From Candidatus Babelota bacterium (GTDB lineage Bacteria > Babelota > Babeliae > Babelales > Vermiphilaceae), in the NCBI GenBank assembly GCA_049325595.1, contig JBMOLF010000007.1:1-64000 (forward strand): a stretch of 64,000 bases of DNA, read 5' to 3'. The notes beneath the pieces were generated by a model. The model did no database searches. It was not told where the DNA came from and was given only the letters and a program-made list of their open reading frames with translations. Shown here piece after piece: positions 1-64,000 of the stretch. Within the stretch, counting starts at the first letter, position 1, and each line of letters opens with the position of its first letter. Position numbers and translations under genes: made by a program.

Positions 1-7
1 CTCTGCA

Positions 8-93
8 TAACTTCGCTCGTTCAGCTGATAGCTTTTTAGTTCATGTAAAGGCTGCTCTCGCAGCCTACATGCTCAAAAATCTGAGCGAAGTTA
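8..93. repeat. Nested palindrome (MITE/RPE-like or attC-like hairpin)
   Basis: TAACTTCGCTC (8-18) is the reverse complement of GAGCGAAGTTA (83-93); inner stem AGGCTGC-TCTC-GCAGCCT flanked by CATGT/ACATG; CTCTGCATAA occurs at both 1-10 and 150-159. Confidence 0.65.
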
Positions 94-109
94 CTTTAAA
101 ATTAACAAT

Positions 110-415
110 TTAATTCACAATTCGACTTATTAGATACTCTTCAGTAAACCTCTGCATAAGATTGGCTAGTTTTTCACCATATATTTTTAAATTTTCCTCT
201 GAGATATCTTTATTTTCAGTTGATAATTGCTTATTGACGATTTCACTCCACATGGCGAAAATTCTATTTCGCGTTTCTTCCATTTCTTTTTCAACACTTT
301 TGATTTGAGATTCAAGAGTGATGCATTCTTGTTTTTTTTGTTGTAATTTTTCTTCAGTACTAATTGCGCTTATCGCAAAAGAAAATAATGCAAGGGATAA
401 TATATAATTTTTCAT
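110..415 (-). CDS. Secreted helical hypothetical protein, probably C-terminally truncated; paralog of 3669..4115
   Basis: Signal peptide; ISEENLKIYGEKLANLM aligns with IGEKNEEEYKEELDDLM of 3669..4115. Confidence 0.65.
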   Translation of the reverse strand: MKNYILSLALFSFAISAISTEEKLQQKKQECITLESQIKSVEKEMEETRNRIFAMWSEIVNKQLSTENKDISEENLKIYGEKLANLMQRFTEEYLISRIVN

Positions 416-454
416 AAATGTACCTGCTTATGTAGTAGTTAAAAATGATGGAAA

Positions 455-483
455 AGTATAAAGACTTTTTTATATCTTGTCTA
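455..483 (-). promoter_or_regulatory. sigma70-like promoter
   Basis: TAGACA-17 bp-TATACT on the minus strand upstream of 110..415. Confidence 0.5.
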
Positions 484-677
484 TTGTGATGGCGATTAAA
501 AAAAAATAATAATCAAGCAATAATCCTATGAGAGAATTTTAATCAACGGGAAGTATACTAATTGTGATTTGTGGGTCATTTTAGCTTTTTATATCTATAG
601 CAAGAAAACCATCATTTTTGTTAGCAGGATCTTAGTCTGGTAAAATGACTCACGCTCTCTTTTTTGATCAAAATGTA

Positions 678-1142
678 TTAATCATTTGCCTGCATTGAAA
701 TGTATATTCCTTTGGATTTATTCAAAAAAATATAAGCACATTCCCAAAACACAGCATCAATGCGATACTCATGAAATTTAAAATTTACCGCCGCTGGCAA
801 CTCAACATATTTTTCTACAATGCCCCAAAAAGTGGTTTTTATTTTTTTAATTTCGTCCTGAGTTGGAGATTTCATGCATGATTTATAAGAAAGCAGCTCA
901 TTGATTTCACGGTAACATTTTTTAAATGTTGAAATTCGCATGTCGCCGTAATAAGAAAAGCCAGGATATATTAGATTAAAATCTGGATTTTTTAAAAAAA
1001 CGTCGGGATCATATTCAAAAATATCACAATTAAAATGTACAACATAATTCGGAGCTAAAAGAAGATAGTATAATTCATCAAAATCATTTCTCAGGAACTG
1101 AATTGAACCAGGAATTACTGATGTTTTAGGCGTTTCAATCAT
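678..1142 (-). CDS. Hypothetical protein
   Basis: 154-aa ORF with AAGGA RBS, co-oriented 28 bp downstream of the Bro-N gene. Confidence 0.65.
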   Translation of the reverse strand: MIETPKTSVIPGSIQFLRNDFDELYYLLLAPNYVVHFNCDIFEYDPDVFLKNPDFNLIYPGFSYYGDMRISTFKKCYREINELLSYKSCMKSPTQDEIKKIKTTFWGIVEKYVELPAAVNFKFHEYRIDAVFWECAYIFLNKSKGIYISMQAND

Positions 1143-1170
1143 AACTAAATCCTTTTTTTAAAATGAAGGT

Positions 1171-2043
1171 TCATCGCTCTATAATTTTACGTTTAACTTT
1201 TCTAGCAACAGGAAGAAAATTTTCTTCTGAGACGATGGTGTTGCCAATTTGTTGCTCAATATCTTTTCGTGTTCTTCCTGCAACTGCGCCGCCTGATTGT
1301 GCATCTTCTCTGAGTTTTTCTAAACCCTGCGAATTTTTTTGTTGAGTAATTTGTGTGGTGGTTGCTTCACCGAGCATAGTGATAATTAATTCCAAATCAG
1401 TCATATGATCGCGCAAATTTTCATTTTCAAGACCTTTAAGGTTCTTATACTCGTTTACCTTAAGATGAAATGCGCCTTGCATAATATCATTAGTTAAAAT
1501 TGCGTAATCTACCGATTTTTTAGCGCCGCGCTCTGACCATTCATCAGTTAATGTATGGCGGACCGAGATACCACGCATGCGTTTATCAATCCATTCTTTT
1601 TGGTAACCTTTTTTTTCGTATATACTTTTAACTCTATCCATACCAAGTTCTGGATTTTCAATTTCGTCTATGCGTTCTTTGCCAACTTTTGCAAGCCACT
1701 GTTTAAATGGTTCTGCTTTTGGAGATGGAATAGATTGGATAATACGAAAAATGCCTTCAGTATTAGTACAATCAGTTTTATACTTTTTACCATCAGAACT
1801 TTTTAATTTCAGTCCGTGACAAAATGTCACGACCTCACTTCCTTCGGCAATTAATCGCTGTTTTAATTTTCGCCAGTAAGCACCGGGGTCGGTACTTTCT
1901 ACTAAAATTCCACAAACATCGATGATCGAAAAATACCATTCATTATTAAATAATATTTTGCGAAGTTGTTTTTCTTGAAAAAGTGATATTTTTGTAGATT
2001 CATTAGTAAACATATGAATAGCCCTCAAAAGTACTTGTCGCAT
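1171..2043 (-). CDS. Bro-N domain protein (phage antirepressor-like); start may be 2013
   Basis: WYFSIIDVCGIL, YWRKLKQRL, IQSIPSPKAEPFKQWLA and ENLRDHMTDLELI motifs. Confidence 0.88.
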   Translation of the reverse strand: MRQVLLRAIHMFTNESTKISLFQEKQLRKILFNNEWYFSIIDVCGILVESTDPGAYWRKLKQRLIAEGSEVVTFCHGLKLKSSDGKKYKTDCTNTEGIFRIIQSIPSPKAEPFKQWLAKVGKERIDEIENPELGMDRVKSIYEKKGYQKEWIDKRMRGISVRHTLTDEWSERGAKKSVDYAILTNDIMQGAFHLKVNEYKNLKGLENENLRDHMTDLELIITMLGEATTTQITQQKNSQGLEKLREDAQSGGAVAGRTRKDIEQQIGNTIVSEENFLPVARKVKRKIIER

Positions 2044-2227
2044 TTGTGTTTAATAATAACATGACTTTAGGGTAAATCGATTGAACGGATGAATGTTATT
2101 GCCCAAAAGATTACAAAAAAAGCTTATGAGTAGATAACTAGTTGGTTTAAATAGACTAATTTAGAGTTTTTTATAGTATGTTTTTATGCAATGGTCTGAG
2201 CTTAATTAAAATTAAAATTCGGGAGAT

Positions 2228-3115
2228 ATGTGTATGAATCACAAATACTATAAATCTTATCTGTGCCTATTGTATGCTTATTATGCACTATCTTTCAACA
2301 TTCTTTTTTCTAATCAAGTTTTTGCCCCAGAATTATTTGAAAACAAAGTAGTTATCATCACGGGCGGAGCATCAGGTATTGGACGCGCAATAGCCCAAGC
2401 ATATGCTGCACACAATGCATGTGTTGTATGTGTAGATTGCAACACACAAGCCAGCAATGCATTATTGCAACATTTTAAAGATAAAGGTTATGAAAAATAT
2501 CTATTTGTTCACGGAGATCTTGCCAAAGAAGAAACATGTAAGCGTGCAGTTGCAGAAACTATCGAACGTTTTGGTGCTATAGATATTCTTATCAATAATG
2601 TGGGTATTAACGATAAAGTTGCCCTTGATGCTACGCCAAATGCTTTTAAAAAATCTTTAGATAACAATCTTATTCATTATTTTACTATGGGTCATTATGC
2701 ATTGCCTGCGCTCAAAAAAAGTAAGGGAACTATAATAAATATTGGATCAAAGGTTGCGTTAACCGGTCAGGGAGGGACATCTGGTTATGCGGCTGCAAAA
2801 GGTGCCATTCTTGGTCTTACTCGAGAGTGGGCGGTAGAGCTTGCGCCATATCACATTCGGGTGAATGCAGTAATCCCTGCCGAAGTATTCACCGAAGCAT
2901 ATAAAAAATGGATTCATACTTTTTCAGATCCAGATGACAAATTAAGAAAAATAGAAAGTGTAATTCCATTTGCTCATCGTATGACTACACCGCAAGAAAT
3001 TGCTCAAACCGTACTCTTTCTTTCATCTCCTCTTTCTAGCCACACAACAGGCCAATTTTTAAGTGTTGATGGTGGATACGTGCATTTGGATCGAGCTTGC
3101 AATTGTTTGAATTAA
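2228..3115 (+). CDS. SDR oxidoreductase, L-fucose dehydrogenase-like
   Basis: TGGASGIG, YAAAK catalytic motif; LTREWAVEL, VIPAEV and SSHTTGQ..VDGGYVHLDRA typical of this SDR clade. Confidence 0.85.
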   Translation: MCMNHKYYKSYLCLLYAYYALSFNILFSNQVFAPELFENKVVIITGGASGIGRAIAQAYAAHNACVVCVDCNTQASNALLQHFKDKGYEKYLFVHGDLAKEETCKRAVAETIERFGAIDILINNVGINDKVALDATPNAFKKSLDNNLIHYFTMGHYALPALKKSKGTIINIGSKVALTGQGGTSGYAAAKGAILGLTREWAVELAPYHIRVNAVIPAEVFTEAYKKWIHTFSDPDDKLRKIESVIPFAHRMTTPQEIAQTVLFLSSPLSSHTTGQFLSVDGGYVHLDRACNCLN

Positions 3116-3291
3116 CAATAAAAAGAATTTAAATAGTTAGAATATAACGCTGATTCTATGATTAAGGTCAATAGCAAAGTGCTCTTCTTTTTTTCTTAAT
3201 CCACTTTTTGTGGATATTATTTGAGTTGTAATGATGATGCGAGGGTTAAAAATAAAAAAATCTTTCTCATGTACATAGTCCTCACTTAAAA

Positions 3292-3672
3292 TTAATCCCT
3301 ATATGCTTTTCTTACTTTTTCCCTCTCTTCAATTCCCATAAGTAGAGTAAACTTATCAATAATATGATTGCATGCTATAGGAAATCCTTCCTCGTTTTTT
3401 TCAGAATTGGCATAAGCAACCAAGCATTTATTTAATTTTCTTTCAATTTTCATGCGGCGTATTTCTTTATCGATTCTTTGAATTTCTAATGCATGCTCAG
3501 TAGGTGAAGGATTAGGTGCTGGAGGCTGCGTGATGGCATCTTGAAGTTGGTAAATTGTGTATTTACAGAAATGATAAGGGTATTTAAAAAACTCAAAAAA
3601 TGCATGCATTGGTTGAAATGATAAAAGTATAAGAAGCAAAGCTAATAATTTTGTTTTCATAGGTCTGTTCAT
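3292..3672 (-). CDS. Secreted hypothetical protein
   Basis: Signal peptide; 4-bp overlap with upstream gene. Confidence 0.65.
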   Translation of the reverse strand: MNRPMKTKLLALLLILLSFQPMHAFFEFFKYPYHFCKYTIYQLQDAITQPPAPNPSPTEHALEIQRIDKEIRRMKIERKLNKCLVAYANSEKNEEGFPIACNHIIDKFTLLMGIEEREKVRKAYRD

Positions 3673-4115
3673 TTTTTTTGATTAAATAAAGTATTTTTAA
3701 GCTTAATTAATTCTTGTGCCTTTTTTAGCCAATTTGCTTCTAAATCTTCCAAGCTACTATTTAGAATACCAACCTTGAAGAACAAATAGATAAGATTCTT
3801 TGATTGCGCTGCATCAAGATTTTTTATACATATGTTTTCAAATTCACCTTTTTTAAATAAGAGCCATAACTCTTCCATAAGATCATCAAGTTCTTCTTTA
3901 TATTCTTCTTCATTTTTTTCTCCTATCTCTGAAATTATTTTTGTAATTATTTTGTTATAGAATTCTTCATAGTCTTGCCAGGCTTGTAGCACCATTTGCT
4001 TGCGCTGCTCTATTTTTTGTTGTAATGCGATTACTTCTTCCTGTTTGTCTATGAGTTCTTGGTTTGCATTGATGATTGCAATGTTCATTAAACAAAAGAG
4101 AAAATATTTTTTCAT
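3669..4115 (-). CDS. Secreted helical/coiled-coil hypothetical protein
   Basis: Signal peptide, AGGAG RBS, paralog of 110..415. Confidence 0.7.
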   Translation of the reverse strand: MKKYFLFCLMNIAIINANQELIDKQEEVIALQQKIEQRKQMVLQAWQDYEEFYNKIITKIISEIGEKNEEEYKEELDDLMEELWLLFKKGEFENICIKNLDAAQSKNLIYLFFKVGILNSSLEDLEANWLKKAQELIKLKNTLFNQKK

Positions 4116-4168
4116 AATTACTCCTAATATGAAAATAATGAAATATGGTTAATTCAGGTGGCTGCAGG

Positions 4169-4197
4169 ATTATAAAAAATATTTTAAAAAATATCTA
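4169..4197 (-). promoter_or_regulatory. sigma70-like promoter
   Basis: TAGATA-17 bp-TATAAT on the minus strand; resembles 455..483. Confidence 0.5.
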
Positions 4198-4282
4198 TTA
4201 TGATGATTTAATTTTCAATGCGGCGGATTTAGATGGTGGCTTTAAAAGATAAAAAATAATGAAGTTCTTCACTTAAAGACCG

Positions 4283-4927
4283 TTATGCCATCTCATCATA
4301 CACATCAAGTAAATGAGCTGGTAGATAAAGGCTGTGGCATTGAGCTAAATAAGTGGTTATTTTTTCTGGATAGAGATTATTAATCTCGTTGTTTAAGGCA
4401 ACAAAACTTTTTTTATCATAATTTACGTATCGTTTGCGCATTCTATTGAATGTACTTTGCTTCATCCATGGAGGTTTTGTTTCTAATGAACCAGCATGGG
4501 ATTCTAGTTGTTCTTGTATTTTGAGTTGCATATATCTATTACGATTAGTAGTATTTAGCCTTTGTGAATAATAACCCAGATCAGCGCATTTTCTGCAGAG
4601 ATAAAATCCTTCAATGCAATATAATTTTCTCATTCTTTTATTACACCCTGGACAATGAAAAAAGTTGTAAAATCCACCAAAATTACATGGTTTTTTTTCG
4701 ACTGTAATTACATAATGAGAATTACCAAAAATGATCTTAATACTGCTGTCTTCTTGAATGTAGGCTTCAAGGTAGAAAGGATTGTATATTTTAAAAAAAG
4801 ACTTATTCTCTGACTTTTTTATCCATTCTATGCCTTCTTTATTTTTAAAAAGATCGAATGAGTCAATCTCATGAAGTGAAGAGTCGGAACAGAGTCTTTT
4901 GGTTAAATGTTTTATTCGTGTTTCCAA
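4283..4927 (-). CDS. Hypothetical protein with CxxC...CxxC zinc ribbon
   Basis: PCNFGG..FFHCPGC..KLY..LCRKCADLGYYSQ motif, a pattern recalled from mobile-element hypotheticals. Confidence 0.7.
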   Translation of the reverse strand: METRIKHLTKRLCSDSSLHEIDSFDLFKNKEGIEWIKKSENKSFFKIYNPFYLEAYIQEDSSIKIIFGNSHYVITVEKKPCNFGGFYNFFHCPGCNKRMRKLYCIEGFYLCRKCADLGYYSQRLNTTNRNRYMQLKIQEQLESHAGSLETKPPWMKQSTFNRMRKRYVNYDKKSFVALNNEINNLYPEKITTYLAQCHSLYLPAHLLDVYDEMA

Positions 4928-5130
4928 CGCTATCCCTAATGAGCGATTAAGAACTTCTTTTTATCGAAATGTCCACTATTACAATATAGCTCTTTAGCGT
5001 GAAAAAATGAACAATGGCAAACTTAAAAAATTACAAAATGAAATTTAATAAAAAACAATTCGATATAAATTGGCAAATCCTTAATTCAATGTTATGCTTT
5101 TTGAATAGGTTTCTTTTTTGGAGGATTATT

Positions 5131-5526
5131 ATGAATACTCGTATTTTATCAATTGCTGCTATCATTTTTGTTACAAATATATTAACAAATCACGATCTGT
5201 CTTTTCAGTCTATAGAGATTAACAACAACAGCTTGCAGCCATTGCGAGTTAGTGCAAATACAGCAAATCAAAATTTCAAAGTTGATATTTCTATTCCAGA
5301 ATTTACTAGATGGCTTCTTGTTTCAAAATTATCAAAGACCAAAGCGCCACAAGAGGCTCTTTATGAAGCTATCATTAACGACTCTCCATTTGAGATTATG
5401 AATGCCGTTAAGCAGGGTGCAAATATAAATCAGCCTTTTAATGACAAATTTCCTCTAACCATTGCCTTTCTATTGCAAAAGCTTCAAGCAGCTAGTTGCT
5501 TAGTCGAGCTTGGTGCAATCAGTTAA
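5131..5526 (+). CDS. Secreted protein with a C-terminal ankyrin-like repeat
   Basis: GGAGG RBS before ATG 5131; signal peptide; KQGANIN..FPLTIA..LVELGA. Confidence 0.7.
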   Translation: MNTRILSIAAIIFVTNILTNHDLSFQSIEINNNSLQPLRVSANTANQNFKVDISIPEFTRWLLVSKLSKTKAPQEALYEAIINDSPFEIMNAVKQGANINQPFNDKFPLTIAFLLQKLQAASCLVELGAIS

Positions 5527-5553
5527 GGCTGATAATTAAATTGTGAGCTTTAT

Positions 5554-6528
5554 ATGAAGAGATTAATTATAATAATATTATTATTTTACCAATTTTTGGA
5601 ATCATCCGATGTTCCATCCAAACAGTTTATTGATGTTATTAATCATTCAAATCAACAATTAGTCATGAATCACTTGATTTCTGAATACACAACTGCTGCG
5701 ATCGAAATAACGAAACTAGAAAAAACTTCTCAAAACAATTATCAAATAATTGCTTTACCACAGAATTTTCTTACAACATTTTACGACAATGGATGTTTTA
5801 ATAATGTTCTTAATAATAAAGGACAGATTGCAGGATATGTTTACGACAAAAATGCTGAATTTTCATTTTTTGATCATCAAGTAAAAAATCACGATACAAT
5901 TGCTGCTATATGGGATTTGCATAGGGGATTAATACTTTCAAATTTAAAACAAAGTCGTGCAGCAGCAATAAATGATAATGAGGTTGTTCTTCTCAAAAGT
6001 AATGTTGTCAGTGTTTGGCATCCAAAAACAAATGATTTTGAAAAAATAAATTTACCAGGCGATTTCAAAGACAAGAATTTTTTTGGATTTACGCCGCCGC
6101 TTGCATTTTCCGATTATATATTCGCCAAGAATAAAAATGGAAATAAGTTGCAAATAAAAGACAATTCGTCGCTAAATCAGCAACTCTTCATATCAAAATC
6201 GGGCAGGCTGCGGTTAATAGCCTTTGCGTACAATTTGAAGGTAGACAAAACGAAGCTTCGAACAGCTATGTCTTCGGTAAATGCGCAAATTAATGATAAT
6301 GATGAAGTAGTTGTTTTGCTAGAGGATAATGGAAAGCACTTAATTGGGAAATGGTCCGAAACACTAAGCTTTACATCAGTTTTTTTAGAAGATATTCCAG
6401 TATTTAATGGATATACGTCTTTTCAGATTCTTGGATTTAATACACTAGGACAGATTTTACTAATGGCCATCCCCGCTAATTTAAATAGTAGAAAGCCAGG
6501 TTTATATATTATGAAGTGCTTAAACTAA
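5554..6528 (+). CDS. Secreted protein with HAF-like beta repeats
   Basis: Signal peptide; repeated LNNKGQIAG / AINDNEVV / QINDNDEVV / GFNTLGQIL. Confidence 0.65.
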   Translation: MKRLIIIILLFYQFLESSDVPSKQFIDVINHSNQQLVMNHLISEYTTAAIEITKLEKTSQNNYQIIALPQNFLTTFYDNGCFNNVLNNKGQIAGYVYDKNAEFSFFDHQVKNHDTIAAIWDLHRGLILSNLKQSRAAAINDNEVVLLKSNVVSVWHPKTNDFEKINLPGDFKDKNFFGFTPPLAFSDYIFAKNKNGNKLQIKDNSSLNQQLFISKSGRLRLIAFAYNLKVDKTKLRTAMSSVNAQINDNDEVVVLLEDNGKHLIGKWSETLSFTSVFLEDIPVFNGYTSFQILGFNTLGQILLMAIPANLNSRKPGLYIMKCLN

Positions 6529-6529
6529 A

Positions 6530-6811
6530 ATGAAAGTAATTATTTGTTTCATATTAGGCTTGTTAGTATTACCTGGTTGTTTATTTCAAACAAAAGAAGA
6601 GTGCTACGTTAATGGATATGAGGCAGCTTGGGAAGAAGAAGAACCTTCCTATTTTGCAAGCCAAGATGAAAAAAATGGATATAAGGATGGTCTTGATGAT
6701 TTCTGGAGTTATGATCAGGGATATTATGATGGTTTTAATGGGAAAAAGTTAAAATATTCTCAGGACAAATTTTATATAGATGGTTATAAAGACGGGAAAA
6801 GAAATCGATAG
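6530..6811 (+). CDS. Small lipoprotein with GYxDG repeats
   Basis: Lipobox LPGC; GYKDG, GYYDG, GYKDG. Confidence 0.7.
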   Translation: MKVIICFILGLLVLPGCLFQTKEECYVNGYEAAWEEEEPSYFASQDEKNGYKDGLDDFWSYDQGYYDGFNGKKLKYSQDKFYIDGYKDGKRNR

Positions 6812-6915
6812 TAAATTTAGCAGTGATTCTATCGTATAGATGCTTTCTTTTGTAAAAAATGTAAACTATTAAGTGTGTCTTTATTTAACCACGTAATATC
6901 CGAATTATAGCAAAG

Positions 6916-8419
6916 ATGAAATCTATTCTCATTGCTCGTGTTAGTACAGAAGAGCAAAAAGAAGCAGGTAATTCTCTTCCAGCGCAAATTGCTCGTCTTG
7001 AAAAATATTGCCAGAGCAAACATTTTAAAATTGAAAAAACATTTTCTTTTGATGAGAGTGCATACAAAAATAACCGTGAAGAGTTTGATCGGATTTTGGA
7101 TTATGTGCTTGATCAAAAAGAAAAAATAGTCGTTTGTTGTGACAAAATAGATCGCTTGTCACGTAATGTGTTTGATAAACGGGTATCTGCTCTTTATGAA
7201 AAAGCGCTCGAAGATAAACTAGAGCTACATTTTGTTTCTGACGGACAAATAATCAATAGTCGTATTTCTGCTACAGAGAAATTCCAATTTAGTATTAGTT
7301 TAGGATTAGCCAAATATTACTCTGATGCTATTAGTGACAATGTTAAAAGAGCCTTTGAGCAAAAAAGTAAGGAAAGGTGAGTGGTTAGCTAAGGCCCCCT
7401 TTGGATATGCCAATGTAGCAAAACCTGATGGTACTAGAGACATCATTGTGGACGAATACAATTCGCTCATAATAAAAAAAGTTTTTGAGCTGTATGCTTC
7501 GGGTGCCTACTCGCTCGAACTAATCTGCGGCAAATTAAAAGAAGAACATAATATAAAATGGCCCAAGGGCTATTTAGCAAAAATTCTCAGTAATCCATTT
7601 TATTATGGGATGATGGTGGTTAAGGGTAAGCAATATCCACATAAATATTACCCAATAATAACCCAAGCTCTCTATGATGAAGTTCAAAAGGTAAAAGAAG
7701 GATTTATAAAAAAACCAGCTCGCTATGTTGGTCTTCCCTATATTTATCGTGGGTTAATTCGTTGCGCTGTTTGTGGTCACGCTATAACTGTTGAAAGACA
7801 TAAAGGGCACGCCTATTATCACTGTACTCAATATAAGAGCAAGCATGGGGCAAAATGGCTTCGTGAAGAAGAAATTACCAATCAGCTAAGCCAAATTTTT
7901 AAAAGCCTCCAAATGCCGCCAGAAATTCTTGAGGAAATTGTTTTTTCCCTAAGCAAGGTTCACCAAGATAAAATTGAATTTCACAATAAAGAATTCGATA
8001 AATTAAGCAATGAACAAAAGACCCTTACTCGTATGATGGATAATCTGTATTTAGACAAACTCAAGGGTAAAATCAGTGAGGGCGACTATGATAGATTCTA
8101 CAATTCATTTAAAGAGCAAAGCCTTGATGTATCAGTTCGCTTAGAACGTCTAAAAGAAGCAGAGAATAACTACTATATAACCGCAAAATATCTTTTAGAA
8201 ATTGCTCAAAAAGCACATGAATTATTTGAAAGTTCGATAGTTGAAGAAAAACGGCAATTGTTGAAACTCGTACTATCGAACCTTGAGATCGATAACGAAA
8301 AACTGCTCTGGAAGCTGAATAAGCCGTTTGATTTGATGATAGAATGTAGTGATCGTCATTTATGGCGTCCCCAAAGAGAATCGAACTCTTATTTTCGCCG
8401 TGAAAGGGCGATGTCCTAA
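6916..8419 (+). pseudogene. Large serine recombinase (integrase) split by a one-base frameshift at the A6 run 7361-7366 (ORFs 6916..7380 and 7325..8419)
   Basis: N part: ARVSTEEQ catalytic Ser and DRLSR. C part: APFGY, ILSNPFYYG recombinase domain, CAVC..C zinc ribbon, coiled coil. Deleting one A gives AFEQKVRKGEW. Confidence 0.85.
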
Positions 8420-8437
8420 CCGTTAGACGATGGGGAC
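8363..8437 (-). tRNA. tRNA-Glu (TTC)
   Basis: Cloverleaf GTCCCCA/TGGGGAC, anticodon arm TCGCC-CT TTC AC-GGCGA, TTCGATT T-loop, encoded CCA. Confidence 0.96.
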
Positions 8438-8441
8438 GCGC

Positions 8442-8517
8442 TGGTGAGCCGCGTTGGAATCGAACCAACGACCCACAGCTTAAAAGGCTGTTGCTCTACC
8501 GACTGAGCTAGCGGCTC
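8442..8517 (-). tRNA. tRNA-Lys (TTT)
   Basis: Cloverleaf GAGCCGC/GCGGCTC, anticodon arm ACAGC-CT TTT AA-GCTGT, encoded CCA. Confidence 0.96.
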
Positions 8518-8606
8518 AAAATTTTGAGATGCAATTTCAAAAAAATATACATTAGTGTATAAAAAGATAAATGTTCACCGGCTAGTTGTCAAGAAAAAAA
8601 TATGAT

Positions 8607-9317
8607 TTATGCCGCATTTTGCGGTGGAAGCCCTTCTAATTGTATATTGTCTTCACTTACAAAAGGGTTGTCGATAACCGTGGTTTTATCCATAGCAGTA
8701 TTTAATATGTTTATGATTATTCTTAAGTCATCAGTCTTTTTGTGATCAGTTGTCATATCTTTTAATTCATAGGCAATGGCCAAAGGAGTTAGTCCCTTAT
8801 TGTTTTGGATATAGGGATTGCATTGATAATGTTGTGCAAGATCGTATACAAATATTGGCACCATAAGATTTACTGCATAATGCAATGGGGTATTGCCATA
8901 AATATCTTGTAGATTAGGGTTAAGTTTGTCATGGCTTAAAAGCTTAGCAAATAATGGATACATTTGGTTGGTTATGCTGTAGTGTAGTGGAGTAAAGCCT
9001 GAAATTCTTTGACGCACCTTAAGAATTGGAGCTGTAATGCCTGCTGGAGGTGTTGCTGATTGAGACAAAGCCGGTTCGCTAAATTCATATAAACAAGAAA
9101 CCTTGCCAAATCGGGGTTCTTGTTCATTAATATTACTAGTATTTATCATATTTATGACATCTTCTTGACGGCTTTCTAGACATGCCCGTACTAGTGTACT
9201 TGGAGGGTAGCTCTCAAGCAAATTCGTATAGCGATCAGCTATCTCTTGGGGACTCATGGACCACATTGTAGTGCCCATGCAGCCCATAATAAAAATTAAT
9301 GTCGGCAACCTTCTCAT
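8607..9317 (-). CDS. Secreted ankyrin repeat protein
   Basis: Signal peptide; GFTPLHY, GNTPLHYAV, GLTPLAIA. Confidence 0.85.
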   Translation of the reverse strand: MRRLPTLIFIMGCMGTTMWSMSPQEIADRYTNLLESYPPSTLVRACLESRQEDVINMINTSNINEQEPRFGKVSCLYEFSEPALSQSATPPAGITAPILKVRQRISGFTPLHYSITNQMYPLFAKLLSHDKLNPNLQDIYGNTPLHYAVNLMVPIFVYDLAQHYQCNPYIQNNKGLTPLAIAYELKDMTTDHKKTDDLRIIINILNTAMDKTTVIDNPFVSEDNIQLEGLPPQNAA

Positions 9318-9330
9318 AGGGAATCCTGTG

Positions 9331-9921
9331 TTATTGCGACACGTGTTTTTTTGTTAGTAGGTCGGTAATTTTTTCTATTTGCTCTTTGTCAGGCCAATTT
9401 TCTTTGGTTGCATGCCCTAAAAGATATTCTGCTCTTTTTAGTGGTGAAACGCCGTAGTTATCAGGCTGGCCAATAAGCTTAGCATCTACTTTTTTTAATA
9501 AATCTGTTAAGAATGAAAGGCGCTTTCTTGCAACGGCAATATGCAACACATTGTTGCCATGAGAATCAGTAAGGTTCCAGTTTATATCTTTTCGTTTTAA
9601 AAATTCCCTAAAAGCTATACCATTGCCACCTTCAATTATATAAAACAAGGGAGTGTATTGAGAATAGCGGATTTTGCCGTCAGGCCTAATACGGTGATCA
9701 TGTAACACAAAATGCTGTATAGATTTCTGTTCACAAAAATTGGGTTCCTGGCAGTTAATGTTGCATGTTGAGTCGGCAAGAAGTGCTTTGAGTGATGAAA
9801 TATTATTGGTTATTGCGGCTGTGGTAATTTCGTTTGCACAGGGTACTAAGGCTACTCTTGACTGCATACTATAACCAAGAGTCCCTATGCTTAAGATGAT
9901 GCAAAGCAACAGTTTTTTCAC
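9331..9921 (-). CDS. Secreted ankyrin repeat protein
   Basis: Signal peptide; YTPLFY, GNNVLHIAV, GVSPLKRA. Confidence 0.8.
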   Translation of the reverse strand: MKKLLLCIILSIGTLGYSMQSRVALVPCANEITTAAITNNISSLKALLADSTCNINCQEPNFCEQKSIQHFVLHDHRIRPDGKIRYSQYTPLFYIIEGGNGIAFREFLKRKDINWNLTDSHGNNVLHIAVARKRLSFLTDLLKKVDAKLIGQPDNYGVSPLKRAEYLLGHATKENWPDKEQIEKITDLLTKKHVSQ

Positions 9922-10012
9922 GCAATATCCTTTAATGTAAGCAGAGTAATATTGGTGAAAAGTATAAAACGTGTCGAGCGCTTGTCAATTAGGCAATCAG
10001 CAAGAAGTGTTC

Positions 10013-11371
10013 TTATGAAAGAATAAGTTGACTCACGTAACAGTAAATTAATACTCCTAAAATATCCATTAATGTTGCCAAAAAAGGACCAGCAGAAAAA
10101 GCAGGGTCAATATTAAGTCTCTTGAGTAAGAATGGGGTACAGCTGCCCAAAACAACTGAAACCATAACGATAGACGCAAGGGAAATAGAAATGGTAACAC
10201 ATTCGATCAACGAGGCAGATGTCCACCAGGCACGCAGAAAGGCAAACAATCCTAAAATTACTGCAAGCACACCAGCCATTAACATTTCTCTGCGTATAAA
10301 TCGTTTAAAATTGGCTTCGTGAATTTCGCCAGAGGCAAATCCTTGAATAACTAGGGCTGAAGTTTGGTTACTTGCATTGCCACCGGTACTAATAAGCATA
10401 TTGGTAAAGTACAAAAGAGAGCCTATTTGAAGTGTCGATTTGAACGATTTCATAATGGTAGTTGAAAATGATTGGGCAATGAGTAATCCAATTAAAATAT
10501 AGCCACGCTCATAAAGCAATCTGCCAAAAGATGTTTCAAAATAAGGGTTTTTCATAGGAGCAAGAGCAGACATTTTTTGAACATCTTCGCTTGCTTCTTC
10601 AACCAAAATATCAACCAAAATATCACTTGGAATTACGCCCAAGAATTGTCCATCTTTGCCAACTACCGGAACAATCATTAAGCCATAGTGAATCATTTGT
10701 TTTGCAATTTGCTCGCGATCTTGATCGGCTGTTACAATTAGTTCATTTTTTTGCATAAAAGAACTAATTCGGTTTTTAGCAGGCTGTAATACAAGATCTT
10801 CAATTTGAATGTGACCAACCAAAATACCTGAGCGATCGGTAACATAAATTTGTTGATGAATATCTTTATCGGGTTGTAAACGCTGAAGCACTTGAATGCT
10901 CTTTTCAACAGTAAAATCTTCAACAAGGGTAATTACATCGGTACTCATGATTCCCCCTGCTGATTCAGGGTCAAATTTGAGTAGTGATACTACTTTTTCT
11001 CGTTCAGTTTTGTTAAGAAGCACTAAATATTCTTTGAGCTCGTCATCAGAAAACAGGTCAAATAAGTCGGTTAATTTATCAGTAGGCATTTGATTAAGGG
11101 CGTCGACACGTTCTTGGGTACTCATGAAGGTTAATGATTCAACTTTCATTGAGTCGGGCAATTCAGGAAAAACAGAAAGTTTTATTTCGTTTGGTAGCAT
11201 AAGAAACAGTTTTTTAAAAAGCTCTCTGTCTACATTAGAAAAAAAGTCAGCAATATCGGCAGGGTGAATTTGAGTAAATTGGTTCCATAGTTCTTGCGCA
11301 AAGGGAGAATCTTGCTGAATAATTGCATCGATATGCTGTAAAATTTCATTGAAAATAGTGTCAGTGTTCAT
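10013..11371 (-). CDS. mgtE: Magnesium transporter MgtE
   Basis: HPADIA, SAGGIMST CBS pair, GGNASNQT, IDPA..GPF..TLMD; GGAGG RBS. Confidence 0.93.
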   Translation of the reverse strand: MNTDTIFNEILQHIDAIIQQDSPFAQELWNQFTQIHPADIADFFSNVDRELFKKLFLMLPNEIKLSVFPELPDSMKVESLTFMSTQERVDALNQMPTDKLTDLFDLFSDDELKEYLVLLNKTEREKVVSLLKFDPESAGGIMSTDVITLVEDFTVEKSIQVLQRLQPDKDIHQQIYVTDRSGILVGHIQIEDLVLQPAKNRISSFMQKNELIVTADQDREQIAKQMIHYGLMIVPVVGKDGQFLGVIPSDILVDILVEEASEDVQKMSALAPMKNPYFETSFGRLLYERGYILIGLLIAQSFSTTIMKSFKSTLQIGSLLYFTNMLISTGGNASNQTSALVIQGFASGEIHEANFKRFIRREMLMAGVLAVILGLFAFLRAWWTSASLIECVTISISLASIVMVSVVLGSCTPFLLKRLNIDPAFSAGPFLATLMDILGVLIYCYVSQLILS

Positions 11372-11525
11372 GAGTCCTCCCAAAAATCCCTTATTTTGCC
11401 TTAAATTATTTTTCAGAGTAAAATATATGGAAAAGCTTGTCTATGTATAGTTGCCATTTGACAATTTATTGTACTAATTTGCACTAAAAAAGGTTTAAAA
11501 AGTTTTTAAAATGGAGTCATACTAA

Positions 11526-12476
11526 ATGGAGAACAATTTAAAACAATCCTCACATATCCAATCGTTTATTTTTGATCGTGCCGTTCCAGAGAGAATAGAT
11601 AAATATTTATCTGAATGCTTAGATAAATATTCTAGAACTTTTTTTAAGCGTATGATTGATGAAGGTCATGTTCTGGTCAATGAAAAACCGGTGAGCAAAT
11701 CAAGTGTAGTTCTAAAAGAAGGCGATAAAATAACAGTTATCTTTCCTGTAGAGCCAATTGTTGCTCAAACACATATTCCGGTAAATGATTTGGTGTTGCC
11801 AATTATATATCGTAATGAGCATTTTCTTATTATTCAAAAACCAGCGCCTTTACTCGTTCACCAACCGGCTACTGTTTCAAGTGAGCCAAGTGTGGTTGAT
11901 TGGTTAATTGCTCATTTTAAAGAAGCGGCAACAGTAGGGTATTTGGATCGACCGGGAATTGTTCATCGGCTTGATAAAGATACTTCAGGTTTGCTGATAA
12001 TTGCGTTGACCAACTATGCTCATCTTGAATTTAGTAAATTATTCAAAGATCGCAAAGTGCACAAAACCTATTTAGCAGTGGTAGAGGGTCACCCGGAACC
12101 AGAAGGCACTATAAATTATCCAATTGGACGCAGTATGAGCGATCGTAAAAAGATGGCAGCATTTAAGGTAGAGCCTTTAGGGCTTAAATTACGAGAGGCT
12201 ACCACTCATTACCGTGTTCTTGAGTATTTTAAAAATAGTGCATTGGTTGAAGTAAAACCTGTAACTGGTAGAACTCATCAAATTCGAGTACATTGCGCTG
12301 CTATTGGGCATCCTATTATTGGGGATATAGTATATGGCCATAAGTCTAAGTTAATTAATCGTCAGGCTTTGCATGCTCATGAATTATCATTTGTTTTTGA
12401 CGGGGAAAACTATCATTTTATAGCGGATTTACCGGATGACTTTGCTCAATTACTTACTCATTTACGTAATGAATAG
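11526..12476 (+). CDS. rluD: RluA-family pseudouridine synthase (RluD-like)
   Basis: S4 domain, GIVHRLDKDTSG, TGRTHQIRVH, QALHA. Confidence 0.9.
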   Translation: MENNLKQSSHIQSFIFDRAVPERIDKYLSECLDKYSRTFFKRMIDEGHVLVNEKPVSKSSVVLKEGDKITVIFPVEPIVAQTHIPVNDLVLPIIYRNEHFLIIQKPAPLLVHQPATVSSEPSVVDWLIAHFKEAATVGYLDRPGIVHRLDKDTSGLLIIALTNYAHLEFSKLFKDRKVHKTYLAVVEGHPEPEGTINYPIGRSMSDRKKMAAFKVEPLGLKLREATTHYRVLEYFKNSALVEVKPVTGRTHQIRVHCAAIGHPIIGDIVYGHKSKLINRQALHAHELSFVFDGENYHFIADLPDDFAQLLTHLRNE

Positions 12477-12600
12477 CTAAAAAATTTCTTGCTTTTTTTA
12501 GAAAGATCAATAGCCTGAACCTCGAGCTAAGAAGGAATTGTAGTAATGAAGCCTCAACTTTTTTCTTAACTTATTTGGCATTTCTAATAAAATCTTTGCT

Positions 12601-13344
12601 TTATGTTAGTATTTTCTTCTGTGTTTTTCTTCTAGCCCGTGTTGTTTGTTTCAAACCAACTTTCATAATATTTCTTTTGGGTTTGGCAAGTTGTAAAACT
12701 AATTTATTAAAATGATTTTGATATAGTTTTATTAAATAAATGTCATCCATGATAATTACATTTTCTTGGTTTTTATTATTAGCTGATTTAGTGAAGTTGA
12801 AAGACCCAGTCCAAAGCAATGGTTTGTCAAAAATATTTTTTTCAAACAAAACAAATTTGTGGTGCATTAAATCGTTAATAAATATGTTTTCTTGGATAGG
12901 CGAGTAAATATACGTTTTTATGCCTTGTTGTGCTAGTAAAGCAATTTTGCTGAATTTGGTTTGTAAGCATGAACAATCACAAACAATTTGGACATTGATT
13001 CCTTTGTGGTGTGCAGTAATAAGAGCTTGAGCAATTTCTTTATCGGTAAATGAATAAATTGCAATCTTAATTGATTTTTGTTCTTTATTGATTAAATCAA
13101 TCAATGTCTTTTGTATATCATCGTATGCTGAAAAAAGGGCATGTTTAATACAGCCTTCATGAACTAGGCATTGATGATTAAGAGGAAGCGTTTGAGAAGT
13201 TGGTTTTTTGGGGGGGACCAATAATTGATTGCCTTGTAAGATAAAATGTGTTTTACCCACATTATCAACAGTTTGATTGATGGTATCAAAAGTCCAAGAA
13301 AAGAATATGATAGATAATAGGTAATTTTTAACCACGCGCTTCAC
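12601..13344 (-). CDS. Phospholipase D-like (Nuc/PLD6-type, single HKD) protein with signal peptide
   Basis: SIKIAIYSFT; MHHKFVLFE (HxKxxxxE variant); WTGSFNFT; NQEN. Confidence 0.87.
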   Translation of the reverse strand: MKRVVKNYLLSIIFFSWTFDTINQTVDNVGKTHFILQGNQLLVPPKKPTSQTLPLNHQCLVHEGCIKHALFSAYDDIQKTLIDLINKEQKSIKIAIYSFTDKEIAQALITAHHKGINVQIVCDCSCLQTKFSKIALLAQQGIKTYIYSPIQENIFINDLMHHKFVLFEKNIFDKPLLWTGSFNFTKSANNKNQENVIIMDDIYLIKLYQNHFNKLVLQLAKPKRNIMKVGLKQTTRARRKTQKKILT

Positions 13345-13640
13345 TTGTGTTCCTTTTCTTCATCTACGATATAATTTGATAAATACAATTTTAATTGTTT
13401 GTTTGTTTCGCACAAAGTAATAGATTTTTGAATAAATTTAATTAAGTCTTCTTTGTTAACTCGCACTAATTCATCTGATAGCTCATGTGAAATTTGATCA
13501 GTTGGAGGCTCTGATATGTCTATAACTCCCAATGCTTCGAACTTATCTAGGAATGAGAAAGGAGCATTATCAGGATCAGGTTCCATTGCGCATAATGATG
13601 AAAATCCTACGACTAAAATATAGGCTATTTTTTTGCTCAT
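13341..13640 (-). CDS. Small secreted hypothetical protein
   Basis: Signal peptide ending LCA then ME; overlaps the PLD gene start. Confidence 0.7.
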   Translation of the reverse strand: MSKKIAYILVVGFSSLCAMEPDPDNAPFSFLDKFEALGVIDISEPPTDQISHELSDELVRVNKEDLIKFIQKSITLCETNKQLKLYLSNYIVDEEKEHK

Positions 13641-13663
13641 CTTACTATTTCTCCTTTTTTAGC

Positions 13664-16378
13664 TTAAAACTTCCAGCGGAACTCTGCTTCGGCGCTTGCA
13701 TCGCGGCGTTCATCGCGAATTGCCCGAATGCTAACATCATCAGAAACAAGATATTCAAGTTCAAATCGGGTGTCTTCAGATAAGCTAAAGTTTTTTTGAA
13801 TTAAAGCACGCCACCGATCACCAATTTCTATTTCTATGCCACCTCTAAGGCCGCCACGAGCAGTTTGATCGATAAAGCTTGGTGCTAAGTGAATATGCTT
13901 AAGTGGTTTGAGCATATGCCTAAAATAATTATCAAGTTTTAATGGCGACTGTTCTGATTCAAATATAATATTTTTAATATTTTGCATCACCAAAGCAGGC
14001 ATCACAATGTTTAATGATTCATTAGGAGAACCAACCAATAACAGGGCCATAATTTGATCTTCAGAAAGTGATGGCGAAGATTCTAAAGAAATAGTGTGAT
14101 TTTGTAAGGATCCTGAGACCGCTAATGTAACTTGATGTTTTTTTATAGTATTTTTTGCTAACAATTCAATAATCGGATCGTTTAGCCTATGGGGCAATAG
14201 AATAATTTCCGCTCTATTGATGTAAAGTGGTTTATAAGGGAAACTCAAGGTACCAGAATCTATTTGTATTGCCCCCGACAAATACGGATTAGATAGCGAA
14301 TTACCAATATTAACATTTACTTTTGCATTAGCTTCTAGAAACGCAGTTTTAATGCGTATTGGATCTCTGGTTTGTAATGTTATATCACAATTAATATTCG
14401 GTGGTGTTCCAGTACTTGGGGCAAAAAGTGCCTTTTGAAAAGTGGGCGAAAATAAATTCTCTTTAAGCTGTGATCGCTCAATAATTACATTACTTTGTAA
14501 AAAAGGTACTTTGCCATTTTGATACGAAAACAAGCAAGACCCAGAAACAATAGCAAAAAGATCTTTAGTGGGGTTTAAAAGACATGAATCAAAAAGAATT
14601 GGTAGGTGTATGTAGTTGAGATTATGGTCTTCAGTTAAAGATATAGTGCCCTTTTGACAGACTAACGAACCTTTATGCAACAAACATTCCGCTTTGGAAA
14701 TGGTACATTTCTTTTTATCAAAATCGATTTGAAAAGGAATGGATAATCCGGAAATAAAATTATAGGTTTGGGGCAAACGAATATTTGCTTGGGATAAATT
14801 ACATGTTCCTTTGATAATATGGTCTTTAGCTTGTGCTTCGATTAATAATTTCCCGTCAGCTTGTATATGATGTGCGACATGCGTTTTAAGTAAATCTTTT
14901 ATTAATGAAACATCAATTGTGCTTTGGATATGCAACCGATCATCAGGAGAACTTTTGAGCTCAAAAAGAGTTTGATTAGTTGGTTGTTGAGTATAGTGTG
15001 CATATAAAATTCCAAATGGATTTAAGCACAATGAGCTTTCAAATATGGCAGATTGATGATTACCTTTAATAATAATGTTTGGCCAGTCTAATTCGTAAGA
15101 ACCTTGTATGATAGCTAGATTTTCAGGTTTTATATGATGAAACGCATATGAGCCAGTTCCTTTTTGGTTGTTACCATCATAACTGCATTGTGCCGTGCAG
15201 GCAGGTAGTTTAAGAATAGGTAAAGTAATTGGATCTTTGACATGAATACCAAGCATGCCATTCGATTGATCAAGATTATAAAAAATAGTTGCATCAATGG
15301 TTTGACTTTTATCAAATTTTATACTGCAGTGCGAATTAATTAATTTTTTTTCTATATTAAGTGAAGCATCTAAATTATTGCAAAGCTGAGTATTATTTAA
15401 ATGAACATTATGAGCTTGCAGGTTAAATGTACCAGTAAAGCCGGAGGATGCAATAGTGTTATGGGCCTTCATAGTAAGGGCACCATTAAAATTGGGAAGT
15501 AACAACCCAGAAATAATACCTGCTAGATTGCTGCATAAATTTACATCAAGTGTAAGGTCGGTATCTAGCGTAATAACATCATCAGCTTGATGTGCGATTG
15601 TTTTACCGTTAATTAATTTTTCGTTAGGACTTTTTATGATCAAAGAGCCATTGTTTTTATTCCACTGCCCTTTAAGGATTAAAAGAAAAGGATCTGATGA
15701 ATGAGGGTGAACCATCCCATGGGTAGATATATGAGCAGTAGCCTCTAATTGTTTATTAGGTTGTTCAACTAACTCAATATGAATGTCGCCCGTATAGTGA
15801 GAAATAAGCAGTTTATTATCAACAATGCCATTGCCATCTAAAATCTGAACGATTGTTTTAAACATTCCAGGCATTTTTTTAGAATGACTTTGCCAGGTAA
15901 TAGTACCTTTATTTTTTTTATCTGGATCATGAAGTTCAAAAGAAGCATGTTGTAATTTAAGTTCACTTAGTGAAATAGGCACTCCCATTGCAGGCCGCAT
16001 CATACGTTCTATATGTGGCATAATGGCAAGTTTATTTTCATGGTATTGTGAACATGCTGAAATAGTTCCAATAGTAACGCGTAAATTTACTGCCCGTTTT
16101 AAAAATAAGTGAAGCCATGAAAAACCAGCACTAAAAAAATTAGTGTGCCAACTCCAATCATTGTCTTTTTTTGATTTAACTTTCATATGCTCAAGCTCAA
16201 GGCAAGGTAAAAAGAAATTGATGCGTTTAAGTGAAAATTCTACCTGACAATCAAGAGCTTCTTCAAAGGCTTTTTTAAATTCTTTACTAATGGTTGCTTG
16301 GACTGACTCATTATATTGCAATGATATAATGGTAACTATAATGCCAAGAAATAAGCCAAAAAAAATTTTTTTAATCAT
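13664..16378 (-). CDS. tamB: Translocation/assembly module TamB-like (AsmA-like) protein
   Basis: N-terminal anchor, long beta-rich body, LESSPSLSEDQIMALLLVG, C-terminal EFRWKF. Confidence 0.8.
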   Translation of the reverse strand: MIKKIFFGLFLGIIVTIISLQYNESVQATISKEFKKAFEEALDCQVEFSLKRINFFLPCLELEHMKVKSKKDNDWSWHTNFFSAGFSWLHLFLKRAVNLRVTIGTISACSQYHENKLAIMPHIERMMRPAMGVPISLSELKLQHASFELHDPDKKNKGTITWQSHSKKMPGMFKTIVQILDGNGIVDNKLLISHYTGDIHIELVEQPNKQLEATAHISTHGMVHPHSSDPFLLILKGQWNKNNGSLIIKSPNEKLINGKTIAHQADDVITLDTDLTLDVNLCSNLAGIISGLLLPNFNGALTMKAHNTIASSGFTGTFNLQAHNVHLNNTQLCNNLDASLNIEKKLINSHCSIKFDKSQTIDATIFYNLDQSNGMLGIHVKDPITLPILKLPACTAQCSYDGNNQKGTGSYAFHHIKPENLAIIQGSYELDWPNIIIKGNHQSAIFESSLCLNPFGILYAHYTQQPTNQTLFELKSSPDDRLHIQSTIDVSLIKDLLKTHVAHHIQADGKLLIEAQAKDHIIKGTCNLSQANIRLPQTYNFISGLSIPFQIDFDKKKCTISKAECLLHKGSLVCQKGTISLTEDHNLNYIHLPILFDSCLLNPTKDLFAIVSGSCLFSYQNGKVPFLQSNVIIERSQLKENLFSPTFQKALFAPSTGTPPNINCDITLQTRDPIRIKTAFLEANAKVNVNIGNSLSNPYLSGAIQIDSGTLSFPYKPLYINRAEIILLPHRLNDPIIELLAKNTIKKHQVTLAVSGSLQNHTISLESSPSLSEDQIMALLLVGSPNESLNIVMPALVMQNIKNIIFESEQSPLKLDNYFRHMLKPLKHIHLAPSFIDQTARGGLRGGIEIEIGDRWRALIQKNFSLSEDTRFELEYLVSDDVSIRAIRDERRDASAEAEFRWKF

Positions 16379-16404
16379 AGAAGATTTTAAGCTATGAGTA
16401 GCGA

Positions 16405-16896
16405 TTATGAATATGACTTCCAGCTACCAGCATACTGATATTTTCTTAAAAAAGATACGGATGATACGGCGTTTGAAAGTGCATACGTTCGATTAGCTTG
16501 TGAATGTATTAAATAAACTGTCCCGGCACTTATTATGCCACTTGGATAAAATATAATCTTATTATGTTTAAAGCTGCTTGCTTTGCTATGATGAGTATTT
16601 GGTAGTGGAGTAAAAGGCTTGCCAAATTGTAATCCATTTGCCACTTTAATTTTTGTATCAAGAACATAATAACTATTATTATCCACATCAATTACCAGTT
16701 CTTGTATGGTGCCGCTAGTTTGAGCAATTTGTTGTAAGTGAAGCGCCCATAGATATAATTTTTCAATTTCTGTTTTTTCTAATGTTTGTTTAAAAAATGA
16801 TGTTGAAAAAAATGCACAAAAACTTAAGAATGATAATAAACTTATAACAAGTAAACATTCAATCAGAGTAAAACCCTTTTTTTTAAAATGCTCCAC
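16405..16896 (-). CDS. Prepilin-type N-terminal cleavage (pseudopilin-like) protein
   Basis: KKGFTLIE plus hydrophobic helix; IIFYPSG..SAGTVYL. Confidence 0.85.
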   Translation of the reverse strand: MEHFKKKGFTLIECLLVISLLSFLSFCAFFSTSFFKQTLEKTEIEKLYLWALHLQQIAQTSGTIQELVIDVDNNSYYVLDTKIKVANGLQFGKPFTPLPNTHHSKASSFKHNKIIFYPSGIISAGTVYLIHSQANRTYALSNAVSSVSFLRKYQYAGSWKSYS

Positions 16897-17008
16897 ATCT
16901 TGCCCATTTTCTTAATTTTAAAAACAAATTGATTGAATTCGACTACATCACCATATTAGGGTGCTTAATAATAATCTATTAAGTAAACCTTTTAAAAAAA
17001 GGAGTCTC

Positions 17009-17905
17009 ATGATTAAGTCATTAAGCATATATGTATTAATAGGTGTTTTTTGCATGCACCAACCACTCATGAAAGCTCAAGTTCCTGCGCAACCAGAAAA
17101 TAGCGAAATGATTGAGAAGGGGAGTTGCTGCAAACCAAAGCCAAGCTGTTGCTTCCCATGTAATCCTACGTCCTGCCCGCCAAAACCTTGCAACCCTTGC
17201 AATTCATGCAAGCCATCATGTTGCAGAGAAATGGAAGAAGGTCCTATGATGATGGAAAAAGGCTGCTGTAAGCCTCGTCCAAATTGTTGCTTTAATCCAT
17301 GCAGCCCTACAGCATGTCCGCCAAAACCGTGTAATACTTGCAATAGTTGTAAGCCATGTTGTAGAGATTATGACATGATAGATGTTAAAGACGTTAACCC
17401 CTCAATAATGTGTGAAATGCGTTATGCATCAGAAAATAATTGTACTAAGCAAGCGCTATGTAATAACAAATGCATGGTAAGAACAGTTGTTGCTAAAGCT
17501 CTTGATGCGGTGCAAAAAGAATTAGAAATGATGGGTATGTGTCTAAAAGTATGGGATGCATATCGTCCAATGTCTATGCAAGAAAAGTTATGGAAGGCGT
17601 GCCCAGATGAGCGTTACATGGTAAACCCAATGAATCCAGATTATCATTGCTGTGGTCTTGCAGTTGATGTGACTATGGTTGATTTGATGACTGCTGAAGA
17701 ATGTGAAATGCCATCAGACTTTAATGAATTTTCAATGCGCGCTCATTGTCAGAGCAGTGATTGCTCTATGATGGCACAACGCAATTATCATATTTTACAT
17801 GATGTGATGATCAGACATGGCTTTAAGAGCTATGATGCTCAATGGCACTATTTTTATTTTGACCAATGCCCAGATTGCATGCCACTTGATATGGAATTAG
17901 AATAA
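17009..17905 (+). CDS. Cys-rich exported protein: two Cys-rich repeats plus a VanX/DdpX (M15D) D-Ala-D-Ala dipeptidase-like domain, probably inactive
   Basis: AGGAG RBS; signal peptide; MRYASENN, LKVWDAYRP, HCCGLAVDVT, MPSDFNEFS; EWWH replaced by QWHY. Confidence 0.85.
   Translation: MIKSLSIYVLIGVFCMHQPLMKAQVPAQPENSEMIEKGSCCKPKPSCCFPCNPTSCPPKPCNPCNSCKPSCCREMEEGPMMMEKGCCKPRPNCCFNPCSPTACPPKPCNTCNSCKPCCRDYDMIDVKDVNPSIMCEMRYASENNCTKQALCNNKCMVRTVVAKALDAVQKELEMMGMCLKVWDAYRPMSMQEKLWKACPDERYMVNPMNPDYHCCGLAVDVTMVDLMTAEECEMPSDFNEFSMRAHCQSSDCSMMAQRNYHILHDVMIRHGFKSYDAQWHYFYFDQCPDCMPLDMELE
17108..17368 (+). repeat. Two tandem copies of an 11-Cys peptide repeat
   Basis: CCKPKPSCCFPCNPTSCPPKPCNPCNSCKPSCCR and CCKPRPNCCFNPCSPTACPPKPCNTCNSCKPCCR. 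Confidence 0.9.
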
Positions 17906-17922
17906 TTTTCTTTATTTTTTTG

Positions 17923-17953
17923 AAAAAAGCTCGGTGTTATGCCGAGCTTTTTT
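17923..17953 (+). terminator. Rho-independent terminator
   Basis: AAAAAAGCTCGG-TGTTATG-CCGAGCTTTTTT. Confidence 0.85.
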
Positions 17954-17989
17954 GTTGTATAGTATCAGTCTAATGGATTCAAAACATCC

Positions 17990-18073
17990 TTTTTTGAGCC
18001 AAAGTTAGGTGAAGAATTGATCAAAAATTTTTAATAACAGATTATTTTTGCGTCGTCGTCAGGTGATTATTAC
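17990..18073 (+). pseudogene. 3' remnant of a paralog of 18209..19867
   Basis: Translates FFEPKLGEELIKNF**QIIFASSSGDYY versus FFEPQLGTQLIKNFYEQGYFAPSAGGYY. Confidence 0.75.
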
Positions 18074-18208
18074 AAGTTTGCCTCTCTCACATCAAATCAA
18101 AATAACAAAGTGCGCCTTCTCAAAAAAAAGATTATGACTTAATCATTGTATTTCAGATTGAAATTATTTAATATACTTTTTAAGTTAATGCAATGATTAA
18201 GGAATGTT

Positions 18209-19867
18209 GTGATGAAATATCTAATATTTGTGCTTTGTTATTTTTCCCTGCATGCAATGGAGCATCCAATTGAACAATTCAAATTAATTCCTATTCCTAT
18301 TATAGCAGCACCTGTTGCGCCAACGCATGGTGGTTTATTAGTAGATGATCTGCGTCGTATAGAAAAATTAAATGAGATTGCTGCAGATAGAGGATTAGAA
18401 GCATTTAGAAGTTCCCTATCTAAGTACTTTAAACAAAAACAACAAGAAGATTGCTTTGAGGAACTAATTTTTTTGGTGTCGGCATTGTATGCTCAGCATA
18501 TGATAATGGGTAAAATAGAAGCATATAGTTATCTTAACATGGCTAAGTCGAGCTATTATCAGCATTTAAAAAATAACTCTCATGATTTACAGTTGCATCC
18601 TGATGGCCAAATTGCTGGAGCCATTTTTGATTGTGGTACAGTTTCGGCTATGGCATTTTGTATACAAAAAAAAGATTTATTCACGCGTTCTGAACAGGAA
18701 ATTATTAAAGAAATAGCCCCGCTATATTTAAGCTCAGACAAGCAACTTATTTCGATTGCTGAAGCTTTTAGGGCTTATATAAATAGTGAAAAATTAGTGC
18801 CGTTAATAGATTCTCTGTATCAAAACTATGATAAAGTTTCATTTGGTTTGGTTAAACTCTGTATAAAATGTTTTTTTAAACTTCCGTTCGTAACGTCATT
18901 AAAAGAATGGTATGAAATTCATGAAAAAAAATTAAAACAGAAAATGGCCCAGATTTCACAAAAAAGTATTTTTGATCCTATGATGCTCAAGCTTTCAAGC
19001 TTATCACAACAATATCTAGCATCGCAGCAGCAATATATTCGCTTGTATGAAAATCTTTATAAAACTATAAAACAATTAACTGATGTCCCTATTACCAATA
19101 CTATTGACCCTAAACAAGGCAGTGAATTGTTACCTTCTACGTTAAAAGAAATAAAACCGATTGCCAGTATTTTAAAAATAAGTGGCTATGATACTGAGCT
19201 CGAACGATTGATACATGAAAATCAATTGACATTAAAACAAATAAAAGATGTTATTCAAAAGCAAAAAAAGATAAAAATCTCTGATGATGGTTTTGTCACC
19301 GCTGGTGACGTTACTGATTCAATCGTTATGATCCATGACACTCGTAACAATGCAACTTTGCAATTGATAAAAAATCCACAAAATAAGCTCATTACTATAG
19401 CTTTGCCTCTTATATATGCAGCAAATGTAAAAGAGTGGCTGCAAAGCCCGCAAGAAGCTATAAAAAACCAAGGTTATAATAAAGTTGGCAGTAGAAAATA
19501 TGCATTGACACAACAAGGAGGATATGATCCCATTTTGCTTCATGCCTTTTCTATATTGGTAGATGATTATCTGCCAGAGTGTGCAACGCAAACAGAAACA
19601 GTAAGTAGAAAAAAACCATTACAAAAAGATATATTGCTAACCATTGCTGGATCGATAACTGATAAAAATAATAAAGAAATGACCGGTATTTTTACGTACT
19701 TAATAGATAGCAAAACAGGTGTTTGCTATCATCGCTTTTTTGAACCGCAACTGGGTACACAGCTTATCAAAAATTTTTATGAACAGGGCTATTTTGCGCC
19801 GTCGGCAGGAGGATATTATGATATTGCTTTTCCTTCATTATCCGAAACAGATAAAGGTCCCAAGTAA
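18209..19867 (+). CDS. Secreted hypothetical protein with conserved C-terminal LLHAF...CYHRFF domain
   Basis: Signal peptide LHA then ME; C-terminal domain shared with 19873..20487. Confidence 0.8.
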   Translation: MMKYLIFVLCYFSLHAMEHPIEQFKLIPIPIIAAPVAPTHGGLLVDDLRRIEKLNEIAADRGLEAFRSSLSKYFKQKQQEDCFEELIFLVSALYAQHMIMGKIEAYSYLNMAKSSYYQHLKNNSHDLQLHPDGQIAGAIFDCGTVSAMAFCIQKKDLFTRSEQEIIKEIAPLYLSSDKQLISIAEAFRAYINSEKLVPLIDSLYQNYDKVSFGLVKLCIKCFFKLPFVTSLKEWYEIHEKKLKQKMAQISQKSIFDPMMLKLSSLSQQYLASQQQYIRLYENLYKTIKQLTDVPITNTIDPKQGSELLPSTLKEIKPIASILKISGYDTELERLIHENQLTLKQIKDVIQKQKKIKISDDGFVTAGDVTDSIVMIHDTRNNATLQLIKNPQNKLITIALPLIYAANVKEWLQSPQEAIKNQGYNKVGSRKYALTQQGGYDPILLHAFSILVDDYLPECATQTETVSRKKPLQKDILLTIAGSITDKNNKEMTGIFTYLIDSKTGVCYHRFFEPQLGTQLIKNFYEQGYFAPSAGGYYDIAFPSLSETDKGPK

Positions 19868-19872
19868 GAATC

Positions 19873-20487
19873 ATGAAGTTCTCAAAGTTGCTAAAAATAG
19901 TAATGTTTATAGGCCTTGCGGTAGTTGTTGCAGTAGGTATTGATCGTCTAGTTCTATTGAGTTTGCGTATAGTGCAATCGCAACTTAATTCTCAGCAACG
20001 GAGTGATAATATATCACCTTCTTGTTCATTGTATGAAAATTTAACTTATGCGCGTATTTATGATGTTTATAACCAGGCGGAGCTTATTATATATAAACCG
20101 CGGGATGTTCACGGATATCCAGTTAAGCTGCCATTACGATATACTCATAATATTAAAACATGGTTTGACAATCCTAATCAAGCGTTGCAAGATCAAGGAT
20201 ATTTAATTCCAGGAACAAAAAAATATTTTCTTACAGCAGTAAAAGGTTATGATCCTATTTTGTTACATGCTTTTTCACGTGAAGTTGATCAATTTGTGCC
20301 ATGCTGGGGATATAAGTCCACTACGCTGAGTAGAAAGCATAAAGGGCAACAAGATCTAGTCTTGAGTATGTACGGTCATATCATAGATAGGCATCATAAA
20401 AAAATACGTGGGGCATTTACCTGTTTTTTTGATGCGCTAACTGGTATGTGTTACCATCGTTTTTTTCAACCACAATATTCTTACTAG
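19873..20487 (+). CDS. Membrane-anchored/secreted paralog carrying only the LLHAF...CYHRFF domain
   Basis: GYDPILLHAFS and TG.CYHRFF.PQ shared with upstream gene. Confidence 0.8.
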   Translation: MKFSKLLKIVMFIGLAVVVAVGIDRLVLLSLRIVQSQLNSQQRSDNISPSCSLYENLTYARIYDVYNQAELIIYKPRDVHGYPVKLPLRYTHNIKTWFDNPNQALQDQGYLIPGTKKYFLTAVKGYDPILLHAFSREVDQFVPCWGYKSTTLSRKHKGQQDLVLSMYGHIIDRHHKKIRGAFTCFFDALTGMCYHRFFQPQYSY

Positions 20488-20505
20488 TTAGCCAATAGCA
20501 GCAAT

Positions 20506-22221
20506 CTACTCAACAACTTCTTGTTCAAGAGTTGCTACTGCAAGCACTTCATCAATAGTAGTAAGCCCTTGCTTAATTTTGCGAATCCCATCATCAAGCA
20601 GGGTAGTCATACCATCGGCGATTGCTTGGCGCCTAATTTGAGCTGTATCTGCTCGCTGCATAATCAAGTTTGAAATTGCTGATGTAGTAAGCATAAGTTC
20701 AAAAATGGCAATTCGTCCTTTATAACCCGTTTGGTTGCATTCTTCGCATCCTACTGGTTTATAAAAGGTAATGGTTTGTGCATCGCGTTCAGTAAGGCCA
20801 ACACTCTTTAAAAGATCTTGATCTGGTTTATATGATACTTTGCATGTTGAGCATAATTTTCTTACCAAGCGTTGCGCCATTGAAAGAATAATTGATGAAG
20901 CAATTAAAAATGGTTCAATGCCCATATCAAGCAAACGGGTAATGGTAGCTGGAGCACTATTGGTGTGCAACGTGCTCAACACTAAGTGGCCAGTAAGTGC
21001 TGCCTGGATTGCAATTTGAGCGGTTTCTTGGTCACGCGTTTCCCCGATCATGATAATATCGGGATCTTGTCGCAATATGGAGCGAAGTGCAGAAGCAAAA
21101 TCTAATCCAATTTTTTCTTTTACGTGTACCTGACCAATTCCTGGCATTTGGTATTCGACCGGATCTTCAACGGTTATAATATTTACATCAGGTTGGTTAA
21201 GCTCGCCTAAAATAACATATAAAGTACTTGTTTTACCTGACCCTGTTGGACCCGTAATATAAATTATACCATTTGGCTTAGTTATGCTGTTCATAATGAC
21301 TTGTAGGTCACGATCGCTAAACCCAAGATCTTTTAATTTGCCAAAGGTTCGTGACTTATCCAATAAACGCATTACAATACGCTCGCCAAAAGCTACTGGT
21401 AGTATAGATACACGAATATCAATTGGTTTCCCTGCAACTCGAATATCAATACGGCCATCTTGCGGCACTCTTTTTTCGGCGATATTAAGATTTGCCATAA
21501 TTTTAATACGAGAAACTAAGGCCCCTTGAATACGTTTTGGTGGATTCATCACCGGATACAAGACTCCGTCAATACGATAGCGCACCACTAATTCTTTTTC
21601 ATATGGCTCGATGTGAATATCAGAGGCACCTCGTTTAACCGCTTGGTAAAAAATGTGGTTAACTAATTTGATAATAGGTGCTTCTGCTGCCATAGCAACG
21701 ATATCTTTTTCTTCAATGTCTCCAAAATCTACCGTTTCTTCTAATTCTTCTTGGGCACTTTCTTCAAGCTGAGCAATCATTTGCTTAGTTCCCTCAAGAG
21801 GATAGTAGCGATTGATAGCATCAACGATTATTTTTGGAGTAGCTACTGCATAGTGACGTTGCCCGCCAAGCAATAAATTAAGTTCATCAAGCGGCTGAAA
21901 GTTTAATGGATTGGCAGTTACTATGACTAAATTGCCATCTATAACTACGGGCATTACTGTATTGTCACGTAAAAATTTAATGGGAACACGGCCCAGTATT
22001 GTTAAATCTGCCATTTGCTCAGTAATTTTTTCTACATAAGGGATTCCAGAGTAAGTAGCGTATGCCTGAGCACATTGCTCGGGAGTAATGTATTTTTTTT
22101 CAAGAAGACAGATTTCTACCGATTTACCTTTTTGTTGCGATTCTGCTTGGCATTCTTGCAATTGGTTTTCTGTTATTGCGCCCATTTGTAGTAGCGTCTG
22201 CCCAATACTTTTTAGTACCAT
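20506..22221 (-). CDS. gspE: Type II secretion ATPase GspE (GspE/PilB family)
   Basis: ASDIHIEP, PQDGRI, GPTGSGKT, LRQDPDIIMIGE, CxxC pairs, GYKGR. Confidence 0.93.
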   Translation of the reverse strand: MVLKSIGQTLLQMGAITENQLQECQAESQQKGKSVEICLLEKKYITPEQCAQAYATYSGIPYVEKITEQMADLTILGRVPIKFLRDNTVMPVVIDGNLVIVTANPLNFQPLDELNLLLGGQRHYAVATPKIIVDAINRYYPLEGTKQMIAQLEESAQEELEETVDFGDIEEKDIVAMAAEAPIIKLVNHIFYQAVKRGASDIHIEPYEKELVVRYRIDGVLYPVMNPPKRIQGALVSRIKIMANLNIAEKRVPQDGRIDIRVAGKPIDIRVSILPVAFGERIVMRLLDKSRTFGKLKDLGFSDRDLQVIMNSITKPNGIIYITGPTGSGKTSTLYVILGELNQPDVNIITVEDPVEYQMPGIGQVHVKEKIGLDFASALRSILRQDPDIIMIGETRDQETAQIAIQAALTGHLVLSTLHTNSAPATITRLLDMGIEPFLIASSIILSMAQRLVRKLCSTCKVSYKPDQDLLKSVGLTERDAQTITFYKPVGCEECNQTGYKGRIAIFELMLTTSAISNLIMQRADTAQIRRQAIADGMTTLLDDGIRKIKQGLTTIDEVLAVATLEQEVVE

Positions 22222-22385
22222 GCCATGTCCTTACTCATGAAAACGTGTGTAACTGTTAGCACCATAGCAAACAGCTATTTGTGAGCCTAGAGTTTTGTTT
22301 GCGTGTCTTTTTATTTATAGTTATGATTGTAATAAAGATCGTCATCAAAGTCGATTAGCATCCATGCTACATGATAAGGGCTACT

Positions 22386-23399
22386 ATGTGTTTAGATAAA
22401 AAATTTCTTTTTATAGTTGCTTTGGCATTATTACCATCATGTATTGTCGTATGTGCACCACAAGGGGTCCATATTCCAACCGATGCCCGTACCGGTAAAA
22501 AAACAGTTCTCAAACGTGCTCGTAGTCAAGATATGGTTCAGATAGAAAAACAAAAGCCAACAACCTTTTGGGGGAAGCTCAAAGCAGGCGTTACAGATTT
22601 ATTTGTGGCAAATGAGTATATATCTGAAATAACTCTTGCAGAACTTAAAAAAAGCAAGGATGAAGCAATTGTATCAAAAGATAGAGAAACAGCGCTTCAT
22701 TTTATTGAAAAGCTATTGCCATTATGTGATGAACTTCATGATGTGCGAGAGTTAACCTTACAAAAAGCTGATTTATTATTTGAATTAGAACGGTATGCTA
22801 AGGCTGAACCGGTGTATCGCCAGTATATTGATTTGTATCCAGGAAGTGAAAATATAGGAAAAGTACGTCACAACTTGCTTATGAGTATGCGTAAGCAAAT
22901 GTTAAGTTGTGATAGAGATCAGACAAAAACAGAAGAAACATTAAAGTTAGCACAGGAGCATTCTATGCTGCCTGAATGCCAATCACATTCTGAAGAAATT
23001 CAAAAAATTATAACGGAATGCAATCTTTTGCTTGCTGAGCGGGAACTGTATATCGCAAATTTTTATATAGTGCAAAAAAAACCTGTTACTGCAAGTAGAC
23101 GACTAGCAACGGCGCGAAATGATTATTTAAATAAAATTTCTCAGATTGAACCGCATTTGCTTAATTATGAATCATTAGTTGCTGAACTTCAAAATGACGG
23201 TGCTACTATGGTAAAAAAAAGATATGAGTTGGTAACCAAATTTCCTGAGCATCAAGTTTCTATTACTTATCTAAAGCAAAAGCCTGTTCTTGAAACTCTT
23301 ATGCAGCAACTTGATGACACTATAAAGCCATCTGAAAAAATTGCTGATAATATTATCTTAGCGCAACTAAATGTACCCACTTTTACCGAACGTTTTTAA
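22386..23399 (+). CDS. bamD: Outer membrane assembly lipoprotein BamD-like
   Basis: Lipobox LPSC; TPR-like YIDLYPGS, DRDQTKT, LAERELYIANFY. Confidence 0.8.
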   Translation: MCLDKKFLFIVALALLPSCIVVCAPQGVHIPTDARTGKKTVLKRARSQDMVQIEKQKPTTFWGKLKAGVTDLFVANEYISEITLAELKKSKDEAIVSKDRETALHFIEKLLPLCDELHDVRELTLQKADLLFELERYAKAEPVYRQYIDLYPGSENIGKVRHNLLMSMRKQMLSCDRDQTKTEETLKLAQEHSMLPECQSHSEEIQKIITECNLLLAERELYIANFYIVQKKPVTASRRLATARNDYLNKISQIEPHLLNYESLVAELQNDGATMVKKRYELVTKFPEHQVSITYLKQKPVLETLMQQLDDTIKPSEKIADNIILAQLNVPTFTERF

Positions 23400-23402
23400 A
23401 AC

Positions 23403-23771
23403 ATGAATAGTCGTAAAATTGGTCAGCAAGCAGAGCAATTTGTTGCAGACTATTTGCAGCGTCAAGACAAAAACATTTTAGCTTATAATTATCAAAAAAT
23501 GTGTGGTGAAATAGATATTATTGCTACTGATAATGAAACGATTTATTTTGTTGAAGTTAAAGTGCGAAAAAATCCCGTATTCCCATTAGAAGAATTAGTG
23601 CCTGCTTATAAACAGCGCAAGATTATAAAAACAGCCCAGCATTATTTGGCTCTTTCAAATATTACAAACAAAGTATGCCAATTTGATGTTGCTTTGGTAG
23701 AATTAAGAGAAAACAATTATCACATAACCTACATACCAAATGCTTTTACGCCGACTGACTTGAGCGACTAA
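23403..23771 (+). CDS. yraN: YraN family protein (UPF0102)
   Basis: GQQAE, GEIDII, FVEVKVR, QFDV. Confidence 0.92.
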   Translation: MNSRKIGQQAEQFVADYLQRQDKNILAYNYQKMCGEIDIIATDNETIYFVEVKVRKNPVFPLEELVPAYKQRKIIKTAQHYLALSNITNKVCQFDVALVELRENNYHITYIPNAFTPTDLSD

Positions 23772-23788
23772 TAAAGATGGAGGGTACT

Positions 23789-24457
23789 ATGACAGGCACA
23801 ATGAAAACATTTATAAAGCGCGCAATAACTGGTTTTTTCTTAGGTCTTTTGTTTTGGCTTTCTTTTGTATATTTTCCTCCTTTTTATTTTTCATTTATTT
23901 TAGCAGGTATTCTAGCAACTATTATTATTTTTGAATGGAAAAATTTTTTTAGCGTACGGCGGTTAGCATTTTGGTTAACGATGCCTCTGTATCCTATTCT
24001 GCCTTTTGTAATTTTGATTGTTATGAATCAAAATTCAATATATCATTCCCTTCTTTTTATTTTATTTATTATCGTTTCCAGTTTTGATACCGGATCTTAT
24101 ATAGTAGGTACGTTTATTGGCAAGCACAAACTTGCGCCAACAATTAGCCCAAGCAAAACATGGGAAGGTGTAATAGGTGGCTATATATTTGCATGCATAG
24201 GTTTATTTTTAGTTCTTTGGGAGCTTAAAAAAATGCAACCCTTATCAGTGATTTTAATATTTACGTTATGCGTGTGTATTTTGTCACTGATTGGTGATTT
24301 ATTTGAATCCTGGCTTAAACGTTTGGCTCAAATAAAAGATTCAGGCAATTTATTGCCTGGGCATGGTGGTTTTCTCGATCGATTTGATGGTATTTTATTT
24401 GCCGTTATTTTCTTTTATATTTTCAGAGATTTTTTAGTAGAACTCTTTAAATTTTGA
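23789..24457 (+). CDS. cdsA: Phosphatidate cytidylyltransferase
   Basis: ISPSKTWEG, GDLFESWLKR, KDSGNLLPGHGGFLDRFD. Confidence 0.93.
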   Translation: MTGTMKTFIKRAITGFFLGLLFWLSFVYFPPFYFSFILAGILATIIIFEWKNFFSVRRLAFWLTMPLYPILPFVILIVMNQNSIYHSLLFILFIIVSSFDTGSYIVGTFIGKHKLAPTISPSKTWEGVIGGYIFACIGLFLVLWELKKMQPLSVILIFTLCVCILSLIGDLFESWLKRLAQIKDSGNLLPGHGGFLDRFDGILFAVIFFYIFRDFLVELFKF

Positions 24458-24590
24458 TCGTTTTAATAGCATAATAATGACAAAGTATATGTTGAAAAGG
24501 AGTTAATTGTTTAAGCTATTATCGTGCGTAATAATATTTGTTAATAATTCTTCAACTGATAACAATATATATCCTAGCAATTTATGTAAT

Positions 24591-24854
24591 CAAACTGGTA
24601 TACAACAAGATAAATTATTACTTCTCAGATCACTTGATGCACGTAAACGTGCCGTATTGCATCTTTTTAAAGCACAAGAAATAATAACTTCAAAAGATAT
24701 AGAGCAGTTTTTCAACATTAAACCGTGATCTGCACGATTGTTATGCCAACAATGGGTTCAAGAAAATTTTTTTGTTATTGATAATCCTGCCCGTAAAAAT
24801 AGAACCTATAAGCTTGCTCCACAAGTAAGCGATCTTTGGCAATTAATACCATAA
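24591..24854 (+). pseudogene. Remnant resembling the winged-HTH C-terminus of a Fic-family protein, with an in-frame TGA
   Basis: LLRSLDARKRAVLHLF..ITSKDI..FFNIKP*SARLLCQQWVQENFFVIDNPARKNRTYKL; frame stays open after TGA 24726-24728 until TAA 24852-24854. Confidence 0.55.
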
Positions 24855-24855
24855 T

Positions 24856-26115
24856 TTACTGCTGCAAGTATTTCACTGCTTGTGCTTGAGCTATACGTTC
24901 TTCGCTACCGGTGATCATATTTTTAATAGTAACTTCATTATTTTGTTGTTCATTTTCACCAAGAATAAGAACATATTTAGCTCCCAATTTATTTGCTTTG
25001 CGCATCATGCTTTTCATAGAGTCCGATTCTAAGAAAATATCGGTACATAGTCCATAAGCTTGAAGCTCATCAGCTAATAAGAGAGCCAATGGTTTTTGTG
25101 CTGCTTGCATTGGAATTATTACATGTAAAGGAGGCAGTTGTGGTAATGGTAATTGATCTTTGTATGGTTCAAGGAGTAAAAGTAAACGCTCCATACCGAT
25201 GGCTGCGCCAATAGAAGGTTGATCTTGTTTGCCGCCAACTTGACTTACTAACTGGTCATAACGGCCGCCACCACAAAAAGCACTTTGTGCGCCTAAATTG
25301 TGGCTTACAAATTCAAATACCGTTTTTTGATAGTAATCAAGTCCTCGCACTAAATAGGGCTGCACGACATACGATACTGAAAGGAGTTCTAAATCATTTT
25401 GCAAAGTAGTCCATTCGTGAGCGCATGTTTGGCACAAAGAATCAATAAGGCGAGGTGCATTTTGATAAATCAATTGGCATTGAGGTACTTTACAATCAAA
25501 AATACGCATTATATTTTTTTCTTTACGCTCTTGGCATAATTGGCAAGTGCCTTGCGCTTGAGAGCTATTTAAAAATGAAAGTAATTTTTCTTTATAGCGA
25601 GCGCGATCTTCGTGACATCCTAAGTAATTTATTAAAAGAGCATAGTTGTTTAAAAATAATTTTTCATGGAAAAAACGATCGAGCATTTTAATAAATTGCA
25701 CATCATTTTCTACGGCTTGCGCGCCAATGATTTCGACATTGATTTGGTGAAACTGTCTAAAGCGACCTTTTTGTGGGCGCTCGTAGCGAAACATCGGACC
25801 ATAGCTAAAAACTTTCCATGGTGTTTGTATAATATTGTTTTCAACAAATGCACGCACGGTTGAAGCCGTAGCTTCTGGTCGTAAGCAAATGGTACCATCA
25901 TGTTCTTGGTCTTTGCCTTTAATCAAAAACATTTCTTTGGAAACTACATCAGTTTGAGTTCCCAATGAACGTTGAAACAGTTCTGTTGGCTCTAAAATGG
26001 GAGTTTCAATTTGATTAAAGTGATAAGTAGTCAAATGAGTTTTAACTGTGTTAAGAATAAAATTAATAAGAGTTAAATCGAGTAAATCTTGGGTACCTTT
26101 AATACGTACAAACAT
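24856..26115 (-). CDS. hisS: Histidine--tRNA ligase
   Basis: LRPEATAS, FRYERPQKGRFRQFHQ, LVRGLDYY, GGGRYD. Confidence 0.97.
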   Translation of the reverse strand: MFVRIKGTQDLLDLTLINFILNTVKTHLTTYHFNQIETPILEPTELFQRSLGTQTDVVSKEMFLIKGKDQEHDGTICLRPEATASTVRAFVENNIIQTPWKVFSYGPMFRYERPQKGRFRQFHQINVEIIGAQAVENDVQFIKMLDRFFHEKLFLNNYALLINYLGCHEDRARYKEKLLSFLNSSQAQGTCQLCQERKEKNIMRIFDCKVPQCQLIYQNAPRLIDSLCQTCAHEWTTLQNDLELLSVSYVVQPYLVRGLDYYQKTVFEFVSHNLGAQSAFCGGGRYDQLVSQVGGKQDQPSIGAAIGMERLLLLLEPYKDQLPLPQLPPLHVIIPMQAAQKPLALLLADELQAYGLCTDIFLESDSMKSMMRKANKLGAKYVLILGENEQQNNEVTIKNMITGSEERIAQAQAVKYLQQ

Positions 26116-26246
26116 GTGTAGCCTTTGTAACAGATAATATTCTATTGATTAGCTCTGATTGAATGTTGACTCTCTCAAAGCGACTATGGTAGATACCATA
26201 ACAGGATTAACAGTATAATCATAATTTTTTCAAAAAAGGAGAAGGA

Positions 26247-27893
26247 ATGAAAAAGCTTTTGTCTGGCCTACTTATCTTAAGTATGGCTTCAGCGCTACAT
26301 GCGCGTCAAGTAAGAGACGAGTGTGATTGCAAAGCAACCAGTCATACTTTCTTTTCTGACGAGTGGGAACTTATCTTTGGTCCGACAGCTCCTTCTCGGG
26401 TAACACTATTCAGAGATCGTTTACATGCAAGTAACAGAGACTCTTGTAAAGGAAATGGTGCATTCCAAGCGGTGATATTTGGTGGAAAAATGACCAAGTC
26501 AGACCGAATGGCACGTTATTTCTTGCCCGATTGCAAAACCAAATTAATTGTTCGTGAGCAAGCATCTCCTGCGGTTCCTGATACCGATGTACTTGCAAAC
26601 TACCTTAACATTTATACCGTTAATGGAACTTTTTTAAGTGAAGTAACTTTTGAACCTCATCACAGTATCGTAGGTGCTGGTTTAGAATACCAACATGTAT
26701 TTTATGAGCGTGAAGACGGTAGAGCGTTATGGTGTGACATTAGATTACCTATCGTTAATGTAAAAAATGGCATTCGTATTTGTGAAAACATCATCGATAA
26801 TGGTGGTGGCGCTGGTGTTACTCCAGTAACCCCTCAATTAACCACTATGGGTGTTCGTTCTCATTCTTGCGGAGATGACTGCGATACATCATGTCATGCT
26901 CCATGCAATGTTGATCCAACCGTTGCATTAGCTCCAGTGGGCAGTGTTACTGAAGCGTTTGCACAACCGGGCTGGTGCTATGGTCGCATTGATGCATGCA
27001 GCAGTGCTAATAAAAAAACAAGAGCAGGGGATCTTCAGATAAGTGTTGGGTATGAAATTATTAAAACCGAACATTGCTTTTTTGAATCTTACATTGGTGG
27101 TGTAGCGCCAACTGGTAATAAAGTTAAAGGTCGCACCGTATTTGAGCCTGTAGTTGGTCATAACCATCACGCTGGTGTATTTACTGGTAGCTCTTTTGGT
27201 ATTGAAATTTGGAAACCACAATGTGATGTTGGTTGTTTATGGTTCTACCTTGACATGAGTTTCTTCTATTATGTTGAGCGTGTTGAAAGACGTTCTTTTG
27301 ACTTAAAAGGTAAGCCATGGAGCCGCTACATGCAGTTCTATGCAAATGCTGATCAAGCGCTCTTAGCTGCAAATGCCCCTGATTTTACTACAGGGCTTTT
27401 ATTACATACCCCGGGTATTAATATCCTTACTCAAGATCTTCGTGTAAAACCTGGGTTCTTACGTGACTTTAACATTGCATTAGCGTACGATCGTTGTGCA
27501 TGGCAGGGTGAAATAGGTTACAATTTCTATGCTCGTCAAGCTGAATGTGTAGAATTAGACTGTCCATTTATTGAAACGGCAGCAATTAAGCACCTTAATG
27601 GGTTTGGTCAAACCAGTGATCTAATTCAAATTAATAGTATTTTCCCAGGAAACGCAATTCCTGATACGGTTGATGAGTATGAAAACAATATTATTAGAAC
27701 AGAAGATCTCTGCTTAGAATCAGCTGCGCACCCTGCAGTAGTCTCTCACACCATTTACGGTTCACTTGGCCGTCGTTGGGATGATCGTGAGCGCCCATTG
27801 TTTGCAGGTATTGGCGGGCAGTATGAAATTGCACCAGATAACACAGCAATGAGTCGTTGGATGATCTGGGGTAAAGCAGGTATTTCATTCTAA
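26247..27893 (+). CDS. Cys-rich putative outer-membrane beta-barrel protein
   Basis: Signal peptide; amphipathic beta strands; C-terminal WMIWGKAGISF beta-signal; 19 Cys. Confidence 0.7.
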   Translation: MKKLLSGLLILSMASALHARQVRDECDCKATSHTFFSDEWELIFGPTAPSRVTLFRDRLHASNRDSCKGNGAFQAVIFGGKMTKSDRMARYFLPDCKTKLIVREQASPAVPDTDVLANYLNIYTVNGTFLSEVTFEPHHSIVGAGLEYQHVFYEREDGRALWCDIRLPIVNVKNGIRICENIIDNGGGAGVTPVTPQLTTMGVRSHSCGDDCDTSCHAPCNVDPTVALAPVGSVTEAFAQPGWCYGRIDACSSANKKTRAGDLQISVGYEIIKTEHCFFESYIGGVAPTGNKVKGRTVFEPVVGHNHHAGVFTGSSFGIEIWKPQCDVGCLWFYLDMSFFYYVERVERRSFDLKGKPWSRYMQFYANADQALLAANAPDFTTGLLLHTPGINILTQDLRVKPGFLRDFNIALAYDRCAWQGEIGYNFYARQAECVELDCPFIETAAIKHLNGFGQTSDLIQINSIFPGNAIPDTVDEYENNIIRTEDLCLESAAHPAVVSHTIYGSLGRRWDDRERPLFAGIGGQYEIAPDNTAMSRWMIWGKAGISF

Positions 27894-27910
27894 AGTATAA
27901 GGATTAAGTT

Positions 27911-28819
27911 ATGAAACATGCGTTAAGAAAATTATCACTTTTAGCGCTAATGGCATATGCAGTGCCATTAGCGGCTTTAGCTCCTGCTGATATTGCTCGA
28001 TTAGAGCAAGAAGTACGAGCAGCTATTGCAGATAGAGATTACCTACTTGCACAAGACCTTCTTGCGCGATTAGAGGGGGCAGGTGCACGAGCGACTGCTC
28101 AACCATTGAGAACGCAATTAGCGCAAGCTCTAGAAAAAAAAGCAATTGGTCAGATGGAACTTGAAAGACTATACAATAGATTGGCTGAACGAGAAATAAA
28201 ACCATTGCGTCGTTTGCGCCAAGAACTTGAAGGCCAGGTAAAACGGTTAAAAGAAGAAAATCAACGTATTGTTGCTGAGCATGACAAACTACAAAAACAA
28301 TTAAATGCTAACAATCAATATCTTAATGAAATTACACGCGATATCGATGAAATGCAAGCTGAGCGTGACTCTGCTATAAAAGCAAGAGATCAAGTGCAAA
28401 AACAGCTACAAGATATAACTAAAGAGCGCGATGAGTTGTTAGATGAATATGCAAATAGAATAGAGCAACTTGATAAAGCAAAAAAACAAATAGCAGATCT
28501 TCAAAGAGATCTTAAAAGAGCGCGCGAAGAAACGGGCGTACAACAACGAAAAGCTTCTAGCTTACAAGTGCAAATTAAAGAACTTGAAGATGAATTGCAA
28601 GAGATAAATAAGAGATCTGCTACTTGGGTAAATGAATTAACTCAGAATAAAAATGAAGTAGCTCGCTTACAAGATGTGGTCAATAGATTGAATAAACAAA
28701 CTGAAGTTGTTAGAAGTCGTTTAAGAGAAGCTCTTAACGATGCCCGTAGTCAAGCTAGCGACACACTTAAATACACAACTCTTAATGCTGCTATAGGCGG
28801 TATAGTAGATAATCTTTAA
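27911..28819 (+). CDS. Exported long coiled-coil protein
   Basis: Signal peptide; heptad-rich; N-terminal domain shared with 28988..30877. Confidence 0.8.
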   Translation: MKHALRKLSLLALMAYAVPLAALAPADIARLEQEVRAAIADRDYLLAQDLLARLEGAGARATAQPLRTQLAQALEKKAIGQMELERLYNRLAEREIKPLRRLRQELEGQVKRLKEENQRIVAEHDKLQKQLNANNQYLNEITRDIDEMQAERDSAIKARDQVQKQLQDITKERDELLDEYANRIEQLDKAKKQIADLQRDLKRAREETGVQQRKASSLQVQIKELEDELQEINKRSATWVNELTQNKNEVARLQDVVNRLNKQTEVVRSRLREALNDARSQASDTLKYTTLNAAIGGIVDNL

Positions 28820-28840
28820 TAACATATTGGTTTGCCCACT

Positions 28841-28871
28841 AGGAGCTAGTTTTTTACTAGCTCCTTTTTTT
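28841..28871 (+). terminator. Rho-independent terminator
   Basis: AGGAGCTAGT-TTTTT-ACTAGCTCCT followed by a T run. Confidence 0.85.
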
Positions 28872-28987
28872 ATGTCTTTGTTAAAAATAAATGTTAATTA
28901 GTCTTTTTACCGAATTTTATTATTGCTATTAGTAACACAAAACTGCTACCCTTACAATAGAAAAAAGTATATTAATAAGGGGTTTTT

Positions 28988-30877
28988 ATGAAGTTTATTA
29001 CTTATTTTTTTTCATTCTTAATGGCTATAAATGCCATTATCAGTTTGCAGGCTATGGCGCCAGCACAATTATCCAGCCTTCAACAAGAGTTTAAAACAGT
29101 ATTACGTGCTCAAAATTTTGATAGGGCGCAAGAAATTGTTTCTACATTAGAAAACGCCGGTGCGCGTGCTATTGCATTACCCCTTAAAGCAGAGCTTGAA
29201 GCAGCGCTTAAAGAATATGCTATTGCTTTTGGTGCAGACATTAGTACACAATTTGCAAGAGTTAAGCAAGATCTATTAGCCCAACAAGATCAAAATAGAA
29301 AAAATACCGTGCTCATAGAGCAATTGCGTAAAGAATTAAAAGCTGCTCATAGTGAAGGCGCAGATTTGCAAAATCAGTTTAATCGAATTGAAAAAGAATA
29401 TAACGATGCTATTAAATCTCGTACTAAAATTGAAACAGATTTACGTAATCTTAATATAAATTTGCAAAATCAAGCAAATAATTACCTGCGTCAAATAAAT
29501 CAAATACAGCAAGAAGCTGCCGATCGGGAAAACCGAATTGCTCAAGAATTGCGTGATGCAAGAACAGAATTTAATACACTCAGAATTGAGCGCGATCAAG
29601 CGCAGCAGCAATTAAGCCAAGCATTGCAGGTAAACAAAACAACTCGAAGCGAATTTGAAACTAATTTTAATCAACTACGTGAACAACTTCAAAAAGATTA
29701 TGATGCGCGTATAAAACAATTACAGCAAACTATCGAGGTAGCAAATAATACTATTAATAATTTACAAGATCAATTAAGAAATAAATCTGCTGATACTGCT
29801 TTAAAAAATGAAAATATCCGTTTAGCAACTGAAAATCGTGGTTTCCAACAAAGAATTGCTCAACTAGAACAAGATCTTGCCAAGGCATTAGCTGATTCAT
29901 TAGCAAAAGATCAGCAATTAGTAACACTTAAAACACAAGAAGAGGCGCAGCGTAAAAAAGTAGAAGGCGAGCTTGGAGCTGCACAAATACAAATACAGCA
30001 ATTGCAAAAAGATATCATTGAACTTAACAATCTGGTTGCGGCAAGAGATCAACAAATTAATCAATTAAATAAAGATTTAAAAGCTCAATTTGATCTCGTT
30101 GAGCAAGCACAAGATAATGCTCGAGTGCGTATTGAACAGAAAGATAAGCAATTAAATGAAGCACGCGCACAAATTGCTCAGTTAAATCAGCAATTACAAC
30201 AAGCAGCACAGGGTCAACCTGCTGATTTAGTAGCCCAAAATGCATTGCTCAGTGAGCAGATAATATCTTTACAAGCCCAGCTCAAATATAAAGAAGATTT
30301 TCTAAGCTCCGCAAGAGAATATGCAGATCTTATGCAGCGTCAAAAGCGTGATGCAACTTTTAAATTAATAGATGTGCAACGTGAGCGTGATACTGCGCAA
30401 AAACAGCTTGAACAGGCAAGAAAAAATGCACAGGAGAATGCAACTCGACTAGAAAGAGAAAAACAGCAATTAGAACAACAAGTTCGTCAAGTTAATGCAG
30501 AGTTGCAACAACGGTTAGCACAAGCAGAAGAGACATTTAATAAAACGTTGCAAGACGCTATTGCGCAAAAAGATGAAGAAATTAAAAAATTACAGGATCG
30601 AATTTTAGAGTATGCCGATAAAATTAAAGATTTAACATTGCAACTTGAGCAAGCGCCGAAAGCTCCGATAGCCCAACCAAGCGAGCAAGTTATTCAATTG
30701 CAACAGCAAATTAATACTATAGAAACTGCACTAAATAATGTACTAATTTTCTTCCAACAACGATTCTTGCCTAGCATTTCAGGAATGTTGCCAACAATTA
30801 CACCACAAGATACCGCAGAAATGCAAAATAAACTTGATGCTATAATAAAATTGATTAAAGGATCAAATAAGAAATAA
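28988..30877 (+). CDS. Exported very long coiled-coil protein
   Basis: Signal peptide; Q/E/L/A-rich heptads over roughly 500 aa; LENAGARAIA motif shared with 27911..28819. Confidence 0.8.
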   Translation: MKFITYFFSFLMAINAIISLQAMAPAQLSSLQQEFKTVLRAQNFDRAQEIVSTLENAGARAIALPLKAELEAALKEYAIAFGADISTQFARVKQDLLAQQDQNRKNTVLIEQLRKELKAAHSEGADLQNQFNRIEKEYNDAIKSRTKIETDLRNLNINLQNQANNYLRQINQIQQEAADRENRIAQELRDARTEFNTLRIERDQAQQQLSQALQVNKTTRSEFETNFNQLREQLQKDYDARIKQLQQTIEVANNTINNLQDQLRNKSADTALKNENIRLATENRGFQQRIAQLEQDLAKALADSLAKDQQLVTLKTQEEAQRKKVEGELGAAQIQIQQLQKDIIELNNLVAARDQQINQLNKDLKAQFDLVEQAQDNARVRIEQKDKQLNEARAQIAQLNQQLQQAAQGQPADLVAQNALLSEQIISLQAQLKYKEDFLSSAREYADLMQRQKRDATFKLIDVQRERDTAQKQLEQARKNAQENATRLEREKQQLEQQVRQVNAELQQRLAQAEETFNKTLQDAIAQKDEEIKKLQDRILEYADKIKDLTLQLEQAPKAPIAQPSEQVIQLQQQINTIETALNNVLIFFQQRFLPSISGMLPTITPQDTAEMQNKLDAIIKLIKGSNKK

Positions 30878-30885
30878 ATCACACC

Positions 30886-30923
30886 TAATAAAAAGGGCCG
30901 GATAAAACCGGCCCTTTTTATTA
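30886..30923. terminator. Bidirectional terminator between convergent genes
   Basis: TAATAAAAAGGGCCGG-ATAAAA-CCGGCCCTTTTTATTA. Confidence 0.88.
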
Positions 30924-33467
30924 TCACTCACCGTGACATTTTTTATATTTTTTTCCTGAGCCACAAGGACATGGGTCATTGCGACCAGCTTTTGATTCAG
31001 CACGTGCTTCTTGCTGTTGGCCTGGAGCTTGGCCAGGATTTTCTGATGGTGCGCTAAAATTCATACGATCAAATTCGCGCTCACGTTTTTCTTCAAGCTC
31101 TGCTTGATCAAAACGTTCAATATTCAAGTGGAAGAGGTGATGCGTAACCGTGCGACGCACTTCGTCCATCATATCTTTGAACATATCAAATGCTTCGCGC
31201 TTATATTCAATTAAAGGATTTTTTTGGCTAAAGCTACGCAGACCAATACCTTCTTTTAAGTGATCAAGATTGTACATGTGTTGTTTCCATGCTTGATCAA
31301 GTGCTTCTAAGAGCAACCATTTTTCAGCACTACGAATAATTTCGAGTGGACGTTGGTTGCGATACAAAGTGTATTGCTCAAGTATATAATTACCAAGATC
31401 GCTTGCAAGAGCAGCTTGAGTAGTAGGTTTAATACCAACTTTGGTAATTGTTTCAAGCGGTATGCCAGTAATTTGGCTGACTTCTTGTAAGATATTGTCA
31501 AATTCATCTTGGGATACAATTCTTGATTTGCTATAACGAGAAATAATGTTTGACATAGTTTGTAGTAACAAGTCGCGCACTAGTTCAAATATTTGTTCTT
31601 CGCCCTCAAGAATTGATCGACGATATTTGTAAATTACAATACGTTGTTGGTTAAGTACATCGTCATATTCAAGTAAATATTTACGTGCTTCAAAGTTTTG
31701 TTTTTCAACACGCTCTTGAGACCATTCAATTACTTTTGATACTGAACGATCTTCAATAACTTCGTCCTCTTTCATGCCAGCGCGTTCCATGTATTTTTTT
31801 AAACGATCACCAGCAAAGCGACGAATTAAATCGTCTTCAAGTGAAATGTAAAAGCGAGATTCGCCCGGATCGCCCTGACGGCCAGAACGACCACGGAGCT
31901 GATTGTCAATACGACGACTTTCATGGCGCTCGGTGCCAAGAATGTATAATCCACCGGCTTCAAGGGAATCTTTGGTAAGTTTAATATCAGTACCGCGACC
32001 AGCCATGTTGGTGGCAATAGTAACACGACCAGGTTCACCAGCATGTGCTACAATTTCTGCTTCACGGGCATGGTTTTTTGCATTAAGCACTTCGTGCGGA
32101 ATGCCGTTGGCCGTAAGTATTTGGCTTAATAATTCTGACTTTTCGATTGCAATGGTACCAATCAAAACTGGCTGACGTTTTTCATAACGCTCTTTAATAT
32201 CTTTTACAATTGCTTCGTATTTTGCTTGGTTTGATAAGAATATTAAATCAGGTTTATCAAGACGAATCATTGGGCGATTGGTTGGTACTGAAACAACATC
32301 GAGCTTGTAAATTTTGTAAAACTCTTCAGCCTCGGTCATAGCAGTACCTGTCATACCAGCAAGCTTTTTGTACAATCTAAAATAATTTTGTAAAGTAATG
32401 GCAGCAAGAGTTTGACTTTCTTTTTCAATCTCAACGCGCTCTTTTGCTTCGATTGCTTGGTGCAAGCCATCGCTGTATCGTCTACCAGACAATATACGCC
32501 CCGTAAACTCATCAACAATTAAAACTTCGCCATCCATTACTGCATAGTCAACATCACGTTTAAAAATAACATGCGCGCGTAATGCTTGATGAATGTGATG
32601 TAATAAATTTAAATGCTCAATAGCATACAGATTAGTGATTCGCAATGCCTGTTCAATTTTATCATTACCACTTTCGGTGAGTTGTACCGTGCGCGCTTTT
32701 TCATCAACTTCAAAATCAGTATCGCGGCTTAAGCGGCGTACTATTTGATCGGCAATAACATAGAGTTTGCCTTCTTCGTCAGTTGCGCCGGAGATAATCA
32801 GAGGTGTACGAGCTTCATCAATTAAAATTGAGTCAACTTCATCGACGATTGCATAATTTAGATCACGTTGCACATAATCTTCTAATCTAAATTTCATATT
32901 GTCGCGTAGATAGTCAAAACCAAATTGGCTATTGGTTCCATATAGAATATCGCAGGCATATTGCTTTTTGCGTTCTTCATCATTCATATCATGTTGCAAG
33001 CAACCAACAGAAAGCCCTAAGAAATTAAATATTGGAGACATCCACTCTGAGTCACGACGCGCAAGATAATCATTAACGGTAACTAAGTGTGCGCCTTTAC
33101 CCTCAAGAGCATTAAGATACAATGGTAATGTTGCTGTGAGCGTTTTACCTTCACCAGTTTTCATTTCAGAAATTTTACCTTGATGCAAAACAATACCACC
33201 AATGAGTTGTACATCAAAATGGCGCTGGCCCAGCTTACGTTTTGATACTTCACGTACTACTGCAAATGCTTCGGGCAAAATATCATTAAGCGTTTTGCCT
33301 TGTGCTAATTGTTCTCTAAATTCATTTGTTTTTGCAGCTAACTCAGCGTCATTTAAGCTGCTTATATGCCCTTCAAAATTGTTAATTTTGTCTACTAATG
33401 GTTTGATGAGCCTCAATTGTCGGGCGTTGTTTGTTCCAAGAACCAGAGCCAATATGCGCGCAATCAT
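30924..33467 (-). CDS. secA: Preprotein translocase subunit SecA
   Basis: MKTGEGKT, DEVDSILIDEARTPLIISG, ATNMAGRGTDI, SEC-C motif GRNDPCPCGSGKKYKKCH. Confidence 0.98.
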   Translation of the reverse strand: MIARILALVLGTNNARQLRLIKPLVDKINNFEGHISSLNDAELAAKTNEFREQLAQGKTLNDILPEAFAVVREVSKRKLGQRHFDVQLIGGIVLHQGKISEMKTGEGKTLTATLPLYLNALEGKGAHLVTVNDYLARRDSEWMSPIFNFLGLSVGCLQHDMNDEERKKQYACDILYGTNSQFGFDYLRDNMKFRLEDYVQRDLNYAIVDEVDSILIDEARTPLIISGATDEEGKLYVIADQIVRRLSRDTDFEVDEKARTVQLTESGNDKIEQALRITNLYAIEHLNLLHHIHQALRAHVIFKRDVDYAVMDGEVLIVDEFTGRILSGRRYSDGLHQAIEAKERVEIEKESQTLAAITLQNYFRLYKKLAGMTGTAMTEAEEFYKIYKLDVVSVPTNRPMIRLDKPDLIFLSNQAKYEAIVKDIKERYEKRQPVLIGTIAIEKSELLSQILTANGIPHEVLNAKNHAREAEIVAHAGEPGRVTIATNMAGRGTDIKLTKDSLEAGGLYILGTERHESRRIDNQLRGRSGRQGDPGESRFYISLEDDLIRRFAGDRLKKYMERAGMKEDEVIEDRSVSKVIEWSQERVEKQNFEARKYLLEYDDVLNQQRIVIYKYRRSILEGEEQIFELVRDLLLQTMSNIISRYSKSRIVSQDEFDNILQEVSQITGIPLETITKVGIKPTTQAALASDLGNYILEQYTLYRNQRPLEIIRSAEKWLLLEALDQAWKQHMYNLDHLKEGIGLRSFSQKNPLIEYKREAFDMFKDMMDEVRRTVTHHLFHLNIERFDQAELEEKREREFDRMNFSAPSENPGQAPGQQQEARAESKAGRNDPCPCGSGKKYKKCHGE

Positions 33468-33577
33468 TAAAGATCCTTCCAGCACTAATTTGCATCGTTA
33501 TCAAGCAGATAATCTATCACAGCCAATGTAACATAAAAGCTGCTATGCCTCAACCATTGGCACTTTTGAAAATCGCA

Positions 33578-34294
33578 TTAGCATGCGATGCTTACAACGC
33601 TCATTTGTCGAGCTGTGTTTTTGTCTCGGCGGTATGAGCAAAATTGAGTATTGCACATAGTGCATATATTATACTCGGTAAATATGTGGTGTTTGGATAT
33701 ACCAAATTCATATAATTGCTCGATATTGTATTGGGTGTTATCAAAAAATAATTTTTCCTGACGGGTTTTAAAAACTAAATTATGATATTTTGTTGGAATG
33801 TTTTGCGCAAAATCTTCTTGTACTTCATAGCAACACGGCTTTGCTGCTGGGCCAAAAATAACGGTTACATCTTCCAGTGAAGTTGCACATATTTTTTGCA
33901 AGTGCTCAAGTGTATGAATTACAATTTTTTGTACCGATCCGCGCCAACCAGCATGAACAACAGCGCATGCATTATGTTTGGTATCTAAGATGATAATGGG
34001 CAAACAATCAGCAGACATAACACCAATGCCTACCTGTGGTATTTGGGTAATTAAGTAATCGCCTTTTAAATTAAACGCTGGCGTTTGAAGAAATTTAGAA
34101 GTTACTACGTGCCCATCTATGCCATGAACTTGATGCGAAAACATTACATGTTTAATGGAGAGTTTATTTTTAAGATGTGAAAATGATGGTAAAGATAATA
34201 AATTTGGCTGATTAAGATTTAAATAATAATCAGTTGTTAAATTGTCTGATTTATCACCAAAATAAATATTAAATTGTTTGTGCTGAATAATCAT
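33578..34294 (-). CDS. pgeF: Peptidoglycan editing factor PgeF/YfiH
   Basis: QVHG, ADCLPI, HAGWRG, CCYEV, CTMC..SYRR. Confidence 0.92.
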   Translation of the reverse strand: MIIQHKQFNIYFGDKSDNLTTDYYLNLNQPNLLSLPSFSHLKNKLSIKHVMFSHQVHGIDGHVVTSKFLQTPAFNLKGDYLITQIPQVGIGVMSADCLPIIILDTKHNACAVVHAGWRGSVQKIVIHTLEHLQKICATSLEDVTVIFGPAAKPCCYEVQEDFAQNIPTKYHNLVFKTRQEKLFFDNTQYNIEQLYEFGISKHHIFTEYNICTMCNTQFCSYRRDKNTARQMSVVSIAC

Positions 34295-34399
34295 GAAAAA
34301 CCTTATTTTTTTCTTATTAACATAATGTTTTTTCTTGCAAGACACTAGCCTCTACATGGTATAATTTCTAATAGAAATAAACCTAGGGGGAGATTTACT

Positions 34400-34795
34400 A
34401 TGAAAAAATTATTATTAATAGCATTAAGCTTAGTAAGCTTACAAGTTATTGCCGACGATATAATTAAAAAACCAACCTTAGCATTGTCGCGCAGCGCAGA
34501 ATTAGAAGCAGCTGAGCGCGGCATAGAATTAATCGAAAACAATGATCTTGTTTCTTTAGAACGAATGTTAGCAGGTGGTTATAGTGCAAATTTAAAAGAT
34601 GAAAGAGGGTTATCGTTAGCTGAAGTGGCGGTAATTAACGGAAATATTCCGGCATTACAATTGCTCAAACGTTATGGCGCAGATTTTACGGGGCTATTAG
34701 GTTATGCCATTAAATTGAATGATGTTTTTAAAGATGAACAAACACAAAAAGCTATCGATTATCTTAAACAGACTGGCTGGTCGGTAGTTGATTAA
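34400..34795 (+). CDS. Secreted ankyrin protein (array member 1, ankyrin module only)
   Basis: Signal peptide; GLSLAEVAVINGNIPALQLLKRYGAD. Confidence 0.8.
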   Translation: MKKLLLIALSLVSLQVIADDIIKKPTLALSRSAELEAAERGIELIENNDLVSLERMLAGGYSANLKDERGLSLAEVAVINGNIPALQLLKRYGADFTGLLGYAIKLNDVFKDEQTQKAIDYLKQTGWSVVD

Positions 34796-34825
34796 TAAAA
34801 ATTACTTTTTATTGGAGAATAAAAC

Positions 34826-35569
34826 ATGAAGAAATTGTTATTGCTGGGCCTAAACTTGATAAGCTTATCATGTTTTAGTATGGAAAAAGCGCAGCAACCA
34901 TTTCCATGGCAAGAATTACCATTAGATGTACAAAGGCTAATTATAGTTCCGGCAGCAACAAGAATAAATGAGATAGTGTCACAATCTAAAAATATTTCTG
35001 AATTAATCACTGAATTTAAACAATTTATAAATCAAATAAGTACTTTACGATTGGTAAATAAAGATTTATTAAATAAATTTGGTTATGGTAATTTACAAAA
35101 AATTACGAATGACTTTTTGGATGCCCTCAACAAAAAATTTCCAGGTCAGGAAGTGCGTATTGCACGTGCGCTCAATAATGAATATGCAAAAGAATGGTTA
35201 AAAAGCATAAATCCAGAAGTAAGTTATAAAATAATTCGTCCTTCTATTAAAGATGCTGATCAAGCTTCAAAATACATTGTCAAAGGCAAATTGCAAGAAT
35301 TAGAAAGTTGGCTTAATAAAGGCTTTGATCCTAATGCTATCGATTCTGAGTCAATGAGTTTACTAGGCGCTGCTATTAGTAATAGATCGCTACCAACTAT
35401 TAAATTATTAATAAAGTATGGAGCAAATAGTAATGAATATATCCCCTATTATGATTTCAAGGCTTTGGGGTATGCCAAATATTTAAGAGATAGCGTATAT
35501 GGTTACAATCCTAAATTAAAACAAGAAATGGATGCCATCATTACTTACCTTGAATCGCTAGAACAATAA
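34826..35569 (+). CDS. Secreted ankyrin protein with F-box-like N-terminus (array member 2)
   Basis: Signal then ME; WQELPLDVQRLII..TLRLVNK; KFPGQEVRIA; GFDPNA ankyrin. Confidence 0.8.
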   Translation: MKKLLLLGLNLISLSCFSMEKAQQPFPWQELPLDVQRLIIVPAATRINEIVSQSKNISELITEFKQFINQISTLRLVNKDLLNKFGYGNLQKITNDFLDALNKKFPGQEVRIARALNNEYAKEWLKSINPEVSYKIIRPSIKDADQASKYIVKGKLQELESWLNKGFDPNAIDSESMSLLGAAISNRSLPTIKLLIKYGANSNEYIPYYDFKALGYAKYLRDSVYGYNPKLKQEMDAIITYLESLEQ

Positions 35570-35604
35570 CTTAGATGTTTGTTTTTTGCTTAAGGGCTAA
35601 GAGT

Positions 35605-36315
35605 ATGATGAAAAAAATAGTATTTATATTTCTTTCAGTGCCTATTTTTCATATAACTGGCATGGAGCAAAACCAACCAACTTACCCATTAAATGAACTA
35701 CCGGCAGATATGCAGCAGGTAATATTGCTCAACATGTCAGCAGCTGCGGCATCTCAAGCGGAAAATGTTATTGCAGCGGTGCAAGCATTTAAAAAACTAG
35801 GTAATGTAAGTAAATTTTTTATGAGCAAAGCCAGTGTATTTAATTTCTTAAATGCTGCTAAAGAAAAATTCTTGGGGCAGGAAGGGAGAATAGCTCGCTT
35901 ACTTAACAATGAATATGCAAAAGAATGGTTAAAAAATATTAAACCTGAGCTTAAGCGTTATAAAATGCGCTATCCAAATCAAAAAGAACTTTTTGCTGCA
36001 ACAAATTTTATTAAAAAAAATCAACTTGATTTATTAAAGCAATGGCTTGATCAAGGATTTGATCCTAATGCAATAGGAACTGAAGGTCCCTTGATTTTTA
36101 TTGCCATACGGCATCACCATCTAGAGGCGGTAAAGCTTTTAGTTTCTTATGGATTAGATATTAACCTAGGATACCGAGAATTTTTTACCGATCCTCAGCC
36201 GCAAACACCACTGCAATTTGCACAGCAACAAATAAATCAAAATGTTAACAATCCAGCTGTTGTGCAAGTTTTTGAAGAAATTGATGCCTATTTGCGTGCA
36301 AATGGTGCTTTCTAA
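35605..36315 (+). CDS. Secreted ankyrin protein with F-box-like N-terminus (array member 3)
   Basis: Signal then ME; LNELPADMQQVILL..LGNVSK; GFDPNA ankyrin. Confidence 0.8.
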   Translation: MMKKIVFIFLSVPIFHITGMEQNQPTYPLNELPADMQQVILLNMSAAAASQAENVIAAVQAFKKLGNVSKFFMSKASVFNFLNAAKEKFLGQEGRIARLLNNEYAKEWLKNIKPELKRYKMRYPNQKELFAATNFIKKNQLDLLKQWLDQGFDPNAIGTEGPLIFIAIRHHHLEAVKLLVSYGLDINLGYREFFTDPQPQTPLQFAQQQINQNVNNPAVVQVFEEIDAYLRANGAF

Positions 36316-36476
36316 GTAGAAGTGATTTTTATCAATAAAAATACGCTTTAAGTGTCATTTAAATTAATTATTAATCTAATTTTTTCATTGAAAACATAGA
36401 TTCAACTTTGTTAAAATTTTAATAATAGAAAATATTAAATTTTTTATAAAAACATATAGGGAATTGGTAGTTTTCA

Positions 36477-37235
36477 ATGAAGAAAGTAATAATATTAATC
36501 ATGATGATAATGCCCATAATCGGCATGGAAAAACAGTCCGAGCAATTTATTTTTGAAGAATTGCCGCTGGATATGCAAAAATTAATTGCAGTTTCACCGC
36601 AACAAAAAATACGAGAAATAATTACGACATCAAAAAATATTTCTGATGCAGTTGCGCAATTTAAAGACTTTTTGAATCAAGTGCTTACGCTGAGATCGGT
36701 AAGTAAATCAATATTAGAAAAATTTGGTTATGCTGATTTAAAACAAATTGTTTTTACTTTCCTTGATGAATTAAATAAACAATTTTCTGTTCAAAATATG
36801 CCTCTTGAAATTGATCAAAGTGTGCGTATTGCAAATTTATTAAAAAATAATCAATTGGCACAGCAATGGCTTACTGAAAGACGTAGAAAAATTGGATTGG
36901 CTCCTTATATCCCTATTCGGACAGAATCAGATAAAATAAGTGAGGCGATTCTGTTTATTGCCAATAGTAATTTGCAAGACTTAAAGCAATGGTTAGATGC
37001 AGGATATGATCCTCATCGTTTATTGACTAGTGCAATAGTTTCTGGTGATTTACCAGCGCTTAAATTATTAATAGCGTATGGAGCAAATATAAATCATCAA
37101 GTTCGTATCGGAATGCGAAATAAATTATTGCTCTCATATGTCAAAGAGTTAAAAACAAGAACTGAGAACGAAGAATTACGTAGTAAATATTTAGATATTA
37201 TCGCTTATCTTGAATCGGAAGGCGCACAAGAATAA
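36477..37235 (+). CDS. Secreted ankyrin protein with F-box-like N-terminus (array member 4)
   Basis: Signal then ME; FEELPLDMQKLIA..TLRSVSK; LLIAYGANIN. Confidence 0.8.
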   Translation: MKKVIILIMMIMPIIGMEKQSEQFIFEELPLDMQKLIAVSPQQKIREIITTSKNISDAVAQFKDFLNQVLTLRSVSKSILEKFGYADLKQIVFTFLDELNKQFSVQNMPLEIDQSVRIANLLKNNQLAQQWLTERRRKIGLAPYIPIRTESDKISEAILFIANSNLQDLKQWLDAGYDPHRLLTSAIVSGDLPALKLLIAYGANINHQVRIGMRNKLLLSYVKELKTRTENEELRSKYLDIIAYLESEGAQE

Positions 37236-37251
37236 ATATAAGGAGGGGGAT

Positions 37252-37929
37252 ATGAAAAGTATATTTTTTACTGCTTTAATACTTATTACTAATTTAACAA
37301 TTGGTATGGAAAAAGATCAGCCCTTTCCAAATAGGGCTGTTAATACTGATACAGAAAGCACAATTATAAAGCTTGTTAATAATGCTAAAAATCCACTAGA
37401 AGCGATACAAGCATTTAAAAATCTTTTAGTTTCTAAAGAACTGATTACCAATGATAGTAACATATTTAATTTTCTTGCACGGGCTCGTAATAAATTTCCT
37501 GATCAAGAAGTACGTATGGCACGATTATTAAATAATGATTATGCAAAACTTTGGCTTAGTAAAATAAAACCAGCTTTAGAAAGCTATGAATTAATGGAAC
37601 CAAGTAAGTTAGAGCTTAATAAAGCATTTAGTTATATAGAGAAACGACAAATACCACTATTAGCACAATGGCTTAATAAGGGCTTTGATCCTAATGCCCG
37701 CAATGAAGACATGTCGTTACTTTATAAGGCAATAAAATTTGGTGATTTAGATGCTATTAAACAATTAATTAGCTATGGCGCTGATGTTAATCAACCATAT
37801 AATCCAAATTCACCTAATAGACAAACTCCTTTGGGATTAATAACAATTTATCGAAACTTGGGCCTTGGTAATGGTCAAGTTTACCAATTAATTGCTGATT
37901 ATTTAAAAAGTCAGGGAGCAGTCGAATAA
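37252..37929 (+). CDS. Secreted ankyrin protein (array member 5)
   Basis: AGGAGG RBS; signal then ME; KFPDQEVRMARLLNN; GFDPNA; YGADVN. Confidence 0.8.
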   Translation: MKSIFFTALILITNLTIGMEKDQPFPNRAVNTDTESTIIKLVNNAKNPLEAIQAFKNLLVSKELITNDSNIFNFLARARNKFPDQEVRMARLLNNDYAKLWLSKIKPALESYELMEPSKLELNKAFSYIEKRQIPLLAQWLNKGFDPNARNEDMSLLYKAIKFGDLDAIKQLISYGADVNQPYNPNSPNRQTPLGLITIYRNLGLGNGQVYQLIADYLKSQGAVE

Positions 37930-37959
37930 AAAGCACATTACTTATATAACTTGAAAAAG

Positions 37960-37985
37960 AATTCTCAATTAAAAAATTGAGAATT
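37960..37985. promoter_or_regulatory. Perfect 11-bp inverted repeat, candidate operator
   Basis: AATTCTCAATT-AAAA-AATTGAGAATT, 36 bp upstream of 38022. Confidence 0.45.
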
Positions 37986-38021
37986 ATATGTGTGCCGAAG
38001 ACTCAGTAAAAGGGAAAAACG

Positions 38022-38765
38022 ATGTCAAAAAGTTGGCAAATTATCTTTATATCTTGGCTATCATTTTTTCAATTGATTGGTATGGAAAAAAATCCACCCG
38101 AAGCTGACAATTTTTATTTAAGATTGTCTGACAAGGTTATTCAACAAAAAATTGTTGATGAAATTATTGCTACTTCGAATAATGTTCCTGATGCAGTGCA
38201 AGCTTTTATTATGCAATTTGGCCGGCAATTACACATAAATAATAAATTTAACGATAAACATAATCAAGCAGTTGTTTTTGTTTTTCTTAATAATTTATCA
38301 AAAAAATTTCCCAATCAAGAATTGCTCATTACTAGGTTATTGTACCCAGAATATCAGGCAATACAGCACTGGTATTATAGACAAAAAAATCGTAAGCGAA
38401 AAATTCCACTTGTTTTACAGCCAACTGATAAAAAACAGCTAAACAATGCTCTTTTATTTATTGAAGCCAATAATATTCCCGAGCTACATGTCTGGCTAAA
38501 AATGGGCCATGATCCCAATGCCCCAATTAAAGATGGTTCATTGCTTACTCAAGCAATCAGCAAGGGAAGTATTGAAATGGTGCATTTATTAGTTTTGTAT
38601 GGAGCTGATTTATATAGTCTTATAGATATTCCTGGGTATAGATTTCGGGGAACACCTTATGAGTTTTTATTGCACTTGTTAGATAAAACTAATGGAGTTT
38701 ATAAACAACAACTAAATGCTTTAAAAGATTATTTTAACCAGTTAATTAATGTTACGAATGGATAA
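38022..38765 (+). CDS. Secreted ankyrin protein (array member 6)
   Basis: Signal then ME; KKFPNQE; GHDPNA; LLVLYGAD. Confidence 0.8.
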   Translation: MSKSWQIIFISWLSFFQLIGMEKNPPEADNFYLRLSDKVIQQKIVDEIIATSNNVPDAVQAFIMQFGRQLHINNKFNDKHNQAVVFVFLNNLSKKFPNQELLITRLLYPEYQAIQHWYYRQKNRKRKIPLVLQPTDKKQLNNALLFIEANNIPELHVWLKMGHDPNAPIKDGSLLTQAISKGSIEMVHLLVLYGADLYSLIDIPGYRFRGTPYEFLLHLLDKTNGVYKQQLNALKDYFNQLINVTNG

Positions 38766-38777
38766 GGAATTAAGAAA

Positions 38778-40166
38778 ATGAAGATAAAATTTTTATTGTG
38801 CTCATTAATGTTTGCAATAGGCTCTTACGCCTATGCAAGCGAATCTGCTGAAAAAGAGCAAGAAATGCGTTCATATGTTCAAAAATCAAAAAGTTATCGC
38901 GGGGCAGTTGCTGGTTTAAAGGCTGCCGGTATTGAGTTAAATACTAAAGAAGAAACCTTTTTATTTTTAAATGAATTGCACAAAAGATTCCCTTATGTTG
39001 GTAAAAAAGTATTGGTTAAGTTACTAAGTAATAATAAATTTGCTCAAGAATGGTTACAAATAGAACCTGAAAAGCCAGTTGTCGAGCAAAAAATTATTGG
39101 CCAAACACCTGAAGAAAAAATAACTTCTCTCGTGTCACAATCACTCAACATAGGAACGGCCTTAAATTTATTTAAAGAGTTAGGATACGACAAAAATCAA
39201 GAACTTATTAAAATTTTTTTTAATAAATTAAATGAAAAGTTTCCTGAACAAGAAGTTCGTATTGCACGATCAATAAAATCAGATGCTTCTCGAGAATGGT
39301 TAAAGCAAATAAAACCAGCTGTTATTTATGATTATATCCCAAGATCAGGCTATGAAGAACTCCTGGAATTGTATGAGCAAGCGTATGGCGATTACTCTAA
39401 AATAGAAGAATGGCTCTCGCGTGGATTTGATCCCAACATAATTTTGCAAGAATCATTAAGTTTGGTAGATCCAGAATTATTAAAATTAGCAGTTTATTAT
39501 GGCGCAGATATAAATAGAATTGCTTACCCAGTTCCTGAAGTTGTCGCTATGTATGGGCATGTAAGTTCTCCCCTGTCTCGGTTAAAGCTCATAAATAAGC
39601 AAGTATCAGATCCTATGCGTGGAGGAACAGATCCTGATTTTCTAGAACGATTACAAAAAATGATTCGCTTTTTAGAGCAAGAAGGGGCCGTTGCAAAAAA
39701 CACGAGAACCGAAGAAATAATTCCATTTTTTACTTTAACGCCAAAAATGCTAACTGCATTAGAACAATATGATATTATCACAGCCGATGAAAATAGAGAT
39801 AACCGTCTGCGTGAATATCTAAAAGCAGGAAATGATGTTAATGCTTTATTTTTTATCGCTTTGCAACGCGACGATTTAGCATTATTTGATTTTGCTCTTA
39901 AAAATGGCGCCCATGTAAACTTGTCGGTGATGAACGATGAAGAAAGTTCACTTCCTTCTAGTATTACACCCTTAACTTATTTGCTGCAAAAGAAGTTCTT
40001 TTATGAAAATGAACCAGAAAAATATAATGCAACTCAACAAGCTATTATAAATATTAATGAAATGATACGACAATTGCGCGAAAAAGGAGGAACCATTACA
40101 TCGCTTAGAAGAAATCCTAATTATATTACCTCCTTATATTATGCCGATTATCAACTATACGAATAA
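38778..40166 (+). CDS. Secreted ankyrin protein with duplicated modules (array member 7)
   Basis: Two FxNxLxxxFP..EWL modules and two ankyrin-like modules. Confidence 0.78.
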   Translation: MKIKFLLCSLMFAIGSYAYASESAEKEQEMRSYVQKSKSYRGAVAGLKAAGIELNTKEETFLFLNELHKRFPYVGKKVLVKLLSNNKFAQEWLQIEPEKPVVEQKIIGQTPEEKITSLVSQSLNIGTALNLFKELGYDKNQELIKIFFNKLNEKFPEQEVRIARSIKSDASREWLKQIKPAVIYDYIPRSGYEELLELYEQAYGDYSKIEEWLSRGFDPNIILQESLSLVDPELLKLAVYYGADINRIAYPVPEVVAMYGHVSSPLSRLKLINKQVSDPMRGGTDPDFLERLQKMIRFLEQEGAVAKNTRTEEIIPFFTLTPKMLTALEQYDIITADENRDNRLREYLKAGNDVNALFFIALQRDDLALFDFALKNGAHVNLSVMNDEESSLPSSITPLTYLLQKKFFYENEPEKYNATQQAIININEMIRQLREKGGTITSLRRNPNYITSLYYADYQLYE

Positions 40167-40183
40167 AAAAGAGAGGGATAATT

Positions 40184-40915
40184 ATGATTTTTATATATGT
40201 GTTATTGGTGTTGATGTCTTTATTTGATATTAATGCTGCTGAATTGCCTTTTGAAAGCGAACAACCAATTATTGCGACATTGAGCGATAAAGTAGTTCAA
40301 CAACAGCTTATTAAACAAATTGTTGATAACTCATCGAATGTGATTGGGGCTATACAGAAGTTTAAAGATTTTTTTGTATCAGCGCTTAACCTTTCGTCTA
40401 AACAGATGGATGTAAAAGCGCTTGTTTTTAATTTTTTAAATGCTCTGTCAGCTAAATATCCTAATCAAGAAGTGAGAATAGCCTTATTATTGGATGTTCC
40501 TTTAGCAGATGAATGGTTGCGTATAAAAAAACCTACCTATAGCCCAAAAAAATACGATGTGGGAACAGCTCAACAAGCAGTTCAGTTTATTATGACTAAA
40601 AACTACGACAAACTTAAGCAATGGTTAGACGAGGGTAATCAACCTGATAGGGTTTTAAAAGCAGCACTTATTTTTAAAAACTTAACAGCACTTAAAATGG
40701 CAATTGCCTATGGTGCACAGATTAACCGAGCTAAGTTATTTATGAGTGAAAAAGTATTAGGAACACCGCTGGATTATATTAATGCTGAGATTAAGAAAAA
40801 TAACCAACTTATAGAATCTAATAAGTTAGGAATTGACCCAGCGCTATTAGACGCTTTAAAAAATTATCTGGTAGAACAGGGAGCTGTTAGTAGTAAAGAC
40901 CTATATCAAGAATAA
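40184..40915 (+). CDS. Secreted ankyrin-like protein (array member 8)
   Basis: Signal peptide; KYPNQEVRIA; AYGAQIN..GTPLDY. Confidence 0.78.
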   Translation: MIFIYVLLVLMSLFDINAAELPFESEQPIIATLSDKVVQQQLIKQIVDNSSNVIGAIQKFKDFFVSALNLSSKQMDVKALVFNFLNALSAKYPNQEVRIALLLDVPLADEWLRIKKPTYSPKKYDVGTAQQAVQFIMTKNYDKLKQWLDEGNQPDRVLKAALIFKNLTALKMAIAYGAQINRAKLFMSEKVLGTPLDYINAEIKKNNQLIESNKLGIDPALLDALKNYLVEQGAVSSKDLYQE

Positions 40916-40945
40916 ATTTATAATACTGAAATTTGATCACAAAAA

Positions 40946-40976
40946 TAAAAAAGGGGCTGCACAATATGCAGCCCCT
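40946..40976 (-). terminator. Rho-independent terminator for the minus-strand genes
   Basis: AGGGGCTGCA-CAATA-TGCAGCCCCT with an A run on its left. Confidence 0.8.
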
Positions 40977-40981
40977 GTCGA

Positions 40982-42091
40982 TTATAATTTAACGGTTACA
41001 TATAAATCTGCTGTTGCAGTAGACTCATATTGTTTCTTTTTTTCAAGTTTAACTTTTTCAGCTTCAAGGCGATTTTTTTCACGCTCGATTTTATTTTTCT
41101 CTTTCATGGCTGCAAGTTGTGCAGCTTGAAGAGCCAATTCTTTTTCTGCTAATTCTAACTTTTCTCGTTCAATTTTTTCTTTTTCATAAGCAATTACTTC
41201 TGCAGTATATGATGGATCTGCTGCAATAATACCCTTTACAAAAGTGAGTTGGTTTTTAAGGTCTATGCACCAGCGAATTCGTTGCGGATAATCGCCCACC
41301 ATTGCAAGTTGATTGGATAAGCGTGAAATATTTCTACCCAAGGCATCCACATAATTTTTAAGTGGATATTTTTGTGAACCGCCAGACATTGCTTGTACTT
41401 TAAGCAGAGCAAGGCATGTTGCTAAGTCAGTATGATGATGAGTAACAATGTTGATCTCATTTACATAGTGCTTTCTAATTTCTGCCTCTAATTCAAACAA
41501 GCTGAAATAAAACTGGTGTGATTTAAAGAAAGTATACAATTGTTGATAGAGTGGTAATTCCTGGTACAATTGCTCTGCCAATTCTTTAAAAGCAGACAAT
41601 TCTCTTTGTGCTTGATGATCAATATAATTTTTAGATTGTATTGATTTAATGCGCTTAGCTATTTTCTTATCAAGGTCTACTAGATGCTCTATTTGGTTAT
41701 TCAGGCTATAGATAAAATTTGCAAAGTTATTATGAGGATGGGTGATGGTATGATAATCAGCAATATGATACAGTTGCTCTTCAGTTGCTGGCAAATAATT
41801 TTTTAGGTAATGAGTATCTGCTTTTAAAATGCCTTCCGAAAGCAAATAATTTATACATTGGCTATATTCTTTTTCAGTATAAGAAAGAGTTTTGTGGGCA
41901 TCATCGATAATAGATTGATTTTTTTCATCAAACCATCCAAGCAAAGCACCGATACCTAAACCTGCCATCGCAGCGCCACCAACAATAAGTCCCCCAATAA
42001 CATAGGGATTTTCTTCAGTGCGGGTAGAAGTGGCAGGAAGGACAATTCCGCCTAAGATAAATGCTAATGCCAATTTCTTACGATAAACCAT
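40982..42091 (-). CDS. Hypothetical helical protein with N-terminal hydrophobic segments and C-terminal coiled coil
   Basis: AGGAG RBS before ATG 42091; signal peptide plus Gly-rich hydrophobic segment; EK-rich tail. Confidence 0.75.
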   Translation of the reverse strand: MVYRKKLALAFILGGIVLPATSTRTEENPYVIGGLIVGGAAMAGLGIGALLGWFDEKNQSIIDDAHKTLSYTEKEYSQCINYLLSEGILKADTHYLKNYLPATEEQLYHIADYHTITHPHNNFANFIYSLNNQIEHLVDLDKKIAKRIKSIQSKNYIDHQAQRELSAFKELAEQLYQELPLYQQLYTFFKSHQFYFSLFELEAEIRKHYVNEINIVTHHHTDLATCLALLKVQAMSGGSQKYPLKNYVDALGRNISRLSNQLAMVGDYPQRIRWCIDLKNQLTFVKGIIAADPSYTAEVIAYEKEKIEREKLELAEKELALQAAQLAAMKEKNKIEREKNRLEAEKVKLEKKKQYESTATADLYVTVKL

Positions 42092-42161
42092 AGAGAACTC
42101 CTGGTTGAAAGGTAAAATATACATATAGCATAGCAAATCATAATTTTTTTTCAAAAATTGC

Positions 42162-43520
42162 TTAATCGCGGGGTGATAGATCTTGTAGTTTTTCAAAATA
42201 ATTAGGTACGGGGAGCTCTTTTCGTATTTTAAAACTGGTAATTAATTCAATGTCATTACTCGCATACACCTCTTTTTCTACTGATCCACTGGGTCCTTGG
42301 TTGTCGTTAGCACCCATCGTTAAAAGAGCTTTTGCAACCTCATACTTTTTTTTCTTGAGAGCATGGTAGAGCAAATTGTTACCTTCAATCAGATAGTTAG
42401 GATTGGCATTGTGAGCAATTAAAGATATTAAAAATTTTTTAGCCAATTCTTCGCTGGGTATTTCAAGCACAAAAGGTAACACTGAACCGCCAGGGCCGGT
42501 ATTATCTTGATAATTATTGTTGAGTAATTTTTTTGCTATTTTGTACCGCTTACATTTTAAGGATTCAAAAAGTAAATTGTCTCCATTGGTAGGGTAATTT
42601 GGGTGTGAGTTTTGAGCAAGCAATGCGACTAGAATTCTTTTGGCTGATTTTTCATCTTCCATAGAAAGCAACAATGGAATTACCGATCCGCTAGGACCTT
42701 TGTTGTCGCCAACTCCTTGATTTAAATAAAGTTGTGCTCTTTTAAGATCACCTTTTTTTAATACACGAAATAAGTCATTATCTGGTGGTTGTTGTTTTTG
42801 AAAACTTAGAGCCCAATGAGTAGTGTTAACAGGATTGGTCATTTTTTTTTGCTCATTAACCATAAGAAATTTTTTTAACAATTTGGCAAGCTCTTTATTG
42901 GGCATTTTATCCAATAGAGGAATAATTGATTGCATAGGGCCTGGGTTGTCATAAGCACCATTTTCAATGAGCAATTCAACAAGCTTCCATTTACCATAAG
43001 TAGCTGCGTGATAAATGGTGGTATCGCCCAAGCGGGTGGGCGTATTGGGGTCAGATCCAGCATTAAGTAAATTTTGGGCTATTTCAATAGCTTTATTTTC
43101 ATCGTTTAATTGAGCAGTTAAATGCAATGGTATTTGGCCAAGGTGATTATGCGCATCAATTTTTGCATTATAAAAAATTAATTGCGCAACGCACTCATTC
43201 ATTCCGAGTCTTACTGCTTCATGAAGTGGATATTCGATGAAAAGTTTTTTTGAATTATCTGGATCTTTTCTGATAAGTGATTTTGAAGCTTTTTCATACA
43301 AGTTTTTAGTAAAGTTAATTAAATTTTCATCGGGCAATATTTTTTGTTGTGTTACATTATTGTTAAGATAGTCTGTATAAATAAATAAGCGATTATGTTG
43401 AGTTAGAAACTTATTAAATTTTGTTAAGTATTCATCTAATTCTTGATCATGTTTTTGACTCACGTAGATATTTGCTGAAAAGAGCATAATAAGTATGCTA
43501 ATGCCCAGATGCCAAACCAT
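42162..43520 (-). CDS. Secreted ankyrin protein with variant DNxGPxxS repeats
   Basis: YPLHEAV, GQIPLHL, GDTTIYHAA; four DNxGPxxS units. Confidence 0.85.
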   Translation of the reverse strand: MVWHLGISILIMLFSANIYVSQKHDQELDEYLTKFNKFLTQHNRLFIYTDYLNNNVTQQKILPDENLINFTKNLYEKASKSLIRKDPDNSKKLFIEYPLHEAVRLGMNECVAQLIFYNAKIDAHNHLGQIPLHLTAQLNDENKAIEIAQNLLNAGSDPNTPTRLGDTTIYHAATYGKWKLVELLIENGAYDNPGPMQSIIPLLDKMPNKELAKLLKKFLMVNEQKKMTNPVNTTHWALSFQKQQPPDNDLFRVLKKGDLKRAQLYLNQGVGDNKGPSGSVIPLLLSMEDEKSAKRILVALLAQNSHPNYPTNGDNLLFESLKCKRYKIAKKLLNNNYQDNTGPGGSVLPFVLEIPSEELAKKFLISLIAHNANPNYLIEGNNLLYHALKKKKYEVAKALLTMGANDNQGPSGSVEKEVYASNDIELITSFKIRKELPVPNYFEKLQDLSPRD

Positions 43521-43655
43521 AGATTCCCCCTTGTTTGATAAAATTTTAAATCTTTACTGTCTTAAAAAGCAATAACAGGCTTAGATGGTGCTCAAAGCCT
43601 TTTTTTATGCTAGGGTAACATCGTAGGTATATTCACAGTTAAAAGGAGATTTTTC

Positions 43656-44525
43656 ATGCGTATTTTTTCTGTATTAATGTTGTGCATTGTATTGTCTTCA
43701 GCGGTAAATGCGGCACCAGGACTGTTATTTTTCTTAATAGACAAGAATAACATTCGTATTGAAAGTTATTCGTTAGAGGAATTACAAACTCTCAAATCGA
43801 TAACTAATAAAGTAAGTTCATCTCATTGCAAACAGATACTTAAAGTTGGTAATAAAACACAAAAGTTGCAGGAATTAAGTTGGGATGATTCAACCCCTGA
43901 TAGGCTTCTTATAACATTCCAGGGCAAACAACTAGAGTATGCATATCTGCAATTGAGTGCATTATTTAATGACTGGCAAGCATTCAAAGCGATGCAATTT
44001 GTTCCCGGGACCTTATATCTGCTTGAAGATGCTGTAATTGAAGAAGTCTCTTATCGTACTAACCTCTTGTTGCAATTAAGTACTCTTCATCCAGAATTAA
44101 AAGACATAGAATGCTTATTTGAGCGATCTATAGCTGGAGGCTGTATTTTCTTAGTGGAAAATCTAGATGATTTAAGTATGGCTTATGCAAAAAAATCACT
44201 AACCAGACAAGACATTGATTCTCTAGAGTTAATTTCTTTGCCTGAGTCAGAATCAATCGTGACAAGTGAAGAATTATCTGTCATTGACAATGTGCCACAA
44301 GCGCCAACAGTGGTTACAACAGAAGAAGTTGTTGAGCAATCTGAACAAGAAATAGTCGCAGTTACTGCACCCATTATTCAAGAACCTGAGGTTACAATAG
44401 AACCAGCTGCTGTAGCGCAAGTAGTGGCGCCTCAAGTCAAGCCTTTATCTCTTAGTTGGTATAGTTATTTGCAGATAAAATTTGCAGCCCTGATGAGATA
44501 TTTTAATAAATTGTTATTTAGATAA
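43656..44525 (+). CDS. Secreted hypothetical protein with acidic Pro/Val-rich linker
   Basis: AGGAG RBS; signal peptide. Confidence 0.75.
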   Translation: MRIFSVLMLCIVLSSAVNAAPGLLFFLIDKNNIRIESYSLEELQTLKSITNKVSSSHCKQILKVGNKTQKLQELSWDDSTPDRLLITFQGKQLEYAYLQLSALFNDWQAFKAMQFVPGTLYLLEDAVIEEVSYRTNLLLQLSTLHPELKDIECLFERSIAGGCIFLVENLDDLSMAYAKKSLTRQDIDSLELISLPESESIVTSEELSVIDNVPQAPTVVTTEEVVEQSEQEIVAVTAPIIQEPEVTIEPAAVAQVVAPQVKPLSLSWYSYLQIKFAALMRYFNKLLFR

Positions 44526-44610
44526 TTGCTATAGGACGCTGGGAATTTGAATAAACGCATAAAATTGATATCATAAGCGAGTATCTTAATTAGTAACTCA
44601 AGCAGGTATT

Positions 44611-44979
44611 ATGAATTGTGAAATTAACCAGCGTCCGTCTATTGCGCATATCTTTTTTATGTTTGGCGCTTTTTTATTAAGCTTTGTAAATATGAATGCA
44701 TCACAAGATCTTGATTTTGATGCAATGTACCAACAGGCTGAGCAATGTGGTGCCACTCATATTAAACGAGAACCAAATCCGGTCATGGATGCGGCAATTA
44801 AATATTTAAAAATTATCTTTGTTCCTTTGATGATGGTAGGATTAAAAGCAAAGAAGCATTTAACAGATCTTTTTACGTGGACCAAGCAGCGTATAATAAT
44901 TTTATATGCACGCGCTCAAATTATGAAAAATTATATCATGCGCAAAGTTGCACAAGAAAATAATATTAAACGAATATGA
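44611..44979 (+). CDS. Hypothetical membrane/secreted protein
   Basis: Hydrophobic segments; ATGA overlap with rsmE. Confidence 0.65.
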   Translation: MNCEINQRPSIAHIFFMFGAFLLSFVNMNASQDLDFDAMYQQAEQCGATHIKREPNPVMDAAIKYLKIIFVPLMMVGLKAKKHLTDLFTWTKQRIIILYARAQIMKNYIMRKVAQENNIKRI

Positions 44980-45719
44980 CTAAGCACGAATTTGCGCTCT
45001 ATTATCCCCATCTATCTGATTATAATGTAACAAGTGGTGTTATTACGCTTACTGATAAAGAATTAACTCACCGTATAAGTTCTATATTGCGATTACAAGT
45101 TAATGAGACGGTGATTCTTTTTAATAAAGATATCTATGTGCACCTAACATTGCAGGCAATTGCACGAAATCGAATTGATGCAATAGTAAATGCTATCCAT
45201 AAAAACAAACCAATTGAGCCTTATATCACAGCACTTATACCATTGCTCAAAAAAGATGCGTTAGAAACATTATTTTACCATCTTGTTGAGTTAGGAATTA
45301 CCTGCTACCAAATAGTAACTACACAAAAAGTTCAACGTTCCTGGCAGGGCGAAAAAGAATATCAGCGACTTGAAAATATTATGATTGCGGCAGCTGAGCA
45401 ATCTAAAAATTTTTTTATTCCCCACTCGCTTGGTCAACCAAAACCTCTTAGCGCAGTTATTGAAGAATATAATTCAAAGCCGATCCAACTTACAAAAATA
45501 TTTTTTGATGTTGATGGACAACGGATCAGTGAACTTTTTCCTCAATTAACACAATCTAATCACTTTTTAATTACTGTTGGACCGGAAGGTGATTTGACTG
45601 ACGCAGAAAAGCGTTTGTTGAAAGAACATAATTTTTACACTTGTCGTTTAACTCCCACCATATTGCGTTCATGGCAGGCTGCTACTATTGGTATAGGAAC
45701 TATACGATCTTTTTTTTAA
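44976..45719 (+). CDS. rsmE: 16S rRNA m3U1498 methyltransferase RsmE
   Basis: HRISSILRL, VELGI, AAAEQS, VGPEGDL, ILRS. Confidence 0.92.
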   Translation: MTKHEFALYYPHLSDYNVTSGVITLTDKELTHRISSILRLQVNETVILFNKDIYVHLTLQAIARNRIDAIVNAIHKNKPIEPYITALIPLLKKDALETLFYHLVELGITCYQIVTTQKVQRSWQGEKEYQRLENIMIAAAEQSKNFFIPHSLGQPKPLSAVIEEYNSKPIQLTKIFFDVDGQRISELFPQLTQSNHFLITVGPEGDLTDAEKRLLKEHNFYTCRLTPTILRSWQAATIGIGTIRSFF

Positions 45720-45814
45720 ATTATCATTGGATCGTGCTTTTCTTGATTTTTTGATTCTATTTACGTTAGCTTAAAAAGAGCAGTAGAATCTCGAAAATTA
45801 CGGGAGCTCTTTCT

Positions 45815-46684
45815 ATGAAGCGAAGGCAGCATGAAGTTTTTATCGTCTTAGGTGCATTAATTGCATTAAGTTTTGGTATTGGGTTATTACACGGCGACGA
45901 AAAAAATAATTCTCAAAAGAGTATACACGCTGATGCTAAAGTTTCTTTGCAGCAGCTAGAACCATTGATGGAAGCACGTAGTGTTGAAAAAATTGCAAAA
46001 TCCCTTTCAATAATGCCAAAAAAACAGATTGAGACGATTGTACGAAAAATTCTAAGTGATAAAAATACTATTCTCAGTCGGAACGATAAAATTGCACTCA
46101 TCAGTGCACTATCAACAGAATTTCAACGTCATTCTCATTATGCAGATTCATTTTTTGAATTATTAGCGCAATATCCTGACCTTATTACAAAAGGTGATCC
46201 CATTTTATATGTCATGGCTCGTTTATATTATGATCCAATAATACCTCGCTTTATTAATTGGCTTTCTCAGCATAAACCACAGGGGATTCCGCCAGTATCG
46301 CAATTACTTGACCAGGCAGCACAGTTTGCCATTGAGCGTCAGTCAAGTGGTGGCGGAAAAAGATTGTTTACTCGAGGGCTTGCATTTACCAAAGAACAAC
46401 TTAATCATTACTTATGGCAGCTTGTTCATGATAATGGTAATCCTAAACTAATTGAACCATTGGTAAAGGCCGGTGCAGATATTAATACTCATTTTTTTGG
46501 AACAACGCCTCTTTTTAATGCGGTGAAGAATAATAATAGCAAAATGGTAATCGCTCTTATTAATGCAGGGGCTGATGTAAATTATGTTGCTGATAAATCA
46601 TATGGTAGTCCTATTCAAGAAGCTATCGGACAAAATTTAACATCACTAGAACTTTTGCTTCGCAGAGCTGGTGCAAGAGAATAA
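45815..46684 (+). CDS. Secreted ankyrin repeat protein
   Basis: LVKAGADIN, GTTPLFNAV, LINAGADVN. Confidence 0.85.
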   Translation: MKRRQHEVFIVLGALIALSFGIGLLHGDEKNNSQKSIHADAKVSLQQLEPLMEARSVEKIAKSLSIMPKKQIETIVRKILSDKNTILSRNDKIALISALSTEFQRHSHYADSFFELLAQYPDLITKGDPILYVMARLYYDPIIPRFINWLSQHKPQGIPPVSQLLDQAAQFAIERQSSGGGKRLFTRGLAFTKEQLNHYLWQLVHDNGNPKLIEPLVKAGADINTHFFGTTPLFNAVKNNNSKMVIALINAGADVNYVADKSYGSPIQEAIGQNLTSLELLLRRAGARE

Positions 46685-46688
46685 CAAA

Positions 46689-47357
46689 TTAAAAAATTTG
46701 CACTTGTTTTAAATATAAGGGCAATAATTGGAATGAATATTCACGTATGTTTTGCCATTGTTCGTATGCTTTTGTGCCAAGAAATGACAATGATGGGTGA
46801 GTTGGTATAACTTGTGGTATTACTATCCGAGATTCAAAAACCTGGTCGAGTACTGTTTTATGCAATTGATATCCATTGCCTAAAAAACGAATAGTATTGG
46901 TAGGAAATTGATTATGAATAAAATCGATAGTGCTTTTTATGGTTCCATAACCTTTTTTAATTATGCCTTGGTTGTTTACCAAGGCATAGTATACTTCTTG
47001 ATTAAAAGCGTTACTTAAAATAACTGTTTGTGGGTAGCAGTGATCGGCATATTCTTGTGAAAACAACTCCAATCCATCCAATCCTATGAGTGGTATAGCA
47101 CTACTAAAGCTTATGCCGTTAACGGTTGAGAGAACAACACGCAATGTAGTATAAGGGGCTGGGCCTTGATTGGCAGCTATAAAAGAAAGATCTGATAACT
47201 TTTTATTATTTTTTGTCAAAAGATTATTAATTAAAAGAATAATATTCTTACTAACATATAATTTATCGTCAGAAATTGAATCAACTAAATGACCGTTGTC
47301 AAAAAGCCCAATCTGAACCAAATCATAGGTGTTTGATAATGTTAAGTAATATGCCAT
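46689..47357 (-). CDS. tsaB: tRNA t6A biosynthesis protein TsaB
   Basis: LSDLSFIAANQGPAPYTTLR (GPGS-like), NAFNQEVY, LLPLYLK. Confidence 0.85.
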   Translation of the reverse strand: MAYYLTLSNTYDLVQIGLFDNGHLVDSISDDKLYVSKNIILLINNLLTKNNKKLSDLSFIAANQGPAPYTTLRVVLSTVNGISFSSAIPLIGLDGLELFSQEYADHCYPQTVILSNAFNQEVYYALVNNQGIIKKGYGTIKSTIDFIHNQFPTNTIRFLGNGYQLHKTVLDQVFESRIVIPQVIPTHPSLSFLGTKAYEQWQNIREYSFQLLPLYLKQVQIF

Positions 47358-47363
47358 ATGGTT

Positions 47364-47543
47364 TTAATTACGGTTGCGACATTTTTGTTGTTGGTAATAA
47401 ATACTAAAGGTATCAAATTCAATACTTTTGTCTTTTTTTAATACTACTTTACCACAGTTAAGACATTTCCATCCATCAAAATTTAAAAAATGATCAAAAA
47501 ATGATTGCAGAACCATTAGTCCGCCACAGCGTTTACACTTCAT
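47364..47543 (-). CDS. Small zinc-ribbon protein, 59 aa (below the ORF-track cutoff)
   Basis: MKCKRCGGLMVLQSFFDHFLNFDGWKCLNCGKVVLKKDKSIEFDTFSIYYQQQKCRNRN; AGGAG RBS; ends 6 bp before tsaB. Confidence 0.8.
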   Translation of the reverse strand: MKCKRCGGLMVLQSFFDHFLNFDGWKCLNCGKVVLKKDKSIEFDTFSIYYQQQKCRNRN

Positions 47544-47639
47544 TGAGGGTCTCCTTTTTTTCTACTTTTCTCAACTATAGCATAAAAAATATGGGTAAAA
47601 TCAACTAGTTAAACAGATCACTGGTAGCTTATGTTCTTT

Positions 47640-48065
47640 CTATTGCTCGTCTTCAGGTGTAGCAAATTGGTGTACAAAGGTTAAATAACTTTCCAAAATA
47701 AATGCAGCAGCTATTGAATGTGATTTAATTTTTTCTTCTTTACTTAACATTTTTTTACTTTGTTGAGCTGCTCTTTTACTGCTCAGACGCTCATCCCATA
47801 AAATCCATTGTTTATCAGAATATTCTTTTTCTAATTCTTGCTTGATAGACTCTATTTTTTTAGTTTGTTCGCTTGCAGTTCCTCGCATTGTTCTTGGGTA
47901 TCCAACCACTATTTTGGAAATAGATTCTGCAGAAAAAATTTCAGTTAAAAAAGTTTTTAACTGATCTGAGGGTACCGTGCGATACGGTCGTGCAAACATT
48001 CCAGAGAGATCAGAAAGGGCAGAACCGGTCCATGCGTCGCCAATATCAAGCGCGAGAATTTTCAT
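47640..48065 (-). CDS. ruvX: RuvX/YqgF pre-16S rRNA nuclease
   Basis: ILALDIG, IVVGYP, WDERLSS, AAAFILESYL. Confidence 0.92.
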   Translation of the reverse strand: MKILALDIGDAWTGSALSDLSGMFARPYRTVPSDQLKTFLTEIFSAESISKIVVGYPRTMRGTASEQTKKIESIKQELEKEYSDKQWILWDERLSSKRAAQQSKKMLSKEEKIKSHSIAAAFILESYLTFVHQFATPEDEQ

Positions 48066-48163
48066 AAGTGATTTACCTTTATTAGATACCTGATAAGATA
48101 AAATAATTATTGTGGTGATAGATTCACCCTATCATACTATTAAGCCAACATAAAGGATAACAT

Positions 48164-49507
48164 ATGGATCTGGCATCTACTATTACTAAATTAAGTGATC
48201 TTATTTTAGGATGGCCGTTAATTATTTACGTTGTTTCTATCGGCGCATTATGTACCTTTGTTTTGCGATTTATACAGATTCGTTATTTTGCAAAGGCATG
48301 GCAGTGGACTTTGCGACCAGATAAAGCAGAAATGCAAGTTGCAAAATCAGCCGATATGTCTCCTTTACAAGCTTTTATTAATGCTCTTAATATTGGGGTA
48401 GGTAATGGTAGTTTGGCTGGTATGGCAACTGCAGTGTATTCCGGAGGACCGGGTGCGGCATTATGGGTAATACTTATTAGTATTTTACTTATGGCAGTAC
48501 GCTATGCTGAAGTATATCTTGCAAGTTATTTTGCCACACATTCTGAGCAAAAAAGTTCTATTGGTGGGCCGATGCTTTATTTAAAGGCAGTACCGGGCGG
48601 TAAATATCTTGCGTATGCCTATGCACTTATGTGTGTATTGTTCGGCTTTGGCATGGCAGCAATTATGCAAAGTAATTCAATTAGATTGGCAGTAGAAAGA
48701 ACATTCAATGTTTCGCCATATATGATAGCAACATTGTTTATGCTTTTTGTTGCTTATGTTGTTGTTGGCGGTGCAAAACGTGTTGTTTCTATATCAGAAA
48801 AAATTGTACCAATTAAAGTTGGGGTGTTTTTTATCTCAAGTATTGTTGTATTGCTGTATCATTACCAGAATATTTTGCCAGCTTTAAAACTTATTTTCAT
48901 GAGTGGTATTTCTTCTCAAGCTCTTCTTGGTGGTGTTGCTGGTTATAGCGTGCAACAAGCAATGCGTTTTGGTATGGTTCGTTCAATCAATGCAACTGAA
49001 ACTGGTCTTGGTACGGCAGCAATTTTCTTTGGCGGAACAAAAAGTAAAACACCAGTAAAAGATAGTATTATGACAATGCTCAGCACCTTTATGAGTATGG
49101 CCGTTTGTTTTTTAGTTGCTTTGTGCATTATTGCAAGTGGTGTTTGGAATAATGGATTACAAAGCACCGCATTAACAAGTTCAGCATTTGAAACAGTATT
49201 TGGTAATTTTGGCCAATGGATTGTGGCATTTTTATCAATTACCTTTGGTGTGGGGGTAACTGTATCGTATGTATATATTACCCGTGAATCGTGGCTCACC
49301 GTTACTGGCGGACGCTTTGTGCAATTATTTGGTGTACTCTATGCAGTAGCAGCATTTGTTGGTGCATTAATGAATGTTGATCTAGTATGGATGATTGCTG
49401 ACTGGATTAATGGCGGTCTATTGCTTATTAACTTATTTGGTATTGTATGCCTTATTCCGTTAATTCGAGCAGGATTAAAAGCGTTTGAACAACATAAACA
49501 TCAATAA
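48164..49507 (+). CDS. alsT: Alanine/glycine:cation symporter (AGCS family)
   Basis: GVGNGSLAGMATA..GGPGAALW, GGPMLY, MQSNS, ETGLGTA. Confidence 0.88.
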   Translation: MDLASTITKLSDLILGWPLIIYVVSIGALCTFVLRFIQIRYFAKAWQWTLRPDKAEMQVAKSADMSPLQAFINALNIGVGNGSLAGMATAVYSGGPGAALWVILISILLMAVRYAEVYLASYFATHSEQKSSIGGPMLYLKAVPGGKYLAYAYALMCVLFGFGMAAIMQSNSIRLAVERTFNVSPYMIATLFMLFVAYVVVGGAKRVVSISEKIVPIKVGVFFISSIVVLLYHYQNILPALKLIFMSGISSQALLGGVAGYSVQQAMRFGMVRSINATETGLGTAAIFFGGTKSKTPVKDSIMTMLSTFMSMAVCFLVALCIIASGVWNNGLQSTALTSSAFETVFGNFGQWIVAFLSITFGVGVTVSYVYITRESWLTVTGGRFVQLFGVLYAVAAFVGALMNVDLVWMIADWINGGLLLINLFGIVCLIPLIRAGLKAFEQHKHQ

Positions 49508-49508
49508 T

Positions 49509-50921
49509 ATGAATTCTTATTTGCCAAAAACTTTTTTAGTAACATCGCATACCAAATATGTTGGCCAAGGTAGCACTTTTGTAGCCATTAAAGGGCAAAA
49601 AGAAAATGGTGTTACCTACATTACCCATGCGCTTGAAAAAGGAGCTACGACTATTGTAGTAGCTCATGATGAACTGTTATCTAATGAAATTGTTCAAGCA
49701 CTAGCGTCACACCAAGCAAAACTTGTAAGAGTAGCTAATACACGCCAGGCGCTTGCTCAATTAAGTGCACAGGCCTATAATTTTCCTGCGCGTAAATTAA
49801 AAATTATTGCCATAACAGGAACTAAAGGTAAAACAACGACCAGTTGGATGTTGGCACATTTTTTTAAACAAGCAGGATTAAAAACTGCATTATTAAGTAC
49901 CGTTCGTAATCGTATTTTAGATACAGAATTCCAATCAGAACTTACCACTCCTCAGCCTGATTATATTCATGCTTTTTTACAGGCATGTGTAGCTCGAGAA
50001 GTTGAGTGGGTTGTCATGGAAACAGCAGCACAAGCAGCTTCGCTTTATCGTATTGACGGTATAGAGTTTGATGGAGCAATTTATACTAATTTTAGCTCGA
50101 CGCACGCTGAATTTTATGCTCGTGTAGAAGATTATTTTGCTGCAAAAAAGCAAATTTTAGAGCAAGTAAAAGCATCATGTCCCATAATTTTAAACGGTGA
50201 TGACAGCAAAGTATTTGCATTACAGCACTATTTTCCCAATGCCTATTGTACCTATGAAAATGGTGTTTATCGCATATGCAAAACCAACGTTGGTATTGCG
50301 TGGCAATATGCGTATCAAGGAAGATTATATAATTTTGAATGTCCCTCATTAATTGGTTCATTTAATATTAGTAACTTTGCAATGGCAATAACGCTTGCAT
50401 TAAAATGTTCTCTTTCTATTAGTGATCTACAAACTTTTTGTAAAACATTTACTGGGGTGCCTGGTCGATTAGAACGCTATCAGCTACCTAATGGTGCCAG
50501 CTGTTTTATAGATTATGCCCACACACCATCATCGTTTACAGCGGTTCTTTCGTTGTTGCGAAATATGACTCAACAATTAATCGTAGTATTTGGAGCAGGC
50601 GGCGAGAGAGATCGCAGTATGAGACCGCAGCTTGGCGATATAGCAAGCACACTTGCCGATGCTATTGTATTAACGATGGATAATCCACGTAGTGAGCAAG
50701 TAACCGATATTATTACTGATATTCTTGCAGGAATTGACCAATCCTATAAACAAAAAGTATTAGTAGAAGTTGACCGCGCACGAGCAATTGAAAAAGCATA
50801 TACAATAAGTCAGCCGGGGGCTATTATTGCATTGCTTGGCAAAGGGCCAGATGAATACCAAATTATTGGCACTCAAAAATTGCCATTTAGTGAGCGTGCA
50901 ATTGTTGCTTCATTCCGCTAA
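49509..50921 (+). CDS. murE: UDP-MurNAc-tripeptide synthetase MurE (meso-DAP type)
   Basis: ITGTKGKTT, LTTP, VPGRLE, IDYAHTP, DNPRSE. Confidence 0.93.
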   Translation: MNSYLPKTFLVTSHTKYVGQGSTFVAIKGQKENGVTYITHALEKGATTIVVAHDELLSNEIVQALASHQAKLVRVANTRQALAQLSAQAYNFPARKLKIIAITGTKGKTTTSWMLAHFFKQAGLKTALLSTVRNRILDTEFQSELTTPQPDYIHAFLQACVAREVEWVVMETAAQAASLYRIDGIEFDGAIYTNFSSTHAEFYARVEDYFAAKKQILEQVKASCPIILNGDDSKVFALQHYFPNAYCTYENGVYRICKTNVGIAWQYAYQGRLYNFECPSLIGSFNISNFAMAITLALKCSLSISDLQTFCKTFTGVPGRLERYQLPNGASCFIDYAHTPSSFTAVLSLLRNMTQQLIVVFGAGGERDRSMRPQLGDIASTLADAIVLTMDNPRSEQVTDIITDILAGIDQSYKQKVLVEVDRARAIEKAYTISQPGAIIALLGKGPDEYQIIGTQKLPFSERAIVASFR

Positions 50922-51022
50922 AGCTATTGCTTTTAAAAAATCCGATTTTCTGGTAATTGGGTATTTCCTTTTGATAGCGTAAAATTGGTTATTTTTCTTT
51001 AATCAATTTAAAAGGAGTATCC

Positions 51023-51598
51023 ATGAATAATCATCATAATCAAGAACAGCTTAATGAATTAAAGCCTTTACCTGAACGATGGTTGGGATTGCTTGGTCTT
51101 GGTATTTTATTGGTTGTGCTAGGCACTATTGCCTTAGGACTGTCAGTGTATACCACTTTGGCGAGTGTGTTAGTATTTGGTGGATTTTTAATTGCCGGTG
51201 GGATTTTGCAATTAATTCACGCATTTTATTGGAAGACATGGCGTGGATTTATTGTTGATTTTATTATTGGTATTTTAAATACCGTGGTAGGCGGATTACT
51301 TATTGCACGTCCTGCAGAAGGTGCGCTTTCACTTACCTTATTGCTTGCCGCATTCTTTTTAGTATCAGGATTATTTAAAATTGGTATTGCTATTGCCCGA
51401 CGCATGGAACATTATGGATGGGTAATTGTCAGCGGTGTAATAAATGTTATTTTAGGACTGCTTATTTTAGCGCAATGGCCAAGCTCAGGGTTGTGGGTTA
51501 TTGGCGCATTTATAGCAATCGATTTGCTCTTTAGTGGGTGGAGCTATATTATGCTTGCATTGTATATAAATCGTTTTAAAAAGAAATTGCACTCATAA
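51023..51598 (+). CDS. hdeD: HdeD (DUF308) family membrane protein
   Basis: Six hydrophobic segments; QWPSSGLWVIG..IDLLFSG. Confidence 0.85.
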   Translation: MNNHHNQEQLNELKPLPERWLGLLGLGILLVVLGTIALGLSVYTTLASVLVFGGFLIAGGILQLIHAFYWKTWRGFIVDFIIGILNTVVGGLLIARPAEGALSLTLLLAAFFLVSGLFKIGIAIARRMEHYGWVIVSGVINVILGLLILAQWPSSGLWVIGAFIAIDLLFSGWSYIMLALYINRFKKKLHS

Positions 51599-51723
51599 AT
51601 AATAGTCTTTAATTTGCCATCTACTCGTGCGATTCTTTACAAATATATGAATTCTGAATACTATAAATAAGTTGTTTCTTTTCACTTATTTAACACAAAA
51701 ATGTTACTAACGAGGTGTTGTAC

Positions 51724-53697
51724 ATGCAGTTACTCTCTTATGTAACGGCCATGATAGGAGCATCACTTTTTGGGATGTGCGTGGTCGGCTTTTTATTTAG
51801 ATTAATAAAAGCAAGCAAAGTTGATGATCCAAAGGCAGGTCATATTGCTTGGGCAATTAGATCAGGTGCCATGACCTTCTTAAGGGAAGAATATCGTGTT
51901 ATTGCCGTAGTAGTAGCATTAGTGACTGGTTTAATGGCCTATGCTGTAGGTTTTATTGCAGCACTATTTTTTGTGTTTGGTTCTCTTCTTTCTATGATTA
52001 CCGGTTTGATTGGTATGCGTGCAGCGACCGAAGCAAACGTTCGTACTACTTTAGCTGCTCGTGACAAGGGTGAGCATGCAGCATTTTTAATGTCATTCTT
52101 TGGTGGTGGCGTAATGGGTTTTGCTGTTGCAAGCTTTGGTCTGTTGGGACTTGGTATCATTTTTTATTTATTTGTAGATAATCCAGATTTTGTAAAGATT
52201 TTAACGTGCTTTAGCATCGGTGCATCATTAGTAGCATTCTTTGCGCGAGTAGGTGGCGGTATTTTTACTAAATCAGCTGACGTTGGTGCAGATTTAGTTG
52301 GTAAAATTGAAGCGGGCATTCCTGAAGACGATCCACGTAACCCGGCGGTTATAGCTGATAACGTTGGTGATTGCGTTGGTGATACTGCCGGTATGGGTGC
52401 TGATATTTATGAGTCATATGTAGGGGCAATGGTTGCTTCAATCGTATTGGCAACTACTTTATATGGTCAAAATCTTCTCTATTTGACTATGCCGGTAATG
52501 CTTTCAGTTCTTGGTTTATTTGGTTCAGTTATTGGTTTAGTTTCTAATGCATTATTTAAACTTGAACCGGCTGCTATGTTGCGTAATGCAACTTATGTAG
52601 CAATTGCTGCATTGTTAGCAGGATCATATCTTTATATTTCTTACACTGGTATTGAACAAAGTCTTTTCATTGCTATTTTACTTGGTTGTGTTTCCGGTAT
52701 TTTAGTTGGATTAATTACTGAGTATTATACGGGCGGAACACCGGTAAAAAATGTTGCAGAAAGTGCCCGTTCTGGTGCAGCAACTAATATTATTTATGGG
52801 TTGTCTGTTGGTATGGAATCAACCGCAGTTCCTGTTGTGTTGCTTGCAATAATTGTATTGCTTGCCTACATCTATGGTGGCGGCTTGTTTGGTGTTTCAT
52901 TGTCTGCAGTTGCAATGTTGGCAACCGTTGGTATTACCATGACGGTTGATGCGTATGGTCCAATTGCTGATAATGCCGGCGGTATTTCTGAAATGGCAGG
53001 GTTTGGTCCTAGCGTGCGTAACATTACCGATAAGCTTGATGCTCTTGGTAATACAACTGCTGCAATGGGTAAAGGCTTTGCAATTGGTTCAGCATTATTA
53101 ACAGCGCTTGCAATGTTTAACGCCTATGCAAAAGAAGCACACATTAGTGTTCTTGATATTTTAGATCCATTTATTTTAGTGGGTGTATTTATCGGTTCTA
53201 TCTTGCCATTTGTTATTTCTTCTTTGACCATGCGTTCAGTTGGTAAAGCTGCGCTTCAAATGGTTATGGAAGTGCGCCGTCAATTTAAAGAAATTCCAGG
53301 ATTGATGGAAGGTAAAGCAGAACCTGATTACAAGCGTTGTGTTGCAATTAGTACCAAAGCAGCAATTAAAGAAATGATTTTGCCTGGCGTGATCACCGTT
53401 GCATTGCCTATTCTTATTCGCTTTACTCTTGGTAAAGAAGCTTTAGGCGGCATGCTTGTTGGCGCTACCTTAGTTGGTGTATTGCTTGCGCTTATGATGG
53501 CAAACGGTGGCGGTGCATGGGATAATGCGAAAAAATATATCGAAGCCGGTAACTTAGGTGGTAAAGGTTCTGATGCGCATAAAGCGGCTATCGTTGGCGA
53601 CACGGTAGGAGACCCATTCAAAGATACATCCGGTCCAGCATTAAATATTTTAATTAAGTTAATGTCGGTAGTTTCGTTATTATTAGTGTTAATTTAA
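51724..53697 (+). CDS. hppA: Membrane-bound pyrophosphatase, K+-dependent, probably Na+-translocating
   Basis: [51 protein letters not shown]. Confidence 0.95.
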
Positions 53698-53717
53698 TTA
53701 ATGTTATAAGTTATTAG

Positions 53718-53753
53718 GTCCCTGTGATATTAACATCACGGGGACTTTTTTTT
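53718..53753 (+). terminator. Rho-independent terminator
   Basis: GTCCCTGTGAT-ATTAAC-ATCACGGGGAC followed by T8. Confidence 0.85.
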
Positions 53754-53764
53754 GGTAAAACAAG

Positions 53765-55129
53765 ATGAGATTTTATTATTTAATTCTATTGAGCTGTAGC
53801 GTTTATATTTTTGGTGCGGAAGATTTTATATGTCCTTCATTAAAAGAGTTTGCTTTAAAAAAGACGCTTGATTTAATGCCTAATCACGAAAATATGCGCA
53901 AAAATTTAACTCAAAAAATAGTTGCAGGTCAATTAGGTTATGCACTAGAAAAACCACTAGCTCGGAAAATAGTTGCTGATTCAGGAAATGAAATTGCGAT
54001 AGCCCAAGTGTTAATGAATAAGTTTTCAAGGCCTAGTTTTACTACTCATCTTATGATTGAGCCACATAGCAAGTGGAAATTATGCAATAATCATATTATT
54101 GTATTGCACTACCAAAAATTGCCCATTCTTCTCAATGCCATTACCGGCGAAAAAGAAACCGTTACTTTTTTACCATATAAAGACAATGAAAGGCTGATGT
54201 CCAATTGTTTTGCTATAAATCATGAGGGAGCGATAATAGCTCATGCAGAAGGTAAACAACATGAGAATAATTCTTACTATTCAATACTGTTGTGGAAACC
54301 GGAACAAAAAAAATTATTAAAAGAGATATCACTTAAAAAGAATTATATTCCACGTAAGATGGTATTTTCTGCTCAGGGCAAATTTATAGCATTATCTTAT
54401 ACAGCCAAGCGAAAAATTTATACCGACATATTAGATACTAAAACATTACATAAATTTAAAACCGTACAAGGGTCTTGCGGAAAATTTAGTAAGGATGAAC
54501 AAAAATTTTATTACTATACCACACCAGATAACGATAGTTTGTACGAACATTCTCTGCAATTAAACACAGGCATTGTTGATGATGATTTTAGAATAGTTGA
54601 AATGAAATGCTCAAAACGTTGTCATGAACCTGATTGTTTAAAAAGAAAAATAACATGGATGATAGATCAAAAAATAGTCTTGCATCATCAAACGGAAAAT
54701 ACCTTTTATCAAATTAAAAATGATACTATGGTCTTTCCTCAATTGTTTGTTGATGAAGTGCATGATGGCAGTGCATTAAAGCTAGGCAAAACGATTGAAA
54801 TTTATGATAACTTTATCAAAAAGAAAGTAGGTAATTTTACTATTCCAGGCGCATTATTTTCTGCGCAAATAGAATTGGTTTGTCCAAGAGCTGATCTTAT
54901 TGTTCTTTCAACCGAAAATTCGCCAAATTTACAAGTATATTCTATTAAAACCAATCAACTAATCCAGGAATTACCTAATGCCCGTGGTTTGAAAATTGAG
55001 TTAAGTCAAAATAATAATTATTTTATGTGCAAGGGGTACAATCGTTGGCAAATAATACCTACCCATCATTTTTATCTTGATCATACACCCGCGCAAGAAT
55101 TAGTAAAAACTGCTTTAAGTTTGAATTAG
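53765..55129 (+). CDS. Secreted beta-propeller-like protein with N-terminal BC-box-like motif
   Basis: Signal peptide; CPSLKEFALKKTL; WD-like AINHEGAIIA..ILLWKPE, FSAQGKFIA, FSKDEQKF. Confidence 0.65.
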   Translation: MRFYYLILLSCSVYIFGAEDFICPSLKEFALKKTLDLMPNHENMRKNLTQKIVAGQLGYALEKPLARKIVADSGNEIAIAQVLMNKFSRPSFTTHLMIEPHSKWKLCNNHIIVLHYQKLPILLNAITGEKETVTFLPYKDNERLMSNCFAINHEGAIIAHAEGKQHENNSYYSILLWKPEQKKLLKEISLKKNYIPRKMVFSAQGKFIALSYTAKRKIYTDILDTKTLHKFKTVQGSCGKFSKDEQKFYYYTTPDNDSLYEHSLQLNTGIVDDDFRIVEMKCSKRCHEPDCLKRKITWMIDQKIVLHHQTENTFYQIKNDTMVFPQLFVDEVHDGSALKLGKTIEIYDNFIKKKVGNFTIPGALFSAQIELVCPRADLIVLSTENSPNLQVYSIKTNQLIQELPNARGLKIELSQNNNYFMCKGYNRWQIIPTHHFYLDHTPAQELVKTALSLN

Positions 55130-55140
55130 GTGATCGCTTT

Positions 55141-56004
55141 TTATTTTTGATTTTTATAATTTTGTATAAATTTCTTCAATTTAATTAGTTTTTCTTTTTT
55201 GGTTTGATCAAGTAGGTCATGTGCCGTGCGATTGTTATTGTTAGATATATCAAGAGAAATACCAGCATCTAAAAGTAGTTTGGCTTTTTTTTGTAAAATT
55301 TCATATTGATCATAAGAATAATTTATTAGATCATGAAATGCAGTATCTCCAAATATGTTTGTCTCATTTACCCTAACTCCATGTTGTGTATAAAAGGTGA
55401 TTAATTCTGGTTCATAGTCCAGCCCAGCTGCTACTTGATGAAGCACGGAGCAACCAAGATCTTTTTGTAAAGTGAATTGAGTATTATATTGAGCAAACAA
55501 TTCTGCCATTTTTACTGACTTTAACCAAAAAATAATAGGAGGACTACTATTTAATTTTTGATTCGGATTTGCACATTTGCCAAGTAGAAATTGTGACATG
55601 GGATAATCTTGATGCATAGCAGCACGATATAATGGGTTAGCGCAACCATACTTAGTTGTTTGATCCACAAAAGCGCCTGCAGCAATGAGGCATGCTGCGC
55701 CGCTACGTAGTCGATGATAATTTACATCATTGCTTCGCTCTAATATCTTTTTTAATAAATTATTTTTTGTTTCAGCTGTTAGAGATTGAATAGTTATCCA
55801 TTGAGCGGGATAATTTTTTTCAAAAAAATCATCTTCAATTTCTTTAGGGCATTTGCATTCTTCGGTAAGAAAATCTGCTAATTCTTGATTATCATCAACG
55901 TCAATTTTTGTTGTATAAACATGTGCGCTGGACTCAAACCAGTCAAATGATTTTATTTGATTGCAAGACGTTATAATAATGAGTGCCAAAAGAAGTCTAG
56001 TCAT
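55141..56004 (-). CDS. Secreted ankyrin repeat protein
   Basis: NPLYRAA, GCSVLHQVA, GDTAFHDL, NRTAHDL. Confidence 0.85.
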   Translation of the reverse strand: MTRLLLALIIITSCNQIKSFDWFESSAHVYTTKIDVDDNQELADFLTEECKCPKEIEDDFFEKNYPAQWITIQSLTAETKNNLLKKILERSNDVNYHRLRSGAACLIAAGAFVDQTTKYGCANPLYRAAMHQDYPMSQFLLGKCANPNQKLNSSPPIIFWLKSVKMAELFAQYNTQFTLQKDLGCSVLHQVAAGLDYEPELITFYTQHGVRVNETNIFGDTAFHDLINYSYDQYEILQKKAKLLLDAGISLDISNNNNRTAHDLLDQTKKEKLIKLKKFIQNYKNQK

Positions 56005-56347
56005 AACCAGTTCCTTATTAATTCTGCATTGAACTATTTTTTGTTAATCAATTTTTTCTTTAATCTTTTTACCGATAAAAAATGTTTAATAGCAAGTAGG
56101 CTTTGTACACTATCAATACTGTTGATTTCTTCTAGCGCTGTTTTTTCCATTGCTGCACTTGAAAAAAAATGATAGGTGTAAAGCAATGAATTAACGTAAG
56201 AATATAATAGAGCATACGATTCCTTTTTTGGCCTCTAAACATGATATATTAAGTTATTTGGCATTTTTGGTAAACCTTTGACTCATCTTTACTATTTTCT
56301 CTACCGTTAGATTAATGTTGATAGTAAAATTGAGGTTCAAGGAATTA

Positions 56348-57517
56348 ATGATGAAAAATTCATTTAATCGTACCGTGTGGGGATTTGGGTTAGCCAGTTT
56401 TTTTGGTGATTTTGGTTATGAGATGGCCAATGTTCTTTTGCCCTTGTTGGCCGTGATGGTTGCGGGTTCCCATGCGCCGGCTACGCTTGGCTTAGCTGTA
56501 GGGCTAGCAGCGGGTATTGCTGGGTTGCTACGTGTATTGTTTGGTTGGATAAGTGATCACGTAACAGAAAAAAGATTTTTAATTGCATCAGGCTATGGTA
56601 TTACTGCCGTGTGTAATGCGTTACTCGGTTTTGCAACGCAAACTTGGCATATTATTTGGAGCCAAATCGGTGCATGGACTGGTAGTGCTATGCGAGAGCC
56701 GGGGCGTGATGCTATTTTATCGGGTTTAGGTGATTCACCTACTGTTGTTAAAGCATTTAGTATTGAGCGCGCAATGGATACCTTAGGTGCATTAGTTGGC
56801 CCTTTGTGTGCATTTTTCTTAATCAAATTCATGTCGGTTCGTTCTTTGCTTTTTTTAACTCTTATACCAGGACTTTGCGCAGCCGTAACAATAATAACTT
56901 TGGCTTCTGTTACTTCCGGAATAACAACACACGCATCTCGTTTGCGAATTAAAGATATAGCTCAGTTACCAAGCGAATTTAAAAACTTTTTACTTACCAT
57001 GCTCTTATTTGGTATTGGTAATTTGAGCAAAACATTTTTAGTATTGCGGGCTGCTCAAACCTTCGGTATTCAAACCGATGCTATTGTGGCAAGCAGTTAT
57101 GCAATTGAAATATACATATTTTTTAATGCCGTCCGTGCCATAACCGAATTTACTTTAAGTTTTTTTAACCGTTTTTTGACCAAGCGCTGGTGGATTTTAA
57201 TAGGATTTGGCGCATTTATGGTAGCCTCACTATTACTTATAATAGCTGGAAATACCTTTACTTTATGGGGACTTGTGGTACTTATGATAGGTATGAGCAA
57301 TGGCATTATTTCGGTGATGCAACGGGCATATGCGGCTGACTTTCTGCCAGAACAGATTCGGAGTACTGGTTATGGGCTACTTTCCATGGTTGGAAATTTA
57401 TCCGGCGTAATTTCAAGTATTGTAGTCGGTGCATTATGGACATATGTTGGCGCACCAGTTGCTTTTATGTATACGGCAACAACGGCTTTGTTAGCATTAT
57501 TGTTATTTGGGCGATGA
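56348..57517 (+). CDS. MFS transporter
   Basis: About 12 hydrophobic segments; FGWISD, REPGRDAIL, ERAMDTLGALVGP, RSTGYGL. Confidence 0.9.
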   Translation: MMKNSFNRTVWGFGLASFFGDFGYEMANVLLPLLAVMVAGSHAPATLGLAVGLAAGIAGLLRVLFGWISDHVTEKRFLIASGYGITAVCNALLGFATQTWHIIWSQIGAWTGSAMREPGRDAILSGLGDSPTVVKAFSIERAMDTLGALVGPLCAFFLIKFMSVRSLLFLTLIPGLCAAVTIITLASVTSGITTHASRLRIKDIAQLPSEFKNFLLTMLLFGIGNLSKTFLVLRAAQTFGIQTDAIVASSYAIEIYIFFNAVRAITEFTLSFFNRFLTKRWWILIGFGAFMVASLLLIIAGNTFTLWGLVVLMIGMSNGIISVMQRAYAADFLPEQIRSTGYGLLSMVGNLSGVISSIVVGALWTYVGAPVAFMYTATTALLALLLFGR

Positions 57518-57793
57518 TACATACGCTTTTTGCAGTAGAGAAAAATAAGATTTTTGTGTTGTTACATCAAACTGATAAACCATAGCATTCGCACACCATC
57601 CACATGTTATTTGACCTGTTTGTTTATCAAGTACTGCAAAAATGGGAATGCCCATATTGGTTAGCCCATGATACACTTCTTCAGTTTCATTATTGGCAGT
57701 AGCTTTAATAACGCGACTAACGGTAAAAGATTCGCTAGAATAGACAATGGTGGTAATTTGAAGCAATAACATTGCTACAATATAGATTTTCAT
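57503..57793 (-). CDS. Small secreted hypothetical protein
   Basis: AAGGA RBS; signal peptide. Confidence 0.65.
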   Translation of the reverse strand: MKIYIVAMLLLQITTIVYSSESFTVSRVIKATANNETEEVYHGLTNMGIPIFAVLDKQTGQITCGWCANAMVYQFDVTTQKSYFSLLQKAYVSSPK

Positions 57794-57931
57794 GCTGATT
57801 TTCCTTTTTTTTACTAATTTTTTACACTAATAATCATGAGACTTCTTCGATTATATGGGCGTATAGTACCCTGTTTATGGCTTTTCATTTTTTTGCTATC
57901 CTGGAATTATAGTTACCATAAGGAATCATTC

Positions 57932-60658
57932 TTGAAAACATTCGAACCAAAACATACTGTTTTTTTAATTGATGGCTCATCTTTTTTGTACCGAGCTTAT
58001 TATGGCGTAAGACCCTTGCATACCTCTAAGGGTGTTCCTGTGCAAGCAGTGTTTAGTTTTTGCCGTATGATCAAAAAATTGGTGGACAATTTTTCACCTG
58101 AATACATAGCAATTGTCTGGGATAGTAAAGGCAAAACTACCCGTCATGAGATGTATCAAGAATATAAAGCAACTCGCCAAGCACCGCCAAGCGATTTATT
58201 TGAGCAAAAAGCTCTAATTGTTGAATTTGCCAATTTGATTGGCATTGCTCAAATTCAGCAACAAGGCATCGAAGCGGATGACATTATGTATAGCATTGCT
58301 CAAGAGCGCGCAAATGAAGGCGATACCACTGTTTTAGTAACTTCAGATAAAGATATGGGTCAAGCCTTGAATGGTTCAATAGTTCTTTATGATGCCTTCA
58401 AAGATAGCTTTATGAATACTCCTGCTTTTGAACAAAAATATGGATTTGCTCCTGATAAGCTTGCATTTTATTTTGCTCTTCTTGGCGATACCTCAGATAA
58501 TATTCCGGGGGTAAAGGGCATTGGTGATAAAGGCGCAACTGATTTGGTTAAGCAGTTTGCGAGCCTGCAAGATATGTATGACAACCTTGATAAGGTTACT
58601 AAAGAGCGTGTAAAGTCTGCATTACTTGCCAATAAAGATAATGCCTTTTTAAGCTATCAACTCTTTGTGCTCCAATACCATCAATCAGGATTATCAAAAG
58701 AACAAATGTTCTTTAATAAAGAAAACTGGGTAAAAGCTCGGGAATTTTTTGCTGAGCTAGATTTTAAGAGTTTAGTAAAAGAAATTGATCAGCAAATTGC
58801 TATAGCTGGTGGCGTTGTGCCTTCGGTCGCCAAAAAAATGGCGCAGTATGAATTTATCACGGTGACTACAACCCAACAACTGGTCGATTTATGTCATGCT
58901 CTTAAAGAAAAAAAAGCTTTTGGTGTTGATACGGAGACAACTGGTTTAGACGCAATGGCAAATGATTGCGTAGGAATTTCTATTAGCGTGGAAGCTGGCA
59001 AATCTTATTATGTACCATTTGGCCACAAAACGGGGGAGCAACAATTAACTAAAGAAGAAATTTTTACTGCCCTAAGACCCTTTTTTGAAGATGCAAATTA
59101 TAAAAAATATTTTCACAATGCAAAATTTGATTTACATGTTTTAGAACAAGCAGGTTTAACGGTTAACGGTCTTGCATTTGATACGCTGGTTGCGGCTAAC
59201 TTAGTGGTAAAAGAATGGCAGCGGATTGGTCTTAAATATTTATCAGAATATTATTTTGACGAACCAATGCTTACCTTTGAAGAAGTAGTAAAAAATAATA
59301 AATATAAAAATTTTTCTTATGTTCCATTAGAACTGGCAACAACCTATGCAGCAAGTGATGCTCATCAAACGCTGCGGCTTGTTCCTTTGCTTGAAAAAGA
59401 GCTAAAGCAAGAGAAAATGGAAGACCTTTACAATCAAATTGAATTTCCATTAATTTCTGTTTTATATGAAATGGAAAAGAGGGGAATTTATTTAGATGTT
59501 AAGCAATTAGAAGAATTAAATAAGCGTGTTACGCAAGAAATTAAATCACTTGAAGCGCAAATAATACTATTGGCTGGTGAAAAATATCGCGATATAAATT
59601 TGAATTCTCCGCGACAAATTGAACAATTGCTTTTTGTAGAGTTGCAATTGCCACCACAAAAAAAGAGCGCTAAAGGTACCAGTTATTCTACCGATCAAGA
59701 AGTGTTAGAGGCATTGGCAGCAATTCATCCAGTTCCTGGATTGTTATTGCGTTATCGCGAACTATTTAAATTAAAAAGTACTTATATAGACGCATTGCCA
59801 AATTACGTAAATCCCAAGACAGGATGCATTCATACTACCTATAGCCAAACAGCGGTTGCAACTGGACGTCTATCAAGCTATGACCCCAATTTGCAAAATA
59901 TACCAGCAGACAGCTCAGGATATGGTATAGAAATCCGAGGCGCATTTAAACCAAAGCCTGGACATATTTTCCTTTCTGCTGATTATTCTCAAATTGAGTT
60001 ACGAGTATTGGCGCATTTATCGCAGGATAAAAATTTAATAGATGCCTTTTTGGCAGGCCATGATATTCATGCTCAAACCGCATCACGTTTGTTTGATGTG
60101 CCATTAGCTCTTGTTAGCCATGAACAACGACAAATTGGTAAACGAATTAATTTTAGTATTTTATATGGTTTAACGCCCTATGGATTGTCAAAAGACCTTA
60201 ATATTCCGTTTAAAGAAGCTAAGCACTATATTGAAAAATATTTTGCTCAATATCCTGGCGTGCAAGAATGGATGGAAAAGGTGATTGTTGATTGTAAGCA
60301 TACCGGTTATGTGCAAACCTTATGGGGCCATCGTCGCTATGTGCCAACTATTCATGAAAAAAATCGCGTAATGTATGAAGAAGCTCGTAGAATTGCCATC
60401 AATACCGTAGCGCAAGGAACCGCGGCCGATATCATGAAAATTGGTATGATCAACCTTGATCGTGCATTAAAAGAGCAAGGACTTGATGCCCATTTGGTAT
60501 TGCAAATTCATGACGAACTGCTTATTAGTGTTCATGAATCACAAAAAGAGCAGGCTGAGCAATTAACTAAATCTATGCTGCAATCGGTAGTGAATTGGGA
60601 AATTCCATTATCAGTGACAACGCGTTTTGGTTCTGATTGGAAAGAAGTTACTAAATAA
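57932..60658 (+). CDS. polA: DNA polymerase I
   Basis: LIDGSSFLYRAYY, GDTSDNIPGV, DTETTG, SADYSQIELR, LQIHDEL; likely TTG start after AAGGA. Confidence 0.97.
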   Translation: MKTFEPKHTVFLIDGSSFLYRAYYGVRPLHTSKGVPVQAVFSFCRMIKKLVDNFSPEYIAIVWDSKGKTTRHEMYQEYKATRQAPPSDLFEQKALIVEFANLIGIAQIQQQGIEADDIMYSIAQERANEGDTTVLVTSDKDMGQALNGSIVLYDAFKDSFMNTPAFEQKYGFAPDKLAFYFALLGDTSDNIPGVKGIGDKGATDLVKQFASLQDMYDNLDKVTKERVKSALLANKDNAFLSYQLFVLQYHQSGLSKEQMFFNKENWVKAREFFAELDFKSLVKEIDQQIAIAGGVVPSVAKKMAQYEFITVTTTQQLVDLCHALKEKKAFGVDTETTGLDAMANDCVGISISVEAGKSYYVPFGHKTGEQQLTKEEIFTALRPFFEDANYKKYFHNAKFDLHVLEQAGLTVNGLAFDTLVAANLVVKEWQRIGLKYLSEYYFDEPMLTFEEVVKNNKYKNFSYVPLELATTYAASDAHQTLRLVPLLEKELKQEKMEDLYNQIEFPLISVLYEMEKRGIYLDVKQLEELNKRVTQEIKSLEAQIILLAGEKYRDINLNSPRQIEQLLFVELQLPPQKKSAKGTSYSTDQEVLEALAAIHPVPGLLLRYRELFKLKSTYIDALPNYVNPKTGCIHTTYSQTAVATGRLSSYDPNLQNIPADSSGYGIEIRGAFKPKPGHIFLSADYSQIELRVLAHLSQDKNLIDAFLAGHDIHAQTASRLFDVPLALVSHEQRQIGKRINFSILYGLTPYGLSKDLNIPFKEAKHYIEKYFAQYPGVQEWMEKVIVDCKHTGYVQTLWGHRRYVPTIHEKNRVMYEEARRIAINTVAQGTAADIMKIGMINLDRALKEQGLDAHLVLQIHDELLISVHESQKEQAEQLTKSMLQSVVNWEIPLSVTTRFGSDWKEVTK

Positions 60659-60682
60659 TTATTTTTATTTAGGTGTCCGGGG

Positions 60683-61045
60683 CTATTTTTTTAGATTTTC
60701 ATGTAAAAGTTTAGCATTAACCCGGGTAAAATAATCGATTGCTTGTTCAAGCGTCATGCTATAAAGATTTGGATGTTCAAATTTTGTTCCTTTAAGCTTA
60801 TCATATGTTATATTTAAATGATTGATTAATTGGGTAAAAGAATCGCAACTACGAATAATCAAATCCGGATTTATTTTTAAAGAATCCGCATTAAAATTTT
60901 GTTGTTTTAAAAGAATAATTTTAGCTTGTAAAACAGCAATGGAATCATGTTTTTCAGGAATCATAATATTGTTGCTCATTGCCTTGTTTGTTAGATGAAC
61001 TGTGGCTGAGAAGAGTAACAAAGTGATAAATGCTATTTGCTTCAT
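60683..61045 (-). CDS. Secreted hypothetical protein
   Basis: GGGAG RBS; signal peptide. Confidence 0.65.
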   Translation of the reverse strand: MKQIAFITLLLFSATVHLTNKAMSNNIMIPEKHDSIAVLQAKIILLKQQNFNADSLKINPDLIIRSCDSFTQLINHLNITYDKLKGTKFEHPNLYSMTLEQAIDYFTRVNAKLLHENLKK

Positions 61046-61063
61046 ATTCTCCCTTTTTGATTT

Positions 61064-61759
61064 TTAGTAAGCTTTGTAATGTAACATTTCTAAATATAAT
61101 TTATCTTGTTGCAATGCTTCTGGATGGGCTACCCATTTATTGCTAGATAATACTAATTCTGCAATGCGCTCATAGTAATACAAAGGGGTTAAGCCATAAT
61201 CATCTTCAATATAGGGGTTTGCGCCATGAGCAAGCAAGGCATGAACAATATTTTGTTGGTTTAGAGTTAATTTTTTATTGGGCCATTCTTTATTTATTAA
61301 AATGGCATAGGTTAATGGTGTTTGCCCCAAATCGTCTTGCGCATTAACATCGGCCTCTTGCTCGAGCAAATAAAGAACCATAGGTAGATTTCCTTTGCTG
61401 CAGGCAAGCATGAGTGGCGTAACGCCGCCATGTTCATTAGAAAGTAATGAAAAAGAAAAATCTTTACTGTTCTTATTTTTGTAATTCACATTGGCACGAG
61501 CTGATACAAGAAGTTGTGCAATATTAAGATGACCTAAATAAGATGCAAAATGCAAAGGAGTATTGTGATTTGTATTAATAGCATTTGGATCAGCTTTTCT
61601 GCGCAATAAAGAATTTGTTTGGATTGTATTACCTCGTTTTGCCGCCTCAATGAGGGCATGATTAATCATGGCTTGTTGGCGTATAGGTAATTCACTTGGA
61701 GTGGTAATGCAGCAGAAAAGTGAGGCTGCTATGAAAAATAGCTGAAAAATGTGTTTCAT
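61064..61759 (-). CDS. Secreted ankyrin repeat protein
   Basis: NTPLHFAS, GVTPLMLAC, GQTPLTYA, GLTPL. Confidence 0.9.
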   Translation of the reverse strand: MKHIFQLFFIAASLFCCITTPSELPIRQQAMINHALIEAAKRGNTIQTNSLLRRKADPNAINTNHNTPLHFASYLGHLNIAQLLVSARANVNYKNKNSKDFSFSLLSNEHGGVTPLMLACSKGNLPMVLYLLEQEADVNAQDDLGQTPLTYAILINKEWPNKKLTLNQQNIVHALLAHGANPYIEDDYGLTPLYYYERIAELVLSSNKWVAHPEALQQDKLYLEMLHYKAY

Positions 61760-62107
61760 AACCAACCTTTTTTAGTTAATATCGAAGCTTTTAATTATTT
61801 ATTTTTATTTCTAAGAAAAATTCTACCCCAAATGAGTTTTTTGTCAATTTAATCATTCAGAGAGTAAGGGCATGAAATTTTCAAATTGTTAACATGAGAA
61901 ATTTCCAAGATAGAATGCCAAAATTATTATTTAATTAGAAAATTTTGATATGGAGTGATATAGAGTAAAAATCTCTAAGAATGATTGACATTTTTATAGA
62001 CAAGGTCATACTATACATGATCTTTGATTAGATTCATGTCAGTATAGTCTATCAAAAAACAAACGTTTCATTTGATAAATATCACATAATATTTTTAAAG
62101 GATTGCG

Positions 62108-62368
62108 ATGGCAACGAGTAAATCCGGTGGTTCGACGCAGAATGGTCGCGATAGTATAAGTAAACGTTTAGGCGTCAAAATTTTTGATGGCCAAGTAGTT
62201 AACGGCGGCGAAATTATAGTTCGTCAACGCGGCACACGCATTCATGCAGGAAAATTTGTAGGAAAAGGAAGTGACGATACCTTGTTTGTATTAAAACCAG
62301 GGATATTAAAGTTCCATTATGGTCCTAAAGGTCGTCGTTACGTTTCAGTAGTTCCAGTAGCTCAGTAA
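62108..62368 (+). CDS. rpmA: 50S ribosomal protein L27
   Basis: [30 protein letters not shown]. Confidence 0.97.
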
Positions 62369-62461
62369 ACATATTGTTTTCTAGCTGGAAATGCATTCCC
62401 CTAGTTATCCCAGTATGAAGTATAGAAAAAACGAGAAAAATCTAGTTTTACGGAGAGAGCA

Positions 62462-63349
62462 ATGATTGATTTTGTCAAGCATCGTTATATAGCGTTGACG
62501 CTCAGCGGGTTATTTGTTTTAGCAGCAATTGGCCTTTATGGGTATCGACTTATGACAACAGGTCAAACATTTGCCTATAGCGTAGACTTTACCGGTGGTG
62601 CGCAAGTTTTATTAAAATTTGATAAACCAGTAAGCACTATTCAAATAAGAGATATTCTAGAAAAAGAGGGAATGCAGGGTGTTATTACCCGAGAGTTTTC
62701 TGAGGATGAAGTTTTAGTTCGCGTAAAAGAATTAACATCTGATTCTAAATTGCTTGGCGAAAATATCAAAAATACTATCCAAAGTAACATTCCAGATAAT
62801 AATGTTAAAATCTTGCAAACGGAAATCGTTGGGCCGGGTGTTGGCAAAACATTGCGCTGGAATTCTATCTGGGCTGTATTGATTTCTTTGATTGCCATTT
62901 TGATTTATATCGCCATAAGATTTAGATCGGCTGCTTTTGCAATAGGGGCAATTGTAGCTCTTGCGCATGATGCATTGGTTATGTTGGCTGCATGCTTGAT
63001 ATTTAATCGAGAAATTTCGATTACCGTGATCGGTGCAATGCTTGCGGTGCTTGGATATTCTATTAATGATACTATCGTAATCTTTGCAAGAATTCGCGAT
63101 AATTTGAAAAAAATGCCTCAGGCATCGCTTGAGCAAATTGTTAATATAAGCTTGAACTCTACTTTGCGTAGAACCTTGCTTACTAGCTTTGCAACAATGC
63201 TCACTGTGCTTGCAATGTTTATATTGGGTGGCGAAGCATTAAGAGACTTTTCATTTATATTGCTTGTGGGTATTATTTTTGGTACCTATTCCTCAATATA
63301 TATTGCAAGTCCTATTATGATGATGTTATACAATAAAAAAAATAAGTAA
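62462..63349 (+). CDS. secF: Protein translocase subunit SecF
   Basis: VDFTGG, IVGP, HD, GYSINDTIVIFARIRDN, GTYSSIYIASP. Confidence 0.95.
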   Translation: MIDFVKHRYIALTLSGLFVLAAIGLYGYRLMTTGQTFAYSVDFTGGAQVLLKFDKPVSTIQIRDILEKEGMQGVITREFSEDEVLVRVKELTSDSKLLGENIKNTIQSNIPDNNVKILQTEIVGPGVGKTLRWNSIWAVLISLIAILIYIAIRFRSAAFAIGAIVALAHDALVMLAACLIFNREISITVIGAMLAVLGYSINDTIVIFARIRDNLKKMPQASLEQIVNISLNSTLRRTLLTSFATMLTVLAMFILGGEALRDFSFILLVGIIFGTYSSIYIASPIMMMLYNKKNK

Positions 63350-63679
63350 TTATTTAAAATAATAGTAAGAGTAGTAATAAAAAAGTAGTAGAAGGCGTTG
63401 TTTGTATAAAAAGCGCCTTTATAACCTTGTTATGATTAAAAAAGGTTATATATTAATTAGCGTATGCATTACATGTGTCTCCTCTGAAAAGTTATTTCAG
63501 AAAATTTAATAGAAATTAATGTATGAAAAGCACAATAAGTTGCTGCTTTTTAAATGAAATTCAAATCACGTCATATTTGTTAGCTAATACTCATGTGATA
63601 ATAATGAATATGCAGTATTAGGCATCTAAGGAGTTTTTCAAATGATATCTATGCGTTACTATTCTAAAAGGAGATTTTG

Positions 63680-64000
63680 ATGATTGATCAAGATCAAAAA
63701 CAACCTTTGACTCCCATACAGGAAGATACCACAACTGAGGTTGGACAAAAGGAAGTTGCCGAAAAAGAACAAACTACTCCGGCAGATTTATCTGAAATTA
63801 AAGTTGAGAATCAAATAGAAAATGAAACTCAACCACAAACAACTCCCCCAATGCGTAGTCAAGGCCGTTCAACTCGTAGTGGACATCGCACTGAACGTAG
63901 ATATCATCAAAAAAATACTGATGTTATTCAAAAAGCAGAGCCAGTAAGACCATCCGAATCAAAAGGTTTAGAAAGAGCGTATGATGAACAACCGCCATCT
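63680..64000 (+). CDS. 5' part of a gene with a low-complexity Q/E/T/R-rich N-terminus (runs off window)
   Basis: AAGGAG RBS, ATG 63680, frame open to window end (MIDQDQKQPLTPIQEDTT...). Confidence 0.7.
   Translation, partial: MIDQDQKQPLTPIQEDTTTEVGQKEVAEKEQTTPADLSEIKVENQIENETQPQTTPPMRSQGRSTRSGHRTERRYHQKNTDVIQKAEPVRPSESKGLERAYDEQPPS

What the first reader, a model, noticed from the sequence alone, without database searches (positions are those of the whole stretch)
17009..17905. OmcA-like Cys-rich repeats fused to a catalytically degenerate VanX domain: candidate disulfide-crosslinked envelope tether
Seen: a 298-aa exported protein with 36 Cys (11 in each of two tandem repeats, 13 across the enzyme domain, 1 in the signal) and many Met, with its own RBS and terminator. 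The M15D domain keeps DAYRP and H-x6-D, but EWWH reads QWHY. Known: in VanX that motif supplies the catalytic Glu181 and Zn ligand His184, so activity is probably lost. From memory, the repeat pattern (CC..CCF..PC..PKPCNPC..CNSC..KPC) resembles chlamydial OmcA/EnvA, which is disulfide-crosslinked in elementary bodies. Inference: a pseudo-peptidase that binds D-Ala-D-Ala stems and links peptidoglycan to a disulfide protein mesh in an extracellular infectious form. I do not know of this fusion being described.
Basis: partly seen in the sequence, partly recalled or inferred. Interest (0 to 1): 0.85.

Follow-up and report, generated by a model that had tools for sequence, protein, structure and literature searches.

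The report
Sulfur-packed dead peptidase envelope protein
An amoeba-parasite bacterium (phylum Dependentiae) encodes an exported protein in which cysteine- and proline-rich repeats of no known family are joined to a cell-wall dipeptidase domain that has lost its catalytic residues and become packed with cysteine and methionine; it may help harden the cell envelope, but this has not been tested.

Summary
Window 17009-17905 (+) encodes a 298-aa protein with 36 Cys and 28 Met. It has a signal-peptide-like N-terminus, two 41-42-aa Cys/Pro-rich repeats and a Peptidase_M15 (VanX/DdpX-type) domain.

The domain is very probably a pseudoenzyme. Of 160 homologues, 151 keep R-H-D-E-W-W-H at the catalytic columns. 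All four members of this clade deviate, and in different ways: Q-W-H-Y here, D to N in strain Noda2021, and H to N plus D to S in a third. Three further conserved residues are also lost (Y151C, R215C, D239N).

The domain has 7% Cys and 11% Met, against family means of 1.2% and 2.3%. The gene ranks first of 1061 ORFs in its genome for Cys, for Met and for both together.

The OmcA resemblance is compositional only. There is no Pfam hit for the repeats and no relative outside one genus.

Context favours a disulfide-linked envelope. A VKOR oxidase gene is present, a family-wide outer-membrane protein family carries Cys-rich loops, and related bacteria have a durable extracellular stage. Peptidoglycan binding is untested, and cross-linking does not explain the methionine excess. 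A metal or oxidant sponge is the main rival. This is a new variant of a known family, of moderate interest.

The parts
16999..17004 (+). Shine-Dalgarno-like AAGGAG, 4 nt upstream of the ATG
   Evidence: Read from the sequence.
17009..17905 (+). CDS of 298 aa plus stop, with 36 Cys and 28 Met
   Evidence: The orthologues start at the same MIK/MTK, which favours this ATG over the upstream GTG at 16961.
17009..17080 (+). Signal-peptide-like N-terminus (aa 1-24; K3, hydrophobic core, MKA|Q). Cys15 does not sit in a canonical lipobox.
   Evidence: Sequence reading. The AF2 model has a helix at residues 4-16. Orthologue P0003 has VHA|Q. No predictor was run.
17105..17230 (+). Cys/Pro-rich repeat 1 (aa 33-74, 11 Cys)
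   Evidence: pLDDT is below 50. No Pfam family matches.
17246..17368 (+). Cys/Pro-rich repeat 2 (aa 80-120, 11 Cys). The Met/Glu-rich linker EMEEGPMMMEKG lies between the two repeats.
   Evidence: 32 of 40 aa and 87 of 120 nt are identical to repeat 1.
17369..17902 (+). Degenerate Peptidase_M15 (M15D, VanX/DdpX-like) domain, aa 121-298, with 13 Cys and 20 Met
   Evidence: Pfam PF01427 at 5.3e-23. NCBIfam DdpX scores 116 bits, below its 176-bit cut-off. Foldseek to VanX 1r44 gives 6.9e-12.
17645..17668 (+). H213-x6-D220, the first two zinc-ligand positions. They are kept here. D is N in P0003; H is N and D is S in P0004.
   Evidence: VanX ligand roles come from a passage of bioRxiv 10.1101/2023.10.13.562161.
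17840..17851 (+). QWHY in place of the family's EWWH (catalytic Glu to Gln; the third zinc-ligand His is replaced or shifted by one residue)
   Evidence: alignment without a gap; alignment with a gap.
17867..17878 (+). C287-P-D-C290, a CxxC present in all four clade members. It replaces the W and Y of canonical homologues.
17923..17953 (+). Terminator-like hairpin followed by a T run
   Evidence: -18 kcal/mol, z = -6.1. The pattern scan did not report it.

Best explanation
This is an exported envelope protein of a Dependentiae bacterium, a parasite of amoebae. It was built from the phylum's ordinary periplasmic M15D (VanX/DdpX-type) D-Ala-D-Ala peptidase.

In one genus three things happened:
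- The enzyme lost its catalytic machinery.
- Its fold was re-studded with cysteine and methionine.
- It gained an N-terminal, probably extended module of Cys/Pro-rich repeats: 2 copies here and 4 in strain Noda2021.

The most likely mode of action is structural. After export, the many thiols are oxidised (a VKOR-type oxidase gene is present). They form intramolecular disulfides that replace the stabilising zinc site, and intermolecular disulfides to other Cys-rich envelope proteins, notably the Cys-rich loops of the major outer-membrane barrel family. This stiffens the envelope of the durable extracellular infectious stage.

The dead peptidase pocket may still hold peptidoglycan stem peptides, because its E to Q and D to N changes keep the shape of the side chains.

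Shown:
- the architecture;
- the degeneration of the active site;
- the sulfur enrichment;
- the restriction to one genus;
- the genomic context.

Inferred:
- export;
- disulfide cross-linking;
- the partners;
- any peptidoglycan binding.
For: Architecture and M15D membership.

Pseudoenzyme:
- 151 of 160 homologues have R-H-D-E-W-W-H at the seven catalytic columns. These 160 are the 12 word-search hits plus 148 of the best 150 of an exhaustive search.
- The four clade members read RHD-QWH(Y) (two of them), RHN-EWH(N) and RNS-QWH(Y).
- Of 42 columns conserved at 80% or more, 13 are changed in the clade. These include Y151C (Y in 157 of 160), R215C (R in 134 of 160) and D239N (D in 156 of 160).
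- All 9 canonical Dependentiae copies that I parsed keep EWWH and H..D, with 1-8 Cys and 3-11 Met.

Sulfur enrichment: the domain has 6.8-7.7% Cys and 8.5-11.6% Met, against means of 1.2% and 2.3% and maxima of 5.9% and 4.4% in the 160 homologues. The ORF ranks first of 1061 in the genome.

Origin: a quick tree places the clade (SH-aLRT 99, stem 0.77) inside the group that holds all 9 Dependentiae M15D rows. The genome has no second M15D copy (1 match in G000).

Repeats: 22 Cys and 20 Pro in 96 residues with only 2 aromatic residues. The model gives them pLDDT below 50. Copy number differs between orthologues.

Context:
- VKOR is present.
- Ddl and three PBPs are present, so peptidoglycan is made.
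- The outer-membrane barrel family occurs in 80 of 80 genomes of the taxonomic family, and all 12 best loci carry a Cys-rich C-terminal loop with 4-19 Cys in the last 130 residues.
- Neighbours TamB, a pseudopilin, a GspE/PilB ATPase and a BamD-like gene are envelope genes.
- The locus is syntenic in the same-genus genome G246, whose 370-aa protein is identical to the one named for strain Noda2021.

Literature:
- Chromulinavorax has an inactive extracellular infectious form with dark periplasmic material that stays infectious for years (passages of PMC6561590).
- Noda2021 cells were harvested from the supernatant of infected Vermamoeba cultures (whole text of PMC8812299).
Against: - No experiment or computation here shows disulfide cross-linking, envelope location or peptidoglycan binding.
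- Methionine cannot cross-link, so its 4- to 5-fold excess is not explained by this model.
- Roughly half of the new Cys and Met replace hydrophobic or aromatic consensus residues that are probably buried. That looks more like selection for sulfur content, or for internal disulfides, than for surface cross-links.
- Conserved residues lost in the clade (Y151, R215, D239) may include substrate-binding positions, which weakens the idea of retained D-Ala-D-Ala binding.
- DsbB and a Thioredoxin_4-type DsbA were not found (genome 95% complete).
- A conventional OmpA/Pal peptidoglycan-binding domain exists, so a new tether is not required.
- Exported ORFs as a whole are not Cys-enriched (1.32% against 1.30%, by a crude predictor).
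- The repeats show only compositional similarity to the barrel loops (BLASTP E = 0.06).
- I could not inspect model coordinates, so the zinc site and the Cys pairing remain unexamined.
Confidence: 0.42

Rival explanations
1. Metal or oxidant sponge. Thiol and thioether side chains (Cys-rich repeats, Met-rich linkers, Met-studded domain) bind soft metals such as Cu(I) and Zn(II), or are sacrificially oxidised. This would protect the parasite from copper/zinc poisoning and reactive oxygen in the amoebal phagosome.
For: - This model accounts for the joint Cys and Met excess.
- MxM/MMM linkers lie between the repeats.
- CxxC and CC spacing with few aromatic residues gives a composition like that of metallothioneins.
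- The same-genus complete genome has no HMA-domain (CopA/CopZ-type) gene, so no conventional copper handling was found.
- That amoebae use Cu and Zn against their prey is recalled knowledge, not checked here.
Against: - No metallothionein or copper-binding family matches.
- 21% proline in the repeats is atypical of metallothioneins (recalled).
- Thiols in an oxidising periplasm that has a VKOR are expected to be disulfides.
- Many of the new Met and Cys sit at probable core positions.
- The only copper genes in the assembly lie on a 6.7-kb contig that may not belong to this organism.
Confidence: 0.25
2. Secreted effector. The protein is exported beyond the envelope, for example through the neighbouring type II/type IV-pilus-like machinery, and acts on the host.
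For: - It is flanked by a pseudopilin gene and lies near a GspE/PilB ATPase gene.
- Dependentiae are reported to secrete many signal-peptide proteins (passage of PMC6561590).
Against: - The adjacent genes are divergent or separate transcription units. The gene has its own RBS and hairpin.
- No host-like domain was found.
- The M15D ancestry points to the bacterial wall.
Confidence: 0.1
3. Sulfur amino-acid reserve. The protein is stored in the infectious particle and degraded on entry to supply Cys and Met, in the manner of seed storage albumins or spore SASPs.
For: Enrichment of both sulfur amino acids at surface and core positions alike suggests selection on composition rather than on particular sites.
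Against: - All 22 Cys of the two repeats are kept in the 93%-identical orthologue P0002. In the domain, 10 of the 12 Cys that replace another family consensus residue are kept in all four clade members, which suggests site-specific constraint.
- I know of no precedent in bacteria (recalled, not searched).
Confidence: 0.08
4. Still an active, perhaps redox-regulated, DD-peptidase with a rearranged site: H213, D220 and H280 as zinc ligands in an E/Q-x-H geometry like the HxH motif of other LAS enzymes.
For: - The pairwise alignment to VanX places H280 on the VanX zinc-ligand His of EWWH.
- Strain Noda2021 keeps the Glu.
- R186 is kept.
Against: - The window protein has Gln at the catalytic base.
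- Noda2021 lacks the Asp ligand, and P0004 lacks both the His and the Asp.
- No member keeps a full set of catalytic residues.
- The profile alignment gives no gap.
Confidence: 0.08

Closest known systems
VanX / DdpX D-Ala-D-Ala dipeptidases (MEROPS M15D, Pfam PF01427; PDB 1r44)
   Same: - The domain at residues 121-298 matches the family model above its cut-off and has the VanX fold.
- It keeps WDAYRP, H-x6-D and much of the core: 29 of 42 conserved columns.
- Like most Dependentiae copies it carries an N-terminal export signal.
   Different: - The catalytic Glu is Gln, and the third zinc-ligand position is Tyr or shifted.
- Y151, R215 and D239 are replaced.
- Cys is 7% and Met 11%.
- An N-terminal module of Cys/Pro repeats is present.
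- The score is below NCBIfam's equivalog cut-offs (116 against 176 bits; 63 against 320 bits).
Chlamydial cysteine-rich outer membrane complex (OmcA/OmcB/MOMP)
   Same: - The organism is an obligate intracellular bacterium whose relatives have a durable extracellular stage.
- It has small Cys-dense segments, and outer-membrane barrels with many Cys.
- The idea of a disulfide-stiffened envelope is the same.
   Different: - There is no sequence relationship: PF03503 gives no hit.
- The protein is not a lipoprotein by sequence.
- It is three times the size of OmcA and carries an enzyme-derived domain and a Met excess.
- Cross-linking is not demonstrated here.
High-sulfur keratin-associated proteins and metallothioneins (compositional analogues, recalled)
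   Same: CC-x-P-x and C-x-x-C spacing, high Cys and Pro, and few aromatic residues in the repeats.
   Different: - No family match.
- The protein is bacterial and exported.
- It is fused to a folded domain.
- The similarity is compositional only.
Other exported M15D proteins with N-terminal linkers or degenerate sites (P0141, P0060, P0072)
   Same: - P0141 has a Pro/Thr-rich repeat linker before a canonical M15D domain.
- P0060 (11 Cys) and P0072 read Q-H-D-D at the R-H-D-E columns. P0060 is the nearest row to the clade in the quick tree.
   Different: None has the Cys/Pro repeats, the Met excess or the QWHY/EWHN motif.

Membership tests
Peptidase M15D (VanX/DdpX), Pfam PF01427 | Match to the family model above the curated cut-off | tested here: met
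   82.3 bits against a cut-off of 27; E = 5.3e-23; residues 122-282.
Peptidase M15D (VanX/DdpX), Pfam PF01427 | VanX-type fold | tested here: met
   The best Foldseek hit for the AF2 model is 1r44_A (E = 6.9e-12, TM by target 0.72). Domain pLDDT is mostly 75-97.
Peptidase M15D (VanX/DdpX), Pfam PF01427 | Catalytic base Glu (VanX Glu181) | tested here: not met
   The window protein has Gln278. Glu is present in 155 of 160 homologues. The role of the residue comes from a passage of bioRxiv 10.1101/2023.10.13.562161.
Peptidase M15D (VanX/DdpX), Pfam PF01427 | Zinc ligands His-Asp-His (VanX His116, Asp123, His184) | tested here: inconclusive
   H213 and D220 are present. The third position is Tyr281 in the profile alignment, or His280 if a one-residue deletion is allowed. 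Orthologues lose D220 (P0003), or H213 and D220 (P0004). Model coordinates could not be inspected.
DdpX / VanX equivalogs (NCBIfam NF007557, NF033115) | Score above the equivalog cut-off | tested here: not met
   116.3 against 176 bits; 62.6 against 320 bits.
Chlamydial OmcA (Pfam PF03503 Chlam_OMP3) | Match to the family model | tested here: not met
   No hit at E <= 10 on the whole protein, on the repeat region of this protein or of the Noda2021 orthologue, or in the six-frame genome.
Chlamydial OmcA (Pfam PF03503 Chlam_OMP3) | Lipoprotein signal with a lipobox Cys | tested here: not met
   Cys15 follows G-V-F (G-V-M in P0003), which is not [LVI][ASTVI][GAS]C. A type I site MKA|Q or VHA|Q follows. 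This is a sequence reading only; the lipobox consensus is recalled.
Chlamydial OmcA (Pfam PF03503 Chlam_OMP3) | Disulfide cross-linking into a detergent-insoluble envelope complex | not testable with these tools
   This needs reducing versus non-reducing fractionation of purified cells.
Metallothionein-like metal binders | Match to a known family; metal-thiolate clusters | tested here: inconclusive
   No Pfam family matches at E <= 10. The composition is compatible (23% Cys), but 21% Pro is unusual. Metal binding cannot be tested here.

The most novel reading that the evidence does not exclude
Dependentiae have independently evolved a chlamydia-like, disulfide-locked envelope for their dormant infectious stage. 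In this genus a dead D-Ala-D-Ala peptidase, re-engineered with cysteines and joined to an extended Cys/Pro-rich arm, would be the piece that couples peptidoglycan stem peptides to the Cys-rich loops of the outer-membrane barrels. This would be a new class of wall-to-membrane tether derived from a pseudoenzyme. Its methionines would act as a built-in oxidant buffer that keeps the lock reversible on entry into the host.
Probability: 0.15. Interest if true: 0.85.

Novelty: new variant of a known kind. Interest (0 to 1): 0.55.

Why it matters
How Dependentiae survive outside their protist hosts, and how their envelope is built, is unknown; a relative, Chromulinavorax, is reported to encode no LPS biosynthesis genes (passage of PMC6561590).

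This gene gives a concrete, testable handle. It is a genus-specific conversion of a housekeeping wall enzyme into a sulfur-dense, probably structural or protective envelope protein. It sits beside a family-wide set of Cys-rich outer-membrane barrels.

It is also a clear natural example of a pseudoenzyme. Different orthologues have lost different catalytic residues, which is useful for studying how LAS/M15 folds are repurposed.

A cultivable same-genus relative (strain Noda2021 in Vermamoeba) carries the orthologue, so the biochemical tests are feasible.

The narrow distribution limits the general reach: one genus, found in two genomes and two metagenomic proteins.

Tried and rejected
- Tandem Repeats Finder found no DNA-level repeat. 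The repeats are visible only at the protein level and in a pairwise DNA alignment.
- The simple terminator scan gave 0 sites, although the hairpin folds well.
- The ESM Atlas search of the repeat region gave no usable feature hit, and the structural rows all had TM below 0.35.
- Word-based searches of the repeat region found only P0002 among proteins of 163-522 aa and nothing among proteins of 30-162 aa.
- BLASTP of the repeats against the Cys-rich barrel loop (E = 0.06) and against the small exported Cys-rich protein (E = 0.24) shows composition, not homology.
- Synteny of the M15D gene outside the genus was not found. Of 19 loci with about 1.5-kb flanks, only the same-genus locus shares TamB and the pseudopilin, and one other has PilB nearby.
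- Sequencing runs: no RNA holder is listed. Four runs laid as contigs gave only 151-base pieces, and no indel or joint was seen. This says nothing on expression.
- Earlier-findings look-ups by place and by sequence returned nothing.
- The careful tree search did not finish within the time limit, so only the quick tree is reported. The clade's amino-acid make-up violates the model.
- My regular expression parsed only 11 of the 20 fetched M15D loci. The other 9 were not examined.
- I could not read model coordinates, so zinc-site geometry and Cys-Cys distances were not assessed.
- The second structure job and the complex job were not used.
Full report
**What is there**

Window 17009-17905 (+) is an open reading frame of 298 codons.
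- AAGGAG lies 4 nt upstream of the ATG.
- A stable hairpin followed by a T run lies just downstream at 17923-17953 (-18 kcal/mol, z = -6.1). A simple terminator pattern scan reported no site.

The protein has 36 Cys and 28 Met:
- 1 Cys in the signal-like N-terminus (aa 1-24);
- 11 Cys in each of two repeats (aa 33-74 and 80-120);
- 13 Cys and 20 Met in the C-terminal 178 residues.

The repeats share 32 of 40 aligned residues and 87 of 120 aligned bases.

In the 1.29-Mb assembly that holds the window (24 contigs, 95% complete), this ORF ranks first of 1061 ORFs of 150 aa or more. That holds for Cys fraction, for Met fraction and for their sum (20.7%; the next is 10.2%).

**The C-terminal domain**

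Residues 121-298 match Pfam Peptidase_M15 (PF01427, 5.3e-23). They match NCBIfam's DdpX and VanX models only below the equivalog cut-offs.

The AlphaFold model is confident over the domain (block means of pLDDT 60-97) and below 50 over residues 17-120. It is closest to VanX 1r44 (Foldseek 6.9e-12).

According to a passage of bioRxiv 10.1101/2023.10.13.562161, VanX binds zinc through His116, Asp123 and His184, and Glu181 is the catalytic base.

I aligned the domain with 160 homologues: 12 from the word search and 148 of the best 150 of an exhaustive search of 1.84 billion representatives. At the seven columns R, H, D, E, W, W, H:
- 151 of the 160 are canonical;
- the window protein and its 93% relative P0002 read R-H-D-Q-W-H-(Y);
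- the strain Noda2021 orthologue P0003 reads R-H-N-E-W-H-(N);
- the metagenomic relative P0004 reads R-N-S-Q-W-H-(Y).

No member keeps a complete site, and different members have lost different residues. This is the signature of relaxed selection on catalysis.

Of 42 columns conserved at 80% or more in the family, 29 are kept in all four members and 13 are changed. The changes include Y151C (Tyr in 157 of 160), R215C (Arg in 134 of 160) and D239N (Asp in 156 of 160).

One caveat concerns the alignment. A profile of the 160 homologues aligns QWHY to EWWH without a gap. A pairwise HMMER alignment to VanX deletes one Trp and puts H280 on the VanX zinc-ligand His of EWWH. I could not inspect coordinates to decide between the two. 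The Glu to Gln change does not depend on this.

**Sulfur enrichment of a folded domain**

The domain has 6.8-7.7% Cys and 8.5-11.6% Met in the four clade members. The 160 homologues have means of 1.2% and 2.3% and maxima of 5.9% and 4.4%.

Column by column:
- New Met replace consensus Leu/Val/Ile/Ala at 9 positions and polar or charged residues at 8.
- New Cys replace aromatic or hydrophobic consensus residues at 8 positions (including F145, Y151, L232, W287 and Y290) and polar ones at 4.
- A C-P-D-C motif at 287-290 is shared by all four members.

Cross-linking could explain the surface Cys. It does not explain the Met excess or the changes at probable core positions.

**The repeats**

Residues 25-120 contain 22 Cys and 20 Pro and only 2 aromatic residues.

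No Pfam family matches them at E <= 10, either in this protein or in the Noda2021 orthologue. The chlamydial OmcA model PF03503 finds nothing in the protein or in the six-frame genome.

Searches for relatives gave:
- word-based searches of the repeat region found only P0002 among proteins of 163-522 aa and nothing among proteins of 30-162 aa;
- in the exhaustive search, only P0002 among the 150 listed hits matched the N-terminal part;
- the ESM Atlas gave no usable hit.

Strain Noda2021 has four shorter repeats of the same design (KGCCKPRPSCCNPC...CCR[DE]) with Met/Glu-rich linkers. The OmcA likeness is therefore one of composition and concept, not of homology.

**Distribution and origin**

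An M15D gene occurs in 118 of 261 Dependentiae genomes. The match extends into the repeats only in the window's own genus, G000 and G246. G246 is a single contig whose 370-aa protein is identical to the one named for strain Noda2021.

All nine canonical Dependentiae copies that I parsed (out of 20 fetched loci, of which my pattern caught 11) keep EWWH and H..D, with 1-8 Cys and 3-11 Met.

A quick maximum-likelihood tree of 73 rows shows the following:
- the four members form a clade (SH-aLRT 99) on a stem of 0.77 changes per site;
- the clade lies inside the 42-row group (support 94) that holds all nine Dependentiae rows;
- the careful search did not finish, and the clade's composition violates the model.

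G000 has one M15D match only. The lineage's sole copy was therefore converted, and no separate canonical copy was found.

The locus is syntenic in G246 (TamB, pseudopilin, this gene, a paralogous unknown). No synteny was seen in 18 loci of other genera.

**Context bearing on function**

Envelope and wall genes:
- The genome makes peptidoglycan: Ddl and three PBPs are present.
- It has a VKOR-type thiol oxidase gene.
- DsbB and a Thioredoxin_4-type DsbA were not found.
- It has one OmpA/Pal-type domain.
- The neighbours are envelope genes: TamB, a pseudopilin, a GspE/PilB ATPase and a BamD-like gene.

Cys-rich outer-membrane proteins:
- Three tandem barrel-like outer-membrane genes on contig C15 carry 17-35 Cys. 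The first has a loop that reads ...CNPCNTSCNTACNTSC....
- The family is present in 80 of 80 genomes of the taxonomic family.
- In the 12 best loci the matching protein has 4-19 Cys in its last 130 residues.
- Earlier notes of this scan on other Dependentiae genomes describe the same barrels. I treat them as leads that my own calls partly confirm.
- A small exported 10-Cys protein and a putative lipoprotein with an N-terminal Cys cluster lie together on contig C23.

Literature:
- Chromulinavorax has inactive extracellular infectious cocci with dark periplasmic material that stay infectious for years, and a complete mur pathway (passages of PMC6561590).
- Noda2021 was harvested from the supernatant of infected Vermamoeba cultures (whole text of PMC8812299).

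**Interpretation**

The best-supported reading (about 0.4) is a structural envelope protein. After export its thiols are oxidised to internal disulfides that stabilise a fold which no longer relies on zinc. They also form intermolecular disulfides with other Cys-rich envelope proteins. The Pro-rich repeats would act as an extended arm whose length varies between species.

Retained binding of peptidoglycan stems is possible, because the E to Q and D to N changes preserve side-chain shape. It is unsupported by any test, and the loss of Y151, R215 and D239 weakens it.

The main rival (about 0.25) is a soft-metal or oxidant sponge. It explains Cys and Met together.
- The same-genus complete genome has no HMA-domain gene.
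- The only copper genes in the assembly lie on a 6.7-kb contig of uncertain membership.

The less likely readings are:
- a secreted effector;
- a sulfur amino-acid reserve;
- a still-active rearranged peptidase.

**Novelty**

- The only source name given for any clade member is 'hypothetical protein'.
- Full-text searches for Dependentiae + cysteine-rich gave 2 irrelevant papers.
- Chromulinavorax + cysteine gave 0 papers.
- VanX + pseudoenzyme gave 0 papers.

Supplements were not consulted. I rate this a new variant of a known family. It is of moderate interest because the phenomenon is striking but confined to one genus, and its function is still inferred.

Noticed in passing
G000 contig C15:66119-73953 (- strand); L001, L031: Three tandem paralogous barrel-like outer-membrane genes (543, 654 and 666 aa) carry 17, 29 and 35 Cys, and the two longer ones have a Cys-rich low-complexity loop (11 and 19 Cys in the last 130 residues) just before the C-terminal strand. 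The family is present in 80 of 80 genomes of the taxonomic family, usually in several copies. Its only Pfam hint is a weak PF13557 match (E = 0.024).
   Followed up: partly
G000 contig C23:14088-14396 and 14803-15291 (+); L002: Two adjacent genes encode a 102-aa exported protein with 10 Cys and a 162-aa putative lipoprotein (LVPAC) with an N-terminal cluster CRRRCYDCPPKCEEQC. Neither has a Pfam family. In design they are closer to OmcA than the finding itself.
   Followed up: partly
window 18209-19867 and 19873-20487 (+): Two adjacent genes (552 and 204 aa) share a C-terminal region (GYDPILLHAFS...CYHRFF) and have no Pfam family. A relative lies at the same place in the same-genus genome (L005).
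   Followed up: no
G000 contig C20:1569-6672: A short contig carries a copper-type island: a 738-aa multicopper-oxidase-like ORF with 44 Met, a 148-aa exported protein with 22 Met, and two HMA domains at the contig end. The same-genus complete genome has no HMA domain, so this contig may be a binning contaminant or strain-specific.
   Followed up: partly
G000 contig C10:18699-20387 (-); L024/L025: Two D-Ala-D-Ala ligase C-terminal domains lie in one 770-aa open frame, which looks like a tandem-fused Ddl.
   Followed up: no
G000 contig C12:63668-64081 (-); L003: A 137-aa ORF with 25 Cys (18%) in CxxxC-type spacing has no signal peptide and no Pfam hit. It lies next to a PBP gene.
   Followed up: no
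G000 C23:27389-28468, C23:28611-30236, C17:5355-6638, C15:230232-231197, C10:105652-106509: A paralogous family of Cys/His-rich proteins with signal-like N-termini has repeated CC...W.EF..H....H and C..C...H...H patterns that recall C2H2 zinc fingers. They may be host-directed effectors.
   Followed up: no
P0060, P0072, P0141: Other exported M15D proteins elsewhere show related trends. P0060 (11 Cys) and P0072 read Q-H-D-D at the R-H-D-E columns. P0141 has a long KPPTATT repeat linker before a canonical domain.
   Followed up: no
L005:2738-3207 (G246, same genus): The pseudopilin gene next to the orthologue matches in two pieces that do not lie in one continuous frame. This suggests a frameshift or an assembly error in that genome.
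   Followed up: no
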